Source: Tubulanus polymorphus (Eukaryota > Animalia > Nemertea). Taken from it: DNA of 64,000 nt. The position numbers and the translations under genes were made by a program. The notes under the pieces are model-generated. The model did not search any database, had not been told where the DNA came from, and saw nothing but the letters and a program-made list of their open reading frames with translations. Shown in pieces: positions 1-64,000 of the stretch (position 1 is the stretch's first letter; each line of letters opens with the position of its first letter). The stretch is from assembly GCF_964204645.1 (NCBI RefSeq), contig NC_134026.1, positions 29,050,150 through 29,114,149 on the forward strand. Direction: 5' to 3'.

Positions 1-177
1 TAGATATGATGATATGATCTCCACCTACTAATCAAAGATACATCTTACAAGATATCTGATTCTGTCTAGACAAGATACCTACGCATTTCACCTGCTAAGT
101 GTTCAGTTGTTCCTTGCTTCACAAAGATCTGCGAAAGTTAGTTGAATTTTCTATTGCCATGAATGTACCTTTTTTAG

Positions 178-1534
178 GTTGGATGAATGCGGCAAGAAAT
201 TGAACAAAGATACTAAAAGATGCATTGAAAACTCAGGAAGTACGGTACCTGCTGATCTGAAAAATGTTCCTTCTTGTGATTTATTCAAAAGAAATTAAGT
301 TGGACGTTTGAGCAAAAAAAAAATGTCTGTATTTTTGTTGTAGCACTTGTAAAAACTGAATTGAAGTTATCACAAGATTTGACACAGAGCAGTTTGTATC
401 AAACAGATGAGCAATTCAAGATGTTAACTGATGATTGGGCACATGCTATTACACGATTAGATCTTCTGACACAAGAGAAGGTATATAAAATAAGATGTGT
501 AAAATAGAAACATCACCCAGCTTCTTATATGACTAGCTGTTGAATTTACCAAACTTTTCAGAATGCAGTTCATACCAAGACAATGGTGGAGCCACTAAAA
601 AAGTGAGAGAAACATCAACTTCATTTAATAATGTACTTTTAGTTTTGCTGAATTAATGTAATATATCAGTATCTCATTGTAAATTGATAATAGATTCAGC
701 AGTATATTTCCTGGTATGAGGGCTGCCGTTAAGAAACGTGAATCAAGTCTACAAGAATACACTCGATGTCAAGAAAAAGTAGATAGATATCGAGAACGTG
801 AAAGAACTGGGCCAAATATTGTCAAACTAGAGCAGGTTCATTTCAACTCTAAAAAGATTGTATCGAATAGATGAATATCCAAAATATCTATTGATATCTT
901 TTTTTCTATGTATTGTTCATTTTAGAGTAAGAAAGCTTTAACCGTTGCTAAGGAAGATTTTGAGACACAGAATCAGATTCTGAGGGAAGATTTACCGCGG
1001 CTGTACGAGGGGAGGATCGATTTCTTTGAACCTTGTTTCCAGGCACTTATTAAGACGCAGGTACAGTATATTGTAACATGAGAGAAGTATCCGCTTATTC
1101 TTTATGAAGCGCTCAAGCATGTACAGTCAAAACCCACTTCATTTGGATCAGTTTAATCCGGATTTCGATCCAGTCCACATATCATTTATGGTCAATCTAT
1201 ACATAAATTCAACTCAAATATGATGTCAAATCCGGATTTCTCATAAAATTGGATTAAATACATCAGTCCCAAATGATCTGAATTAAACACTTTCTTCATG
1301 TACTGTATTCTAAGTTTGCGGTTACGTATGGAGAAAGTATTGACGATTTCCAAAAAACTGTGATTTGTGATTTATTTTTAGGTTACATATTTCACTGAAG
1401 CACATAAGATCTACTCGGAACTCTCGGGCAAAATGACCTCGGAAAAAGATTTGTTGCTCGATGATAGTTATGAGAATCAACTGGACAATAAATTATCAGA
1501 AATCAGATCACTTTCAATTATTGCTGATGATTGA
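178..1534 (+). CDS. BIN3: Bridging integrator 3 (BAR domain), 3' part; 5' exons lie upstream of the window
   Basis: Spliced exons (about 178-239, 343-480, 562-602, 693-835, 926-1060, 1382-1534) translate to LDECGKKLNKDTK...VEPLKKFSSIFPGMRAAVKKRESSLQEY...ERTGPNIVKLEQ...FFEPCFQALIKTQV...LSEIRSLSIIADD*. This matches BIN3, including its C-terminus (human LSELRALSIVADD). Confidence 0.9.
1122..1307. mobile_element. Degenerate TACAGT...ACTGTA (Tc1/pogo-type) MITE in a BIN3 intron
   Basis: Starts TACAGTCAAAACCC and ends ACTGTA, with repeated internal AATCCGGATTT/GGATC motifs. Confidence 0.45.
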
Positions 1535-2142
1535 TATTAACAACCGTTTCTGAAATTGCGATTTGAAGTTGTGATATGAAAATTATATTTTAGCATATAA
1601 TCATGCATGTAGTCAATTTAAAACAATTCTAAAATGTTGCCATAAATTCGGTGTTTGATATTTTATTCACTGATAGTCATTGTTTAATGCAACGTTGATA
1701 TATTTTTACTTTATATAAATAAATGTATATGTATATATAAAAAAATGAATGCGTATTACTGTTTCATGTTCTATTGATCAAATCCTATGTCCTGTCTGGA
1801 TTGCATAGAAAAATAACCGCGACACTGAAATATGGGATTCGAACATGATGGTATATTTAGAACAGCTGCAGCGTAACAAATTTACTGAAGAATTGTCAAC
1901 CAAGTGATAAGCTCTTTAGTTTTTGTCATTTTTCAGGTAAGTGTTTCACTTTTATTCACACAAAAATAAAGAACCTGACCCTCATTAAAACTGTCTGATT
2001 AGTAGTAAAGGGAGCGCAGCTGATAAACACTGAAAACGGTGCTATATTGTAGAATGTTATGAGCTGATCATACTAATTATCGCGAGCAAACTTTATTGTT
2101 TATTGTAGTATATGGGAATAAAGGTATTCCATATGACTGACA

Positions 2143-3722
2143 ATGGAGGAAAATGATAAAACGAAAGACACATCTGGCGATCGATCCATTAGTAAAACGC
2201 ACAGTAGAAATCGATCTCGGCATAGAAAACTGAGAAAATTGATCGAAAAGCAACCTCATGAAATTCAAGCTAAAATGATGGCTGCTTTAGACTCCTCAAA
2301 TACGAGAGTTCATACGTCATCATCCTCCACATCTGAATCAGATGATTCTTCTGACAGCAGTAGAGAGAGAAAATCAAGGAAAAAGAAACGTAAAAGGGAT
2401 TCATCATCTTCGAGTAGCCCTGAGCGAAAAAAACGAAAATCAACGTCCAAGAAAAAAAAGAAAACTCAAGATTCCTCAACTTCAGACAGTTCAAGTTCTG
2501 ATAGCAGTCCAGTGAAAAAGAGCAAAAAGAAGAAGGACAAGAAGAAACCGAAGAAGAAGAAAGTTAAGAAGAAGAAAGAATCGTCATCGTCGGGAAGTTC
2601 CAGTGAGAGCTCGGAACCCAAGAAAAAGAAGAAAAAAAAGATTAAGAAGAAAAAGAAGGATTCATCAGATTCAGATGATAGCAGCAGTGATGATTCAGAT
2701 CATAAAAAAACTAAGAAGTATGAATTATGTGTATATTACAGATATGTATAAAGATCTGACTTATATATCAAATTGTTGCGTATCTTTTAAGACGTAAGAA
2801 GATGAAGGTTGCTGATGCCGATTCATTGAAGTATAAATTATCTCTATCTTTAAGAGCCAAAAAGAAAAAGAACAAGAAGGTTAAAGATAAAAAGAAAAAG
2901 AAAGGAGACAAAAAGAAGGATGATATGTCTATGATAACTGTGGGACCACAACCTGCTCCTTTTATTGAGACTGCTGGTAGGTTATTCTTATGCCAGTTGC
3001 TTTTAAGCATTGAAAGAATTTTCTTTTATATATATATTTACATAATTGATCAATTTTAGTGCCATCAACATCGACTGCTGGATATGTTCGTATACTGAAG
3101 CCAATGACTAAAGAGGAATGGGAAAAACAACAGAGTGTTGTCAGAAAAGTTCTCGATCCTGAAACTGGAAGAATTAGGTAGGTATAAGATATTCATCATT
3201 TTGCGCATTCAAAATAGGATAAAGTATGTGCATAATTCTAAGCTCCTGATTTCAGGCTTGTAAAGGGAGATGGTGAAATACTTGAGGAGATAGTCAGTAA
3301 GGACAGACACAGAGAAATCAATAAGGTAGCTATCTGTTTGTATGTATCCTATTACCGATATTGAAAAGGTGGTGCAGTATAGACAAGTGGCTAGGCCGTT
3401 TGACCCTGAGATGTCAGGGCATGGGTTTCGAACCCGGTACATTACCGTCTGTTGTGTACCCAGACAAGACACTTATCCTCATTGCCTCTCTCCACCCGGG
3501 AGTAAATGGGTACCTGGTCTGATAGATGATTCCTTAGCGCCTTGTTGCTACTCAGATGTTACTTCTGGCTGGAATTAGTGCTCTGAGCGGCCTGACTGGA
3601 TCAAACTATATACCGGGTAAGCCTCATTGAGTCTATCAAATGTAAATATTCTTCGTTAATTACAGCAAGCTACACTCGCTGATGGAATTAGCTACCAAAA
3701 ACAAGCTGGAACTTTTCAATGA
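2143..3722 (+). CDS. ARL6IP4: ARL6-interacting protein 4 (SR-25-like splicing factor; Lys/Ser-rich)
   Basis: Exons 2143-2717, 2855-2976, 3060-3177, 3256-3325 and 3666-3722 have GT-AG ends. A K/S-rich N-terminus precedes the conserved [52 protein letters not shown]. Confidence 0.92.
3366..3620 (+). mobile_element. tRNA-derived SINE with CORE-like central domain, in the last ARL6IP4 intron
   Basis: A/B-box-like head (GGTTTCGAACCC) followed by TTGTGTACCCAGACAAGACACTTATCCTCATTGCCTCTCTCCACCCGGGAGTAAATGGGTACC, a typical metazoan SINE body. Confidence 0.65.
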
Positions 3723-4478
3723 TTGATGTTAACGGCAGTTGCTTAAAACTGGTTGCTTATTAGAATTCAGCTGTGATTCTTCAATTCTATTTTTATATGC
3801 CTGTTGCACATTATGGGTAGACTCGTGCTCACAAATCGAAGCTTTATATTCTATGATAAATCATGTATTTCTGGTGTTATTCTGTCTCATATTTTATTGT
3901 TAAATATTTGTGGAAAAATGGAAATTGCCATTGATTTGGTGAATTAACTTTTTATATTGGGATTTATAGATATATGATACTGGTATACTTTATGATTATG
4001 AGAAAATAGAAAATAAAGAAAATTGTATTCAAAATATCGCGTATGTCTTTTGGTGGTCCTAATTTTTCTATGATCGGCTAGGATGTGTAAAAGTCTACAC
4101 GATTAAACAATGTCAAAACCCTGTTTTCCATGTGGGTTTCATTGATTATCATCACTGACTTCTGCTGATACTTAGTTCTCTTTTCTGGTATTATCATAAT
4201 TATCTTTGGTTGTTTTTGTAAGGTTATGTACCGGTAATTTTTACAGTTTATTTCGTACAATCGGTTAACCTTCAATCCAAATGGATATATAAGTATAATA
4301 TACAGTTAATTGAATTGAATTGTAGCGGATGAGGAGGCTGTGGCATGTGAGTTTAAAACGGCCTTGAAAATGTGTGGTATTCCTACTTTCCGTTTCCGTT
4401 TTACTTCCGGGTTCACGATTTCTTGGGCCAGCTCATCTAGTTTGATCATAATCCTCGTTCACAGCAACTAACATAGCA

Positions 4479-7400
4479 ATGTCAGGACATTTTGAGAGCA
4501 TCGAAAAATCGTTGAGCACCCATCTTCCATGTGAAGAATTGGCTGAAGTCAAAAGGATTCTTTATGGCAAAGATTTAAGGTGGGTTGAGTTACTTTCAAT
4601 TAATTCAATTCTGCACTTCTTCTTCACTTCAGTCAGTGCATCATCTAATGTCTATTTATTAATTGATGAGACCTGTTTTTCTGGGATATTTTGCTTACTT
4701 TTTGGGGTACATACCTCATTTATGTCTTAACAGAATGCCAAAAATCGCGGACAACAACTGAATATCCGATATATTTCCAGTTCTGTACCAATTAGATGGA
4801 TTGGCAAAAAGACTCCTTAAGTCCAGTTGAATGAGAGAGAAAATCTTCCATTTTGTCAAATTTCTTGGATTTGAACATTGTTACCATGCCTACGCCACCC
4901 TGATTTAGTTGTTGAGACCCCACAAGAAAAATAACTTCATTTCGTAGGCATGGTGACAATGTAAAAATTCAAGAAATTTGACATTCGAGTTGATAGAAAT
5001 TGGATTATTTCGAAAGGTACCTGTGTTAGTTTGTGAATTAAGCCATTAATTGTGGACTGAAGTGAATAGAAAATATATTTTTGAAGTGTTACTTTTTTCA
5101 ACCGTGTTTTGGTCCTTGTCATCCCTAACGTTGGTATAAGCCCATCCGATTATAAAAAGCTTACCACCAACGATTAGGTAACTAACTATGCATCATCATG
5201 TCTAATTTATTGATTGATGATACTTCATATGTAAGATAGACCGTACGAATGTATGTATATATTTTTACAATAAACGCATATTTACAGACATGTAATCAAG
5301 TAAACAAAATCCTAGTCATAAAAAGTTAAAACGACCATCTTCATTATTGTTGTATCATCTTGACATTTCTTCTAATTGCTAGGAAATTCGAAATACCGGC
5401 TGCTGCATTGAGTTTGGCAACTGAGAAAGATTTTGAGCTTCAAGGATATTGCTTCGATGCAGTAAAAGAAGAAACCCGTCCGGCGCGTGAAGTTGTAGTC
5501 GGTGCCATTCAGAACAAAATCATTGCACCAACTACTGCATCGATTACTGAACAAAGAGATAAATTGATTCAGAGAATTAGTGAAATGATTGAAGCGGCTT
5601 CACTTTGCGGGGCTAATATTGTCTGTTTACAGGAAGCTTGGAGTAAGTATATGAGGTATAATCATTTACCCCTTAAAGGTTTCAATTGTTTTTTAATCTA
5701 TTAACCGATAGTTTCAATTGATTGCACAAAATTCACATTGTTCACTTGTAACATTCTACCGTCCCTAGAGCTGCCATGTTTGTTTAGAATGAGGAGCCTC
5801 GATATCTATAGGATGTATAAATATGTCCAAACTGCTCAGTCGATACATGGACTTAAATATAAACCAAAATCACACAGAGAAAGAACCTACTTAATAGATA
5901 TACAGTAGACTGGCCGAGTGTGATCCTATCAACTCGGATGTTTTTTTGAATATTTTTGTGACACTTTTTAAGAAATACATAACATCCAACTCGGATATCA
6001 TCCTAGTTGGATACGGTCCGACTTGATCCGACTTGAGCGGAGTCTACTATGGGGTTTAGTACCAGCGTTTCTTATAAAAATCTCGCCTCCATTTTACAGC
6101 AATGCCATTTGCTTTCTGTACTCGTGAAAAGACTCCGTGGTGTGAATTTGCTGAGTCTGCTTATGATGGACCAACGACTAAAATACTGCAACAAGTAAAT
6201 TTGGTGTCCATTGATTGCTGAATAGTGATTTTGATTTTAAGTCACTATCAAGTTTTTCAAATTGTTGATTTTGTTTCAGCTTGCTGTGAAATACAACATG
6301 TATATAATTTCTCCAATACTTGAACGTGATGAAGTACATGGAGATACATTATGGAATACAGCAGGTATTTGTTCTAATCTGTATACTACCTTCTGAACTG
6401 GTCCACAGCTTTGCACTCAAACACACTTCATTGCACCGATATAAGAAATAATATTACGTTGAAATTGTTGATTTTGTAGTCGTTATTTCAAATAATGGTA
6501 AAGTTCAAGGAGTCAGTCGAAAAAATCACATTCCTAGAGTTGGGGATTTTAATGAGGTAGGCCTGAGTGAAGATGGCTTAGTAACTGATTCCGTTTATAT
6601 AATATATCCTTCTGTTTACAGTCAACCTATTACATGGAAGGAAATACGGGACACAATGTATTTCAAACACCTTGGGGTATGTTCACTTTTCACCAAAATT
6701 TTGATATATGTAAGTGACGCAAGTATCCTAGAAGTAATTGTATGAATATGGTGTTTTAGGAAAGATAGCTATCAATATCTGCTACGGACGACATCATCCT
6801 CAGAACTGGATGATGTATGGAGTGAATGGAGCCGAAATAGTCTTCAACCCATCTGCTACAGTTGGTGCATTAAGGTATGATAAATATCCCATTGAATAGT
6901 GGCATATATTTTTTGTATATTTCAACTGAGTTTTCTATTTGTTTGTGTTTATTACAGTGAACCAATGTGGGGGATAGAGGCCAGAAATGCTGCTATAGCA
7001 AATTCATATTTTACTGTTGCAATCAACAGAGTTGGCACTGTATGTACATGTATTTTTAACATTTTGAGATCTACGTACCTTCAGATAGGATAAACAATCT
7101 AATCATTCATATATTATTATAATCTACGTTTAACAGGAAGAATTCCCAAACGAATTTACTTCTGCTGATGGTAAGAAAGGTAAGTAGGATTAAAATGCCT
7201 GGTATCACTTTACATGATCTAAGATGAGAGACATGTCACGTATGATTTCTTTCAGCGCACAAAGATTTCGGTCATTTCTATGGGTCGAGTTATGTTGCAG
7301 CTCCTGATGCCAGCAGATGTCCTGTAAGTTTTCAAATCAATTGCAGATTGTGCTCTCAGAACATCTTCTGTTACCGTTTATATATACTTTTCATATCTTA

Positions 7401-7657
7401 CAGGGACTATCACGAACTAGAGATGGACTGTTGATTACCAAAATGGATCTGAATTTATGTCGACAAGTGAAAGACAAATGGGGATTTAGGGTAAGTGATT
7501 TTTGGAGTTCGTCAATAGATTCAGTCTATGAACATATTGTATAAGAAAATATGTTTTCCTGTATATAATGTAGATGACACAAAGGCTGGAACTTTACGCA
7601 GATTCACTGAAGGAAGCAATAAAACCAGACTACAAACCACAGATTGTGAAAGAATAA
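4479..7657 (+). CDS. UPB1: Beta-ureidopropionase (nitrilase superfamily)
   Basis: Multi-exon: [12 protein letters not shown]...CLQEAW|[11 protein letters not shown]...[13 protein letters not shown]|STYYMEG...[13 protein letters not shown]...[15 protein letters not shown]...KDKWGFR|[27 protein letters not shown]. The Glu-Lys-Cys catalytic motifs are present. Confidence 0.96.
4850..4990. repeat. Long imperfect palindrome (MITE remnant) in UPB1 intron 1
   Basis: CAAATTTCTTGGATTT..ACATTGTTACCATGCCTACG pairs with CGTAGGCATGGTGACAATGT..AAATTCAAGAAATTTG. Confidence 0.6.
5901..6050. mobile_element. TACAGTAGACT...AGTCTACTA MITE in a UPB1 intron
   Basis: Terminal inverted repeat plus internal CAACTCGGAT repeats. 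A related end (GATCCAACTTGGGTGGAGTCTA) occurs at about 53889. Confidence 0.5.
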
Positions 7658-7984
7658 ATTTAATCGTTTGTTCGAGGACCAATAAACTATAAAATGTGCT
7701 ACGTTGTAATGGACTGTGATAGTCAACTACTGAATTAAACAGAACCTGACAATTTATTCTATAAAACGAACATTGGAACAATTTAGATTTAAAGATTATC
7801 AATTGTGATTACAAGTTACATTTTTCATTGTAATCAATGAATAAATATAGATATTAAATCCTTTATTAGTAACTATTTCAGTCATGTATATTCTAACTCT
7901 ATTTTAATGGTGCTTTTTTGAAGCAAGTTAGAAAGTAAAATAAATATGTATCGAATAAATAAATGTTAATAACATCTCTGTTTC

Positions 7985-10599
7985 TTATGATATATCATGG
8001 AGATGTTTGTGGAATTTCTGTCTCCGGGACAATCCTAATCGTATCGGTTTCTGCTGGTAGTTTTTCACTGGTAGATACTGTGGTACAACACAAGGCGCGT
8101 CATCTATTGAAATGAATACAGCATTTTAACTTCCATATGACCGGCTTCCAAAACTAAGGGAACAAACAATCAAATCAATACCTGATTTGGCTGATTGAAA
8201 TATTCTCAGTGGAGCGTACTTCATATTTTCGGGCGATTCATCCAATGACATGACTTTGAGGTTAACATCTGCATGCAATTTAAGTAAAAGAACCAATTTT
8301 TGAAAACAATACTTTCATCGTTCTTCGGTCATTATCGGTAACTACCTTGTTGAGAAATTCCTGTTTGACTTGTACAAAGAGAAGAACCATACTCGTCTGA
8401 TTCGCTGGCATCGCAAGAATAAACCGCACATTTATCTAGGAAAGAATGAATTAATGATATATGATTGTTACATATTTAATGATTTTTTTTTTTATTGTTT
8501 CGGTTTTCACCTGGTATCTGATCCTTAAAGATGGTAATATCCTGATCTTCATACATGTACTGTTCGTGTTGGCTGATATCAGTATCGGGAACTTCGTGAT
8601 CGGATAACTTCGCTATTTTCAGACTGGAACTGGTCGGGCTCTCTTCGATGATGGCTTCTAATTTTCGCTTCTTCGGAGATTGTTTAAATAGATACGGGTC
8701 ACATTTCTCACACAGTAAACTACGTCCGCGATTATCATGTTTATTTCTTGAAAGATAACTATCTTGACTGTGAATGAAATCCCAACTCCTCGGAATAGAA
8801 ACAACAGATTCCTCCGCGATCACAGTCTGATGATCAATGTTTTTGATGTTTACAGCTTCGATTTCTTCGAGAAACGACGGGAATAATTCGGTAGAATTGG
8901 TTTGAATATCGCAGATATTCTGATTTCTGTACCATTCACTTGGATTCGAGGAACCAACGCTGCTCTTCATTTCACAAACTTCGTGATCGTCTCGTTCATC
9001 GATTTTATTGGTTTGGTATTCAGTAGCATTTGGCTGAGAATTATGACAGGTATATTTTGCTGGTCCCTCCTGGTAATGCACGTCTGAAACCGTGCACAAC
9101 TCATTCGCCGTAATTATGTCTGGCTCAATAATATTTTCCGATTCCGTCGTTGTTTTTGTCGTGTCGTCAATAATCGAGGATTTTGGAATCCCTGCATCAA
9201 GTGTTATATCAGATTTATCAGTTATGATAGTGTCTGATTCCTGCTCTAATAATCTGCGCATTATATCAACATTCATAATGTTTCTAACGATGTCATGAAT
9301 AATCAATGAATCTTCAGTTGTTTCTGTCTCTGGGATGACTGGGCTGTCTGATTCGTTAAATGTTTTTCCTGCGCGACTGTCTACGGTTTCTGTCGTGACG
9401 ACAGACTCGTGGTTTTCCATCCCAGACTTCGGATGCAAAAATGATTCTGATTTTGATCCACAGCTATTTCCATTGATTTCCTCCGCTCCCGATATCACTC
9501 CATCTAATTCAGATCTAACGTCATCTGTTTCTCTATTTAAATCTTTCTCAATTGATAGATCCACTGATTCTGTCTGGACGAATGCACAGATCTGCTTTGG
9601 TTCAATAGCTGTCTTATTACCGACATGTTGGACCATGAGTTCAGACGAATCTAGTACATCCGTATTTGAAATAAACTGTTCAACATCTTCGTTTATCTTT
9701 TCGTGAATCTTCGCTGTAACATTTTGTCCATTCTGTTGTACATCATCTAACATTTTCAATTCTAAGCTTGTCTTAATGCCTTCCATTATTTCTTCAATTA
9801 TTCCCACATATTCTTCCGATAAATTCTGGAAGTTTTCTTCGTCAATTTCCTCGGTAACCGACTCAAGCGTTCTATCATCAATTTTGATATTAACTGCATC
9901 GATCATCTCTGTCAAAATCACCGTAATATCTCCATCATCTGGCGACCACGAATTATCCCTTTCTTCTATTCGTTCTGGTGAATACGTTATCAATTGATTG
10001 CACTGTGATGAGAAATGAACGTTCAAGTTTCTGTTTGGAGATGTTCGAAGTTCCGAAACTTGTTTCAAACAGCTAGGTCTATAAACTTCGTCATCCTGGG
10101 AGCTGAATAAATCACCGGATAAATTAGGTTCTGTTGTATCATGTAGTTCAGATTTAGATACATCAATTTCATCTAATTTTGGGTTGAATAAACCTCCGGT
10201 CATTTCTGCTATAGATACAAATTTTGCTTGGTCAAACGAAGCTGAAATAATGGACATGAATAAGCATGTAGACTGTAGATTCATTCGCCTGACTGGTAAT
10301 TTCACTGATGAGACCCGAAGTTCGAACCCTTGATGGGATTGCATACTACTAGTAGCTGAAACGATCTGATTAGGCTACATTATTCTGGGCTGCCACGGGT
10401 TGCCTCTTGGACAATGATTGGTTTATTTACATCCATGCAAGAAATTGAAGGGAATTTTAATATGTTGTAGATGGTAAGAATACATATTTTATTTACCAAA
10501 CTCGGCGTTTGTAGAACTCGCGTGAATTTCTTCTAGGAGTGAATTATTCTGAACACCAAAAGGTAGTTGAAAGATATTCACTATTTCTTCTCGATCCAT
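7985..10599 (-). CDS. Large acidic, disordered protein with a C-terminal RAD51AP1/RAD51AP2-type RAD51-interaction motif
   Basis: Exons about 10599-10497, 10208 (or 10355)-8511, 8436-8347, 8268-8182 and 8104-7985. It contains an NLS-like SPKKRKL and ends ...QKPIRLGLSRRQKFHKHLHDIS*. Confidence 0.75.
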
Positions 10600-10779
10600 G
10601 TTTCAACCTGTAAAGACAAATAATTTTCATTTTCTAAATGACACAATATCTTATTCCTAGAATCTTCACACCCGGCATAATCCCGCAGTAGACTAGAGAC
10701 CAGCGCCTGCTGCCATCTAGTGATGAGTGACAGACGCTTGAACTTCTAGCGTTAGGAGGGCTTTTAAATTGGCTGCGAT

Positions 10780-10837
10780 AGGCCCATAGCAAGTAGCCGA
10801 TTGTGTTTTGATTTACAAATCGTCCACGATCTCAGAG
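10780..10837 (+). other. Probable non-coding first exon of CYRI, in a promoter shared divergently with the RAD51AP-like gene
   Basis: Strong donor GAG|GTAAGT at 10837/8 in a CpG-enriched region about 200 bp from the divergent ATG. A further non-coding exon candidate lies at 12893-12994. Confidence 0.45.
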
Positions 10838-13166
10838 GTAAGTAAGACCGGTTTCTAGCGTGCAGTTATACTAATGAAATGTTACAAATTAATGTAACCT
10901 AAAAACAGGTTCTTCATTAAGTGTCAAAAATCGCGCTGAACTATGGGAATTTTTGCCATGACTTCTGGGAAAAAGGAAGCCATTTTAAACCCGGAAGTGA
11001 TTGTTGTATTTTAGGAAAATTGGAAAGGTAAAAATTGTTCCTTTATTTAACTTGTCAGGTCATTAGCCACGAAATAATTCAGCCTCAACTCGTACAATGA
11101 CAATTCACTAAATCTCGAACTGATGTCTTGACAAGAAGATTAACAGCAAGTCACCTGATAGATAACACGAGCCCAGCATTTTATTTTTATTGTCAGCAGT
11201 AGTAGTAGCAGTCAGTACAGTACTCTCCTCACTCGACTCGACACTCCTCAGACCTCAGTGTCTGTCTCCATGACCCTGGCCTAGTACATGCCTCGCTCGG
11301 CTCAACCCCCACAATCAAAACTGTAATATTTCCAATGTCTATAACAATTGCACATTAGTACAGAGTGACGAGTGTTGACCGGTGTTAGTTCTTATAGACT
11401 TATAGACTGACTGGCGTGAATCCGTAAATTTGATTCCTGGACAAATTAAATTGATTAGGGTAGGCCTCATAAGAGTAAGACTGATCTTGCTCAAATCCCT
11501 TATTTGCATATGTTTGGTATTTTCCCTTCATGCCTTCTCGGAGGTGTCTAATAGCCTTACTAGAATCATCAATTCATGCAAATATAAATTTGTTCAGTAC
11601 TCGAACCCAAACTACAAAAGATACACATGTCATATGGGCCTAACACCTGTAGACTCAACCAATTTCTCGATTACCAACACTTATTAATGTGCATTGGATA
11701 CATTATGGTTTTTGCCCCAGTCCAGTGTCCTGTGAAATTAGGATTGATTAGTTCAGTTAAAGTGGGTGAACGAACTGCTCAGCGACAGTATGCTGCTTGG
11801 CTCAAAATAGCAATAACATCTGTTTGCCTTATGTTTGACACTACTGATCCCAGCCAGGCTGACCCTGGTTACTTTTTGATTCAGATTGGATCCTCTAATT
11901 GATATGTGCATAATTTGATTAAATGTAAACAACATTGACAGGAGTTCTCATTATTGTATCTACGTCAATGCTTTTTGGTCGGAGACAGGATGAAACTAAC
12001 TACATGGTTTTGAATCCGGCCCCGGTCTCATAGATTGGGTATCAAAGTTATCCCTCTACTAGGGGTAAATCCTCAATCACAATCACCGTAGTAACAATAC
12101 ACAACATGGTAATATGACAAGGACTATTATACAGCCATATCTATATAACTTGGCCCTTGTATCTTATCAAGAGAAATATGGACGAAGTAATGATTATTTC
12201 TTTGTCACTTTGAACTGCAATGTTTTGATGAAAATACCTGTATCAATTTAGGAGATTTTTGTATTCTTTGGGTAGAAAAAAGAGCTTATTTCGGGCTGTT
12301 ATTAGTTTTGAAGTCAACTTGAAAGCTAGTTCATATTTTTACATAGAAATGTTCCATTTGCTTAATGCTAGTATTTTGAGGTTCATAAATGGTCTGTATA
12401 GAGAATCTCAGTGACACAAGAGAAGTCGTTTTTCCCATTGAAATTTTTTAGTCAAAAAAGTCAATTATTTGATGAAAAACCTGCGATCTATTGAGATATA
12501 ATTAGTTACCATGAATCCTGGAATACGGAAGAGATATGGGAATAATTATGCGCAGCGCTTTTGTGTCTAGGTGATGGAAAATATCACCAATATTCTGTCA
12601 TTATATCTGACCTGAATTTTTGAACTATGATATTTTTGTCAATTTCTTTTTTTTTTGATATATGAATTCTGACACACCGTTCACACCAGAATGTAAAGAG
12701 CTATAGCGGTGTGTGATACTTGTGGGTTTTTATGTCGCTGTCGGATTTGGTTTTATATGGAAAACGCTTTTGATATTGCCAGTGAAATTATCATACTCGT
12801 AAAAATATGTGATGTGACTAGAGAGAGAAGTGTGATATACTGTGTGCCTATGTGTGATTTATCGAGGTATCACTAAATCAATGATTTTTCAGTTTCCCAC
12901 TTGATCGATCATTGACCAATCGCGTGACGAATCAGTCTGTTATAAGACTGTTGTTGAAGAACGTGTAATCTATCTATCCAATAGTTTTATCATCGTGAGT
13001 AGCTGGTGCTGCTGGCGACTGAATGTTAGCTACAGTCAGCAGTCTGTGTGTCAGTCAGATAGTACTGTGAGCAGTTATTTACAGGATACATCATGGCTGC
13101 AGTTTGTGGATGTGGAGTCAGTGAGTAGTAGTAATAGTTATCAAATAGTTTCAGGATTCCTGAAGT

Positions 13167-13318
13167 ACAGTAGTCGAACCTAGGTTAAGTCTCGTCACGA
13201 TTTTTAAGTCGCAATTTCTATTCCCATTCCATTTACTAAGTGTAAGTCATCATTTGGAATAAGTCGTCAACATAATAATCGTCCCTGCTATGACGACTTA
13301 AACTAAGTTTGATTGCAG
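13167..13318. mobile_element. MITE with TAAGTCGTC internal repeats (related copy at about 16911-17078)
   Basis: TACAGTAGTCGAACCTAGGTTAAGTC...GACTTAAACTAAGTTTGATTGCA inverted ends. Repeated TAAGTCGTC motifs occur in both copies. Confidence 0.5.
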
Positions 13319-14404
13319 CAAATCTATATTTGAAATTTTTTAGGATTTTGAATCTTAAACAGAATTTCTTGTAAAACGTGTATAGTAGGAAGGAATGTAA
13401 CAATGAATGTTGTTGTTGTGGTTGAGTAATAGAAACAGATGTTTCTGTTAATAGCTTCAGAATCTTTTAACTACCAGAATAAACCACCGACTGATTGAAT
13501 ATACTATTGACTGATGTGTAGCCTTCAAAATAAACAGATTTAAAGTGAAATTTACATTGAAATACAGATAGGTTAGCCAAGGAATTTATATCTCATTCTT
13601 ATATCACACATTAGCCTACAGTGGACAGGAATGATAAGAATTATATCTAGCCCTATAACAAATAATAGGAAGGTTTTATAGTCGCTTACCTTGTTATTGA
13701 AATTAGTACATGGATAGGCTTCTGTCTAAATTTACACAACATTCAGTTGGATAAACAATGATTTATAGTATTTTTTGTACTACTACAGATTTGTTCATAT
13801 AATGCGTATCCATTTTTCACTGCTGTAACGTTGCACATTGATTTTGCTAAGTTTTTTTTTTGCTTGAGTAAATATTGTTTCCACTCAGAAGAGTCTGGTG
13901 CCGAGTAATTTCCTGACACGTTGTATATCTAAGGCTCAATGCTCATAGAATGTTTTCAGGGGATTATTGAGTTATCTTTGTCCTTCGTACTCCATTGATG
14001 GTCAGTAATTTCGTGATGATCTTTCATAGATCTATTCTGGTTATAGTCGTAGTTATTCGGTTTCCTACATTTCCTCACAGGTTAGAATAACTTCAAAGTA
14101 TTTCTTTCATCATCTCGATTTCATCTGATTTACTGTATCTGTCTCTACTTCTGTACAGCTAATTCGAGAATAAACATAGTTTTATTTTTCCGCTGAAATA
14201 TGTAACAGTATTCGCTGCTTGTAACTGATTGGATGTAGGTTGATAATATTCATGTAATAGTTCATCCGATGAGGGAGAGTTGCATACATGGAACAGTCTG
14301 ATTTCACAATAGGTTTCATTACCGAACACCTTTGTCGTTGTCTTTGTGTCGCTGGTGAGCTAGTTGAAGTGGAATCAATCTTTTGTTCTCATCCAGTTAA
14401 TCTT

Positions 14405-14484
14405 CGAGTGACAGAAATAGCTGTCTCACTCTCATGAGGTTCGATTACGAGTGACAGAAATAGCTGTCTCACTCTCATGAGGTT
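14405..14484. repeat. Local tandem duplication of a 37-bp unit (43-bp period)
   Basis: CGAGTGACAGAAATAGCTGTCTCACTCTCATGAGGTT occurs at 14405 and 14448. Confidence 0.85.
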
Positions 14485-17400
14485 TGAGTTCAGTTCAATA
14501 ACGGGATATGTTTATTCTGATATTGCTGTAATACGTGTGAACACCAATGCATGACGTGTCCATTCATGCATTTCTATTGTATATCAGGAATTCATATTTC
14601 ATTGGAATTGTCTCGTTTTTCATACAGATTCAGACTGATGAAATAAGATGATTTCCCTCTGTAATATTCTAGACTAGCAGATGATTTTAGATAATGTAGA
14701 AAATCCCATAAGAAATCCACAGAAAGATGAATAGAGAGGTTTATACTTCATAATCCTGTTGTATTCGTAAGGATAATAAAGTCGAAACGATGAATACATT
14801 ACTAAATCAAGGAAACGTTTTTGCCTTCATTTTTTCATTCTTAGTGTGAGATTTTCTATATTATGGTAGAATTATGGTGTTTCATCAATGATGGTTTCAC
14901 TGCAATGTTTATGATTCTAGATGATTAAATTCTGATAAACCTGTCACTTGTATCCACGATTATTATATCTAACGCCGGCCTACTTGAAGAATTGTAAGTG
15001 TTTAAATGACTCAGCTCAATTATTGTATTGTGTCATTTACCTAAATGATGGAGGGTTCTTTAGTGTCTGCTCTTAACTTTCATATCTACTACTCTGCCAT
15101 ACTATTAGCTCTTATATCGTCCAATTGCTATAAAACATACATTTTAAAGTGGATATTGCGGCATATGCCGCGTAAGGATCATTAAAATGCTAAACATTGT
15201 TCATTCCAATGAATCTTTAGTGAAAGTTTTACAGTTTCCCTAGTGTAGCCTACATTGATCGCGTGTGGATTATTGAGATGATGGTTTGGTGGAATTTCAC
15301 ATTGGAATTCCGGCGTTGTGCATGTATGTAGATAGACCTGGGTATGCATCTGAGGGAATATCAGTTCTGACAGACTGTCGAATCATTAAAAAACATTCTG
15401 TTCATTCTATTAGACATGCTGAAAATATCCTCCACGCTCTCAATCGTATAGGCCTAGATAAAAAGCTTCTATTAGATATGTGTTGTTTGTTGAGATACGG
15501 AAGAAAAATAAAATGATGCTCAGTGATATAACATCAGCTAGAGGTTTATTCCGAATCCAGGTGCATCATCTTTCATCTACAGTAAATTGCTTTTTAGATG
15601 AGTAAATTTTCACATGTTTCCACCATTGCTCGTATCGAAAGAGACAGGTATATAAATACACTACAAACTCAATCCTCTGATCGAACCGTATAAAAAGTAC
15701 ATAGAATTGAGGAAACGCTGATGCATTTATCCTGAGTTGTATATATCTCCCAAATGATGTCCATGAGAATTTTGTGTGTTCGAGCAATTAAATCAATTAC
15801 CATATATTGCGACTCCCAGCAGTCGTTCAGTGAATAAACTTCAATATACATCAACTTACACCAGTCCCAGGAGTCACTCTACCCTCCCTTTATATAACAT
15901 CATTTCCAGCATGTGAGTGACTGTTTATATATGAGCTTTCTGTGGTCCCTTCACATTTCTTAATGATCTCAGTGGGAGAATGAGAGGGTTAAGTAGTTTT
16001 GTATCGGACAACCGAGACAGCTGATCGTTGCTGTATTGCGGCATCATTTGATTGATTAACGGAATCTGTTTATCTGACAGAAATTACATCCGATATCCAA
16101 TATATAGCGTTCCTCATTGTTTACCGTAAACCTATTGTAATCTACGTTTGATGATTAAAATCGAATTCCTTTCCATGTTTTCAAGGACACGGAATGGAAT
16201 CTTAATTAAAATTCTTGAAGATATCGACTTTACAGAGCATACTGCCTCCAGAGACATTGTGCAGTAATTTGGAAGGTGTTCAGAATATTGATATTACTAT
16301 TTTGTGAGTCATTTTCCGGGGCTGTCAAATTTTGATCAGATGGTTGCGATAGATCGGACCTAATAATGTGACGTGGTTGAGGGGACACTGCATATGGAGC
16401 TATTTGTGTAGAATGTCTTGTAGAATGTTCAGTATGTAGGGTTGAATGAGAGTGAAGTGTCAACTGAGTCACTATAAGCCACCAGTTGCTTGATTTATCT
16501 GCGTAGGAACTTTGAGTCATAGTTCTCACTTCACTGATAAAATCTTTTTCATTATTAGTGATGTTCGCTTGTGGCGGCTGTTTTCACCACAAAATCTAAA
16601 GACTACCTAGCAGCGTTATTGTATAATAATACAGAAAACAAAACAGGTGTTCAGTTAAGAAAATCAGAAGTTTCTCGTGGCATTTATTTATTTTCTTTCA
16701 CGCGTCGAAATGATAAACCAACTGTTTTCCGAGGATGGTATCTTTCTTTCGAGTGTATCAAAATATAAACCTCCCTCTGGTGAATGATATGATAGTTGAA
16801 TGTCATTCTGTCTGAATACGTTGACTGTTTGAACCGGATGTCCCTTAATGATAGATGATATTTATCATTAATCGTTGTCATGGAAATCTCTACGTTGTTT
16901 TCAGCCCACATACAGTCATCGGATAAGTCGTCGCATTGCTTAAGTCATGTTACTTAAGTCGTCACATTATTTAAGTCGTCATTGTCTTTGAGTCGCGATT
17001 AGTATTTCCAAATCATTTTTCTAAGAGTAAGTCGTCATATGATGGTCGTTTCGACTACGACGACATAAGCGACTTAACGCTTGACCGGATGAGAATCGTC
17101 GGTCGATCGATACAGAAATATCGTCGTCACGAGACGGAGAACGGTCTCCGGATATCGAGCTCAGTGTCACCAGCGCTGCGGCATCTGCAATTTGCCGTCG
17201 ACTGTTAACACTTGAGATTAACAGCGATGATACTTCATTGTTGACTGAACGGTCGTGAAGTGTAAAATCTGGCGACACGATGAACAGCGTGTTCGGTAAA
17301 TGTCAATGAGCGATGTCTTCTAGTTTGTAATACTCATATTCCTCGGTGCACATTTTCCGATATAGATTGATTTTACTACTAATACCTAGTCTGATTATCT

Positions 17401-18283
17401 AATAGAATGAGTCATCTACGTCTACCCCATATAGTCTGTCATATCCTAATTTCATCGTAATTGATTAGAAGCGATTAGTTGTAATTCATGCACAGATTCT
17501 ATGTCGGGACTGTTTTTTGTTGTTATTTAGCTGCAGTATTATGTATAGTATAGCGAGATATGGGGGCTATAGGGGCAGCTGGGGTCATGCGGGCAGTAGA
17601 ACCATTCATCAGGTCTTTATTTCATTTTCAAAAAAAAATATCCTTTTTTTCTCGTAGTCGGGAAATATTTTCTGTTTAGGCCCCGAGGGTTCAATAAGGC
17701 TAGGGATACAATCCTGAACGGATTATAAATATATTTCGCTGTTATGACTTGTTTTCTCGGTGAGTTCGCTCGACTCGAGGTTTCGTCTCTGTAAGACATT
17801 AAAGCTCCGGGTTATGATGTGATTATTACCTGTAGATAGTTCGAATTAACTCTATTAACCGTACATATCGGTGGCATGTTAATGAGATATTTCGACTCCA
17901 CCTGACTTGTATTACATGAATCATGCTGATATACCAGTTATAAAGCTCGAATATAAACCAGGAAGCTTTTTATTCTGACGCACTGTTTGATATAAACACC
18001 ACTGACTATACGCGCTAAAGGTCTGTTTTTTGATGTTGAGATATATATATATATATGCCTATTATTTGGGGTGTTCACTTAACGGAGCAAAGTTTAGTAA
18101 AGATTATAGTGTTCTCTGTGTGTTACAATCATATAGAGTGTGATATTTGATTTTTTTCGTCGGTAATAATATTTGATTGCCAATCCTGATAATTCATGTA
18201 GTCGCTGTCTGGTTGGTTTAACGTGTTTACTGAGTGTTGATATATATTTCGTTTACATTTCAGCTGCATGTGGCCCTCCAGTG

Positions 18284-21200
18284 ATGGGCAATTTACTGAA
18301 AGTTCTCTCCAACAAGGAGGAGAGCGTGAAATTCGATGTATTCGTCGACTTTGAAAGTAAGTTATGAAAACCATGATTCACATCGGCTTTTCCTCCATCG
18401 ACTCGAACTTTGAGTATTCATGTGTATACACTGTGTACATATAGATATCAGATTATTACAGATTAGAAAATTCAAGGGAAATTGTTGTTATTGTATAATT
18501 CTCGTTTAATGTAAAAGGTCGAATAATGATTTCCGGATTTCCCCAACTTCTGTTTGCGAGTAACAGGTATTTCTTTGTAATGAAGTGTTATAGGATGTAT
18601 TGAATAGTTACTTATAGAACTGAACCCGTACAATCGGCGTGATTATTGCTAGAATTACATACAACTTTATTCGCTACAATTCATCGTTTTGCGCTTCTTT
18701 TGTTTGAACGAATACCGCGAGAAATTGAGAAATAATTGAACGATTTGCGAAAGTGTCGTGGCATCAATTTCGGCGTCGTTACCGCGAACAGTTGAATGAC
18801 TATTGAAGTAAATGCAGTTTGTCGGATATTCCTATTTCGATGGCTTATCCACTTTCCCCGATACTGAAACAGAAATTAAAGTAGGCGTTATTTATCGATC
18901 TCCGTCAAATATAGACGGCGACTTGATTTGATGAAAAATTCATGGCGAATATTTCTTCGTAATGAAAGAAGATTGTCTCGAGGGCAGATATTCACCATTT
19001 CACATCTATAAACGATTTGTTTCTTATCCAATTTGTGTTATATGTTTCCTATAGGCTAGAAATAGAATCGTCATCTTGTACGAATATGAGTTCATGTAAT
19101 TTGTCTTAAAAAGGTTGATGTTATATTTCTGACTATTTTACAGATTGTAAACCGACTGAGTCTGAGATTGAAGTTTGGGAACAAGTTGAAAGTGTACTTA
19201 CAGAAGCTCTAGATATTCTCAATGATTTACAACACTATAAAGGTGCTTCCAATGAAATAAAAGATGTAAGTTATAGATAAGTATTATAGTGTTTAAATAC
19301 TGCTATGTATTAAAGGATATGCGTATAAAACTGATTGTTGTCAATTTATGATTAAATGTATTACAAATAATTGAGTAAAATTGTTAGTACGGATTCTTAA
19401 TTTCAGGCAATATCAAATCCAAAGAAAGAAGAACTACAGGAGAAAGCTTGGCTCGTTGTGTTTCCATTGGTTTCCAAGTTAAAACGATACTTTGAATTTT
19501 CGATACAATTTGGTAAGACTAAGAGCTGATGTTGATATTGATACGACCAATTCCACTAATTGAGTCTTGTAATGCCATCATGTTCGAATCCCTGCCAAGG
19601 GAGCATGTGTGTACTAGGGCAGGGGTTTGTGCTGTGGTGGCCTCAAGATGCCATTTAGGTTTGAATACCTCCTGGAGGAACTGCGAAAATGGACTCGTGG
19701 TTTAATGTTAAGTTGATATTGTTTTACAGAAAGTATTATCAGTCAATTGCTGGGTGTCTTATGTAATAACGAAATGACTTCCAAGGAACATTTAGAAAGT
19801 CAACAGGCTCTGTTCAAGCAGTTTGCTCAAATATTGGACTTTACGATGAAATTTGATGATCTGAAAGTAAGTTTATCGGAATTTACATCTCGGGCTGATT
19901 TTGGAGATCAGCCACACTCAAACTACGTCATTCAGAATGTTCTTGATTTAGTCCGTCAAACTAACCAATAATATAGTTCCAGGTCGGTTCTAATGTAAGA
20001 AAGTGAATAGGAACTTTCATTGCCTGTCAATCACAGTATTGCGTTAAGCTGGACCAGTGATTCCAGCTGAATGAAACAAGCGTGTGAAAGCACAGCATTG
20101 ATTTGGCCCATTCCTTGTATGGGCCAAATTTGAGATGACTAACATAACTAGCAATAGTGTGAACACGGCTATATTTTAATGAATTATTGATGAACACTGA
20201 TGTATGTATTGCTGTTTTCATTTAGATGACCATTCCCGCCATTCAAAATGACTTCAGTTTCTATAGACGAACTCTTAGTAGAATGAAAATGGCTAATGAG
20301 GTAAAAAAAATCATTCCTGATAAGTTCCTTGTATGGGGTCTGATTGCTGGAAGATTTAGTGTAAACAATGATTTTCAATTTCTACATTAATAGGAAGAGC
20401 TACAGAATTTAGTTGTTTCAAATGAAATGGCTAATCATATGTCATTGTTCTATGCACACGCGACGCCGATGCTGAAAGTATTAAGTGACACGACCACTAA
20501 ATTTGTTGCTGAGGTTAGTTGATTTTTATTCTCCATGTATATTTGGATCTACGCACATTTTGTAACCAGATTCAATTGCACAGTTGTAGCTTATGACATG
20601 TTCTATGATTGTGGCCAGTTTCAAGGTAATCAGTTTATGTTCACCTGGGGCATATGATATTGAAATTGTCAGATTGTCAAGCTTCTTAAGTGCCTGTGTG
20701 GGCATGGTGTTCCTGGACCCTAGTTATTTAATGTAATATTGTATTGCTGTAAGCTCAAACCACACTTTCTTTGATCTCATTTCAGAATAAAGATTTACCT
20801 GTACAGAACACAACTGACTGCTTAAGTACAATGGCGAATATTTGCCGAACTATGTTAGAAAATCCGTAAGTTTCATGTATGTCAAGAATTAAGTCAGGCT
20901 AATAGCCAAAGGGGTGCGATTGGTGGGAACAGAAGCGCAAGGTCCACATTTTTCCAAAATACTACCTCTTGAATAGAAATTTTTTCTTAGCAATGAGAAA
21001 TACTAGCAAGGTCTAGTGAGTGACTACAGTGAATGACTTCTATTGACAATTTTTTCAAGAAAATTAGGGAGCATTGTAGCCTCGGGCACTCGTCATGTCC
21101 ACTTTCATGATTAGGACAGCGTTATGGTTACGTAAGGCTTGTAAGATTTGATCGTATTTACAGGAAATACAGCAGTCGATTCCAGAATGAAGAGACGTAT

Positions 21201-22289
21201 TTGTTCTGTTTCCGAGTTATGGTTGGAGTTATAATATTATACGATCATGTCCATCCAGTCGGAGCATTCGCCCGATCTTCTAATATAGATGTAAGTGTGT
21301 TTTGATCTCTATTTGTTCAGATGGCAGCACTTTATGAGAGATTTAATCCGTGCTGCCACCTCTTATTTATGAATTGAACTATTAGAAAGCATGCCTTGCA
21401 CTTTCTGTTTTTGTATGTGTTTATAGATGAAAGCTACAATCAAATTGATTAAAGATCAACCAGAACAAGGACGAATGGAAGCACTGCTAAATGCATTGAG
21501 GTAGGAACTAGATTTTCTATATGTTATAGAATTTAGTTTGTTCTTATACAGGCGTCAGTCAAAAACCTGAACCCCATCTCAACCCCGTCTGAGCCATTTG
21601 ATATTTCTTCATTCACCATACATAAGGCATTCGAGCAGGATTCACAAGCTAGGGGGTAGTTGTGAGTCAGGCATACTACCATGATAAGATTTTAGCCAGT
21701 TCAAATGCGCGCATTCAATATTTGTAGCATTTTGTGTGATGATGACGTCATGTCAAAACACAGTCCCATGTTTCAAATGGTACTGGAATACAATGGTGAT
21801 TAAATTGTATCCAAGTCCTGACAATGTCACTTTGCGTTTTTATTCTCACATTTGATTTTTATACGTACATTCGATTCGATCAAATTACGAAAATTAAGGA
21901 CTATCATTTCGTAAGGGAATCGATATAAATACGATATAGTGCAGCAAACAACAGGCAAACCTGTTATCGAATACCAGTTGTATGCAATCGTATACGTGAG
22001 ATGGAGGTCTCAGGTCTTTTATTGACGGCTGCATTAGTTTAGTCTACTATTTGCTGTTTGTACACATAGGGTATAGGTGCGATATCATTAAGCAAGTATT
22101 ATTTTCTAAGAAATGAAAGTAATATTTGATGTAAATACGTTTTTAGAATCATAGACTGTCCGAGTTGTTTCTATTAGGTGCACGATGATGCCGCGTTTGA
22201 CAAGGTTTATTTATTCTTGCAGATACACGACTAGACATTTAAATGATGAAACTACGTCTAAAACTATCAGAAATTTGTTACAACTGTAA
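18284..22289 (+). CDS. CYRI: CYFIP-related Rac1 interactor (FAM49/CYRI; co-ortholog of CYRIA and CYRIB)
   Basis: About 10 coding exons: [24 protein letters not shown]...[26 protein letters not shown]|[21 protein letters not shown]...[15 protein letters not shown]...[19 protein letters not shown]...[27 protein letters not shown]. Confidence 0.96.
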
Positions 22290-23867
22290 ATGATAACGAT
22301 ACGGTTGTTTCGTCGTTTATACTGCTTAGTGAAGATTGCAATAGTTATCGATATAACGTTCGAGGTAGAGTCTTCGGATTGATGTGAGCGCGGTAACGCT
22401 CATACGTGCAACGTTCGGATTATAAATCATATAACTTGGATTAGAAAACGCGCATTCGCGAAAAATTCGGATTTACATATATAATTTATCGACATACGAT
22501 GGATCGCGCTTTACGGTGTGGTGTTAGAAACTGGAATTAATTCTCAAGGATTTTAATGGTCACAATTGACTTAACTGACTATAAGTGATTCCCGATGATG
22601 TGACAGACCTCTCCAGCCATTACTCGGAGATATCAATGAATTTTCATTCATTCGTATGCGAAAGCAGATAATGAGACCTTAAGTTTCTTAATGGTACTTC
22701 ATGAATTTTTCGGTAGAATGAAATTAAAAGATGATTGTTTGATTCCCAATCTCTTAAAAAAAAGAATGTTTCATCTGTGATGTTCATAATTATATGAATA
22801 ATTAATTAAGCGGCAGTTTTGAAGGGTCACTCATTGGTGCTCGCTCGAGCGCTTAGTTCTCTTAAAGCTAATATCTGATATAATATAGACACTTGCGCCA
22901 CCTATAATTTGTCTCAATTGGCAGCTTGTTTAAGTTTATGAATGAATTATAACCTGATTTGTTTGTTGTGAAATGATTGATATTTCTTCTGGTTCGATGA
23001 TTATGTTTGTATGATTTCGTGGTGGTATCTCACAGTAACTGTATCTGTAGCTTTGTGAACTTTCTTTCTCTCTTTCTGAAATATTTGATAAGTCTTATTA
23101 ACGTTTGAGGCACCGCTTGGGTTTATCAATTGTGTCAAACTTTGAATTTAAAGTCATTTGCTGAGCAGCAACGCGTTAGATACATATCGATTTAGATAGA
23201 GTAGCTTTGATGAATGTGTTCATTCTTGATCTCGTTAAAGTCTTTAAAGTCTTCCTGATGGCTTTTCATGACATAAAACCCTCTTTTCTTCCAGCTTAGT
23301 TCTTTCTTTGAGATGTCGCCATGAATCTGATTGAATTGTCAATTACGTTGTTGTTGTTCTGTGAACTGTGCTAACATGTTTTATACGTTCGTTTAATTAG
23401 TAATATTTGATTAAAAATCGTCTAAAAATCGGGCATTCAAAATATATCTATCGACTGTTATGAAATGTCCGCGTGGGAGGTGCTGCCATCTGTTAACTCG
23501 AAATTAAACTATGCTTCACTGGCATCATCGATCTACACAGTTATATTTAATATGATGATTATAATATCTAGCATAATCTTGTTTCTTAATCTGCATTTGT
23601 GGAAGATTATTGTATACCGAATTGTTGTTTGACGACCAAATACTAGAAAAATCTTACGTATCAATGAAAAATATGTTTGTAATATGCAAGACATGACATA
23701 CACTTCCATAGTGTATAATAGAGAGGTTTAGTTCCCATCTGAATTGCTGAAAGTTAAAATATTAATAATATGATATTTATAATTATGTGTTGTATATTTG
23801 TGATAATGAGTTGTAATTATTATTATTTATATATTCTGTCAGTTTTTTTTGTACAAATCTTAATGAT

Positions 23868-23907
23868 TAATAATAATGATATGATAATGATGATGATGAT
23901 GATGATG
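23868..23907. repeat. (ATG/ATA)n microsatellite
   Basis: Run of atgatgatg... in the probable CYRI 3' UTR or flank. Confidence 0.7.
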
Positions 23908-26900
23908 TGGTGGAATGATTTTATCTCTTCATCTCACGCGTTTATTGATCATCGATTATTCGTCAAGGCCAGTATTTATGTAAAGATTGATTTATTGGTG
24001 TGAAGTAGTGACATCTGTCTTGGACCTTCGGAACTAAATATCCAGTAGTGCACATAACCCTATCGACCGAGGTTACGCGGTCATGTCCTGACAGTCAAGA
24101 GAGTTGAAAATGACACTGTTCTCAAAAGCTATTGGAAATATCCCCAGGACTTGATTGATTGAGCTTTGACCGATAAAAGATGAACAGTTTATTGTTATTT
24201 ATTATCTACAATAAACAATCCAAACCGACCAACAACACAACATTCAAACCACATGAGGATTTAATGTGGTTGTAAAGTGCAGAAATTGCTGTGCGGTTTT
24301 ACTATAAACCAATGATTGATATGCCTTCATGTGAAAGACTACTGTCCATTGAAACTGTGCCTAGAGAATCTAAAGTGACACATAAAGCTGTCATGAGGAA
24401 AGAAGATTATCCATAGAATATGTTGAACTGTCTACGGAATTAACCATTAATAGTTGCTACATGTATAAGGCTCTGGTCATGAAGAATACATGTAAAATTT
24501 TGCTGATTCTTTTTTGAGAGAGGTGAATCCCCCCCCCCGTCCCCGTCCCCTACGGAAATGAAGTTAGATCAGTTATTATAATCAAGAGGAGACTGATGTA
24601 TTATAATCAAGAGGGAACTGATTAATCTAAAAACTCATTTATTTCCGCATAACTTTTCTTTTTATTTATTCTGCTTTCAAAAATTGATTTTATCTTCTCT
24701 TATCATATTTGTTTGCGATAAAAATATGTTTAAATCCTTTAAAAAAAGTGAGTAACCACATGTTTTTTTCAGATCATGTTTCCCAACTCTGAACGATTCC
24801 TTGAAATATTTGCTTTCAGAGAATTGATTTAACGCAGGTGAAATTATTTAGTATTATCCGCGAGCCTTATTCGTGCAACTTCTGAATGTTTGATGTTTGA
24901 AATAGGAGATTTTGAATAAATAACCAGTAAAGAGGTGGGAGGTGGTTTTACTGAGAGGTATTGTAGAGGTATCTTAGACGCCTGGAATTCTGTCATATTT
25001 CTATATAATGATTGATTCATTCATTGTGTTTATCTTCCTCATTGTATATTTCCATGTAAACGTTGAAAAAAACACTCTTCCGCCTGTTATGTAATTTTCC
25101 ACAATCAATCCTTTAACCGGGTCTTCCACTTATTTCTTTGCGCCTCGAAATCGATACAAATGAAGTGATATTTTTTACCGTTGTTCGAGTGTCTCGTTAG
25201 AATTCCGGAATTTCAAAGGAGCGTGTTTTGAGAAGTCTTTTGAAGGCTCACTGTGCCAGTAGGTCACCTTTATTCGAGGTTCATAGTTAAGACTGATTTA
25301 TTAATATGACCTCGGTATTAATACATTCACCAAGTGATAATACTGTCTATGATAAGTATTTTAAAAATGAATTGAATATCGGGAATGATATTAGGTCATT
25401 TTTCTCGGGTTTACCTCAAGTTAGATTGAAACCATGAAATTTTGTCATCTGCATTCATAGCATTGGGTTTTAGTTAGGTAGATATCATGTTGTTAGTAGC
25501 TCTCTTTGTCTAACTGGTTATGACATTGATCTCGAAACAAAAAAATGATGCGATGGAAGCTGGAATTACTTGCGTATGATTCACACGCGTCACTGAACCA
25601 AAGATGTAATGATTCAATCATGACTGTAGCTGCTGTAACTGTTTATTTCTACGTAATTATGACTGACGTGAGGGCCTGATTATCCTATAACAAAAAACTC
25701 TCGCGATTGTTTGTGGTTTCGAGGCGATGAGCGAGAATTATGTCATAAATATTGATTCTGCGCTGCTGGAATTTATGACTGCCATCCGATTCTTTGTAAA
25801 TCATATTTTTGAACCTTTTACCTCACCTCCGTGTGTCTTCAATGATAAAGGAATGATTTACACTAGTTTTGGACTCTGTGGCTTCTGTATTTCTAGGAAA
25901 ACTTACTGAATACGAGTACTCGAATGAAGATAATAGTTTTTACTTGCCCTGATTAGCGAAATCGGTAAAGCTTTGATGATAGGTTATTTTAGTTCTGGTT
26001 ATCAGGAAGATAATTTTGAATTTTACTATAAAGACCCATTGACAATCCGATATGACTCACGTTATGACTGCTAACTCAAACTCAACTTAGGTTCGCTTGA
26101 AGATAAATTATAAATTGATAGTTTAATTGCATGATGCATGCGTTTTGATGATCCTGGTTTTTCCCCAGAGGATAACGGTTTCTAAGCTCCGAGTGTAATG
26201 AGCAGTGATCTTGGGAATTCAGCAATTAACTTTTACAATTCATACGTAATAAATCACTAATAAGCATAAGTGCACTATTAGGATAAATCCTTTGGGATCT
26301 GAATCCCGTCCGAAGAAAAAAAATTTGATAAACAGGGAATCTTTGATAGAGCATATATTTCTCAAGCAAAAACCAAAAATCCTAAAATGCATGGGTTGTG
26401 TTAACCCGCATGTAAATCGTGTTATCAGCTGATTTTTGAACCCACCCACTGTCGCCATGCCTCTTGCGAGATTATCTTCATTCTGGCATTCAGCCAGATC
26501 ATGTTCAATGAACTTCCAGACTGTCCTTGGGTTTTATCCGTTTTACAACTGTTCATAAAGCTCAATGTAAAGCTCAACGCTTCGCTAACTTCTAATGTAG
26601 CTTTAGCGAATATTGTAATAATGATATGAAAAACTAGTTGTGATATGTACATTCCATAGTACGTGAATTTTTGGTTGAATGCCAATTTGTTGGATGAACA
26701 GTTGAATGAAGTGAATGATAATATTCAACCATCCATAGGATCCTCCTCGAATGAGCTTTGATCATGCAGTCTCAAATTACGACAGGATTGTCATCGGAAA
26801 GGTCAATCGAATAGTTGAAGTACATTCTTCATCTATCTGTGCGCAGATTTGTGTCTAATCCCACTGGTCTTAAACTGTTCCCATCAGGCCACGAAGCAGG

Positions 26901-29900
26901 GTAGACTAGACACATTTCATGGAACCCACTCTGTCTGTCTGAAACAATGTCAAGGTAACTTACCCTGAAAGCCCCTCGGTACTAATTAACAACTAATCTT
27001 ATTACAACATGGATCAATAGAATCATTTGGCAAACGGCCTACTATATTTACACTATCAGTTTCCTGCTCTGGTAGAAATCGGATGAACTCCCGTAAGTCC
27101 CCTTCAATGTGTGTCTGCTGTTATAGTTCACTAATCTCGTGTAATACTGGCAGACATGCCTTCTCAAATTTAAAAACAAACAAACCCAGTGAATGCAGCA
27201 GTACCCGGTGTAGGCAGCAGGTAAGACAGCCAGTCTTACCACAACCCATTGATGTATATGTATATATAGAAGTAAAGCTTTGTTTCAATAAATATTTACT
27301 CTAATGCATGTGCGTAGAGTACCATTGATTACAGACATTTCTAGACCTATCTAAGTATCGATTTCACGCCAGAAGAAACCAAGGTACCTAATATACTCCC
27401 TCATTTATTGGATGATTCTTCTATATGGTACCTATATAGTATTAAGGGGCATGTGAACTTTAAGGGTGAACAAGGTGAATCTATAGAAAGAAGCATCTTT
27501 TAACTGGTGAGTCTTTTTTGATGTCGGAAGCCTCAAATATAATTGATGACTCCAATGATTGATTGACTGTAGAATTATCTCTGGCCTCTTCTTTACCCTC
27601 CATAAGTACGTTTAGCCTTCTGATGAAACATTTCTGTTGTGTTTCCGATTATTAGGAATGACTTTCTCAATGTCAACTGATGAGAAAGTAGTTCCGATAC
27701 TAGTTCAGTCTGAAGTTTTTAGAGTCCATGTTCGAACCATATTTGAAAGCGGTTGGAAGAGCGCACGCACACTTTATATACAGCAAATCTGTTTCATCAA
27801 ACAACCTACACATGAATTAACGTATGCAATCATTGAGAATATAGTAAATGATTTGCCCAATTATATTTGGCTTATGTGTGCGTGCATGGGTGGGTGAATA
27901 CGAGTAGTTATTGTTTTAGGGATATTATATATTATCATGATGTACATTCAGCCTGTGACATCAATAAAATAGATGAGTGTGTAATATGAATTGTGTTTTT
28001 ACAGACTGGTGACACATGTGTAGCATCTAAAACCGTTTACAGATGGGACATCTCTCTCTCTCTCTCTCTTTCCCCCCTTTGTTTGTGGAAACTCAAAGGA
28101 TTTAGATTTATCAGCGACTGATAGCTACAGTATATATATTCTATACTGTTGGATCCACCTGTTAATATAAAAGTTTCTGAAGGCTATTTGTCATGAAGTT
28201 GCGTGCAGGTGTTACACTTGCTACAAATGTTCAAGATGTCCTCTGGAGTGTTTTACGTATCTGATTAAAATACGAGCTCATGCTGCGTATATACATAAAC
28301 TGAATAATTCGAACATAATTTTTTCCTGTGTATATATTTCCTTAACGAAAAAATTCACAAACACAGACTGATTTACGGTATTAAATCCATATGTATGAAT
28401 TTGAATTTTGAATTCTGAATTAGTGCATTTTAAACTTGTATCGAAAATGACCTAAATTCTAGCTGACAGGTACATTTAAACCTTTCGGCGCAATGTTTGA
28501 TGGTCAGCTTGGCAACAATTGACCGTTGACCAGTTCACGTTCATTCAATAGCTTTTACATATCATTAGACTATATAAATTATCACTGACTGATAATCTTA
28601 TAGTTAAATGTACCATTATAGTATTGTGTTTAGATTCTATAGATATTCATTCTTTTTCTTCTGACTTCAGAAATTTTTCTAATTCTAAGGAAATGATTAT
28701 ATCCAGGGTAAATGTATATTATTAGCTGTACAGTTTATGGTCGATCTTTTCTAGTCAAATCTTATGTCCAATGAGTGATTCATGTCTCATGTCCAGGGAC
28801 CGAAGAAGTATTCAACTCTTCCAAACTATTGAACTGTAGAGTTTATATAAGAATAATGGTGGTTGCTTCAAAAGACTAAATAGAAGTTCTTATATATGTG
28901 AGACCATCCTTCTTGGTAATTCTGTAGCTAAAGAAGTGATTTCATCCACTCATTACATCATGCAATATTTGCAAAATTTTCTCTGTTTGGATATGTTGAA
29001 TATGTCTTTGTAGCCTAGAAATAACTCAAATCCAGCCAGTCCCCCTTAACACACAAACTACATATTAAAAGCTGACGGTTTGAATGAAAATGACAGTTAA
29101 ACCTCCCCCATTAAACAATCATCTATAACAATACAAACAAGAGAATCGCACACTGGTGAAAATGAGATAAATAGGTCTTGTTTGAGAGATCAAATGACAA
29201 TCCCCCTATGGACATGATATTGACACAGCTTCATCATCACCAATATGTTAGTGGTTTCAAAAGCTACCATCATCTCGCAGAACATTACAATGACCATGGA
29301 CATACTCACTAGTTTATACATCCGATGGCTTGAGAAAATGAACATCGAATGACTCGGATCTATGAAATTATTGAAGGTGAAAAAGGAAATATATTTTTTG
29401 GCGAGCATAAGTTCCTGGACCGAGACTCGTCCCCGCAGATCCCTAATTCTGCTATTTTGTGTCAAAGAAAATGTATTAGAATTCATATTTTACCATCAGT
29501 GGTTTTTGTGCATATTCTGGTCGGTATTAAGTTCCTGTTGGTTCGTCATTTATTCGCTTGAATCGCCCAGAAAATGCATCTATGGTATAACACTTTAAAA
29601 TCTCCATATTTGATCCTAGGAGGACCCCCTAACCCTCACTAATGCTTCTTCACTGGTAAATGAGCATAGCCCACCTTCACACTATACCCCCTCGAAAAGA
29701 GTGGTTAGGCTGCATACTGCCCTGAAGCAGGATATCATCCAGTGAGATTTATGATGAGGAAGTTCAATGTTATTTGACTAGATTAACCTCACACTCACAC
29801 TTGTTGACACCAAATAAAAAATTCTACCAGGAACCTCGCATCTTGCATAATAGCCTTAGAATAAACCCTTATAGTTTATCAAACCAGATTGTATTATCCA

Positions 29901-32900
29901 AGTTCAATGGTGCCGAGTATTTTTAAACTGCTCACAAAATATTTTGAGTCATCTGAGTCGGCTGTCACCACACATGGCTCATTGCCAAGACTAACAGATG
30001 AGTTTTTGTTAAAACATGTGTCATTTTAAGTATTTTTTCCAGTCAGTTCTAAAACTGGGATGATACCATTTTTCGTGTTTTCTACGGGTGATGAACCAAC
30101 AGGCTTATTCGTGTATCTGCACTATGCGTGCGTGTGTGACATAGATTATATGAATTGATTGATTTTTTACCGAATTTTGCATAGCACGCCCGGGCCTCAA
30201 TGGATGGTATGCACATTTTCTAGGCAGTGAATCACAATAAGTTTGGCCACCGATAGACCGGTGTGTCACCTCCGACAAATGAATTCGGCAAAAAGTAGAT
30301 ACTGAATCATGTGATCATTTGATCAGCAATTCAGTCGTCAGAATTCGCTAAAATGTGTCAATCTTGAAATCTCTCGAATTCAATCAATCACTGGTGAATT
30401 ATACAGCGAATGATTCGCCGAAGAAATTTGCCCAGTCTGTCACAAGCTTTAGGTATAATCTTTCAGACTCAGGTGTATTACTACTAGACTAATCCTGGTT
30501 GCATTTTCTGGGAAATGGCAACTATAATTGTTAGGCTGTTTGGGTGTATTGAATAGCATGGATTCAGTGACACTTGACCAGCATTGTGACCCTAACCTGC
30601 GGTTTCCTCTTGGTGTTCAGTCGAGCACATTAACTGGACTGTAACAAAAGAACTTGACCAGTCTTTTTGTCGTGTGAAAATATTTCTAGATGTCATCCTG
30701 GTACAGAAATGCTCAATTCCCAAAGACAGGATTGAGACTATTTTCAAAATTCGTACCCCGTGTTGCTCTTGCTTACTGCTACTTAATCATCCTTTGCCAA
30801 AATCATCCTTTGTGATTCAGTTCGGCTTGGAACGCTCTGTGGAATTCAGCTTGCAAAATCGTGATGAATATATTTGACTGAACTTGGTCAAACTGTCAAA
30901 CTTTGCACAGCATTTTGTGAATTATATTTCTAAACATTTTTATTCAATGCACCACATAATGTTCCCTCCAAAACATTTAAAACATTGAAATCCATCTGTG
31001 ACACGTGTTCAGTTGGCATACAGATAAATCATAATCCTGCCAGAAAATATAGTCTCAAAAGATCAATGACAATTTTAAACGTTTATTTCGACTGTATTAT
31101 TATGACTCTATTGTGATAGAACACATGACACATATCTTGTCTAGTTTATATTGAATTGAATTGTTGAAGGTAGGTACTTAAGATTCGCATTAATTCTGTG
31201 ATGCAGGGGTCCGCCAAATGATACCTGAACCAGCTGTGAGACAGTGGGGACAACAGGTTGACCATAGTCTTCATCAATTTCATTATGGGTGGTGTACAGG
31301 GCCATACACAGGCCCTCTTTTGAGGAGGAAAATGTGTTTGGTGGAACTCATTTCCCAGCCATCAATCGCGAGCACCGTAGCAGCTGTTATATAACGGGGT
31401 GTTGGGGGTCCCTCATGAAGATTTTAAAAATTTGAAGAATTTGAGAGGCATTTCCTGGCCAATATAAACGAGATTAATAACGCATTTTGAAGTAATCATA
31501 GACCGGACTGGGTGAGACTATCACTGATTGACAAATGAAATATTATGAAAGTTCTTTGACGAAAAGTAGCGGAACTCCGGTGGTGTGTGGGGGATGGTGT
31601 AGAGTATTGAATCTCTCATGCACTTTCACATGGTCTAAAAATATTGAACTATTCATAGTGTAGCCTATGTGAGGGTGGTAGATACGTCATATACAGAGTA
31701 TGTATTCAGTCATCATTGACGTCATCCTTAACTCATTGTATTATAACAAACACCTGCTTGTATGTATATCTGATGTATAACATGGGGGGCTGATCTGTTT
31801 GATTAAAACTGCTGTTTTGCATCAATTTTATAGTATACATGTAGGTATTACGCTTATTCAACGTTTGCAATTCCACCTTTTTTATGGTGTTCACTGAATC
31901 TAGATCCGAATTTATGATTTGATTCAAAGCGAACTCATTAAAAATGAACTGATTTTAATGCTAGCGCGCGAGAGAAAGTGTGAAGAAGTCTTTATCAGTT
32001 TCTATAGGGTAAGATTTTTTCTTACAATTGAACAACCGAATAGCCCCATAATCCCTCAAAAATCCCATATATATTCATTTATTGCCAAAATCGTAGTACA
32101 TCGAGTCTTTTGTTAGATATTGAAAACTATTCATAGGAGCTACAGTTAAACATATAGTCCAGCATGGGTCATGGGTCAAACATGTGTCCAGTTGACATGA
32201 TATGCACGTCACAGTTTTGGTCTCTTGCCAAGCTTTCACACCTGACACATGTTCTCTACACATCGTGCAAGTTCTTCCCAAAGTATTCGTTGTGAATTTG
32301 CTGATAGATAGTTGTCATGGGACAAGGAAGGTTGGGCTGATAGGAGCTGGGTGGGGGATAGAAGATATCTCCTCGGGTATGGTCCACCTGATAGACACTT
32401 GTAGCTGTTTATCTATTGTGTATTCTAAATTAAGCGAATTACGATAACTGAATGTGAAGCCATTCAAATGAATGCATTATGTTTGAAGCCACCAGGCATT
32501 TGTTTGATAGTGAATGTGTCCAACCATGACTGACTTCGGTCAGAAGTTGATATTACCGATATTACCGTTAGAAATAAGCATTGTAAGTTTCTATGGTATT
32601 GTATTGATATAAAGCCTGACCCCGGGGTCATTCTGAGTATCTATGGCCGGAGAACATGTTGGTTTGGCAACAACGTGTAGCATAAACCTCAAGTGCCTTC
32701 TTGCCACATTCTGTGTCAATAATGAATGATGTAATTTGAAAATGTGTTATTTCTGTCCTTAACTGTCTAATAAAAACAGATTCAGTGCTGGAATGAGGAG
32801 AGGGGGAACTCTTTTTTGTTTTTCTACCAATGCATGTTTAGACTTCGGCAGTTGTTATGAGTAGAAATATTGTGAATATGTTGCAGAATAATTTTCAAGC

Positions 32901-35900
32901 TCATCTCAGTCATTAGTAGAGAAATTGTTCATGATAATGCATTCTAGGAGTTGGCAGAAGAGGGATTCAGTTAGGAAGTCACTCATGTCTGTATAGCGAT
33001 GATTGCTTGAACCAGAGATATATTTTAATGTATCCCTGCGTAGACAAAGATGCAACTAATTGAGAGAAGAAAGTTTGACCGCTGTCCTGTCTAATTATTT
33101 CATCAAACCCGTGGTCAGAATATAACTCGGCACACGTTCCAACCTCAGGCACCCTACATCACTGAGCCAATTAATTGTAAGGGTAGTTGGTGACTGGGTA
33201 GCCTGCCGCTAATAGGCTATTGTATCTCCGTTAATAGAGATCACTTTCTATACCGGATTTATCTCATTATATCATCACATTTGAAAGAGAAAATTGTCTT
33301 CCATTAGGAGGAGGGTTTGTGGTAGTCTGAATACCAGACGTTGTTACGGGGTTACGGTCCCTTGGAGAACAACGGCTAGATACTAGCCTAGGTTTGGGGT
33401 AATATTCAGAGAGATTTGAAAATGTTGTAGATAAACATATTGAGACCATAGAAAAATACAAGGTTTCCCTTTATTATGTCTGGTGAGGCTGAGTGTCACT
33501 TGTTGATTTCAAGCTCCCTAGACATGTATGATGCTCCTTGAATAGTGAAAACTGTTTGATTGAAACAGCTGTCCCCTCTATTGATTGATCAGAGCTTACA
33601 CAACTGATGAATCCCTACTTGGTTTTAGGATTCAGGTGCACACATATTGGGACCACATACTGCTCGATGTGAAATATCCACAAAAACGACTAGATTGCGA
33701 CATGTGTGTTTCAACTGGTCACCGAGTGACAGAGTGGGAAACAGACAGAAAGTTGAGAGAGAATTTGCCAGCTGTCGTTTGTAGACATCAGTTGCTGAGT
33801 TCGATCTTCACAAATTGATATTGGACATCCGCAGTGTCCCGCATTAATTAATTCAATAATTATTTCTATATCTATTTGAACTGCTTGCTGTACTTTTATT
33901 TATGTTCAAATATTGTCTGTCGTGTATGGATTCCATGATTTCATCCATACTTCCTTTGCACTGTTTGTATATCCTTTGCACTGAGAACGAGTTTGATTCC
34001 ATGTTCTATAACCACAGTTGGATTAAAAAATCATGATTTATGATAATTCAACCCTGGATATCTTTCATATTAATCCATTTACTTATTTAAAAGTACATTC
34101 AGAGTTCATGGTGTCAGTAATGAAGACTAGGTTAGTAGGAATTCGTTCTGATAGACTTCATTTATAATCATCAAGGCTTTCACAGACACTGAGCATGTCC
34201 TTAAATTGACTAAATTTGACCCCATTCAGTGCCACAGATCGTGGTTCTAGATTATCAGACCAAAAATAAAACAGAAAATTGTTTCCAAAAATGTACAAGA
34301 AGTTCATTAGAAGCTTGTTACAACAACCTCTGAATTTTACCACAAATATAGTAGTACTGGATGTAATGAACTATCAGTTGTAACGAACAGATAATTGGTT
34401 CCCTGAAGTTCATTTTAACAAGGTTCTACGGTTCCACTGTAGTTTGTACATCTTTGATTACTCCTTCAGTTTTAAGTAATGTTTTGGGGGTCGAAAGATA
34501 TCATTCCTAAATGTCTAATGAAATATGTAGCAACTTCTGTGCTCAAGCATCAATATTGATACAAGGTGAAGGATGGAAGAAAATTATCATCGTCGCTTTC
34601 CCGCAACAGAGTTCATTTATTTATCTAAACAAATAATCTAAACATAGACTTGAAATGTCAGATTTCACTGGAACATGTGTCTCCTGGTCAAGAGCTGTGA
34701 ATCTAATCAGCTGGGTCAGCCTGGGAAATAATACCATAGAAACTAAACTAAAACCACTAACCCAGTGATAAGATTTAAACATTATGAAACTAAAGATAAA
34801 GTCCAACTGAACCTTGTCTGACCCTGTAACACTTAATACTGTTATCTCCAAGAGATATAGCAGTGAGTGACCAACCACTTCAATCACTCAAAAATGTATA
34901 TTTGAATATCTTGCTGTAAATGGAAGGTTAATTTAGGTGTAATGAGATATATATTTGTGCACAGCTGTGATACATTCATTGATATGTAAAATAAAAGTGC
35001 TTTTGATTGTATTAAAGGTGGCATTTGGTGTATTCTATGATAATTCTTCCATTTGACCATTATTCAAATGCAACAGGTGAATCTGGTATCCATACCTAGG
35101 CTGGACTGGAGGTTCCTGGATGGAGGTTTCATGCTCTGAAAGAATAAAATCGGTTTACCAGTCTATAGTTAAACTCAATAAGTACTTTGTTCTTCAATGG
35201 CGGCACCGGCCATTACCTTTTTGACCTCTATTTCAAAAGTCACTGATTAAAATGTGATCTATTGAAATGACGCATGATGCTTCCTTTGTTAAAGTACTCA
35301 TGGTATCTTCAGTGTCCAAGGAGATAGTAATCAATGCCACATCAGGCTTTCATCTGGTTACAACTGACAATCCTTCAATGACAGTCACTAATAGTCTCCA
35401 TCTCCACAGCACTGTGAGGCATATGCGGGTTGCTATTATTTTTTACATAAAAAATTAGAGTAATCTGTTATGATGGGGGCGTAGAGAATCAATTTTTGTG
35501 GATGATGATTATCTTGAAAAAAGTTACAATGTATAGTGTTTTTTCAATTGCAAATCCATTGACTCTCCCTATTTGTAGACAACCTGTACCAGCATTACAT
35601 ATGCAAAATGTTTAATTATTCTATTGTAAATATGGTTGTTTCATCTATACAGTTTGTCCGGGGCATTATCTGTACCGATACCATATGGGGATCATAAATA
35701 TACAATATGTGACATTAAGTTTAACTATAGTACATTCAAATTGGCGGCTGGCTCTGTGTTTATGTTTACGCTTGCTTCATTTAAATTTTTTGAATATTAA
35801 AGATGATTTCATTTGATATCTCCGGTCAGGGTTCGCTGAAGTGTACTGTTAGTAACCTTGTATCCTTCACCTTGTCAATGACCTGTACTTTAAGTGACAC

Positions 35901-37854
35901 TAGATATGGATAGATAAATCTCATCACTAGGCTCACGGAGAGTATTTGCCTATAGCCTGGCCATAGCAATGAATAGGAGGCAAGAGATGCATATGGTTTA
36001 CATGAGCAGCGTGCATACTAAGTGACTAAATTCCATCACTAGGGCAGACAAATCCTGTACACTACAAAAGATGTCCCAAATAATGAGGACAAGTGCAGGT
36101 ATTGTGGGCCAAGCCTGTAGAGCTGATTATAAACTGAATAGAACAGGATGCACCCAAATGATTGTTAACTGGTGAAATTCTAAGATAAGGTCTTTAGTAA
36201 TATGAAGCTTTGCTTGCACACAATGTTCAATGAGATTTAGGGTGGAACATGAAGTCAATCTGATGGATGTGGTTAACGGGAGTTACAGATAGTGATGTCA
36301 TTGCTATGGATGAATGACTCATATTGACGTCATACCATTAAAAAAACTATCTTGACTATAAAAAAGAACACATTTTTTCCTGAAGAAGCCAAGAACTTTC
36401 CAAAACTTCAGAAAAGTTCTGAAATAAGTATTATACTTTTCCACTTTAACCAGACACTAGATGTTACCCGTCCGGTAACTGATTTCACTAAAACTCTTTA
36501 GTTGTTGAACTTAAGATCTGAAAACTTCAGCAGTGATCACTTTTTTGTGGTTTCTTTTAGGGTTGTTTAGTTTATCAGGTCACCTAATTGTTCAGCGGAC
36601 AATGGAGGAGAGAACTGCTTCAGACTCTATACTGAACACAACAACATAATGGTATAGGTGGGAATAGGGCTAATTCTGTGGGTGATGGTCCAACTTGATG
36701 CATTAACCATATAGGTGGCTGACTGGTGGGAAAAAAACCTTCAGATGTATCAGTTATCGGCAATCTATTGTGTATGTTTATTTTCATCTCAGACTTTAGT
36801 AGTAAATACGTATATCAGAATATATATGAACTATCCCTGTGAGACTAAAATCAATTGAGATGAAATAACTGGAAATAGACACTATTCTATTCGTCAAAGT
36901 TAGCAAGCATTTAAACACGTGGTAGATAAATGTTAATCCAGGGTTATATATCACGTGCAATGTACAATACATGAATAGTCGTAGTAATATAATGTGTTGT
37001 ATTTTGCACCTGTTACTTAGATAAGATATGCTTATAAACTAGACAATAGATTTCACAGAAATCTTTAAATAGATCTGTCGCTACAGTATCGGCTGATTAG
37101 TTCGGAACTCTAAATTATCGGTTATAGATTTGTTTTTAAGGCTGAGGTCTAGACTGGCGATTTTAGGGACAAGCTGTTCTCTGATGAGCCTTTGTTTCGG
37201 GTTCAACTAGCGGAACTAAATATCACTTACGAGTTGAAAATTGTGGTATTTTAAACAAGTTGCATTTGATGGATTCTGTCTTTGATGATGTGTGACCCTA
37301 TTGTTCTAATGGGACAGAGAGATCTATGTCTACCGGCTGTTATAACTTCAAACAATGCAATAAATAGTTTGGTTAAGTGGTTTGTCGGCCAGTGGTCATT
37401 ACGTAGTAATTAGGGAAGCAATTTAATGTTCACTCCCAATTCACTGATATTTCAAATGGCATTTACTCCTCCGTAGACAAAAACGCTCAGACGTCGCTTC
37501 AAGAATAGAATGCCGCGAGCAGGATGATTGGGTAACCTTCAGAAATGAATTTTTATGCGAATTATTTTTTCCAAGAAACGCTTCCGAAGGTGAAGCGACG
37601 ACCTAATGCATCATGCTTGAACAGCTGTGGGAGCGTAGTACCGAGACGTCCTGAAACTGCAAGACACACGATTTTGTTTATGTAAACTGCCAGAACTGCT
37701 ATTTTAAAAAAGACACGTTATTTCGCGGTTACATTCAGAGAGGTAGGTAAAGTATAAGAACAGAACAAGTGACAAGAAACCCCTTCGACAACCTCGAAAT
37801 TATTGCAGTTGTAGAATTAGGAGTAATGAATGAATTTACGTTTACAATAGCGCG

Positions 37855-37930
37855 CTGCTGATTGGCTGCAATTTACTCACCTTGTCGAAACCCCGCCCAC
37901 TTCTAGTTTCCCGCGTCAGACCGTATAACT
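37855..37930 (+). promoter_or_regulatory. Putative MYC core promoter (CCAAT box, GC box, TATA-like)
   Basis: CTGATTGGCT (37858), CCCCGCCC (37891) and TATAAC (37924) lie upstream of a non-coding exon ending TTG|GTAAGT at 38332. CACGTG E-boxes occur at about 36916, 36952 and 38553. Confidence 0.55.
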
Positions 37931-38733
37931 TGATATCTTAGCGCGCTGCAACTTAGTTCTAAGTCTAGCCCTTACGAAACTCTGTAGAAATATCTTAAAT
38001 GATAACAAAACTCATTTTAAGACTAAATGTAACAGAAGTTCACTGTAGTTTAAGCGAGTTGTTGGAATATTAGGAATTTAGGTATTTCAATTTATCGTTA
38101 GCTTCACAGTTGACCTAAGCGTAGGGATATTACTAAGTGGAGGGTGCGGGAATACAGTGATCCCTCAACCTTTGGCTATTCAGCGACTAATCGTCGAAGC
38201 TGACAGTTGTGGCTAGCGCGCTCTCTCATCTTTGCCGACATTCATACTTTGGATTATTGTAGGCTATCGGGGATGTACTTTAGTTATCGTCTTGAATTAT
38301 CGAAGACATTGAATATAGTATTAACATAATTGGTAAGTAACTTTTTTTCTTTCGTTTTCCATGTCAGAATGCCGGCATCCAAATTACATAAAATAAAATA
38401 TTCGCGAATTGGGCGTCGTAATTATGATGTCTTTATTGTCATTCATTCGTCGCGTCTGTTATTTTGTACATATATAGCTCGTATGTATTTATTCTTTGAA
38501 ATAATGATATTAATTGCTATTTAGTACTATTTACCACCATACGGTTTTCTACCCACGTGTCACACCTACTCAACTGTCAAACTTCCAATATGGACGCGCG
38601 TATACATATGTCTGATAACGATTTATTAACGTTATGTTTCGTATTTATTTTTCAGTTGGCTGACACTTCTCAGTACACATCTTGCAATAAGACAGTCACC
38701 CTGACACATATCAATACGAAAAGCAATAGGATT

Positions 38734-40626
38734 ATGTTTGTGAAAGTGTTGAATGCGTCGAATTTGCGTTCCAACTGTACCGTTAAAATGAAGCCGAAAT
38801 TTCAAACTGCCTCGAAAATCAAAACTGAGGATTTCGATATCGTACAGCCGTTTTTCTTCGAAGATGATATGGACGATGATTTTTACTCTACTACTGTTCC
38901 GCTGCCGAGTGAAGATATTTGGAAGAAATTTGAACTGATCCCGACGCCACCGCGTTCACCAACCCGCGACGAGCAAGATTGCGTCGATGGATACCCCTCT
39001 ATTGCTTCGCGCTCTACGATTCAAAAACTAAATCTCGTTTCCGAAATTCTCGACGATCCGATTTCTCAAACGCAAGTTTTCAGTGACTTCTTTCTTCAAA
39101 ATGCGGTGGCTAACTCACCGTCGAATTCTCTGCGATCGAATCTGATACAGGATTGTATGTGGTCGGGTAAACACCAGACGGGAGACGACGACACGGACGG
39201 GATCGTCAATTGTGAACCGGAAGAAGATGTTAAAAACGAAGCTGTCAAAGCGCCATCAGCTGATATAACTCCGAATACAGCTTGTGTCGATCCGACAACT
39301 GTCTTCCCTTACCCAGTTAGCACTGAAACTAAAAGAGAAAAACGTAAAATCATGAAGATAGATCGTGTCATAACCGGTAAGTGACAGTTTATCCAATCAA
39401 ATTTATGTTCAGTGCAGTTCAGCAATTCATTTTATGGTAATATTTTCATTGAAAAATGTAGTAATTAAATTGTAAAACAATCGATAAAATGTTATTTATT
39501 ACTCGGGGTGTCTTAGTTACCGCAAAAATATTATTGACCTTAACATCAATATTTTTTGTGATGTCATTGCATAAGAATGAGTAAGCCAGCTAGATATACA
39601 TGTAAAAACGCTCAGAGCACGTGTATGCCATGCTGTTAATATAATCAATAGGCTGTTACTAGGAAATGGTTGGCGGGATGGCAGCGTTCCAAGAATGTCT
39701 GGCACAACCCAGCCATGTCGCTTGTAGTGCAGAATGCTTAGCATTGAATATTGAGGCCTCTGAGGGGCTGTTGTAGATGAGCGCGGCAGTAGAATAGCCA
39801 TACTCTGACGTGGAGAATAGATCAAGATAAAAAGTTAAAAAACCCACTTAAAACCTTTAAACCCATATTATACACAATAGGGTTAAAAGCGAATTTGAAA
39901 ATAATTATTTCAAGGACACAACCAACGTATCGAAACTCTAGAAACCATCACTACAATATACATCATAGATCTCGGCACTGACTTTCATTTCGGTTAAATA
40001 GAATTTTTCCTTTGTATTTTTTAGATGATAGTGACGAGGAAGCTGAAGAGGAAGAGATCGATGTTGTGTCGGTTCCTGTCCCGGTGAAACGACCGATTCA
40101 AGTAATTCTAACATCGCAGTCGAAACCGAAAGGCCAGTCGGTGATTAAACCTATACCGCAACTAGCATTCGCTCGAAGCGACACCAGTCCAATTCCACAT
40201 CCGATTGACATGCATTCGTATTCGTTAAAGCGTAAAGCGGTTTCGATGCCTTCATCTCCTCAACCTCATTCGAAACGTCTACGCCACGAACTAACTGTCG
40301 ATTTACGAAAAGCCGTCCAAAAACTACGCGTCCATCCGGTAAATTCGAGTTCGGATTCGGAGGAACCGCACAAACGAGCTCAGCACAACGTCTTAGAACG
40401 TCAAAGGCGGACTGATCTGAAGATGAGTTTCTTCACGTTACGCGATTTATTACCGGATTTACACAAAAATGAACGCGCCCCAAAAGTCGTTATTCTTCAA
40501 CGAGCGGCTGAATACGTGCAAAGTCTTACTCGTATGCACAAACGTCTGCAAAGTGAACTGCAACAGGAGGAAAATCGTAAACGCAGGTTAATTCAACGTT
40601 TAGAAGAGTTAGATCGGACGTTTTAA
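38734..40626 (+). CDS. MYC: Myc proto-oncogene family bHLH-ZIP transcription factor
   Basis: Coding exons 38734 (or 38788)-39376 and 40025-40626. Motifs: MbI PSEDIWKKFELIPTPPRSP, MbII LIQDCMWSG, CVDPTTVFPYP, EEEIDVVSV, and bHLH-ZIP KRAQHNVLERQRR...APKVVILQRA. Confidence 0.98.
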
Positions 40627-43465
40627 TGCATACGTTATTAGTATATGTAATAGTTGTGCATTTATTTAGTGGCTGCCAAAGTTTTTGTGATAATGACTTC
40701 ATGTTGATTGATACTCTCAGGCTTGACTAATACCTCAATGACGGCTAACTCCCGGGTATGGTTTGGAAGTAGAGGCTCTGTGCTGTAATTGGTAACCAGT
40801 TGTTCAACATAGAAAATACCTTGAGCGAAGAATGATTTTTGCCATGAAACATATCATAAAGGAATGTGTAAAGGGAGTTGTACACGGTAGTACAAACAAA
40901 CATCAATGAACCAAGCTAGGCTTTAAATATATCAGTAGCTAGGGATTGGAAAACCCCTTAATTATATATAGATGTTGTCAAAATGGTTACAGGATCATTT
41001 GCTGCTTTGTCACAGTTACACAATCATATAGTTATAGCGATTATATGCAAATTTATCTATGATTTAATATGCAATTTATATCATAAATTTACTATTAGTC
41101 TTTAAAATGGTAACAAGTGTCTATCTTTCATGCTAATCTCTAGGTGTATTTCCTCTATGGTGTTCAGGGAATTATTAATATGTCATCCCACTGTAGTCGA
41201 AAATGTAGCCGAGAACTGAAAATTAAAGTTCATCGAAAAAATGTATTCATTTGTAACACAAATCCATGAAATTAACTGATTAATTGGCAGCAGTTTTAAG
41301 AGAGCAGTCGTTTTACTGCTCAATTTGAAAAAAAAAAGACTTAACAAATTTTCAATGCTCAAACTGCCAGAATTGTTTTGCGTTTTTTGTTTCAATACTT
41401 TATTGATATTTTTTTTGGAAAATGACAAAAAGGTTTAAAAATATATTATAAAAATATATATATTATACATGAAATTTTGTATATATTATTGAATTGGTGC
41501 TGCCGTACGCTATGTGTATATTTAGTATTATGTAAATGATGGTTGAATTAAATTGCGCTTGATTAATATCACTTCAAATAGAGTTTGTGAAACAGATATT
41601 TTATGTATGGTTTTATGCTAAATACGCTTAAAATCAGGCATTTGGATTGTAAGCAGTGAAAGCCATACATAGTTCATTGCAAAGGTGATTTCATCAAATC
41701 AAATAAATTCTAAAAAAATAGTACATCATGATTATATTGTAAGATATATAATTGACCTAATCAGAAAAAGAACTGGTTGGATTTATAGGAGAGGTGCCCA
41801 TTGACACAATATGCATTTAATATGGTTTGCCTTGATTCATGAAATTAAAATTTAATTGAAAAGGGCTGTATGATACTGATGATTTAAATTGGGAGTTTTG
41901 GTGGTTTTCAGTATCATCTGACCAGTATAAAAAGATATAATGGAATATGATAATTTGTACACTATCATTGATCTGTAATCATGCAAGTTGTAGTGTTATT
42001 GTTTGGCTGATGAATATAAGCTTAGCATTTTGTTGAATACGGAAAATACACTCGATCTTCCATTCTGGAATGGAAGGATTAATTTAATATATATATCTGA
42101 AGGAAATGATATGATAGTGTAGTAATAAAGCTCATAACAAACTTGAGAATCTACTTGAAAGTGTTTTTATGCGCTGTAAAACTATGCATTTGATTTGTTG
42201 GTTTTTATTGAAACCTAGGTTTTGTTCCTAGATTGATATATTATTATAATTAGAGTGTTGAATATTTTTCAGTATTTTTATAGATAAAATGCACTAAAGA
42301 GGGCTTTTCCTTGCCAAAAAAAAAAAACATTTTACACATTTTGATACAACTCTATTTGAAGTGGCTTGGGGTGCAAGCCAGTATTGATTATTGTATGTAT
42401 AGCCTTTCCACTATCTGAAATCTAAAACACTTGGTTTAGTTTAGATATGTAATACACCTTTGACAATAGTTAATCGATTGTGCACAGTTTATTACTATGC
42501 TGAAGCTTTGTTTGCCCTTAGCTTGATTTCTGTTGATGGTTTATTTTTTGTTGGAATCAACAACAAGATCAGATCACACATATATCAAGCTCATGCTTAT
42601 GAGTTCCTAATTTTTGGTTAAATCGTTACCTCGTCATTAATAAACCCATGAAACCACTAACATATAATGAATGGGTTCCTAGCTACCCCTCATACCTCAA
42701 GGTTAATTATCTAAGGATTGTTAAAACCCTTTCAGGTTATCAACCCTACCTAATATTGACTCCCCAGGGTTTCATTTTCAAGCAGGCATAGCTATTCAAA
42801 TGATGTCTAGGTACTTTTGAGGTTCTCGATCTTGTTGTTGTTTCTGGTACCTTGTGTTCATAGGTTTGATTGTATGTAAATAGATTTTTATTTTACCGTA
42901 ATAGCTCTAATAAGACGACGACTATACTAGATAATGTCAGTCTTTCCTCTATCATGTATAATCACAGATTGCTCTATCTTTATTTTAGTTCACGAAAACT
43001 TGAACAGAACGTTCTTGTTTTGAAGATTTATTATTAAACAGTTTTCTTATATAAGTAAATATATTCTTGTTGTTGCATTTTTTTATTCCTCTCACTTGAT
43101 TTCGGAAGCGTTAAAAGGAAGCAGTCGCTGGAACGAATGAATGAAAACTATCAGCCGAGTTAAACCAGAGACCATTGATCATATTCTTAAAAAATCCCTC
43201 CATCGGAGAGCTTGGCCTGGTCTAAGTCATTATTTTTCCCATGGGTCCAAAATTGAGAATAAATGCTTTTTCCTAGTTTTGTCTTCAAATGAGCTGTGTA
43301 TGCTTGGTTACTGATGGGATAAAGCTTTGATTTAGGACCCTGGTTACATGAAACGGTTCGTAAAGCACTACCATGATCAAATGTCGATGGACCCCGGCTT
43401 TTGGCAGCCCGCGCTGAAAATTTATATACCGTCACCTAGCGCCATCTATGCATTATTATTCCAAG

Positions 43466-46400
43466 ATGTCAGCTCCCATGAAAATTTTACCACGCTTACC
43501 CGTGGTAGTTATTTTAGGGGCTACTGGCTGTGGAAAGTCGAAGTTAGCTATAGAATTAGCCAGGAAATTTAATGGAGAAATTATAAGTGCTGATTCAATG
43601 CAGGTTAGTGATTTATTTCGTCCATCATTTGCGTATCAGGCGTTTATTAGTGCAGTAAACAAATTCAAATTAAAAGATCAAATTTATTGATGAAAGTGAA
43701 ACTGACAGTTTGATATTGATACCATTGATTGTCAGTCTTGGGATGGATAAGTGTGAAATGCTTTACTGACAAGTTGTTGCGATAATGTTTATAATCATTT
43801 ACAGGTCTATAAAGGTTTGGATATAATCACAAATAAAGTGACTGCGGAAGAACAAGCTCAATGTCGTCATCATATGATTAGTTATGTTGATCCGCTCACC
43901 ACCAAATATACGGTTACTGAATTCAGAAACAAGGCACTAGCTATTGTATCCTTATTCGTATTATCTTATGGTATTCACAAGAGGCCATTTGTTCAGTTAG
44001 ATATATTGTATACTTACTAGAACTACTGTGACCTATCACCTGATAATGATATTGTGGTTCCATAGAATTCGTTATCAGTGCGTCCTTGCAGACAAGGGAA
44101 CCCTTATCAGCTTTATAGTCGAAAAGATAAAAAAATTATTTCACAAAATTTGATAAAAATCTGAATTAGTATTTTATTTAAGTTCATGGATATGGAATGA
44201 GATTGTTGTGACATCTGACATTTGAGTATTTTTTCGATACATCCTTCGACTTAACGGAAATTCAGTTCATCAGCCAAAGTAAAGGGGGTATATATGCTGG
44301 AATAACAGAAAAATGATTTTGGAATTTTCCAAAAATATCAATCAGGAAAAGTTATTAGTCAAAGTAAAGGGTACGCCAGAATTCCGGAAATATGATTCCA
44401 GATATTTCCGGGAAACAATGGAGGCAGGAATACACCGGAATTATTTTCCGGGAATTTCTTAATCCTTACTCTCTTAACTCTTAACCCCTAAAGCGTAACC
44501 CTCTAAATTCTGGAATTTGATATATCAACTTTAATGAAATTCCGAAGGGAGAAACATCATTTTTCAAGAAAATTCTAAAATACCTATGATTGAACTCGAT
44601 TTGATTTGAAATATTTTTCTGGAAATGTCCGAAAATATAAAAAATGTTGGATGTCGAAATGGAATGACTATTATCATTGTTAGGCCTTTCATGTCGTAGG
44701 TGGCCTTAACTTAAGTTTCAGATTGATAAACTGATTGCTGATGAGAAATTACCAGTGATAGTCGGTGGAACAAATTATTACATTGAATCGGTTCTCTGGA
44801 ATTTTCTAGTCGATAAAAAGGTACAAATATTCACTCACAATTATTCTTCTCTCATGATAATCTCGGGTGTAAAAGGTTTGAATTGCATAATATCAAAGGA
44901 TGCTTGTGTGATTTGACCTGATTTAAGCATTGTTTCGCGTAGAAATTGGAATTTAGGAGGACTGCAATACGAGATGCAATCATACTGTGATTGTAGTTTT
45001 TTTCTAATGATTATGATCTACTCGACACTGAATACAAACAATCTCATACACACACCAATAGTATTGATATCAAGTAGTCTTAGAAATTCAGAAAGAATTT
45101 TTCAGAAAATCAAGCAATTCGGTAATTTAAGATGTGGTTGGACCACACAAAATTGACGTTAAAAAGTAGGCCTATATCCTTGTTGGAAAGTTGCGTGTGC
45201 CTGCTTTCTTTCACTGTAATCAACACAGTTGGCAATTACTCCGGTTTACAGAATTCTTATGGTAAGCTGTGAGAGTAATAGTGGGCTAGTTTCTGGACAG
45301 TGGAGTCTGTTATGAGTCAGCGACAATAATGAGCCATTTACAGTCAAATGTGGATCAAGCAAATAGTATCGTAAATCCACAGATCTGTCGGCTCTGTCTG
45401 TTAGAGTGATTACTCTGAGGTCTACTTATAAAAAAGAAGCATCAGAGAGGCTAGTTATTCAAGTGTGGGAGGTATAATGTTATGTCAGAGATATTCTATC
45501 ACTCTTAGACTGAAGGGAGGTGTCTTTGTTGTCTATCAGGGTCAGCTAGTGTAATGTGATTATGATGGCAATGAGAACTATTGCGTCTGGGGATCTTGAA
45601 CTCTGTATGAACTCGAATGTTGTTTTCTCATCTGTAAAAAGGTCCTCTGCTTCTGCTGCTGCTGCTGGTGCTGGTGAAGTGTGTCTCAAAATCAGCCGTT
45701 CCAATTTCGTTTCCTGGAAAATTGACCCAACCTGCTACGAATAATTCATGAGACAATTACTCATTGTGCGGCAGCTCTGGAGATATCAGATGCTGCTGAT
45801 TGTCTGGGGTTAGGGAAAGGAAGGTACAATTTGCGATGTATCTATGATATTGATATGAAAAAAACAAGATATGTTGAATCAGGTTGGCACCTGTTCCAAA
45901 ACAGCTGTTCAAGGTCTGATGAGTAGGTGCCTAGATTTTATTCAGCATTAATCAATGAAAATATTAGGTCATCGGTTAAAATGTAATATGATATTCAAAA
46001 CTGATACCATCGGATCGATTCTGTGACTGAAAATGGATTTAAATGCGTCGATACGCTTTGAGCGTAGTTCAGTCCAAATACTTCACTGGAGACTTCATAC
46101 ACTCAACAAACTAGAGAAGATAGATATCGTTTAAATGTTCGTGGAAAAGATGATGTTAGTTTTATCTTTTCTACTGTAAATATTTTAAGTTATTAGTAGT
46201 CAGTCTGTCAGATGTCAAAGATTAATCACAACCTACTCTTCAATGCTTTATGTCTGGGTTTTAAGTCTTTTTGAGATACATATCTTAGACGTTGGCGTGC
46301 AAACGAAATATTCTATTCAGCAATTCAATTTGTATTTTATGACGATTGTGATTCGACTAAAATGCAGCTAAAAATGATACAAATCCTTCAGAAATACAAT

Positions 46401-48721
46401 CTATTGAAACTAACAGGGAGTGACTTCCTGATTAGTAAAAACAGGTCAATCACTTAGAAACATATACCGCTTTACAAAGAATGTTAATCACATTCAGAAA
46501 AAACACTTGTCACAATATTCGATAACAGACCCCCAACAAATAGCAGTATTTACACGGTTGGAAATGAGTTCTTACTGGAAACGAGAACCTGTTAAAAAGT
46601 GGTCAATTTGACCTTTAATGTTTACTTTCCTCACTTCAGTAAAACCACCAACATCCGTACATGGAAAATACCTGCTGAACTTTCTTTGTAAGACGACGAA
46701 ATTGTATACCAGTAAAGAGAAGCCTAATTATGAGATGCGTTCTTTATTTTCATTCGAGTTGTGAACTGATAGGTTACTATCAGATATTTTAAGGAATCAT
46801 TCATCCTTGAAAAATGCATGTAATTTTTAATCCTAGAATGGTGAAGATACTGATGGAGGTGATGATGGAAGTGAAGAGGAAAGAATTTGTAACACAGGTA
46901 ACATGCTATTAGTGTATAGTATACTCGCTAGATGGCGACACCTGGAAGGTTGATGTCTGTAGTGAATGAAGTTATCTCATCTACATGTATTTAAATTTTC
47001 AGAGAATGCTAATTCTTCAACGTATGATGATTTGGATAACGTGACCCTGCATAAAAAACTGATGGAAATTGATATAGAAACCGCCCAGCGTTTGCACCCA
47101 AATGATAGACGTAAAGTTTTAAGGTATCAAACAAAAAAAAAATTCACTCAAAATGAGATTATTTTGGCACAAAAATGAATTCATTGCCAACTAAATTCAG
47201 AGCTTTGGAAATCTATGAACATCATGATAGACCAATGAGTGAGATATTAAGCGAACAGCGTATTCGTGCTGAAGATAAAAGTGGTCCATTACGTTATGAG
47301 TCGCCTTGCATATTTTGGATACAGTGTGAACAAAAAGGTTTGTAAAAAAGCTCACTCAAAGTTTTCAGAATTTCGATTAAAGTCAGAGTAACATTATAGT
47401 TTGGAAACTGGTATTTGTTGCAGTTTTGGACGGTCGTTTGGATGATAGAGTTGATGAAATGATAGAAAAAGGTTTATTGAATGAATTGACTGAATTCCAC
47501 CACAAATACAACAGAGATAGACTGCAACATAACCAGTATGTTCTTTCCTCGCAATATTCCTTGATATCAAAATATACTCTCTAAATTGTATATTGAATGA
47601 TTTTTGTATTTCACAGAGATGCAGATTACGAAACTGGCATTTTTCAAAGTATTGGATTCAAGGAATTTCATCCTTACCTGATGTTAGATGATCAGGGCAG
47701 ACAGACATACGACGGGCAACAATTGTTAGAAGATGGTAAGTTTGGGTAAACTAAAAGAAGCTTGTGTGTAACTAAGATTCTCTAGTTTCCCACAAAATTG
47801 GTTATATAGATGAATATTTACCAGTAGGTATTTACAACTCATTTAATAGAACTCAAATCAAATTTGAGTTCTATGCTAATTTGTATTTATTGTAGGCATT
47901 GAGCGATTGAAACTTGTGACGAGACGTTATTCAAAGAAGCAGCAACGCTGGATCAAAAACAGATTCCTTAAAAGTAAAAACTCTTTATAGATAGATTTAC
48001 ATTTTTTACTTCAATTGAATACTTATATAAGCTGTGTGGTGTATTTTAGGGCCTGGACCCGGAGTACCATCAGTGTATGGACTGGATTCTACTGATCCAG
48101 TGAATTGGACTGAACGTGTGAATACACCAGCTTGTAACGTATTACAAGCTATACTGAATGTTAGTTTCAATCACTTAAAACTGATCAATAAATCTAAGTT
48201 TTTAAGTTTGAAACGGTTAACATGTTTATCTATTGTTTATCGTATAGGGTGATGTACCAGCTATATCTCCCCTGTCTTGCGATGAAGATCGAGATGAACC
48301 TGACTATAACATATGTACAGTTTGTGAGGGAAGAGTTTTTGTCACAAAATATCAATGGCAAGGTACTGTTCATATAAACATTCCCTGATTAGGACTTACT
48401 AATTATTACTAATCTTATTACTAATGACTTACTAATCATTTCATGCTAAAGTTGAAAATCAAAAAACGTATTTTCATCAAATAGATTTGAACTTATCGAG
48501 TTAAGGAAGATTTTTTCATGCAAACATTATTTGATTGCAGCTCACATGAAAAGTCGTAGACATCGTCATATGGTTGGACGTTATCATCGGTCAACTAGTG
48601 AATCTTCCCAGGGAGAATCACCTTCAGAGTAAGTGCCTTAGAGCGACATAATTCATCTTCATCTACTGAATCTTACTAATCAAATGTTAATAATCATTTC
48701 AGGATTGAAGACAAGACCTAA
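43466..48721 (+). CDS. TRIT1: tRNA isopentenyltransferase (tRNA dimethylallyltransferase)
   Basis: P-loop [22 protein letters not shown]|[62 protein letters not shown] and a C-terminal zinc finger CTVC...HMKSRRH. The stop is at 48721, or at 48632 if the last intron is retained. Confidence 0.95.
43946..44721 (+). other. U12-type (minor spliceosome) GT-AG intron in TRIT1
   Basis: 5' splice site GTATCCTTA; branch point CCTTAAC about 11 nt before the AG at 44721; no polypyrimidine tract. Confidence 0.85.
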
Positions 48722-49540
48722 ATGATTGGTGTCAAGTCAAAGAAGAAAGGTGCTACTCTTATCTGAAGAAAATGTCTAATTTGCTTGATAAGTCTTAAAG
48801 TTGATGATATGATCATTCAAGATATTTTCTTTAAAGATGTATTATTCTACTGTCTGCCGATTGCGCACGACTTGAACTTTGTCCAAATATTTTCTGAATT
48901 TGGGTTCGGTATTAACTACTGTGATTATTGTAAAGGTTTTAAGGAATGTAGAGATTTTTTAGAGGTTCTGTTAGTTTGGATCCTATGTTTATGTGACCTC
49001 GACTGATGTAATAAGGCTTTAGAAATGAGATAAAAAGAGTATTTTTATTCTCGAATGATAGCATTTTTTCAGGAGCTACCCAAACAACAGGAACTTTAAA
49101 GATAAACAATATATCCATCAGCTGTTATAATTATGATTAATTGCAGTTACAAACAACAAAAACACTGGTGAATTCTCAACCAATTATTGAATTACCGGTT
49201 TAAAGAGAAACAACAGTGTATCGCTATTGCTTATTGGAAAATTCACAGGACAGGACAACATAATAACAACCATAGTTAAAATTTCCAATTCTTAACTTTA
49301 ACAACATTTGATAATACTTCTTATTTGATAAATAAGCAGCTATGATATATTTAGTTCATTGTAGTCCTTTGACCAAAGCCTGAAATGTTCTGCATCTAAT
49401 GTCAACTGCCATTGAGATCATAGACTTAATTATAATGTATATACATGTACATATATATAGTAGAGCTATGAAATCCTGTAACATTTACACAATCTAGTTT
49501 CACACTGTCCGATAAACGAATGAATCATAGTGATTTGATT

Positions 49541-52500
49541 TTACTTGAAAAATAATTTTATGAACACATCAGGAGAGATAGGTGTTGAACTCGGACCTTT
49601 GTAATTCTCATCTGGTTGTAATGGGCATGGATGTCCATGTGAGGCCCAAAAAACTATGTTACAATGACAGCATTGATGTAACATAACAGCATAAATCTCT
49701 CTTGAGCCGTACTTCCTGAAATCATTAATACGTATTGAGTATAGATCCATATGTATTTTTCTATTTGTCATATTTGAAAATGCTTTCACGATTATGTTCA
49801 TACTTCGCTAGTTTTTTGTAAGCGTATTTCCAGTTGCAATCGTCCAGGTATTCACCGCGATTTAAACCATGGCAAATTAACTGATTGTCGTCAAAATGGA
49901 AGTAACATAAATTTCTCCACAGTATCTGCTCCTCGGTTAACATGTATAGACTAGTTCGAGTTGATCCAGTGTTCAGAATATCAACGTGGTCGGTTAGACG
50001 GTGTATTATACTACGTACTAGTTCAGTCGGTAGATCAGTTAGCGTTATACCTTCATCTTCTCTCTATTTAAAGACAATTTGTACATTTTTTACCCTACCA
50101 TATCTGGTAGAGGGACAGATATCTTAAAGAGGGCTGATAACACAAACCTCTTTCAGTTTTATCGTGTTGAATCTATGCTCCATTGACTCTGCTAGTTGTT
50201 TATGTTTATCCCACAACATTTGACTACCGATATGATTAGTTTCACTCTGTACTAGGGCAAAGTTTAAATCATTCAATAACTGATGCATCGTGTGGAGATT
50301 ATTCTGTGAATGGATTACTGAAAAACAATTATGCCTCTCAGAATACAGCCTCTTGAACCTCGTTAATATGATTCTGACGAAACCCATTTAATACAATGGT
50401 TTCGAGCATGTCCCGGCTAAGATATTTTATATCAATCGAGCTTTGGATAGTATGAAACCCATTCACTACGTCATTTTCACTTTTGCCCAAAAGATTTTTA
50501 TTAATGAGGTTCCACTGTATTTATGTCATTGATTATAAACGGGTTTTAAGCTTATTTAGAATTTTATGATGATAATTTGTTGCATTTACCGGTGATTGAT
50601 ATGAATCATGTACATACCTTGTTGCAAAACCTCTTCTAATATAGAGAATATTTGCCTTTGACATGTTCCACTTAGGTCACTGTAATGTTTAGTCAAGATG
50701 ATTTCTACCACCTGGCAATAGAATAAGTTCATTTGACATAAATTGCTTCAAGAAGATATTGCTTTAGAATTGATGATTGTAGATGATACAAGTGCTCCTC
50801 AACTTCGTAGCTTAATACTGTACATACTTTACAGGCATATTTGAATCTGCGAATATCTTTGACTGCTGAGTAGAAATCTAGACGACTCAATGCATCGCTT
50901 AAACTTACTAAACATACTCTCTGAATAATAAACAGCCACCGTATATTCTAACATGTATATTGTGGTAATTGTTAAATTGACGTTGCATTTTAAGCGATGT
51001 TCATTAAGATCATCATACTTCACGAGTTGATCCACGGGATATATGGACATGGGGTTGAGGTGATTTCTTCTCCATACAATCATCATATGTTGTGTGAAAT
51101 CGTATTATCCTGAAATTTCAAATGCATTTTTTTTATTCTTTGAGAGTTAATACGACTATGGCGTATCTTTGTCAGTACAAAATATTGCTTAAGCTATGGT
51201 ATGTGATATAAAAAAAGAAAATGAAGGTACAGTCAACTCCCGATATACTGCCCACATCAGTGCAGAACGATCGGGGGTGTTTTACTTTGTAATTGTATTG
51301 AGATGTACATCGAGAAAACCTGGCGGTAAATGGGAGGGCAGTATATCGGGGGTTGACTGTATATTTGTTCTGGATAGAAAATCTTCCAGTTTTACTAATG
51401 ATAGTTGGACCACACATTTTGTATCTAAAGTTTAGTATTTGATGTATTTCTGTAAATAGATAAATTTCACTGTATCAATTTTGTGAACTTTGAAATAAAG
51501 TTTTGATGGCATTGATTACCAACAATTGTGTTTATGAACGATTCTTTCATCTGAGGATTGATTAGAGACAGTTCCCCTGCTAGGCTGAAAACACAATTTC
51601 CTCTAAAGAATTAGTTTAATATACCAGTAAGAATACCACATATGTTGTGTATTAGATCGCCTTGCACCAACGGTTCTCATCCTACCTGTCTTCATTAGGA
51701 ACATCATTTGAACTAGCTTCATTTGGCTCGATATAACATGCTAATTTCCAGGTCCCTGTACGAGATTTAATCCATTTCAGCCCTGGACACCTCCAATCCT
51801 GTCCGATATATGGCATTCTTGCCGGTAACCACACAATTCAGACCAAATTAAATCAGATGGAAAAAGAACCCTCTCTCAGTTTCATAGTAAATCCTCTGAA
51901 GTGTTCACACACGAGGAACGTTTATACCGAAGTGAATATTACTAAAATTTTGGATGATATGACACTGCTGCAAGATAAAGAAATTTGTTTTCGATGCCCT
52001 TATAGGGTATTCATTAACTAGGCACCTCAATCACTGAATGTGAGCATTTATATTCCATATAAGGAAACTTGTCAATAGCGTCTATTTTTAGATTATTATG
52101 GCATATGGGTATAATGTGTTGCAATGATTCGAATGAGCATTGATCTTTATAGTATCCCAAAACGCGATATCAATAAGAGGAGATTCATGTAGAAAATGAA
52201 TTCTATTTTTGATGACAGTCAATATTATGGATGATTGCGCAACAATTCGCAATCTATGGTTGCTATGGATACAGTACTGTACAAATTTCCAGCACAGTAT
52301 CATTATCAGTGGTAAGATGAATTCAGCTTCAACTGCTATATTCAATAGTACGGTAATAGCAGGCCTGCAATGTATTAATCTGAAATCAGCGCATACCAAT
52401 TGAATAACCGATACAGGTGTGATGATGTAAATCTAATTAATTTCTTTCAATTGTCAATGAGTAAACAATATTGTTACTTTTATAGGCTTATTAGATAGAA

Positions 52501-52761
52501 AGGACAAACCTTTATTGCCAATATTAACGAGCTCAAGTTCTAAACACACTTCACCAACATCGATTACTGAGCTTTATGATTTAAAGCTATTACTTTTTGC
52601 GTATGGCCAGCAGAGTTAATTAATAAAGATTACCTCGATATGATATTTTGATTGAAATTTTCAAAAAACTTCAACCTCCAAAGTGCAGCTCTTTCCCATG
52701 TATCATGCGTTTTAATCCAATGATCTCCAGGCGATCGCCAATCTTGTCCTAAAAATGGCAT
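49541..52761 (-). CDS. FBXO32: F-box protein 32/25 (atrogin-1/MAFbx family)
   Basis: Starts [18 protein letters not shown]. Includes [22 protein letters not shown], the F-box [19 protein letters not shown] and [12 protein letters not shown]...[13 protein letters not shown]. Confidence 0.93.
50344..50519. mobile_element. TACAG...CTGTA MITE in an FBXO32 intron
   Basis: GAACCTCGTTAAT and ATTAATGAGGTTC inverted termini, flanked by TACAG/CTGTA. Confidence 0.55.
51228..51361. mobile_element. Young MITE with 26-bp TIRs including TA ends
   Basis: TACAGTCAACTCCCGATATACTGCCC ... GGGCAGTATATCGGGGGTTGACTGTA, with one mismatch. Confidence 0.8.
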
Positions 52762-52944
52762 TTTTTTCTAAATAAGGATTTTATACTATAGCTGTCAAAT
52801 AGAACGTGCTATTGTTGACGGAAGTAAATAGGAGATTGTTTTGATCGTCGTTGATTGGTTCGTTCGTGTCACGAGGTCTGAATGTAAATAAACAACTGAC
52901 ATCGGCAAGTGAGGAATAATAGATGGAACCGCAGTAGTTGCAAG

Positions 52945-54292
52945 ATGTCTTCGTTTTCAAGACCAAAACAAAATGTTCTTGATAAACCGCTTAATAAAGG
53001 CAAAATAGAGGTATGGATGCTGAAATAGTTGTTTTATGTATTGGATGATAATTGTGTCGGTACAGAAATTACTCATATATCCGATACATCTTATTAAATA
53101 TGAGTCTTTCAGTTTGTAAATTAAATTTTATTGAGGTTATTCAATATTTCTATTTTCCAGATTAATATCGGTACTTTTGCCATGGTGTTTTCTGAAATAG
53201 TACAGTATTGTCAGAATAGAGTTTACACAGTGCCTGAATTACAAAATAGGTTGGTATAATAACTGCCTGCCATGTGGAGTGTCGGGCACGGGCTTGTCAC
53301 ATTTAAACATGAATGAGGTGTTAACCTACAATAATTAGTAACTCCAGTATCCCAGTAAAATGATAGGAATACTAGGGTTAGTCATTGATATTGGTTTTAT
53401 GCATATACCATCGAATGTGATAAGTTCCTCTAACCCATATACAATTCTGATGCCATGGACTTGTTCATAATAGGTTGTCAGATCTCGGACAGCATGTCGG
53501 TGCTAGGATATTGGATGTTGTGTTCTACCGCGAAAAGAATTTCAAACGCGAAGTCAAAGTTGTAAATATGTTAAATTTCATCAAGGGTAATTTATGGAAG
53601 GTGAGAATTTAAAATCAGTGAAATTCACCACAGTGCAATTTGTTTGTTTTAATGAATCAGAATGATCAATTTCAGACACTGTTTGGTAAGGAGGCAGATA
53701 TGTTAGAACAGTCAAATGAAGATGATAGAACTTGTATCCTTTTTGAAACCTATGATCATATACTACAGCGGAAATTTTTTACAACAAACTTCAGAGGATC
53801 GGAAAGTAGTATCCGAGTTGAATGTTATGCATTTCATATAGGGCCCTATAAAAATATCTAAAAAACATCTGGGTTGAATGTTATCCAAGATCCAACTTGG
53901 GTGGAGTCTATTGAATATCACTGTAATTAGAATTAAACCAGTTGAGTTATAAAAAGTATGTTTAATATCTCTTAACTCTATATGCTCAGTTTATATCATA
54001 GAAAAGGAGCCACTTGTGAACAAATTCATATCTGTTCCGAAAGATAAAGGCAATTTGAATTGTTCAGCATTCACAGCTGGTATCATTGAAGCAGTTCTAA
54101 ACAATAGCAATTTTGTAAGTCGATTCACCCGTTTTAACAGAGGTTGTAGGTGAATTAATACTGAATGCTGGGCTTTTCTTTTATATATTTCAGCCATGCA
54201 AAGTAACCGTACATTGGCATAAAGGAACTACGTACATGATTAAATTTGATCCTACTGTCATAGCTCGTGATAAAACAATAGAAGGAAGATAA
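52945..54292 (+). CDS. TRAPPC5: Trafficking protein particle complex subunit 5
   Basis: MSSFSRPKQNVLDKPLNKGKIE|INIGTFAMVFSEIVQYCQNRVYTVPELQNR|LSDLGQHVG...LWK|TLFGKEADMLEQSNEDDRT|FYIIEKEPLVNKFISVPKDKGNLNCSAFTAGIIEAVL...KVTVHWHKGTTYMIKFD. Confidence 0.95.
53734..53989 (+). other. U12-type GT-AG intron in TRAPPC5
   Basis: 5' splice site GTATCCTTTT; branch TCTCTTAAC about 12 nt upstream of the CAG at 53989. Splicing keeps the reading frame (T|TT Phe). Confidence 0.85.
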
Positions 54293-55409
54293 TTCATTTC
54301 ATGATTATCATTTGTCTAAACATCTTGTAAATAAATATATCTCCTATAATACAATATTCACAATGAAATAGTTGTCATTTGGAATGATGGAAACACAATA
54401 TCAACGCACATGTACAACCACAAGAATTTTTACATTTATTGTATTTTATTTGATATCAGGTAACAGGCTTATCATAGAAATAAATACATGGAAATGGCCA
54501 TCATAAAATATGGACATGAATATATTTTATTAGAAAATTGCAGAACTACAGTGAACTCCTAACTGGAAGTAATTGAAGCTTAAACCGGTGACTTTTGTTC
54601 CGGAGTAAGGTTATAGTTAGACAATGGATGCGATTGTTCATAGAACGTGATCAACTTAAAGACATTCGATTTAAGAGTAGTATACTAGTAATGAGATTAT
54701 TAACACATGATCAACTGATGAAATATAAGATATCCAGTGAGTGAGAGATCTAAATCTTCTTGTCCACAAGAAGAATCGAAAGTATGAATAATTATAACTA
54801 TCATTGAAATGGTGACCATATAATTTTATCTACTCAATGCACCTTCTTACAAAGGCAAGAAGGACCGAAATAAAGAGATTTTAAACCTATTACATACTCA
54901 TACCCGGTACATATCTTTCGTACAATGATAAATCGATCATTATTAAAATTTCTATTCATACAATCTGAACGATCATTCTGATAAAACCAAACTTAAAGTT
55001 TGCTGCATGTGCCAAGAAATTCAACCGAACACGTGGGAGATAGTTCAAGTCTAATATGTTTATACATATAAATCCATTATCACAAAATGCAACATTATAC
55101 ACTAGGTTGAGACCCCTACTAAAAATAACAAACATTTATTAGGAAAAATCAGCAAGTTCTGTTAATTTTTCTTCTGAAGTATTAAAAAATTACATGATAT
55201 CTCACATTAAGCTACCACTAACTTCTCCAATTTCATCTTGCATGATGAAATGAGTAGAAAAATTACAATATTACGTGTAATATGAACAAAAATTGTAATG
55301 TATTTGTATGTGTAGTATTCTATTACTACATTATAAGGCACAAATGGTGTAACAAAACATATATGATATGTTATTGCGTGCTAAATTTGAAGGCATTGAT
55401 TGTTTGTCT

Positions 55410-58400
55410 TCATAATCTCCTCATAGAGAGCAGTGAACTTGGTTTTTTATCACTAGATGATTTTGTGGTCTTCTTGCTGTGATTGTCTTTACTAAAACAT
55501 TTCCACAGTCGCAGAGTTTCATCAGCCGCAGCTGATAACACCATACTGCCATCGGGTGACATCGCTAGATGTAACACACGCGACGTGTGACCTGAAACAT
55601 ACAGATGATTAAAGCATTAGTGACTAAATGAAATGCACATAAAGCAGTGATATGTCAGTCATTACCGCTTAACTTACCAGTTAATTCTGTGACCTTCTGA
55701 AGGGATGGATATTTCCAGATGATTAGTTGATTATTTGCAAATCCATGACTAGAAACGAGTTCTCGGTGTTCCTTCGACCAAAGAATAGAACAAACCTAGA
55801 AAAACACAAGTATAAAGAAATGAATATGGCATCCATAAATCGGTGTTCTGTCAGATCGGGAAACCAAAATTCCCTGAAAATTCTCAGTGAGTTTCTTTTA
55901 TGCCACTCATCATCCCCAACTTTCTAATTCCCTGACTTTCAAGAAGTCAGAATTCCAGAATTCCCTGATTTGTAAGCTTACTACAGACGCAGTTAATGAT
56001 CGAGCAAACAAACCTGAGATTGTGTATCGACATTCTGTATATTTGTACCAGTATTACAATTCCAGAAACGAATGTGACGATCTGCTGTACCACCTCCACT
56101 CGCTAGTAAACTAGGCTGCCACGGACACCAAGCTAACGCCTGCAAAATATACACATATATATGAATGATTTAAACGAGACTGCCATCATCATATCCACTA
56201 GTATCTAGAGGTATCATAAAGCAATCAGCTGGACTGATGATATCTCTTTGGGATGTCGTCCTCACACAATGTGTAATTGTTTAACAACTAGTAAACTACC
56301 AGTAAAACAATACTGTTGGTACTGTGCTGAAAGCAAGAGACCTCTCGCTACTGACAGCAATACTTGGAATTTGGATGAATTTAAGGAAAAATCTAAGCAT
56401 TTTGATGTAATTTCAGGTTCAGAAAATATTACTCTAATCAAGAGATCAAGAGAAATATAGAAGAAGCATGAACTAATGAAGTACCTTGACTGCAGCGAGG
56501 TGATCTGTAAACACGTGTTGAGGTTGATTTTGTCCCATCGTCCAGATATTGAGTATATTATCGTTACCACCTGACGCGAGGTAACGTCCATCAGGAGACC
56601 ATCTCAAACCACATACTTCCTGAGTATGACTAGACATCGTACTGATGTGATGTTGAGCAACTCTTACGTCGTGATTATGAATATTACCACTCCGGGAACC
56701 GCTTAAAAAAAAAAACTACAATCTTAGTACGTTCAACATTCGAACTATCGGCGATGAATAATCATAAATACACTCGATAACTAACCTACTGAGAATATGA
56801 GCATTCCACGATAAAGAACCAACACGTCCTGCATGTCCCCCCATTGTTCTTAACTTCTTTGTATTGGCGACATCCCAAATCTGTAAAAACAATTCAACTG
56901 CGGTTAAACGAATAGAAGTTTGAAAGAAGTTTCAGACATTTTGCTCAAATTTCAAGTACATTTATAAGCATTTTCCATTTAGGAGTTTTTAAGGAATTGA
57001 GAAGTGGCAAGGACACCATGAAGATTATCTATTAGATTGATGAGACGGCTATCGGCTATGAAACAGCATTCCTCATTTTTACCTGGACATCATTGTTACT
57101 AGTTCCAACTGCTAAGAAATTTCCTTCTCGAATCCAACTAAGCGATGACACGTAATCTTCATTGTTATCCATAGACATGAGTTGAGTTATATCTCCACAT
57201 CCAGCGTTCCATAGGTAAACGCAATTACCTAGAGCGACTGCTAAGTGATTATTTACTGACCAGTCCAACAAATTCAAATCTATTTAAAAGAATCAATAGA
57301 AAATTAAAATCTTATCAAACTTTTTCTGCGAGGCTTTTAAGAAAAATACTGGTATTTTCTGTGTATAAGACTAGAAAAATCATTTACATTAAGGCAATAA
57401 CTTAAAATAACTTACAATAATCATCAAGTATATCAGGAGCATCAAGTATTCGTTCGGGAACCTGTGGTATGTGACGTGTAGATTTTTTAACTGTTGATTG
57501 AGGGGTTTTAGTTTGAGACGTATATAAAACTTTCATATTATTAGAACAACCTGAAAAACAATAATTATACTTCAAAACACGACTGACGATATATAATGAA
57601 AATGATTTCGTCAAAGTCGAATTTAAGCCAAAAATAGCGATGAGGTGTTGTGAAATTTAGATCCAACCATTCTCGATGTATGGAATTTATTGGAGTCAGG
57701 AAAAGCTGAGCAGCCTATTGTCCGTTATTTAATGCTCTGGGGAGGAACTTTCAAAACATTTTCCAATTATCTCTAGCACTTTAGGTTAGTCAGCACTGCT
57801 AAGAGTTTTACAAGCTTTTGAGCGAGCAACCGGCCCCAGATTTCTTACCTTCAGGAGGTTGCGGAGCTTTACTCTTGTACGATAAAATCTTATTGTTCAT
57901 TGAATCGCCGTTGAGATTATTAGACATAATTCGTTGATACATCTGTTTCGATGGACTACTCGCTTCAGGGTCGACGTTCTGTTCATTTTCCTGCTGTACG
58001 AGTTTATAATGAGCGACGTCGTAAAGTGAAGATCTACGACTCGGTATAAATCTGTCGCCGCTGTTTCCCGGAGTTTTATTCGGCGTTTTGTTTCCTTTCG
58101 ACGGTGTTTTTGAGTTTCCTAAACATAAAAACGAAGAAGCATCGATGAGTATTAGAAGCTGGTTATTACCGGTTTCTGATCCAGTTTTAGTTAAGAATTC
58201 TTTCAATGACTTAATCCCGGAGAGCCATATCCAGATATTCCCCGATTCCGGATCTGTAAGAACCCTGTTAAACACTGTCAAGTGTAAATCCAACACTAGC
58301 ACGATTATCTTGCAAACAAACCTTGTTTTCTCGGTGTTTTTGATCCGCCTGGAGTTTTATTCACGCTCATGTTATTCGACTTGACGGGACTTCTCAAGTT

Positions 58401-58556
58401 GTATCCAACGCTCGTATTATTCGCCGACATATTTAACGACGTATTAGTGGAACTTTCGTGTAGTTTTCGTTGCCATCTCATCATCGGACCTCGCGTCAAT
58501 GGAGTGTCCAATTTCAAAAGGCTGCTCATGTCATTTTCGAAGTTAAAATGTGCCAT
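55410..58556 (-). CDS. CDC20: Cell division cycle protein 20 (fizzy), APC/C activator
   Basis: [23 protein letters not shown]-box [35 protein letters not shown]40 repeats and [15 protein letters not shown]...[12 protein letters not shown]. Confidence 0.96.
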
Positions 58557-59324
58557 CTTTAATCTCGCCGATAAGCTTAATTTAGAAGAACGATGGCTTT
58601 GAGTATTGGCTACAGTTTTCCTATGAATGAGAATCAATGTAAAATAATTTTTTCAAATGAGTGATACAAATTTTAGTAAAAACAGAGATTGAAACAACAT
58701 ATACATCTCACACATACATGGTGCTAGCAGAGATTGACACTAATAATATGAATCTAGGCTACTACTGAATTTTACTCTGTGTTGACAGCAATGTTTATAA
58801 GGTGAACAATGATCTGATCAGTCATCACTTCGACTGATTTGTGCTCACAAACAATGTAATTAAAATGACACCGATTAATTTTCTATAGCAACTAATCACA
58901 CAACTAATTTCTGGTGGCGGAGCACACTACTTAACACTTTGTCTATAATAGTATAAGGCCTATCAGGACTTGCTTGATTTAGTCGGACTATCAATAAATT
59001 ACCAATTTAACAATTTTGATTACCATTGCTCTAGACCCCAAATATTGGCCTGGCAACGTAACGAACTTGAACTTGAACAGTTCCATTCTTAAGATATCGG
59101 TTTGTAAGAAATTTGTTTTGAAAGTACAAAGAAAAGGGGCCATTTATATAGGCATCATAGGACTAGGGACATTTCTGCCCTAAATATCATGAATTTAAGT
59201 AATTGCAAGATAATCGATTCATACAGAAGAATAAACAACTATTGTATAAACCATTTTTACCTTTTTGTATAATTTGTGATCTGTGAAATTCAGGATGTAA
59301 GACGATTTTTCCGTCGTCTTAAAA

Positions 59325-59495
59325 CAATCAACAGTTTAAAATTCGCGGATCCGGAAGATTGTCGATTGGGCTCGAGTCCCGAAGCTGTCAGGTTCAAATG
59401 CTATCGGGTTCGAATCCCGCGTAGCGCAGGGATCTGCGACGTGTCAATCGTGTTTCAATCAGTTTCGATTCCCTAAAATCGCATCCAAGATGGCC
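59325..59495. promoter_or_regulatory. Bidirectional CDC20/GPX7 promoter with CDE-CHR-like and CCAAT elements
   Basis: Minus strand carries CCGCG-AAT-TTTAAA (59348-59335) and TTTGAA (59398-59393), with CCAAT at about 59365. The CDC20 5' UTR exon donor is near 59260. The region is CpG-rich. Confidence 0.5.
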
Positions 59496-60494
59496 GCGCC
59501 CATGGAACATATCGGCGCTTCAAAATCTATGATGTACTTCCTTGTTTTTAGCGTTATTTTATCAATATTTGATGTGACAGTTGTTTTTGGAAACGGTGAT
59601 GAACGACTGAGGCCTGACGTCGATCCTACATCGAACCATGTAAATATTTATTCGTTTGAAGTGAGTGATATCGATGGAAATTTCATTTCGTTAGATCGTT
59701 TCAGAGGAAAGGTAAGTTGTTATTTGCTGATTGAAATGATAGATTTAAAGTTTAACTAAGTTGGGCACCGGCCCTAAGGTGAAAATTGTTGATCTAATTT
59801 TTGATAGCTCTTGGTGTATTTTAATTGTATCTGCTAGCTCTCACTTTATTTATTAAAGATTCTGATATCTTCATCATTGTTATGTTATATGTATTCCAGG
59901 TTTTGTTAATGGTTAATGTTGCGAGTGAATGCGGTTTCACTGATGGACATTATAAGGCGTTAGTTGATTTACAAAGAACTCTTGGAAAAACAGGGTCTTT
60001 TTCAGTTTTAGGGTTTCCTTGTAATCAATTTGGCGCTCAAGAACCAGGAGTAAGTACTTAGTCAAAGACATTATGATAGTTTATAATGAAGATAACATTT
60101 TAATTTTCTGTGTTGCTATTTTGTAGACAAATGAACAAATTAAAAAATTCGCTCAAATCAATTATAAGGTTAATTTCCCAATGTTTGCCAAGATTAACGT
60201 CGTAGATGGTATTACTGTAGCACCATTGTGGAAATATCTAGCTGGTTAGTCATCTTTCATCTCTTATTGGTATTCAATTCTTTCATCCACCTTTGTCCTT
60301 ATAAATTTTACTATCATTTTTCAGAAAAATCTGGAAGTGCTCCTCAGTGGAACTTTTGGAAATATCTGGTGAGTTCGGATGGTGAAGTGTTGCAAGCGTG
60401 GGGTCCTTGGAATGATTGGAATACAGAAATCATTCCCGTTATCAAAGCAGAAATTGAAAAAGACCATGTGAAACATAATCCGGATGAACTTTAG
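59490..60494 (+). CDS. GPX7: Cys-type ER glutathione peroxidase 7/8
   Basis: Signal/TM segment, VNVASECGFT (Cys rather than Sec), LGFPCNQFGAQEP, PQWNFWKYLV and a C-terminal PDEL ER-retention-like signal. Exons 59490-59711, 59900-60049, 60127-60244, 60325-60494. Confidence 0.92.
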
Positions 60495-60585
60495 ATGAAA
60501 AAAAATATTCTCAGGTTTGCTGCTCCATGATATTAGTCTTTCTAGAAGGGAAATTAAATAAGCTACCTGAATGTTCAGCTATGAC

Positions 60586-60822
60586 ACAGGGTCCCTACGA
60601 TTCCTTAAAAACTCCTTCTAAACAGAAATTGCAGAATTAATAGAAAGAATTAAACAGAAAAAAACCACCGAATTAATGGTTTACCCGAGATGAACAATAC
60701 AGAATTTACAGGAGTCTACAGTAATTGGGATATGAAAGTGATGTGGACAATTCCTCAAAATTTGAAACTTTCTCCTTGAAAACTCTTTATATTAGAGAAT
60801 GACTGATCTGTAGGGACCCTGT
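60586..60822. mobile_element. Non-autonomous element with 13-bp TIR (CAGGG-type, hAT-like)
   Basis: ACAGGGTCCCTAC ... GTAGGGACCCTGT; no clear target-site duplication. Confidence 0.55.
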
Positions 60823-61094
60823 ATAAACTTAAGTTGTAAAAGGTGCGTTTGTGGTAAAACTGCTGTCATTTCTTCCACTGCCATGATAAACAAAATAGCA
60901 ATTATACATATTTTTTGTACTGGTAACATATCTTTTATGAGTTCAAAGCTAAGTTATCTACAAATCGATATGTACTTAAATGAATAGTTTGGTAATCAAG
61001 TTCTATGATAAACAACTGTGCAATACAGCTTTCCGTTTAAAAATATATCTCATTTATCATTGATAAGAAAAGAGTTCTTCAAATTCCTTCGATA

Positions 61095-61200
61095 TTCTGA
61101 CTAACACTTTTACGTGGCCACAGTTCCAGTGCACCAGTCCTATACGGTTTCCCAGTGCCCTTTCATAATAGTGACATGGGAGTAGAAGTGTACATCAGAA
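61095..61200 (-). promoter_or_regulatory. SECIS element 2 of SELENOP (type II-like)
   Basis: Minus strand: GTCAC-TATT-ATGAA-AGGGCACTGGG-AAA-CC GTATA GG-ACTGGTGCACT-GGAA-CT-GTGGC. It shows the AUGA/GA core, an approximately 11-bp helix II, apical AAA with a mini-stem, and a long outer stem. Confidence 0.85.
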
Positions 61201-61533
61201 AATTCTCGACCATTATAGCAATTGATTTTAATGTTACAAAATAAGAAATTTTTAGAAAAAAGATTTATCAATTATTGAACACCACCTTAAAATACCTCTC
61301 ACAAATGTTCTATGATAGTTTGAATCTGCAAATTATTTAAAGATGTTATATATATTTACAAACTTGGCACAGTAGTGGTGTCCGTTAACGTGGAGAGTTT
61401 ATCTCGTGTGGTGGTAAAGATGTTCGAAAAAAGGATTCACATTAGTTTTCTATCTACAGTAATATTTACAAAAAAATGATCACAAATGTGTTGAATTCTG
61501 TTGAATACAAGGCTAGTTCCTCATTCATGTTAA

Positions 61534-61614
61534 TGGCTTGTTTCATTAATAGCATCCGAAAGACAAAGACCTGAGGTTTTATTCATCTCACTTCATTGAT
61601 TAACAAACAAGCCA
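61534..61614 (-). promoter_or_regulatory. SECIS element 1 of SELENOP (type II-like)
   Basis: Minus strand: TGGCTTGTTTGTTAAT-CA-ATGAA-GTGAGATGAAT-AAA-ACC TCA GGT-CTTTGTCTTTC-GGAT-GCT-ATTAATGAAACAAGCCA. It begins about 60 nt after the TAA stop. Confidence 0.85.
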
Positions 61615-61671
61615 CAAAATGAAAGTATTTGCTGATCATTCTATGGCATGCCTAGTTGTAAGAGATTGACT

Positions 61672-63962
61672 TTAATCCTCGCCTGGCTTTTTTAAGAGGG
61701 GGAATTGTCAGTATCATCTCTGTAGGGAATTTGACTGTCACTGTCAGCTTTTTAGCGAGCCTCCAGACTGTCACTGTCAGCTTTGTGGGGAACTTCCAGA
61801 CTGTCACTGTCAGCTCTGTAGGGAACCTCCAGACTGTCATTGTCAGCTTTGTGGGGAACCTCCAGACTGTCACTGTCAGCTTTTTAGGGAACCTCCAGAC
61901 TGTCACTGTCAGCTCTGTAGGGAGCCTCCAGACTGTCATTGTCAGCTTTGTGGGGAACCTCCAGACTGTCACTGTCAGCTTTGTAGGGAACCTCCAGACT
62001 GTCACTGTCAGCTTTGTAGGGAACCTCCAGACTGTCATTGTCAGCTTTGTGGGGAACCTCCAGACTGTCACTGTCAGCTCTGTAGGGAACCTCCAGACTG
62101 TCACTGTCAGCTCTGAAGGGAACCACCAGACTGTCATTGTCAGCTTTGTGGGGAACCTCCAGACTGTCACTGTCAGCTCTGAAGGGAACCTCCAGACTGT
62201 CACTGTCAGCTCTGAAGGGAACCACCAGACTGTCATTGTCAGCTTTGTGGGGAACCTCCAGACTGTCACTGTCAGCTCTGAAGGGAACCTCCAGACTGTC
62301 ACTGTCAGCTCTGAAGGGAACCACCAGACTGTCATTGTCAGCTTTGTGGGGAACCTCCAGACTGTCACTGTCAGCTTTGTAGGGAACCTCCAGACTGTCA
62401 CTGTCAGCTCTGTAGGGAACCTCCAGACTGTCACTGTCAGCTCTGAAGGGAACCACCAGACTGTCATTGTCAGCTTTGTGGGGAACCTCCAGACTGTCAC
62501 TGTCAGCTCTGTAGGGAACCTCCAGACTGTCACTGTCAGCTCTGAAGGGAACCACCAGACTGTCATTGTCAGCTTTGTGGGGAACCTCCAGACTGTCACT
62601 GTCAGCTCTGTAGGGAACCTCCAGACTGTCACTGTCAGCTCTGAAGGGAACCACCAGACTGTCATTGTCAGCTTTGTGGGGAACCTCCAGACTGTCACTG
62701 TCAGCTTTGTATGGAACCTCCAGACTGTCACTGTCAGCTCTGTAGGGAGCCTCCAGACTGTCATTGTCAGCTTTGTGGGGAACCTCCAGACTGTCACTGT
62801 CAGCTTTGTAGGGAACCTCCAGACTGTCACTGTCAGCTTTGTAGGGAACCTCCAGACTGTCACTGTCAGCGCTGAAGGGAACCTCCAGACTGTCACTGTC
62901 AGCTCTGTAGGGAACCACCAGACTGTCATTTTCAGCTCTCTTCTGACTGTCATCCACTCTCTATTGAAAGTTGATGTCCATTTTCCAGATGTTTACAATG
63001 TCAGGAATCAGTGATATTGGGTTTGACATTATTACAGACGCAAGAATGGGTCGGTGTACGTGGTACCAAACCTTGACATGTACAAGAGTTTTCTAGCTGA
63101 GAAACTGATAATTTACACTTACAATGCTGTCCAGTATTATTGCGAATGCTATGACAGCTACAGTAATTTGAAGTATATGACAGTTTAGGGCAAAAGCACT
63201 CTCTTACTGAAAGACTGTGTTTATGGTGACACCTACATTTACTGACTAATGATACCATATTAGTAACTGTGTGTGCTAGGTATAAATGTGGACAATGACA
63301 TCGATATGGTTTCCTTAATGGCACGATCGGAGTACATGAACATTTATCTAATATCTCTTGGTTTGGGTTGTGACATCTACATGTTCGTTGTCATTTCTGC
63401 GGTACTACCTGAAGATGATGGCGATGGGCCCTTTTAGATCTTCTGCGTTGACTTGAGCCGCGCTACAAATACATAACAGATTTTTTCTCCTGAAGAACAT
63501 ACCGGATAGAACAAGCAAAATCAAAATCAAATTCTAAAATCTACCTCACTACAACGTATCCCACACAGGTTTCTGTGACGGTATGTGTATCTGATAGCAT
63601 TCCGTACATAGTTTAAATGTAACCAACTCCCTGGATATCGTATGTGATAAGTAAGGCGACCACATCTGAAAACCAAGCACAGATTTTCAATCTCTGATAT
63701 GATTATGAGTTAGTGTTTATTTGTTGTTTTTATGAGTGGCTGTTGTATAGATACTTACCGATCATAAATCAAGAAGTCGTCCTTTTGTCCACCAATTATG
63801 TTCCAAATGTTATTTTCAGGTGTGGCCTGGTATGTAGGCATACGTGTCCTTTTTTGTAACCGTCCAAACTGTTGGCGAGCATGATTTAGTGGGGAATTGA
63901 TGATGATAAATTTGATATCATTGGCTCCTCGAGATACATAGAATCTTCTCAAGTGTTCGAAC
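61672..63962 (-). CDS. SELENOP: Selenoprotein P, 3' part; the N-terminal UxxC exon(s) are expected beyond the window. Last exon has 79 in-frame UGA codons
   Basis: Exons 63962-63759, 63665-63545 and 63462-61672. SelP_N motif IWNIIGGQKDDFLIYDRCGRLTYHI...YVRNAIRYTY...CGIRC, then a CxC-rich region and UxU repeats up to TAA at 61674-61672. Two SECIS elements lie downstream. Confidence 0.93.
61737..62936 (-). repeat. 33-bp coding tandem repeat (36 full units plus a partial unit) encoding UQUQSGGS(L/P)QS
   Basis: Minus-strand unit: AGC TGA CAG TGA CAG TCT GGA GGT TCC CTA CAG. The unit count was taken from the 11-aa periodicity of the shadow ORF at 61731-63014. Confidence 0.95.
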
Positions 63963-64000
63963 CTGAATAAAGGAATGCGCGATGTTAGGTCGAAATCAAT

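Follow-up and report, generated by a model that had tools for sequence, protein, structure and literature searches.

Sec-rich invertebrate SELENOPs from annelids, Nemertea and molluscs were reportedly described by Baclaocos et al. in 2019 (J Mol Biol). In PMC8744743, annelids, ribbon worms and molluscs are described as having a SELENOP particularly rich in selenocysteine (Sec), and the bivalve Elliptio complanata is listed with 133 Sec; the count for this species is also given as 132 in the available text of PMC8744743, PMC8230778 and PMC13134290. An oyster SELENOP with 46 Sec appears in the available sections of PMC8230778, and those of PMC8310308 and PMC7435645 cite the 2019 invertebrate study. 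For lampreys, UGA counts of 162 and 139, a modular tail and two SECIS elements are given in the excerpted text of PMC13134290. The same excerpts accept UGA-only stops together with two SECIS as an argument for lamprey SELENOP2 and state that the SELENOP tail evolves fast. Other routes to more Sec are covered in the portion of PMC3473315 that was available. PMC12822975 calls annotation of the SELENOP tail difficult and mentions a procedure for selenoproteins at RefSeq; therefore, the gene of Tubulanus polymorphus may already be annotated there. Our literature search, which had subscription journals and supplements outside its scope, returned no paper on Tubulanus polymorphus SELENOP.

We analyzed a window of 64,000 nucleotides from the nemertean T. 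polymorphus (the whole stretch of DNA, positions 29,050,150 to 29,114,149 of contig NC_134026.1), in which a spliced, expressed SELENOP gene lies on the minus strand. Its 80 UGAs are extreme but within the published SELENOP range (up to 162), and the gene sets no record and brings no new mechanism. Several comparisons can be made with the described systems. First, as far as the cited excerpts on Sec-rich invertebrate SELENOPs go, Sec richness had been reported for Nemertea before and the record lies above 80, whereas the tail of the T. polymorphus protein is encoded by a 33-bp tandem array with 91% identity and no indels. In addition, lamprey SELENOP2, as it is described in the excerpts of PMC13134290, has an enlarged C-terminal region built of modules, UGA-only stops and two SECIS in common with the T. 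polymorphus gene, but it is a vertebrate paralogue, carries CxxU instead of UxxC and was probably expanded independently. Finally, human SELENOP (10 Sec) has the same domain order and two SECIS, but eight times fewer Sec.

The first coding exon within the window (63759..63962, minus strand) matched the thioredoxin-like SelP_N domain (profile 48-116; Pfam E 1.3e-10, 41.5 bits), and the second (63545..63665, minus strand) matched the end of SelP_N (profile 118-154; E 3.6e-8, 33.5 bits). Both exons score above the curated Pfam SelP_N cut-off of 23.2 bits, in support of the SELENOP identity that the earlier note had claimed. A 93-nt GT-AG intron (63666..63758) separates the two exons, and an 82-nt GT-AG intron in phase 0 (63463..63544) separates the second from the last exon; both introns are in phase. 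When the first SelP_N exon was used as the query of a full HMMER search, 54 relatives were found at E<=0.001. Ten of these were looked up, and the informative names were all SELENOP or SelP_N. A word-index search with the SelP_N exon gave no relatives (2 candidates). The last exon matched 0 Pfam families at E<=1, and the vertebrate-type C-terminal profile, which we take to be the one that Pfam calls SelP_C, was not matched. As judged by its sequence, the T. polymorphus tail is not classed as vertebrate-type.

The transcript evidence consists of contigs of public runs from two studies, six of which contain the stretch. The runs carry no RNA or DNA label; given their splice joints, X2, X3 and X4 appear to be RNA, and X1, with its unspliced contig, appears to be DNA. 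Four runs were placed on 62905-64000. The joints 63462/63545 and 63665/63759 were seen in X2, X3 and X4 (two samples, two studies), in which the introns had no contig cover, and X1 spanned both introns unspliced. Cover of the locus in X6 was patchy, and X6 does not enter the evidence. The spliced contigs of X2, X3 and X4 extended 203-255 nt past the window's first exon. This overhang, of which 30 letters were read by hand, continues in frame as AGT-TGA-GGG-TTT-TGT, that is, S-U-G-F-C. The overhang peptide is S-U-G-F-C-L-T-Q-A-S, and the homologue P0009 starts with M-C-L-T-Q-A-S. The exon carrying U-G-F-C is the 5' neighbour of 63759..63962 and lies beyond the window end. An N-terminal UxxC had merely been expected, and it is present in the overhang of the RNA-type contigs. 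With the 79 TGAs of the last exon, its UGA brings the total to 80 UGAs, which agrees with the roughly 80 Sec codons proposed from the window. At the other end of the gene, one contig of X4 (record 21, 60714-61815) contains the 3' part of the array, the TAA and both SECIS-like hairpins. RNA-type contigs cover the two ends of the array (down to 62905 on one side and up to 61815 on the other), and short-read contigs collapse it.

We recounted the codons of the last exon (63462-61672, minus strand). Among the 597 codons, there were 79 TGA, 0 TAG and 1 TAA, and the TAA is the final codon (61672..61674, minus strand), the sole non-UGA stop in the frame. The in-frame stops across the other 596 codons are UGA only, and the earlier count of 79 TGAs without TAA or TAG in the spliced exon was reproduced exactly. 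Before the array, the first bases of the TGAs are at 63393, 63003 and 62952. Two TGAs belong to a lead U-K-U unit (62934 and 62928), 72 are in 36 U-Q-U units (62901-61740), and a pair closes the tail (61716 and 61710). The base that follows the TGA is C in 77/79 cases. Since the 72 TGAs of the array are copies of a single unit, they cannot be counted as 72 independent observations. The 175 non-repeat codons before the array contain no TAA or TAG, for which the base composition gives a P of about 2.6e-4. The other two minus-strand frames have 8 and 16 TAA/TAG. Three read variants change an amino acid (63278 L>Q, 63318 L>I and 61757 S>L), and none of them makes a stop.

The start of the last exon (62935..63462, minus strand) holds 3 TGA by codon count and was present in contigs of 4/4 runs examined. 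It opens with an Arg/His-rich stretch, in which 16 His fall within the first 170 residues; a basic/His-rich segment likewise follows SelP_N in SELENOP. Nine C-x-C motifs and one U-x-C precede the array, spaced by 12-14 residues with a single gap of 21. The U-x-U motifs, one every 11 residues, begin 23 residues past this series. The U-x-U units keep the spacing register of the C-x-C motifs, and thus the Sec pairs continue the Cys-pair register.

The tandem array (61708..62934, minus strand; 76 TGA) is built from the U-K-U unit, 36 U-Q-U-Q-S-G-G-S-L/P-Q-S units and the closing U-Y-U. Tandem Repeats Finder reported a period of 33, 36.5 copies, 91% matches and 0% indels for 61733-62937. We extracted 35 complete units, which fell into 13 types. 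The Leu/Pro unit variant is commonly seen (11 units), and the array has a partial higher-order pattern of three units (99 bp). These patterns suggest how the tail may have arisen. It may go back to an ancient series of C-x-C modules, spaced by about 12 residues, in which a single distal module would have turned into U-Q-U. In-frame multiplication of the U-Q-U module, about 36-fold, would then have followed through unequal crossing-over or slippage, in part as the 99-bp triplet. The unit sequences point to in-frame amplification of one U-Q-U module as the probable route of tail growth. The locus would then be a clean case of a gain in SELENOP selenium capacity, in which Cys pairs gave way to a mixed pair and to Sec pairs, followed by in-frame amplification into units that are 91% alike.

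The earlier note had also called the unit unfamiliar from described SelenoP sequences. A protein search with the last exon found matches at E<=0.001 for 0/7991 scored candidates (lengths 327-1043); most databases cut such proteins at UGA, and this null result is weak evidence for the uniqueness of the unit. We examined 11 SelP proteins of two clusters, picked as W-rich. In 9/11 there were 30-31 [C/W]-x-[C/W] motifs at a spacing of mostly 9-14 residues, and W-Q-W was the most frequent of them. W is found at the UxxC position of P0033; therefore, W there probably stands for UGA. P0033, P0038 and their cluster members resemble the T. polymorphus protein in having SelP_N followed by [C/W]-x-[C/W] motifs 12-14 and later mostly 9-13 residues apart. 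They differ in their diverged modules, which lack a repeated spacer, and each tail has about 45 W, a part of which may be genuine Trp. If W is UGA in these homologues, the U-Q-U core is probably common to other SelP tails, and the homogenised 36-unit array and its spacer are what is distinctive to the T. polymorphus gene. The claim of an unfamiliar unit thus holds for the S-G-G-S-L/P-Q-S spacer and the near-perfect homogenisation, which were not found elsewhere in these comparisons, but not for the U-Q-U core, which is probably not new. As a separate observation, the SelP entries P0033, P0038 and P0063-P0073 seem to have been translated with UGA as Trp and have W-rich tails of about 45 W. Entries of this kind could be a source of more Sec-rich SELENOPs.

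The 3' UTR (60714..61671, minus strand) is covered by record 21 of X4; its end is approximate, as the deep contigs end near 60714 within a dispersed repeat. Two SECIS-like hairpins had been proposed 3' of the TAA, and both were recovered, on one contig and with the AUGA/AAR/GA motif. SECIS-like element 1 (61545..61604, minus strand) consists of AUGA, 12 nt, AAA, an apical mini-helix and GA, and scored 24.6 bits with Rfam SECIS_1 (E 0.0049 on 141 nt). SECIS-like element 2 (61117..61175, minus strand) consists of AUGA, 12 nt, AAA, a mini-helix and GA, and scored 17.4 bits (E 0.45). Both are below the Rfam gathering score of 35, and SECIS_1 was the best Rfam match in each stretch. Both elements have the SECIS features given in the available part of PMC8704476, namely AUGA, 12 nucleotides, AAA and the GA partner. 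Element 1 folded better than 198/200 shuffles (z -2.62). A 64-nt piece of element 2 adopted the SECIS shape with a z of only -0.11, no more stable than shuffles. The SECIS pattern had 2 matches in the 64 kb, both strands included, and both were in the SELENOP 3' UTR on the gene strand. Only 1/2000 UTR shuffles gave any pattern match, a figure that flatters the elements because the pattern thresholds were picked after the elements had been seen.

Other candidates and features of this region were recorded as well. Eight SECIS candidates from a loose pattern were rejected, as were three pieces at 61400-61550 and one at 61250-61310, the folds of which were no better than shuffles. An AATAAA at 61583-61578 (minus strand), the sole one between the stop and 60714, falls within the SECIS 1 apical loop; deep contigs run past it. 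Its use would curtail SECIS function as well as the UTR. The dispersed repeat at 60586-60822 has 13-nt perfect inverted ends and many loose ends in X1. It is MITE-like, and the deep SELENOP contigs stop inside it.

We consider it likely that the 80 in-frame UGAs are read as Sec under the two SECIS-like hairpins, and the product would store or carry about 80 selenium atoms. If the established SELENOP mechanism applies, SBP2/eEFSec bound to the SECIS would first recode the UGA of the UxxC, and the tail UGAs would then be recoded processively. Part of the ribosomes would stop early and yield shorter forms, as in the SELENOP family. The product is predicted to be a selenium store or carrier with 80 Sec and roughly 770 residues (an estimate). 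Sec insertion at the UGAs is thus proposed by analogy with known SELENOPs, and secretion and selenium transport are assumed on the same basis. The available text of PMC8704476 gives an efficiency of 10-25% for Sec insertion at an ordinary UGA, and therefore a full-length product needs very high processivity.

This generally low efficiency at single UGAs is also one of the arguments for a more modest product. Only the U-G-F-C UGA or the first few UGAs could be recoded, with translation ending at 63393, at 63003 or early in the array; most of the array would then be repeat sequence that is not translated, within an mRNA for a short SELENOP with little selenium. The SECIS scores below the gathering cut-off and the descent of all array TGAs from one unit fit such an mRNA too. 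However, it would not account for the 175 unique codons beyond the first tail UGA, which are free of TAA and TAG (P about 2.6e-4), for the CxC/UxU register that continues into the array, or for the synonymous bias of the UGA frame within the array itself, which is described below. The gene also has two SECIS, as multi-Sec SELENOP has. We regard the short product as improbable. Under the favoured reading, in which the whole array is decoded, the mRNA would present 72 UGAs in a near-identical context, spaced regularly by 2 and 9 codons, and would thus be a natural ruler for processive UGA recoding. Ribosome footprints, or a series of truncated products, could reveal the drop-off at each codon. 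The idea that the array RNA holds a structured recoding element was unsupported, since six units folded with a z of -1.69 and 9/200 shuffles were equally good.

The number of units could also be questioned, because the assembly of near-identical 33-bp units is difficult. A multi-Sec SELENOP might be real, with an array that is over-expanded in the assembly or varies much among individuals, and the count would then be well off 80; we give this a slightly smaller chance than the short product. Three repeat contigs were matched to window multiplicities of 6, 4.7 and 10 copies, by our own assignment. Their depths in X1 were 198.8, 140.2 and 317, or 33, 30 and 32 per copy against 25-36 in the single-copy flanks, with the caveat that the depth of a contig does not equal a copy number and that X1 could stem from the very sample that was assembled. 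The per-copy depths of X1 are close to the flank depths, and therefore the assembled array length looks right. The close agreement with the assembled multiplicities argues against over-expansion, as does the ordered variation among the array units, which contain no indel. In X4, the per-copy depths were more scattered (145, 277 and 172 against 182-235 in the flanks), which could mean another allele; copy-number variation of the array is only hinted at. These observations fit an array that is correctly assembled and present in RNA.

Given that two further frames, one on each strand, are open across the array, a frame test was required. In the UGA frame, 6/11 distinct unit variants were synonymous, compared with 20/99 of the changes that could occur (P=0.0055 by permutation, or about 0.03 when six frames are allowed for), and the other 5/11, including the common Leu/Pro, were non-synonymous. 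The remaining five frames had P values of 0.15-0.99 for synonymous bias. No unit variant fell in the TGA columns, which by itself is not significant with 11 variants. The UGA frame put forward earlier is thus the only one of six with synonymous bias, and the SelP_N splices join to it. Translation of the array in the stop-free minus-strand frame (a T-V-T-V-W-R-F-P-T-K-L repeat in a 446-aa ORF, 62992-61652) or as a plus-strand gene can hardly be right, even though both frames cross the whole array, since 1/11 variants is synonymous and 10/11 are non-synonymous in each of them, and the stop-free minus-strand frame has 17 stops upstream of the array in the same exon, no splice joint leading into it in the contigs and 0 passing stretches among its Pfam matches.

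The Pfam matches on the two open repeat frames were set aside as repeat artefacts (0 passing stretches). On the plus strand, 61676-62116 encodes a Cys-rich P-P-D-C-H-C-Q-L-C-R-E repeat in a 146-aa ORF, which is broken by TGA further on and had a P of 0.15 for synonymous bias. This Cys-rich repeat is probably a mirror of the SELENOP frame.

The fold of the array was predicted by AlphaFold2 from the single sequence without an alignment, with Cys in place of Sec and without a control fold. For 16 units, the pLDDT was 78 and the pTM 0.67 (five models, 45-78). For the whole exon, the pLDDT was 70-79 over most of the array and <50 in the Cys/His part. Each unit forms one beta-strand and a turn in these models. 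Neither model had a Foldseek match at E<=0.001. VIA-align gave many beta-solenoids, with matches to curli CsgA (Z 14.1, rmsd 8.0, 170 aligned) and a bacterial antifreeze protein (Z 12.3, rmsd 2.0, 144 aligned), which would indicate only a generic beta-solenoid. On these models, the array could be a selenium rod, in which each 11-residue unit would form one strand with its two Sec on the same face, the 36 units would stack as a beta-solenoid with ladders of about 72 Sec, and the load would change two atoms at a time through copy number. We hold this to be a tentative and rather unlikely model. If true, the rod would be the first defined fold for the SELENOP selenium-storage tail. The regular repeat also brings structural work on a Sec-rich tail within reach.

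Several neighbouring genes were seen in the window. A multi-exon Cys-type glutathione peroxidase gene with a VASECG motif lies tail to tail with SELENOP at about 59493-60494 (plus strand); we take it to be GPx7/8-like. In X3, one unspliced contig spans 59300-60739 with a depth about 4% that of SELENOP, possibly as antisense read-through from SELENOP. Exons at 57808-58652 (minus strand) are head to head with the peroxidase gene. They presumably resemble the CDC20 N-terminus, and the one exon scanned had no Pfam match. A Myc exon (39982-40623) shows, along 93% of its length, 100% identity to a Tubulanus polymorphus protein, which places the window in that nemertean or a very close relative. Within 38500-50063, Myc is followed by the exon 43418-43690, presumably tRNA isopentenyltransferase-like, and by a further exon, which we take to be F-box. 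In P0075, a gene model of a bivalve, Myc is joined to PF01715/PF01745 domains, which suggests that the same genes are neighbours in a bivalve.
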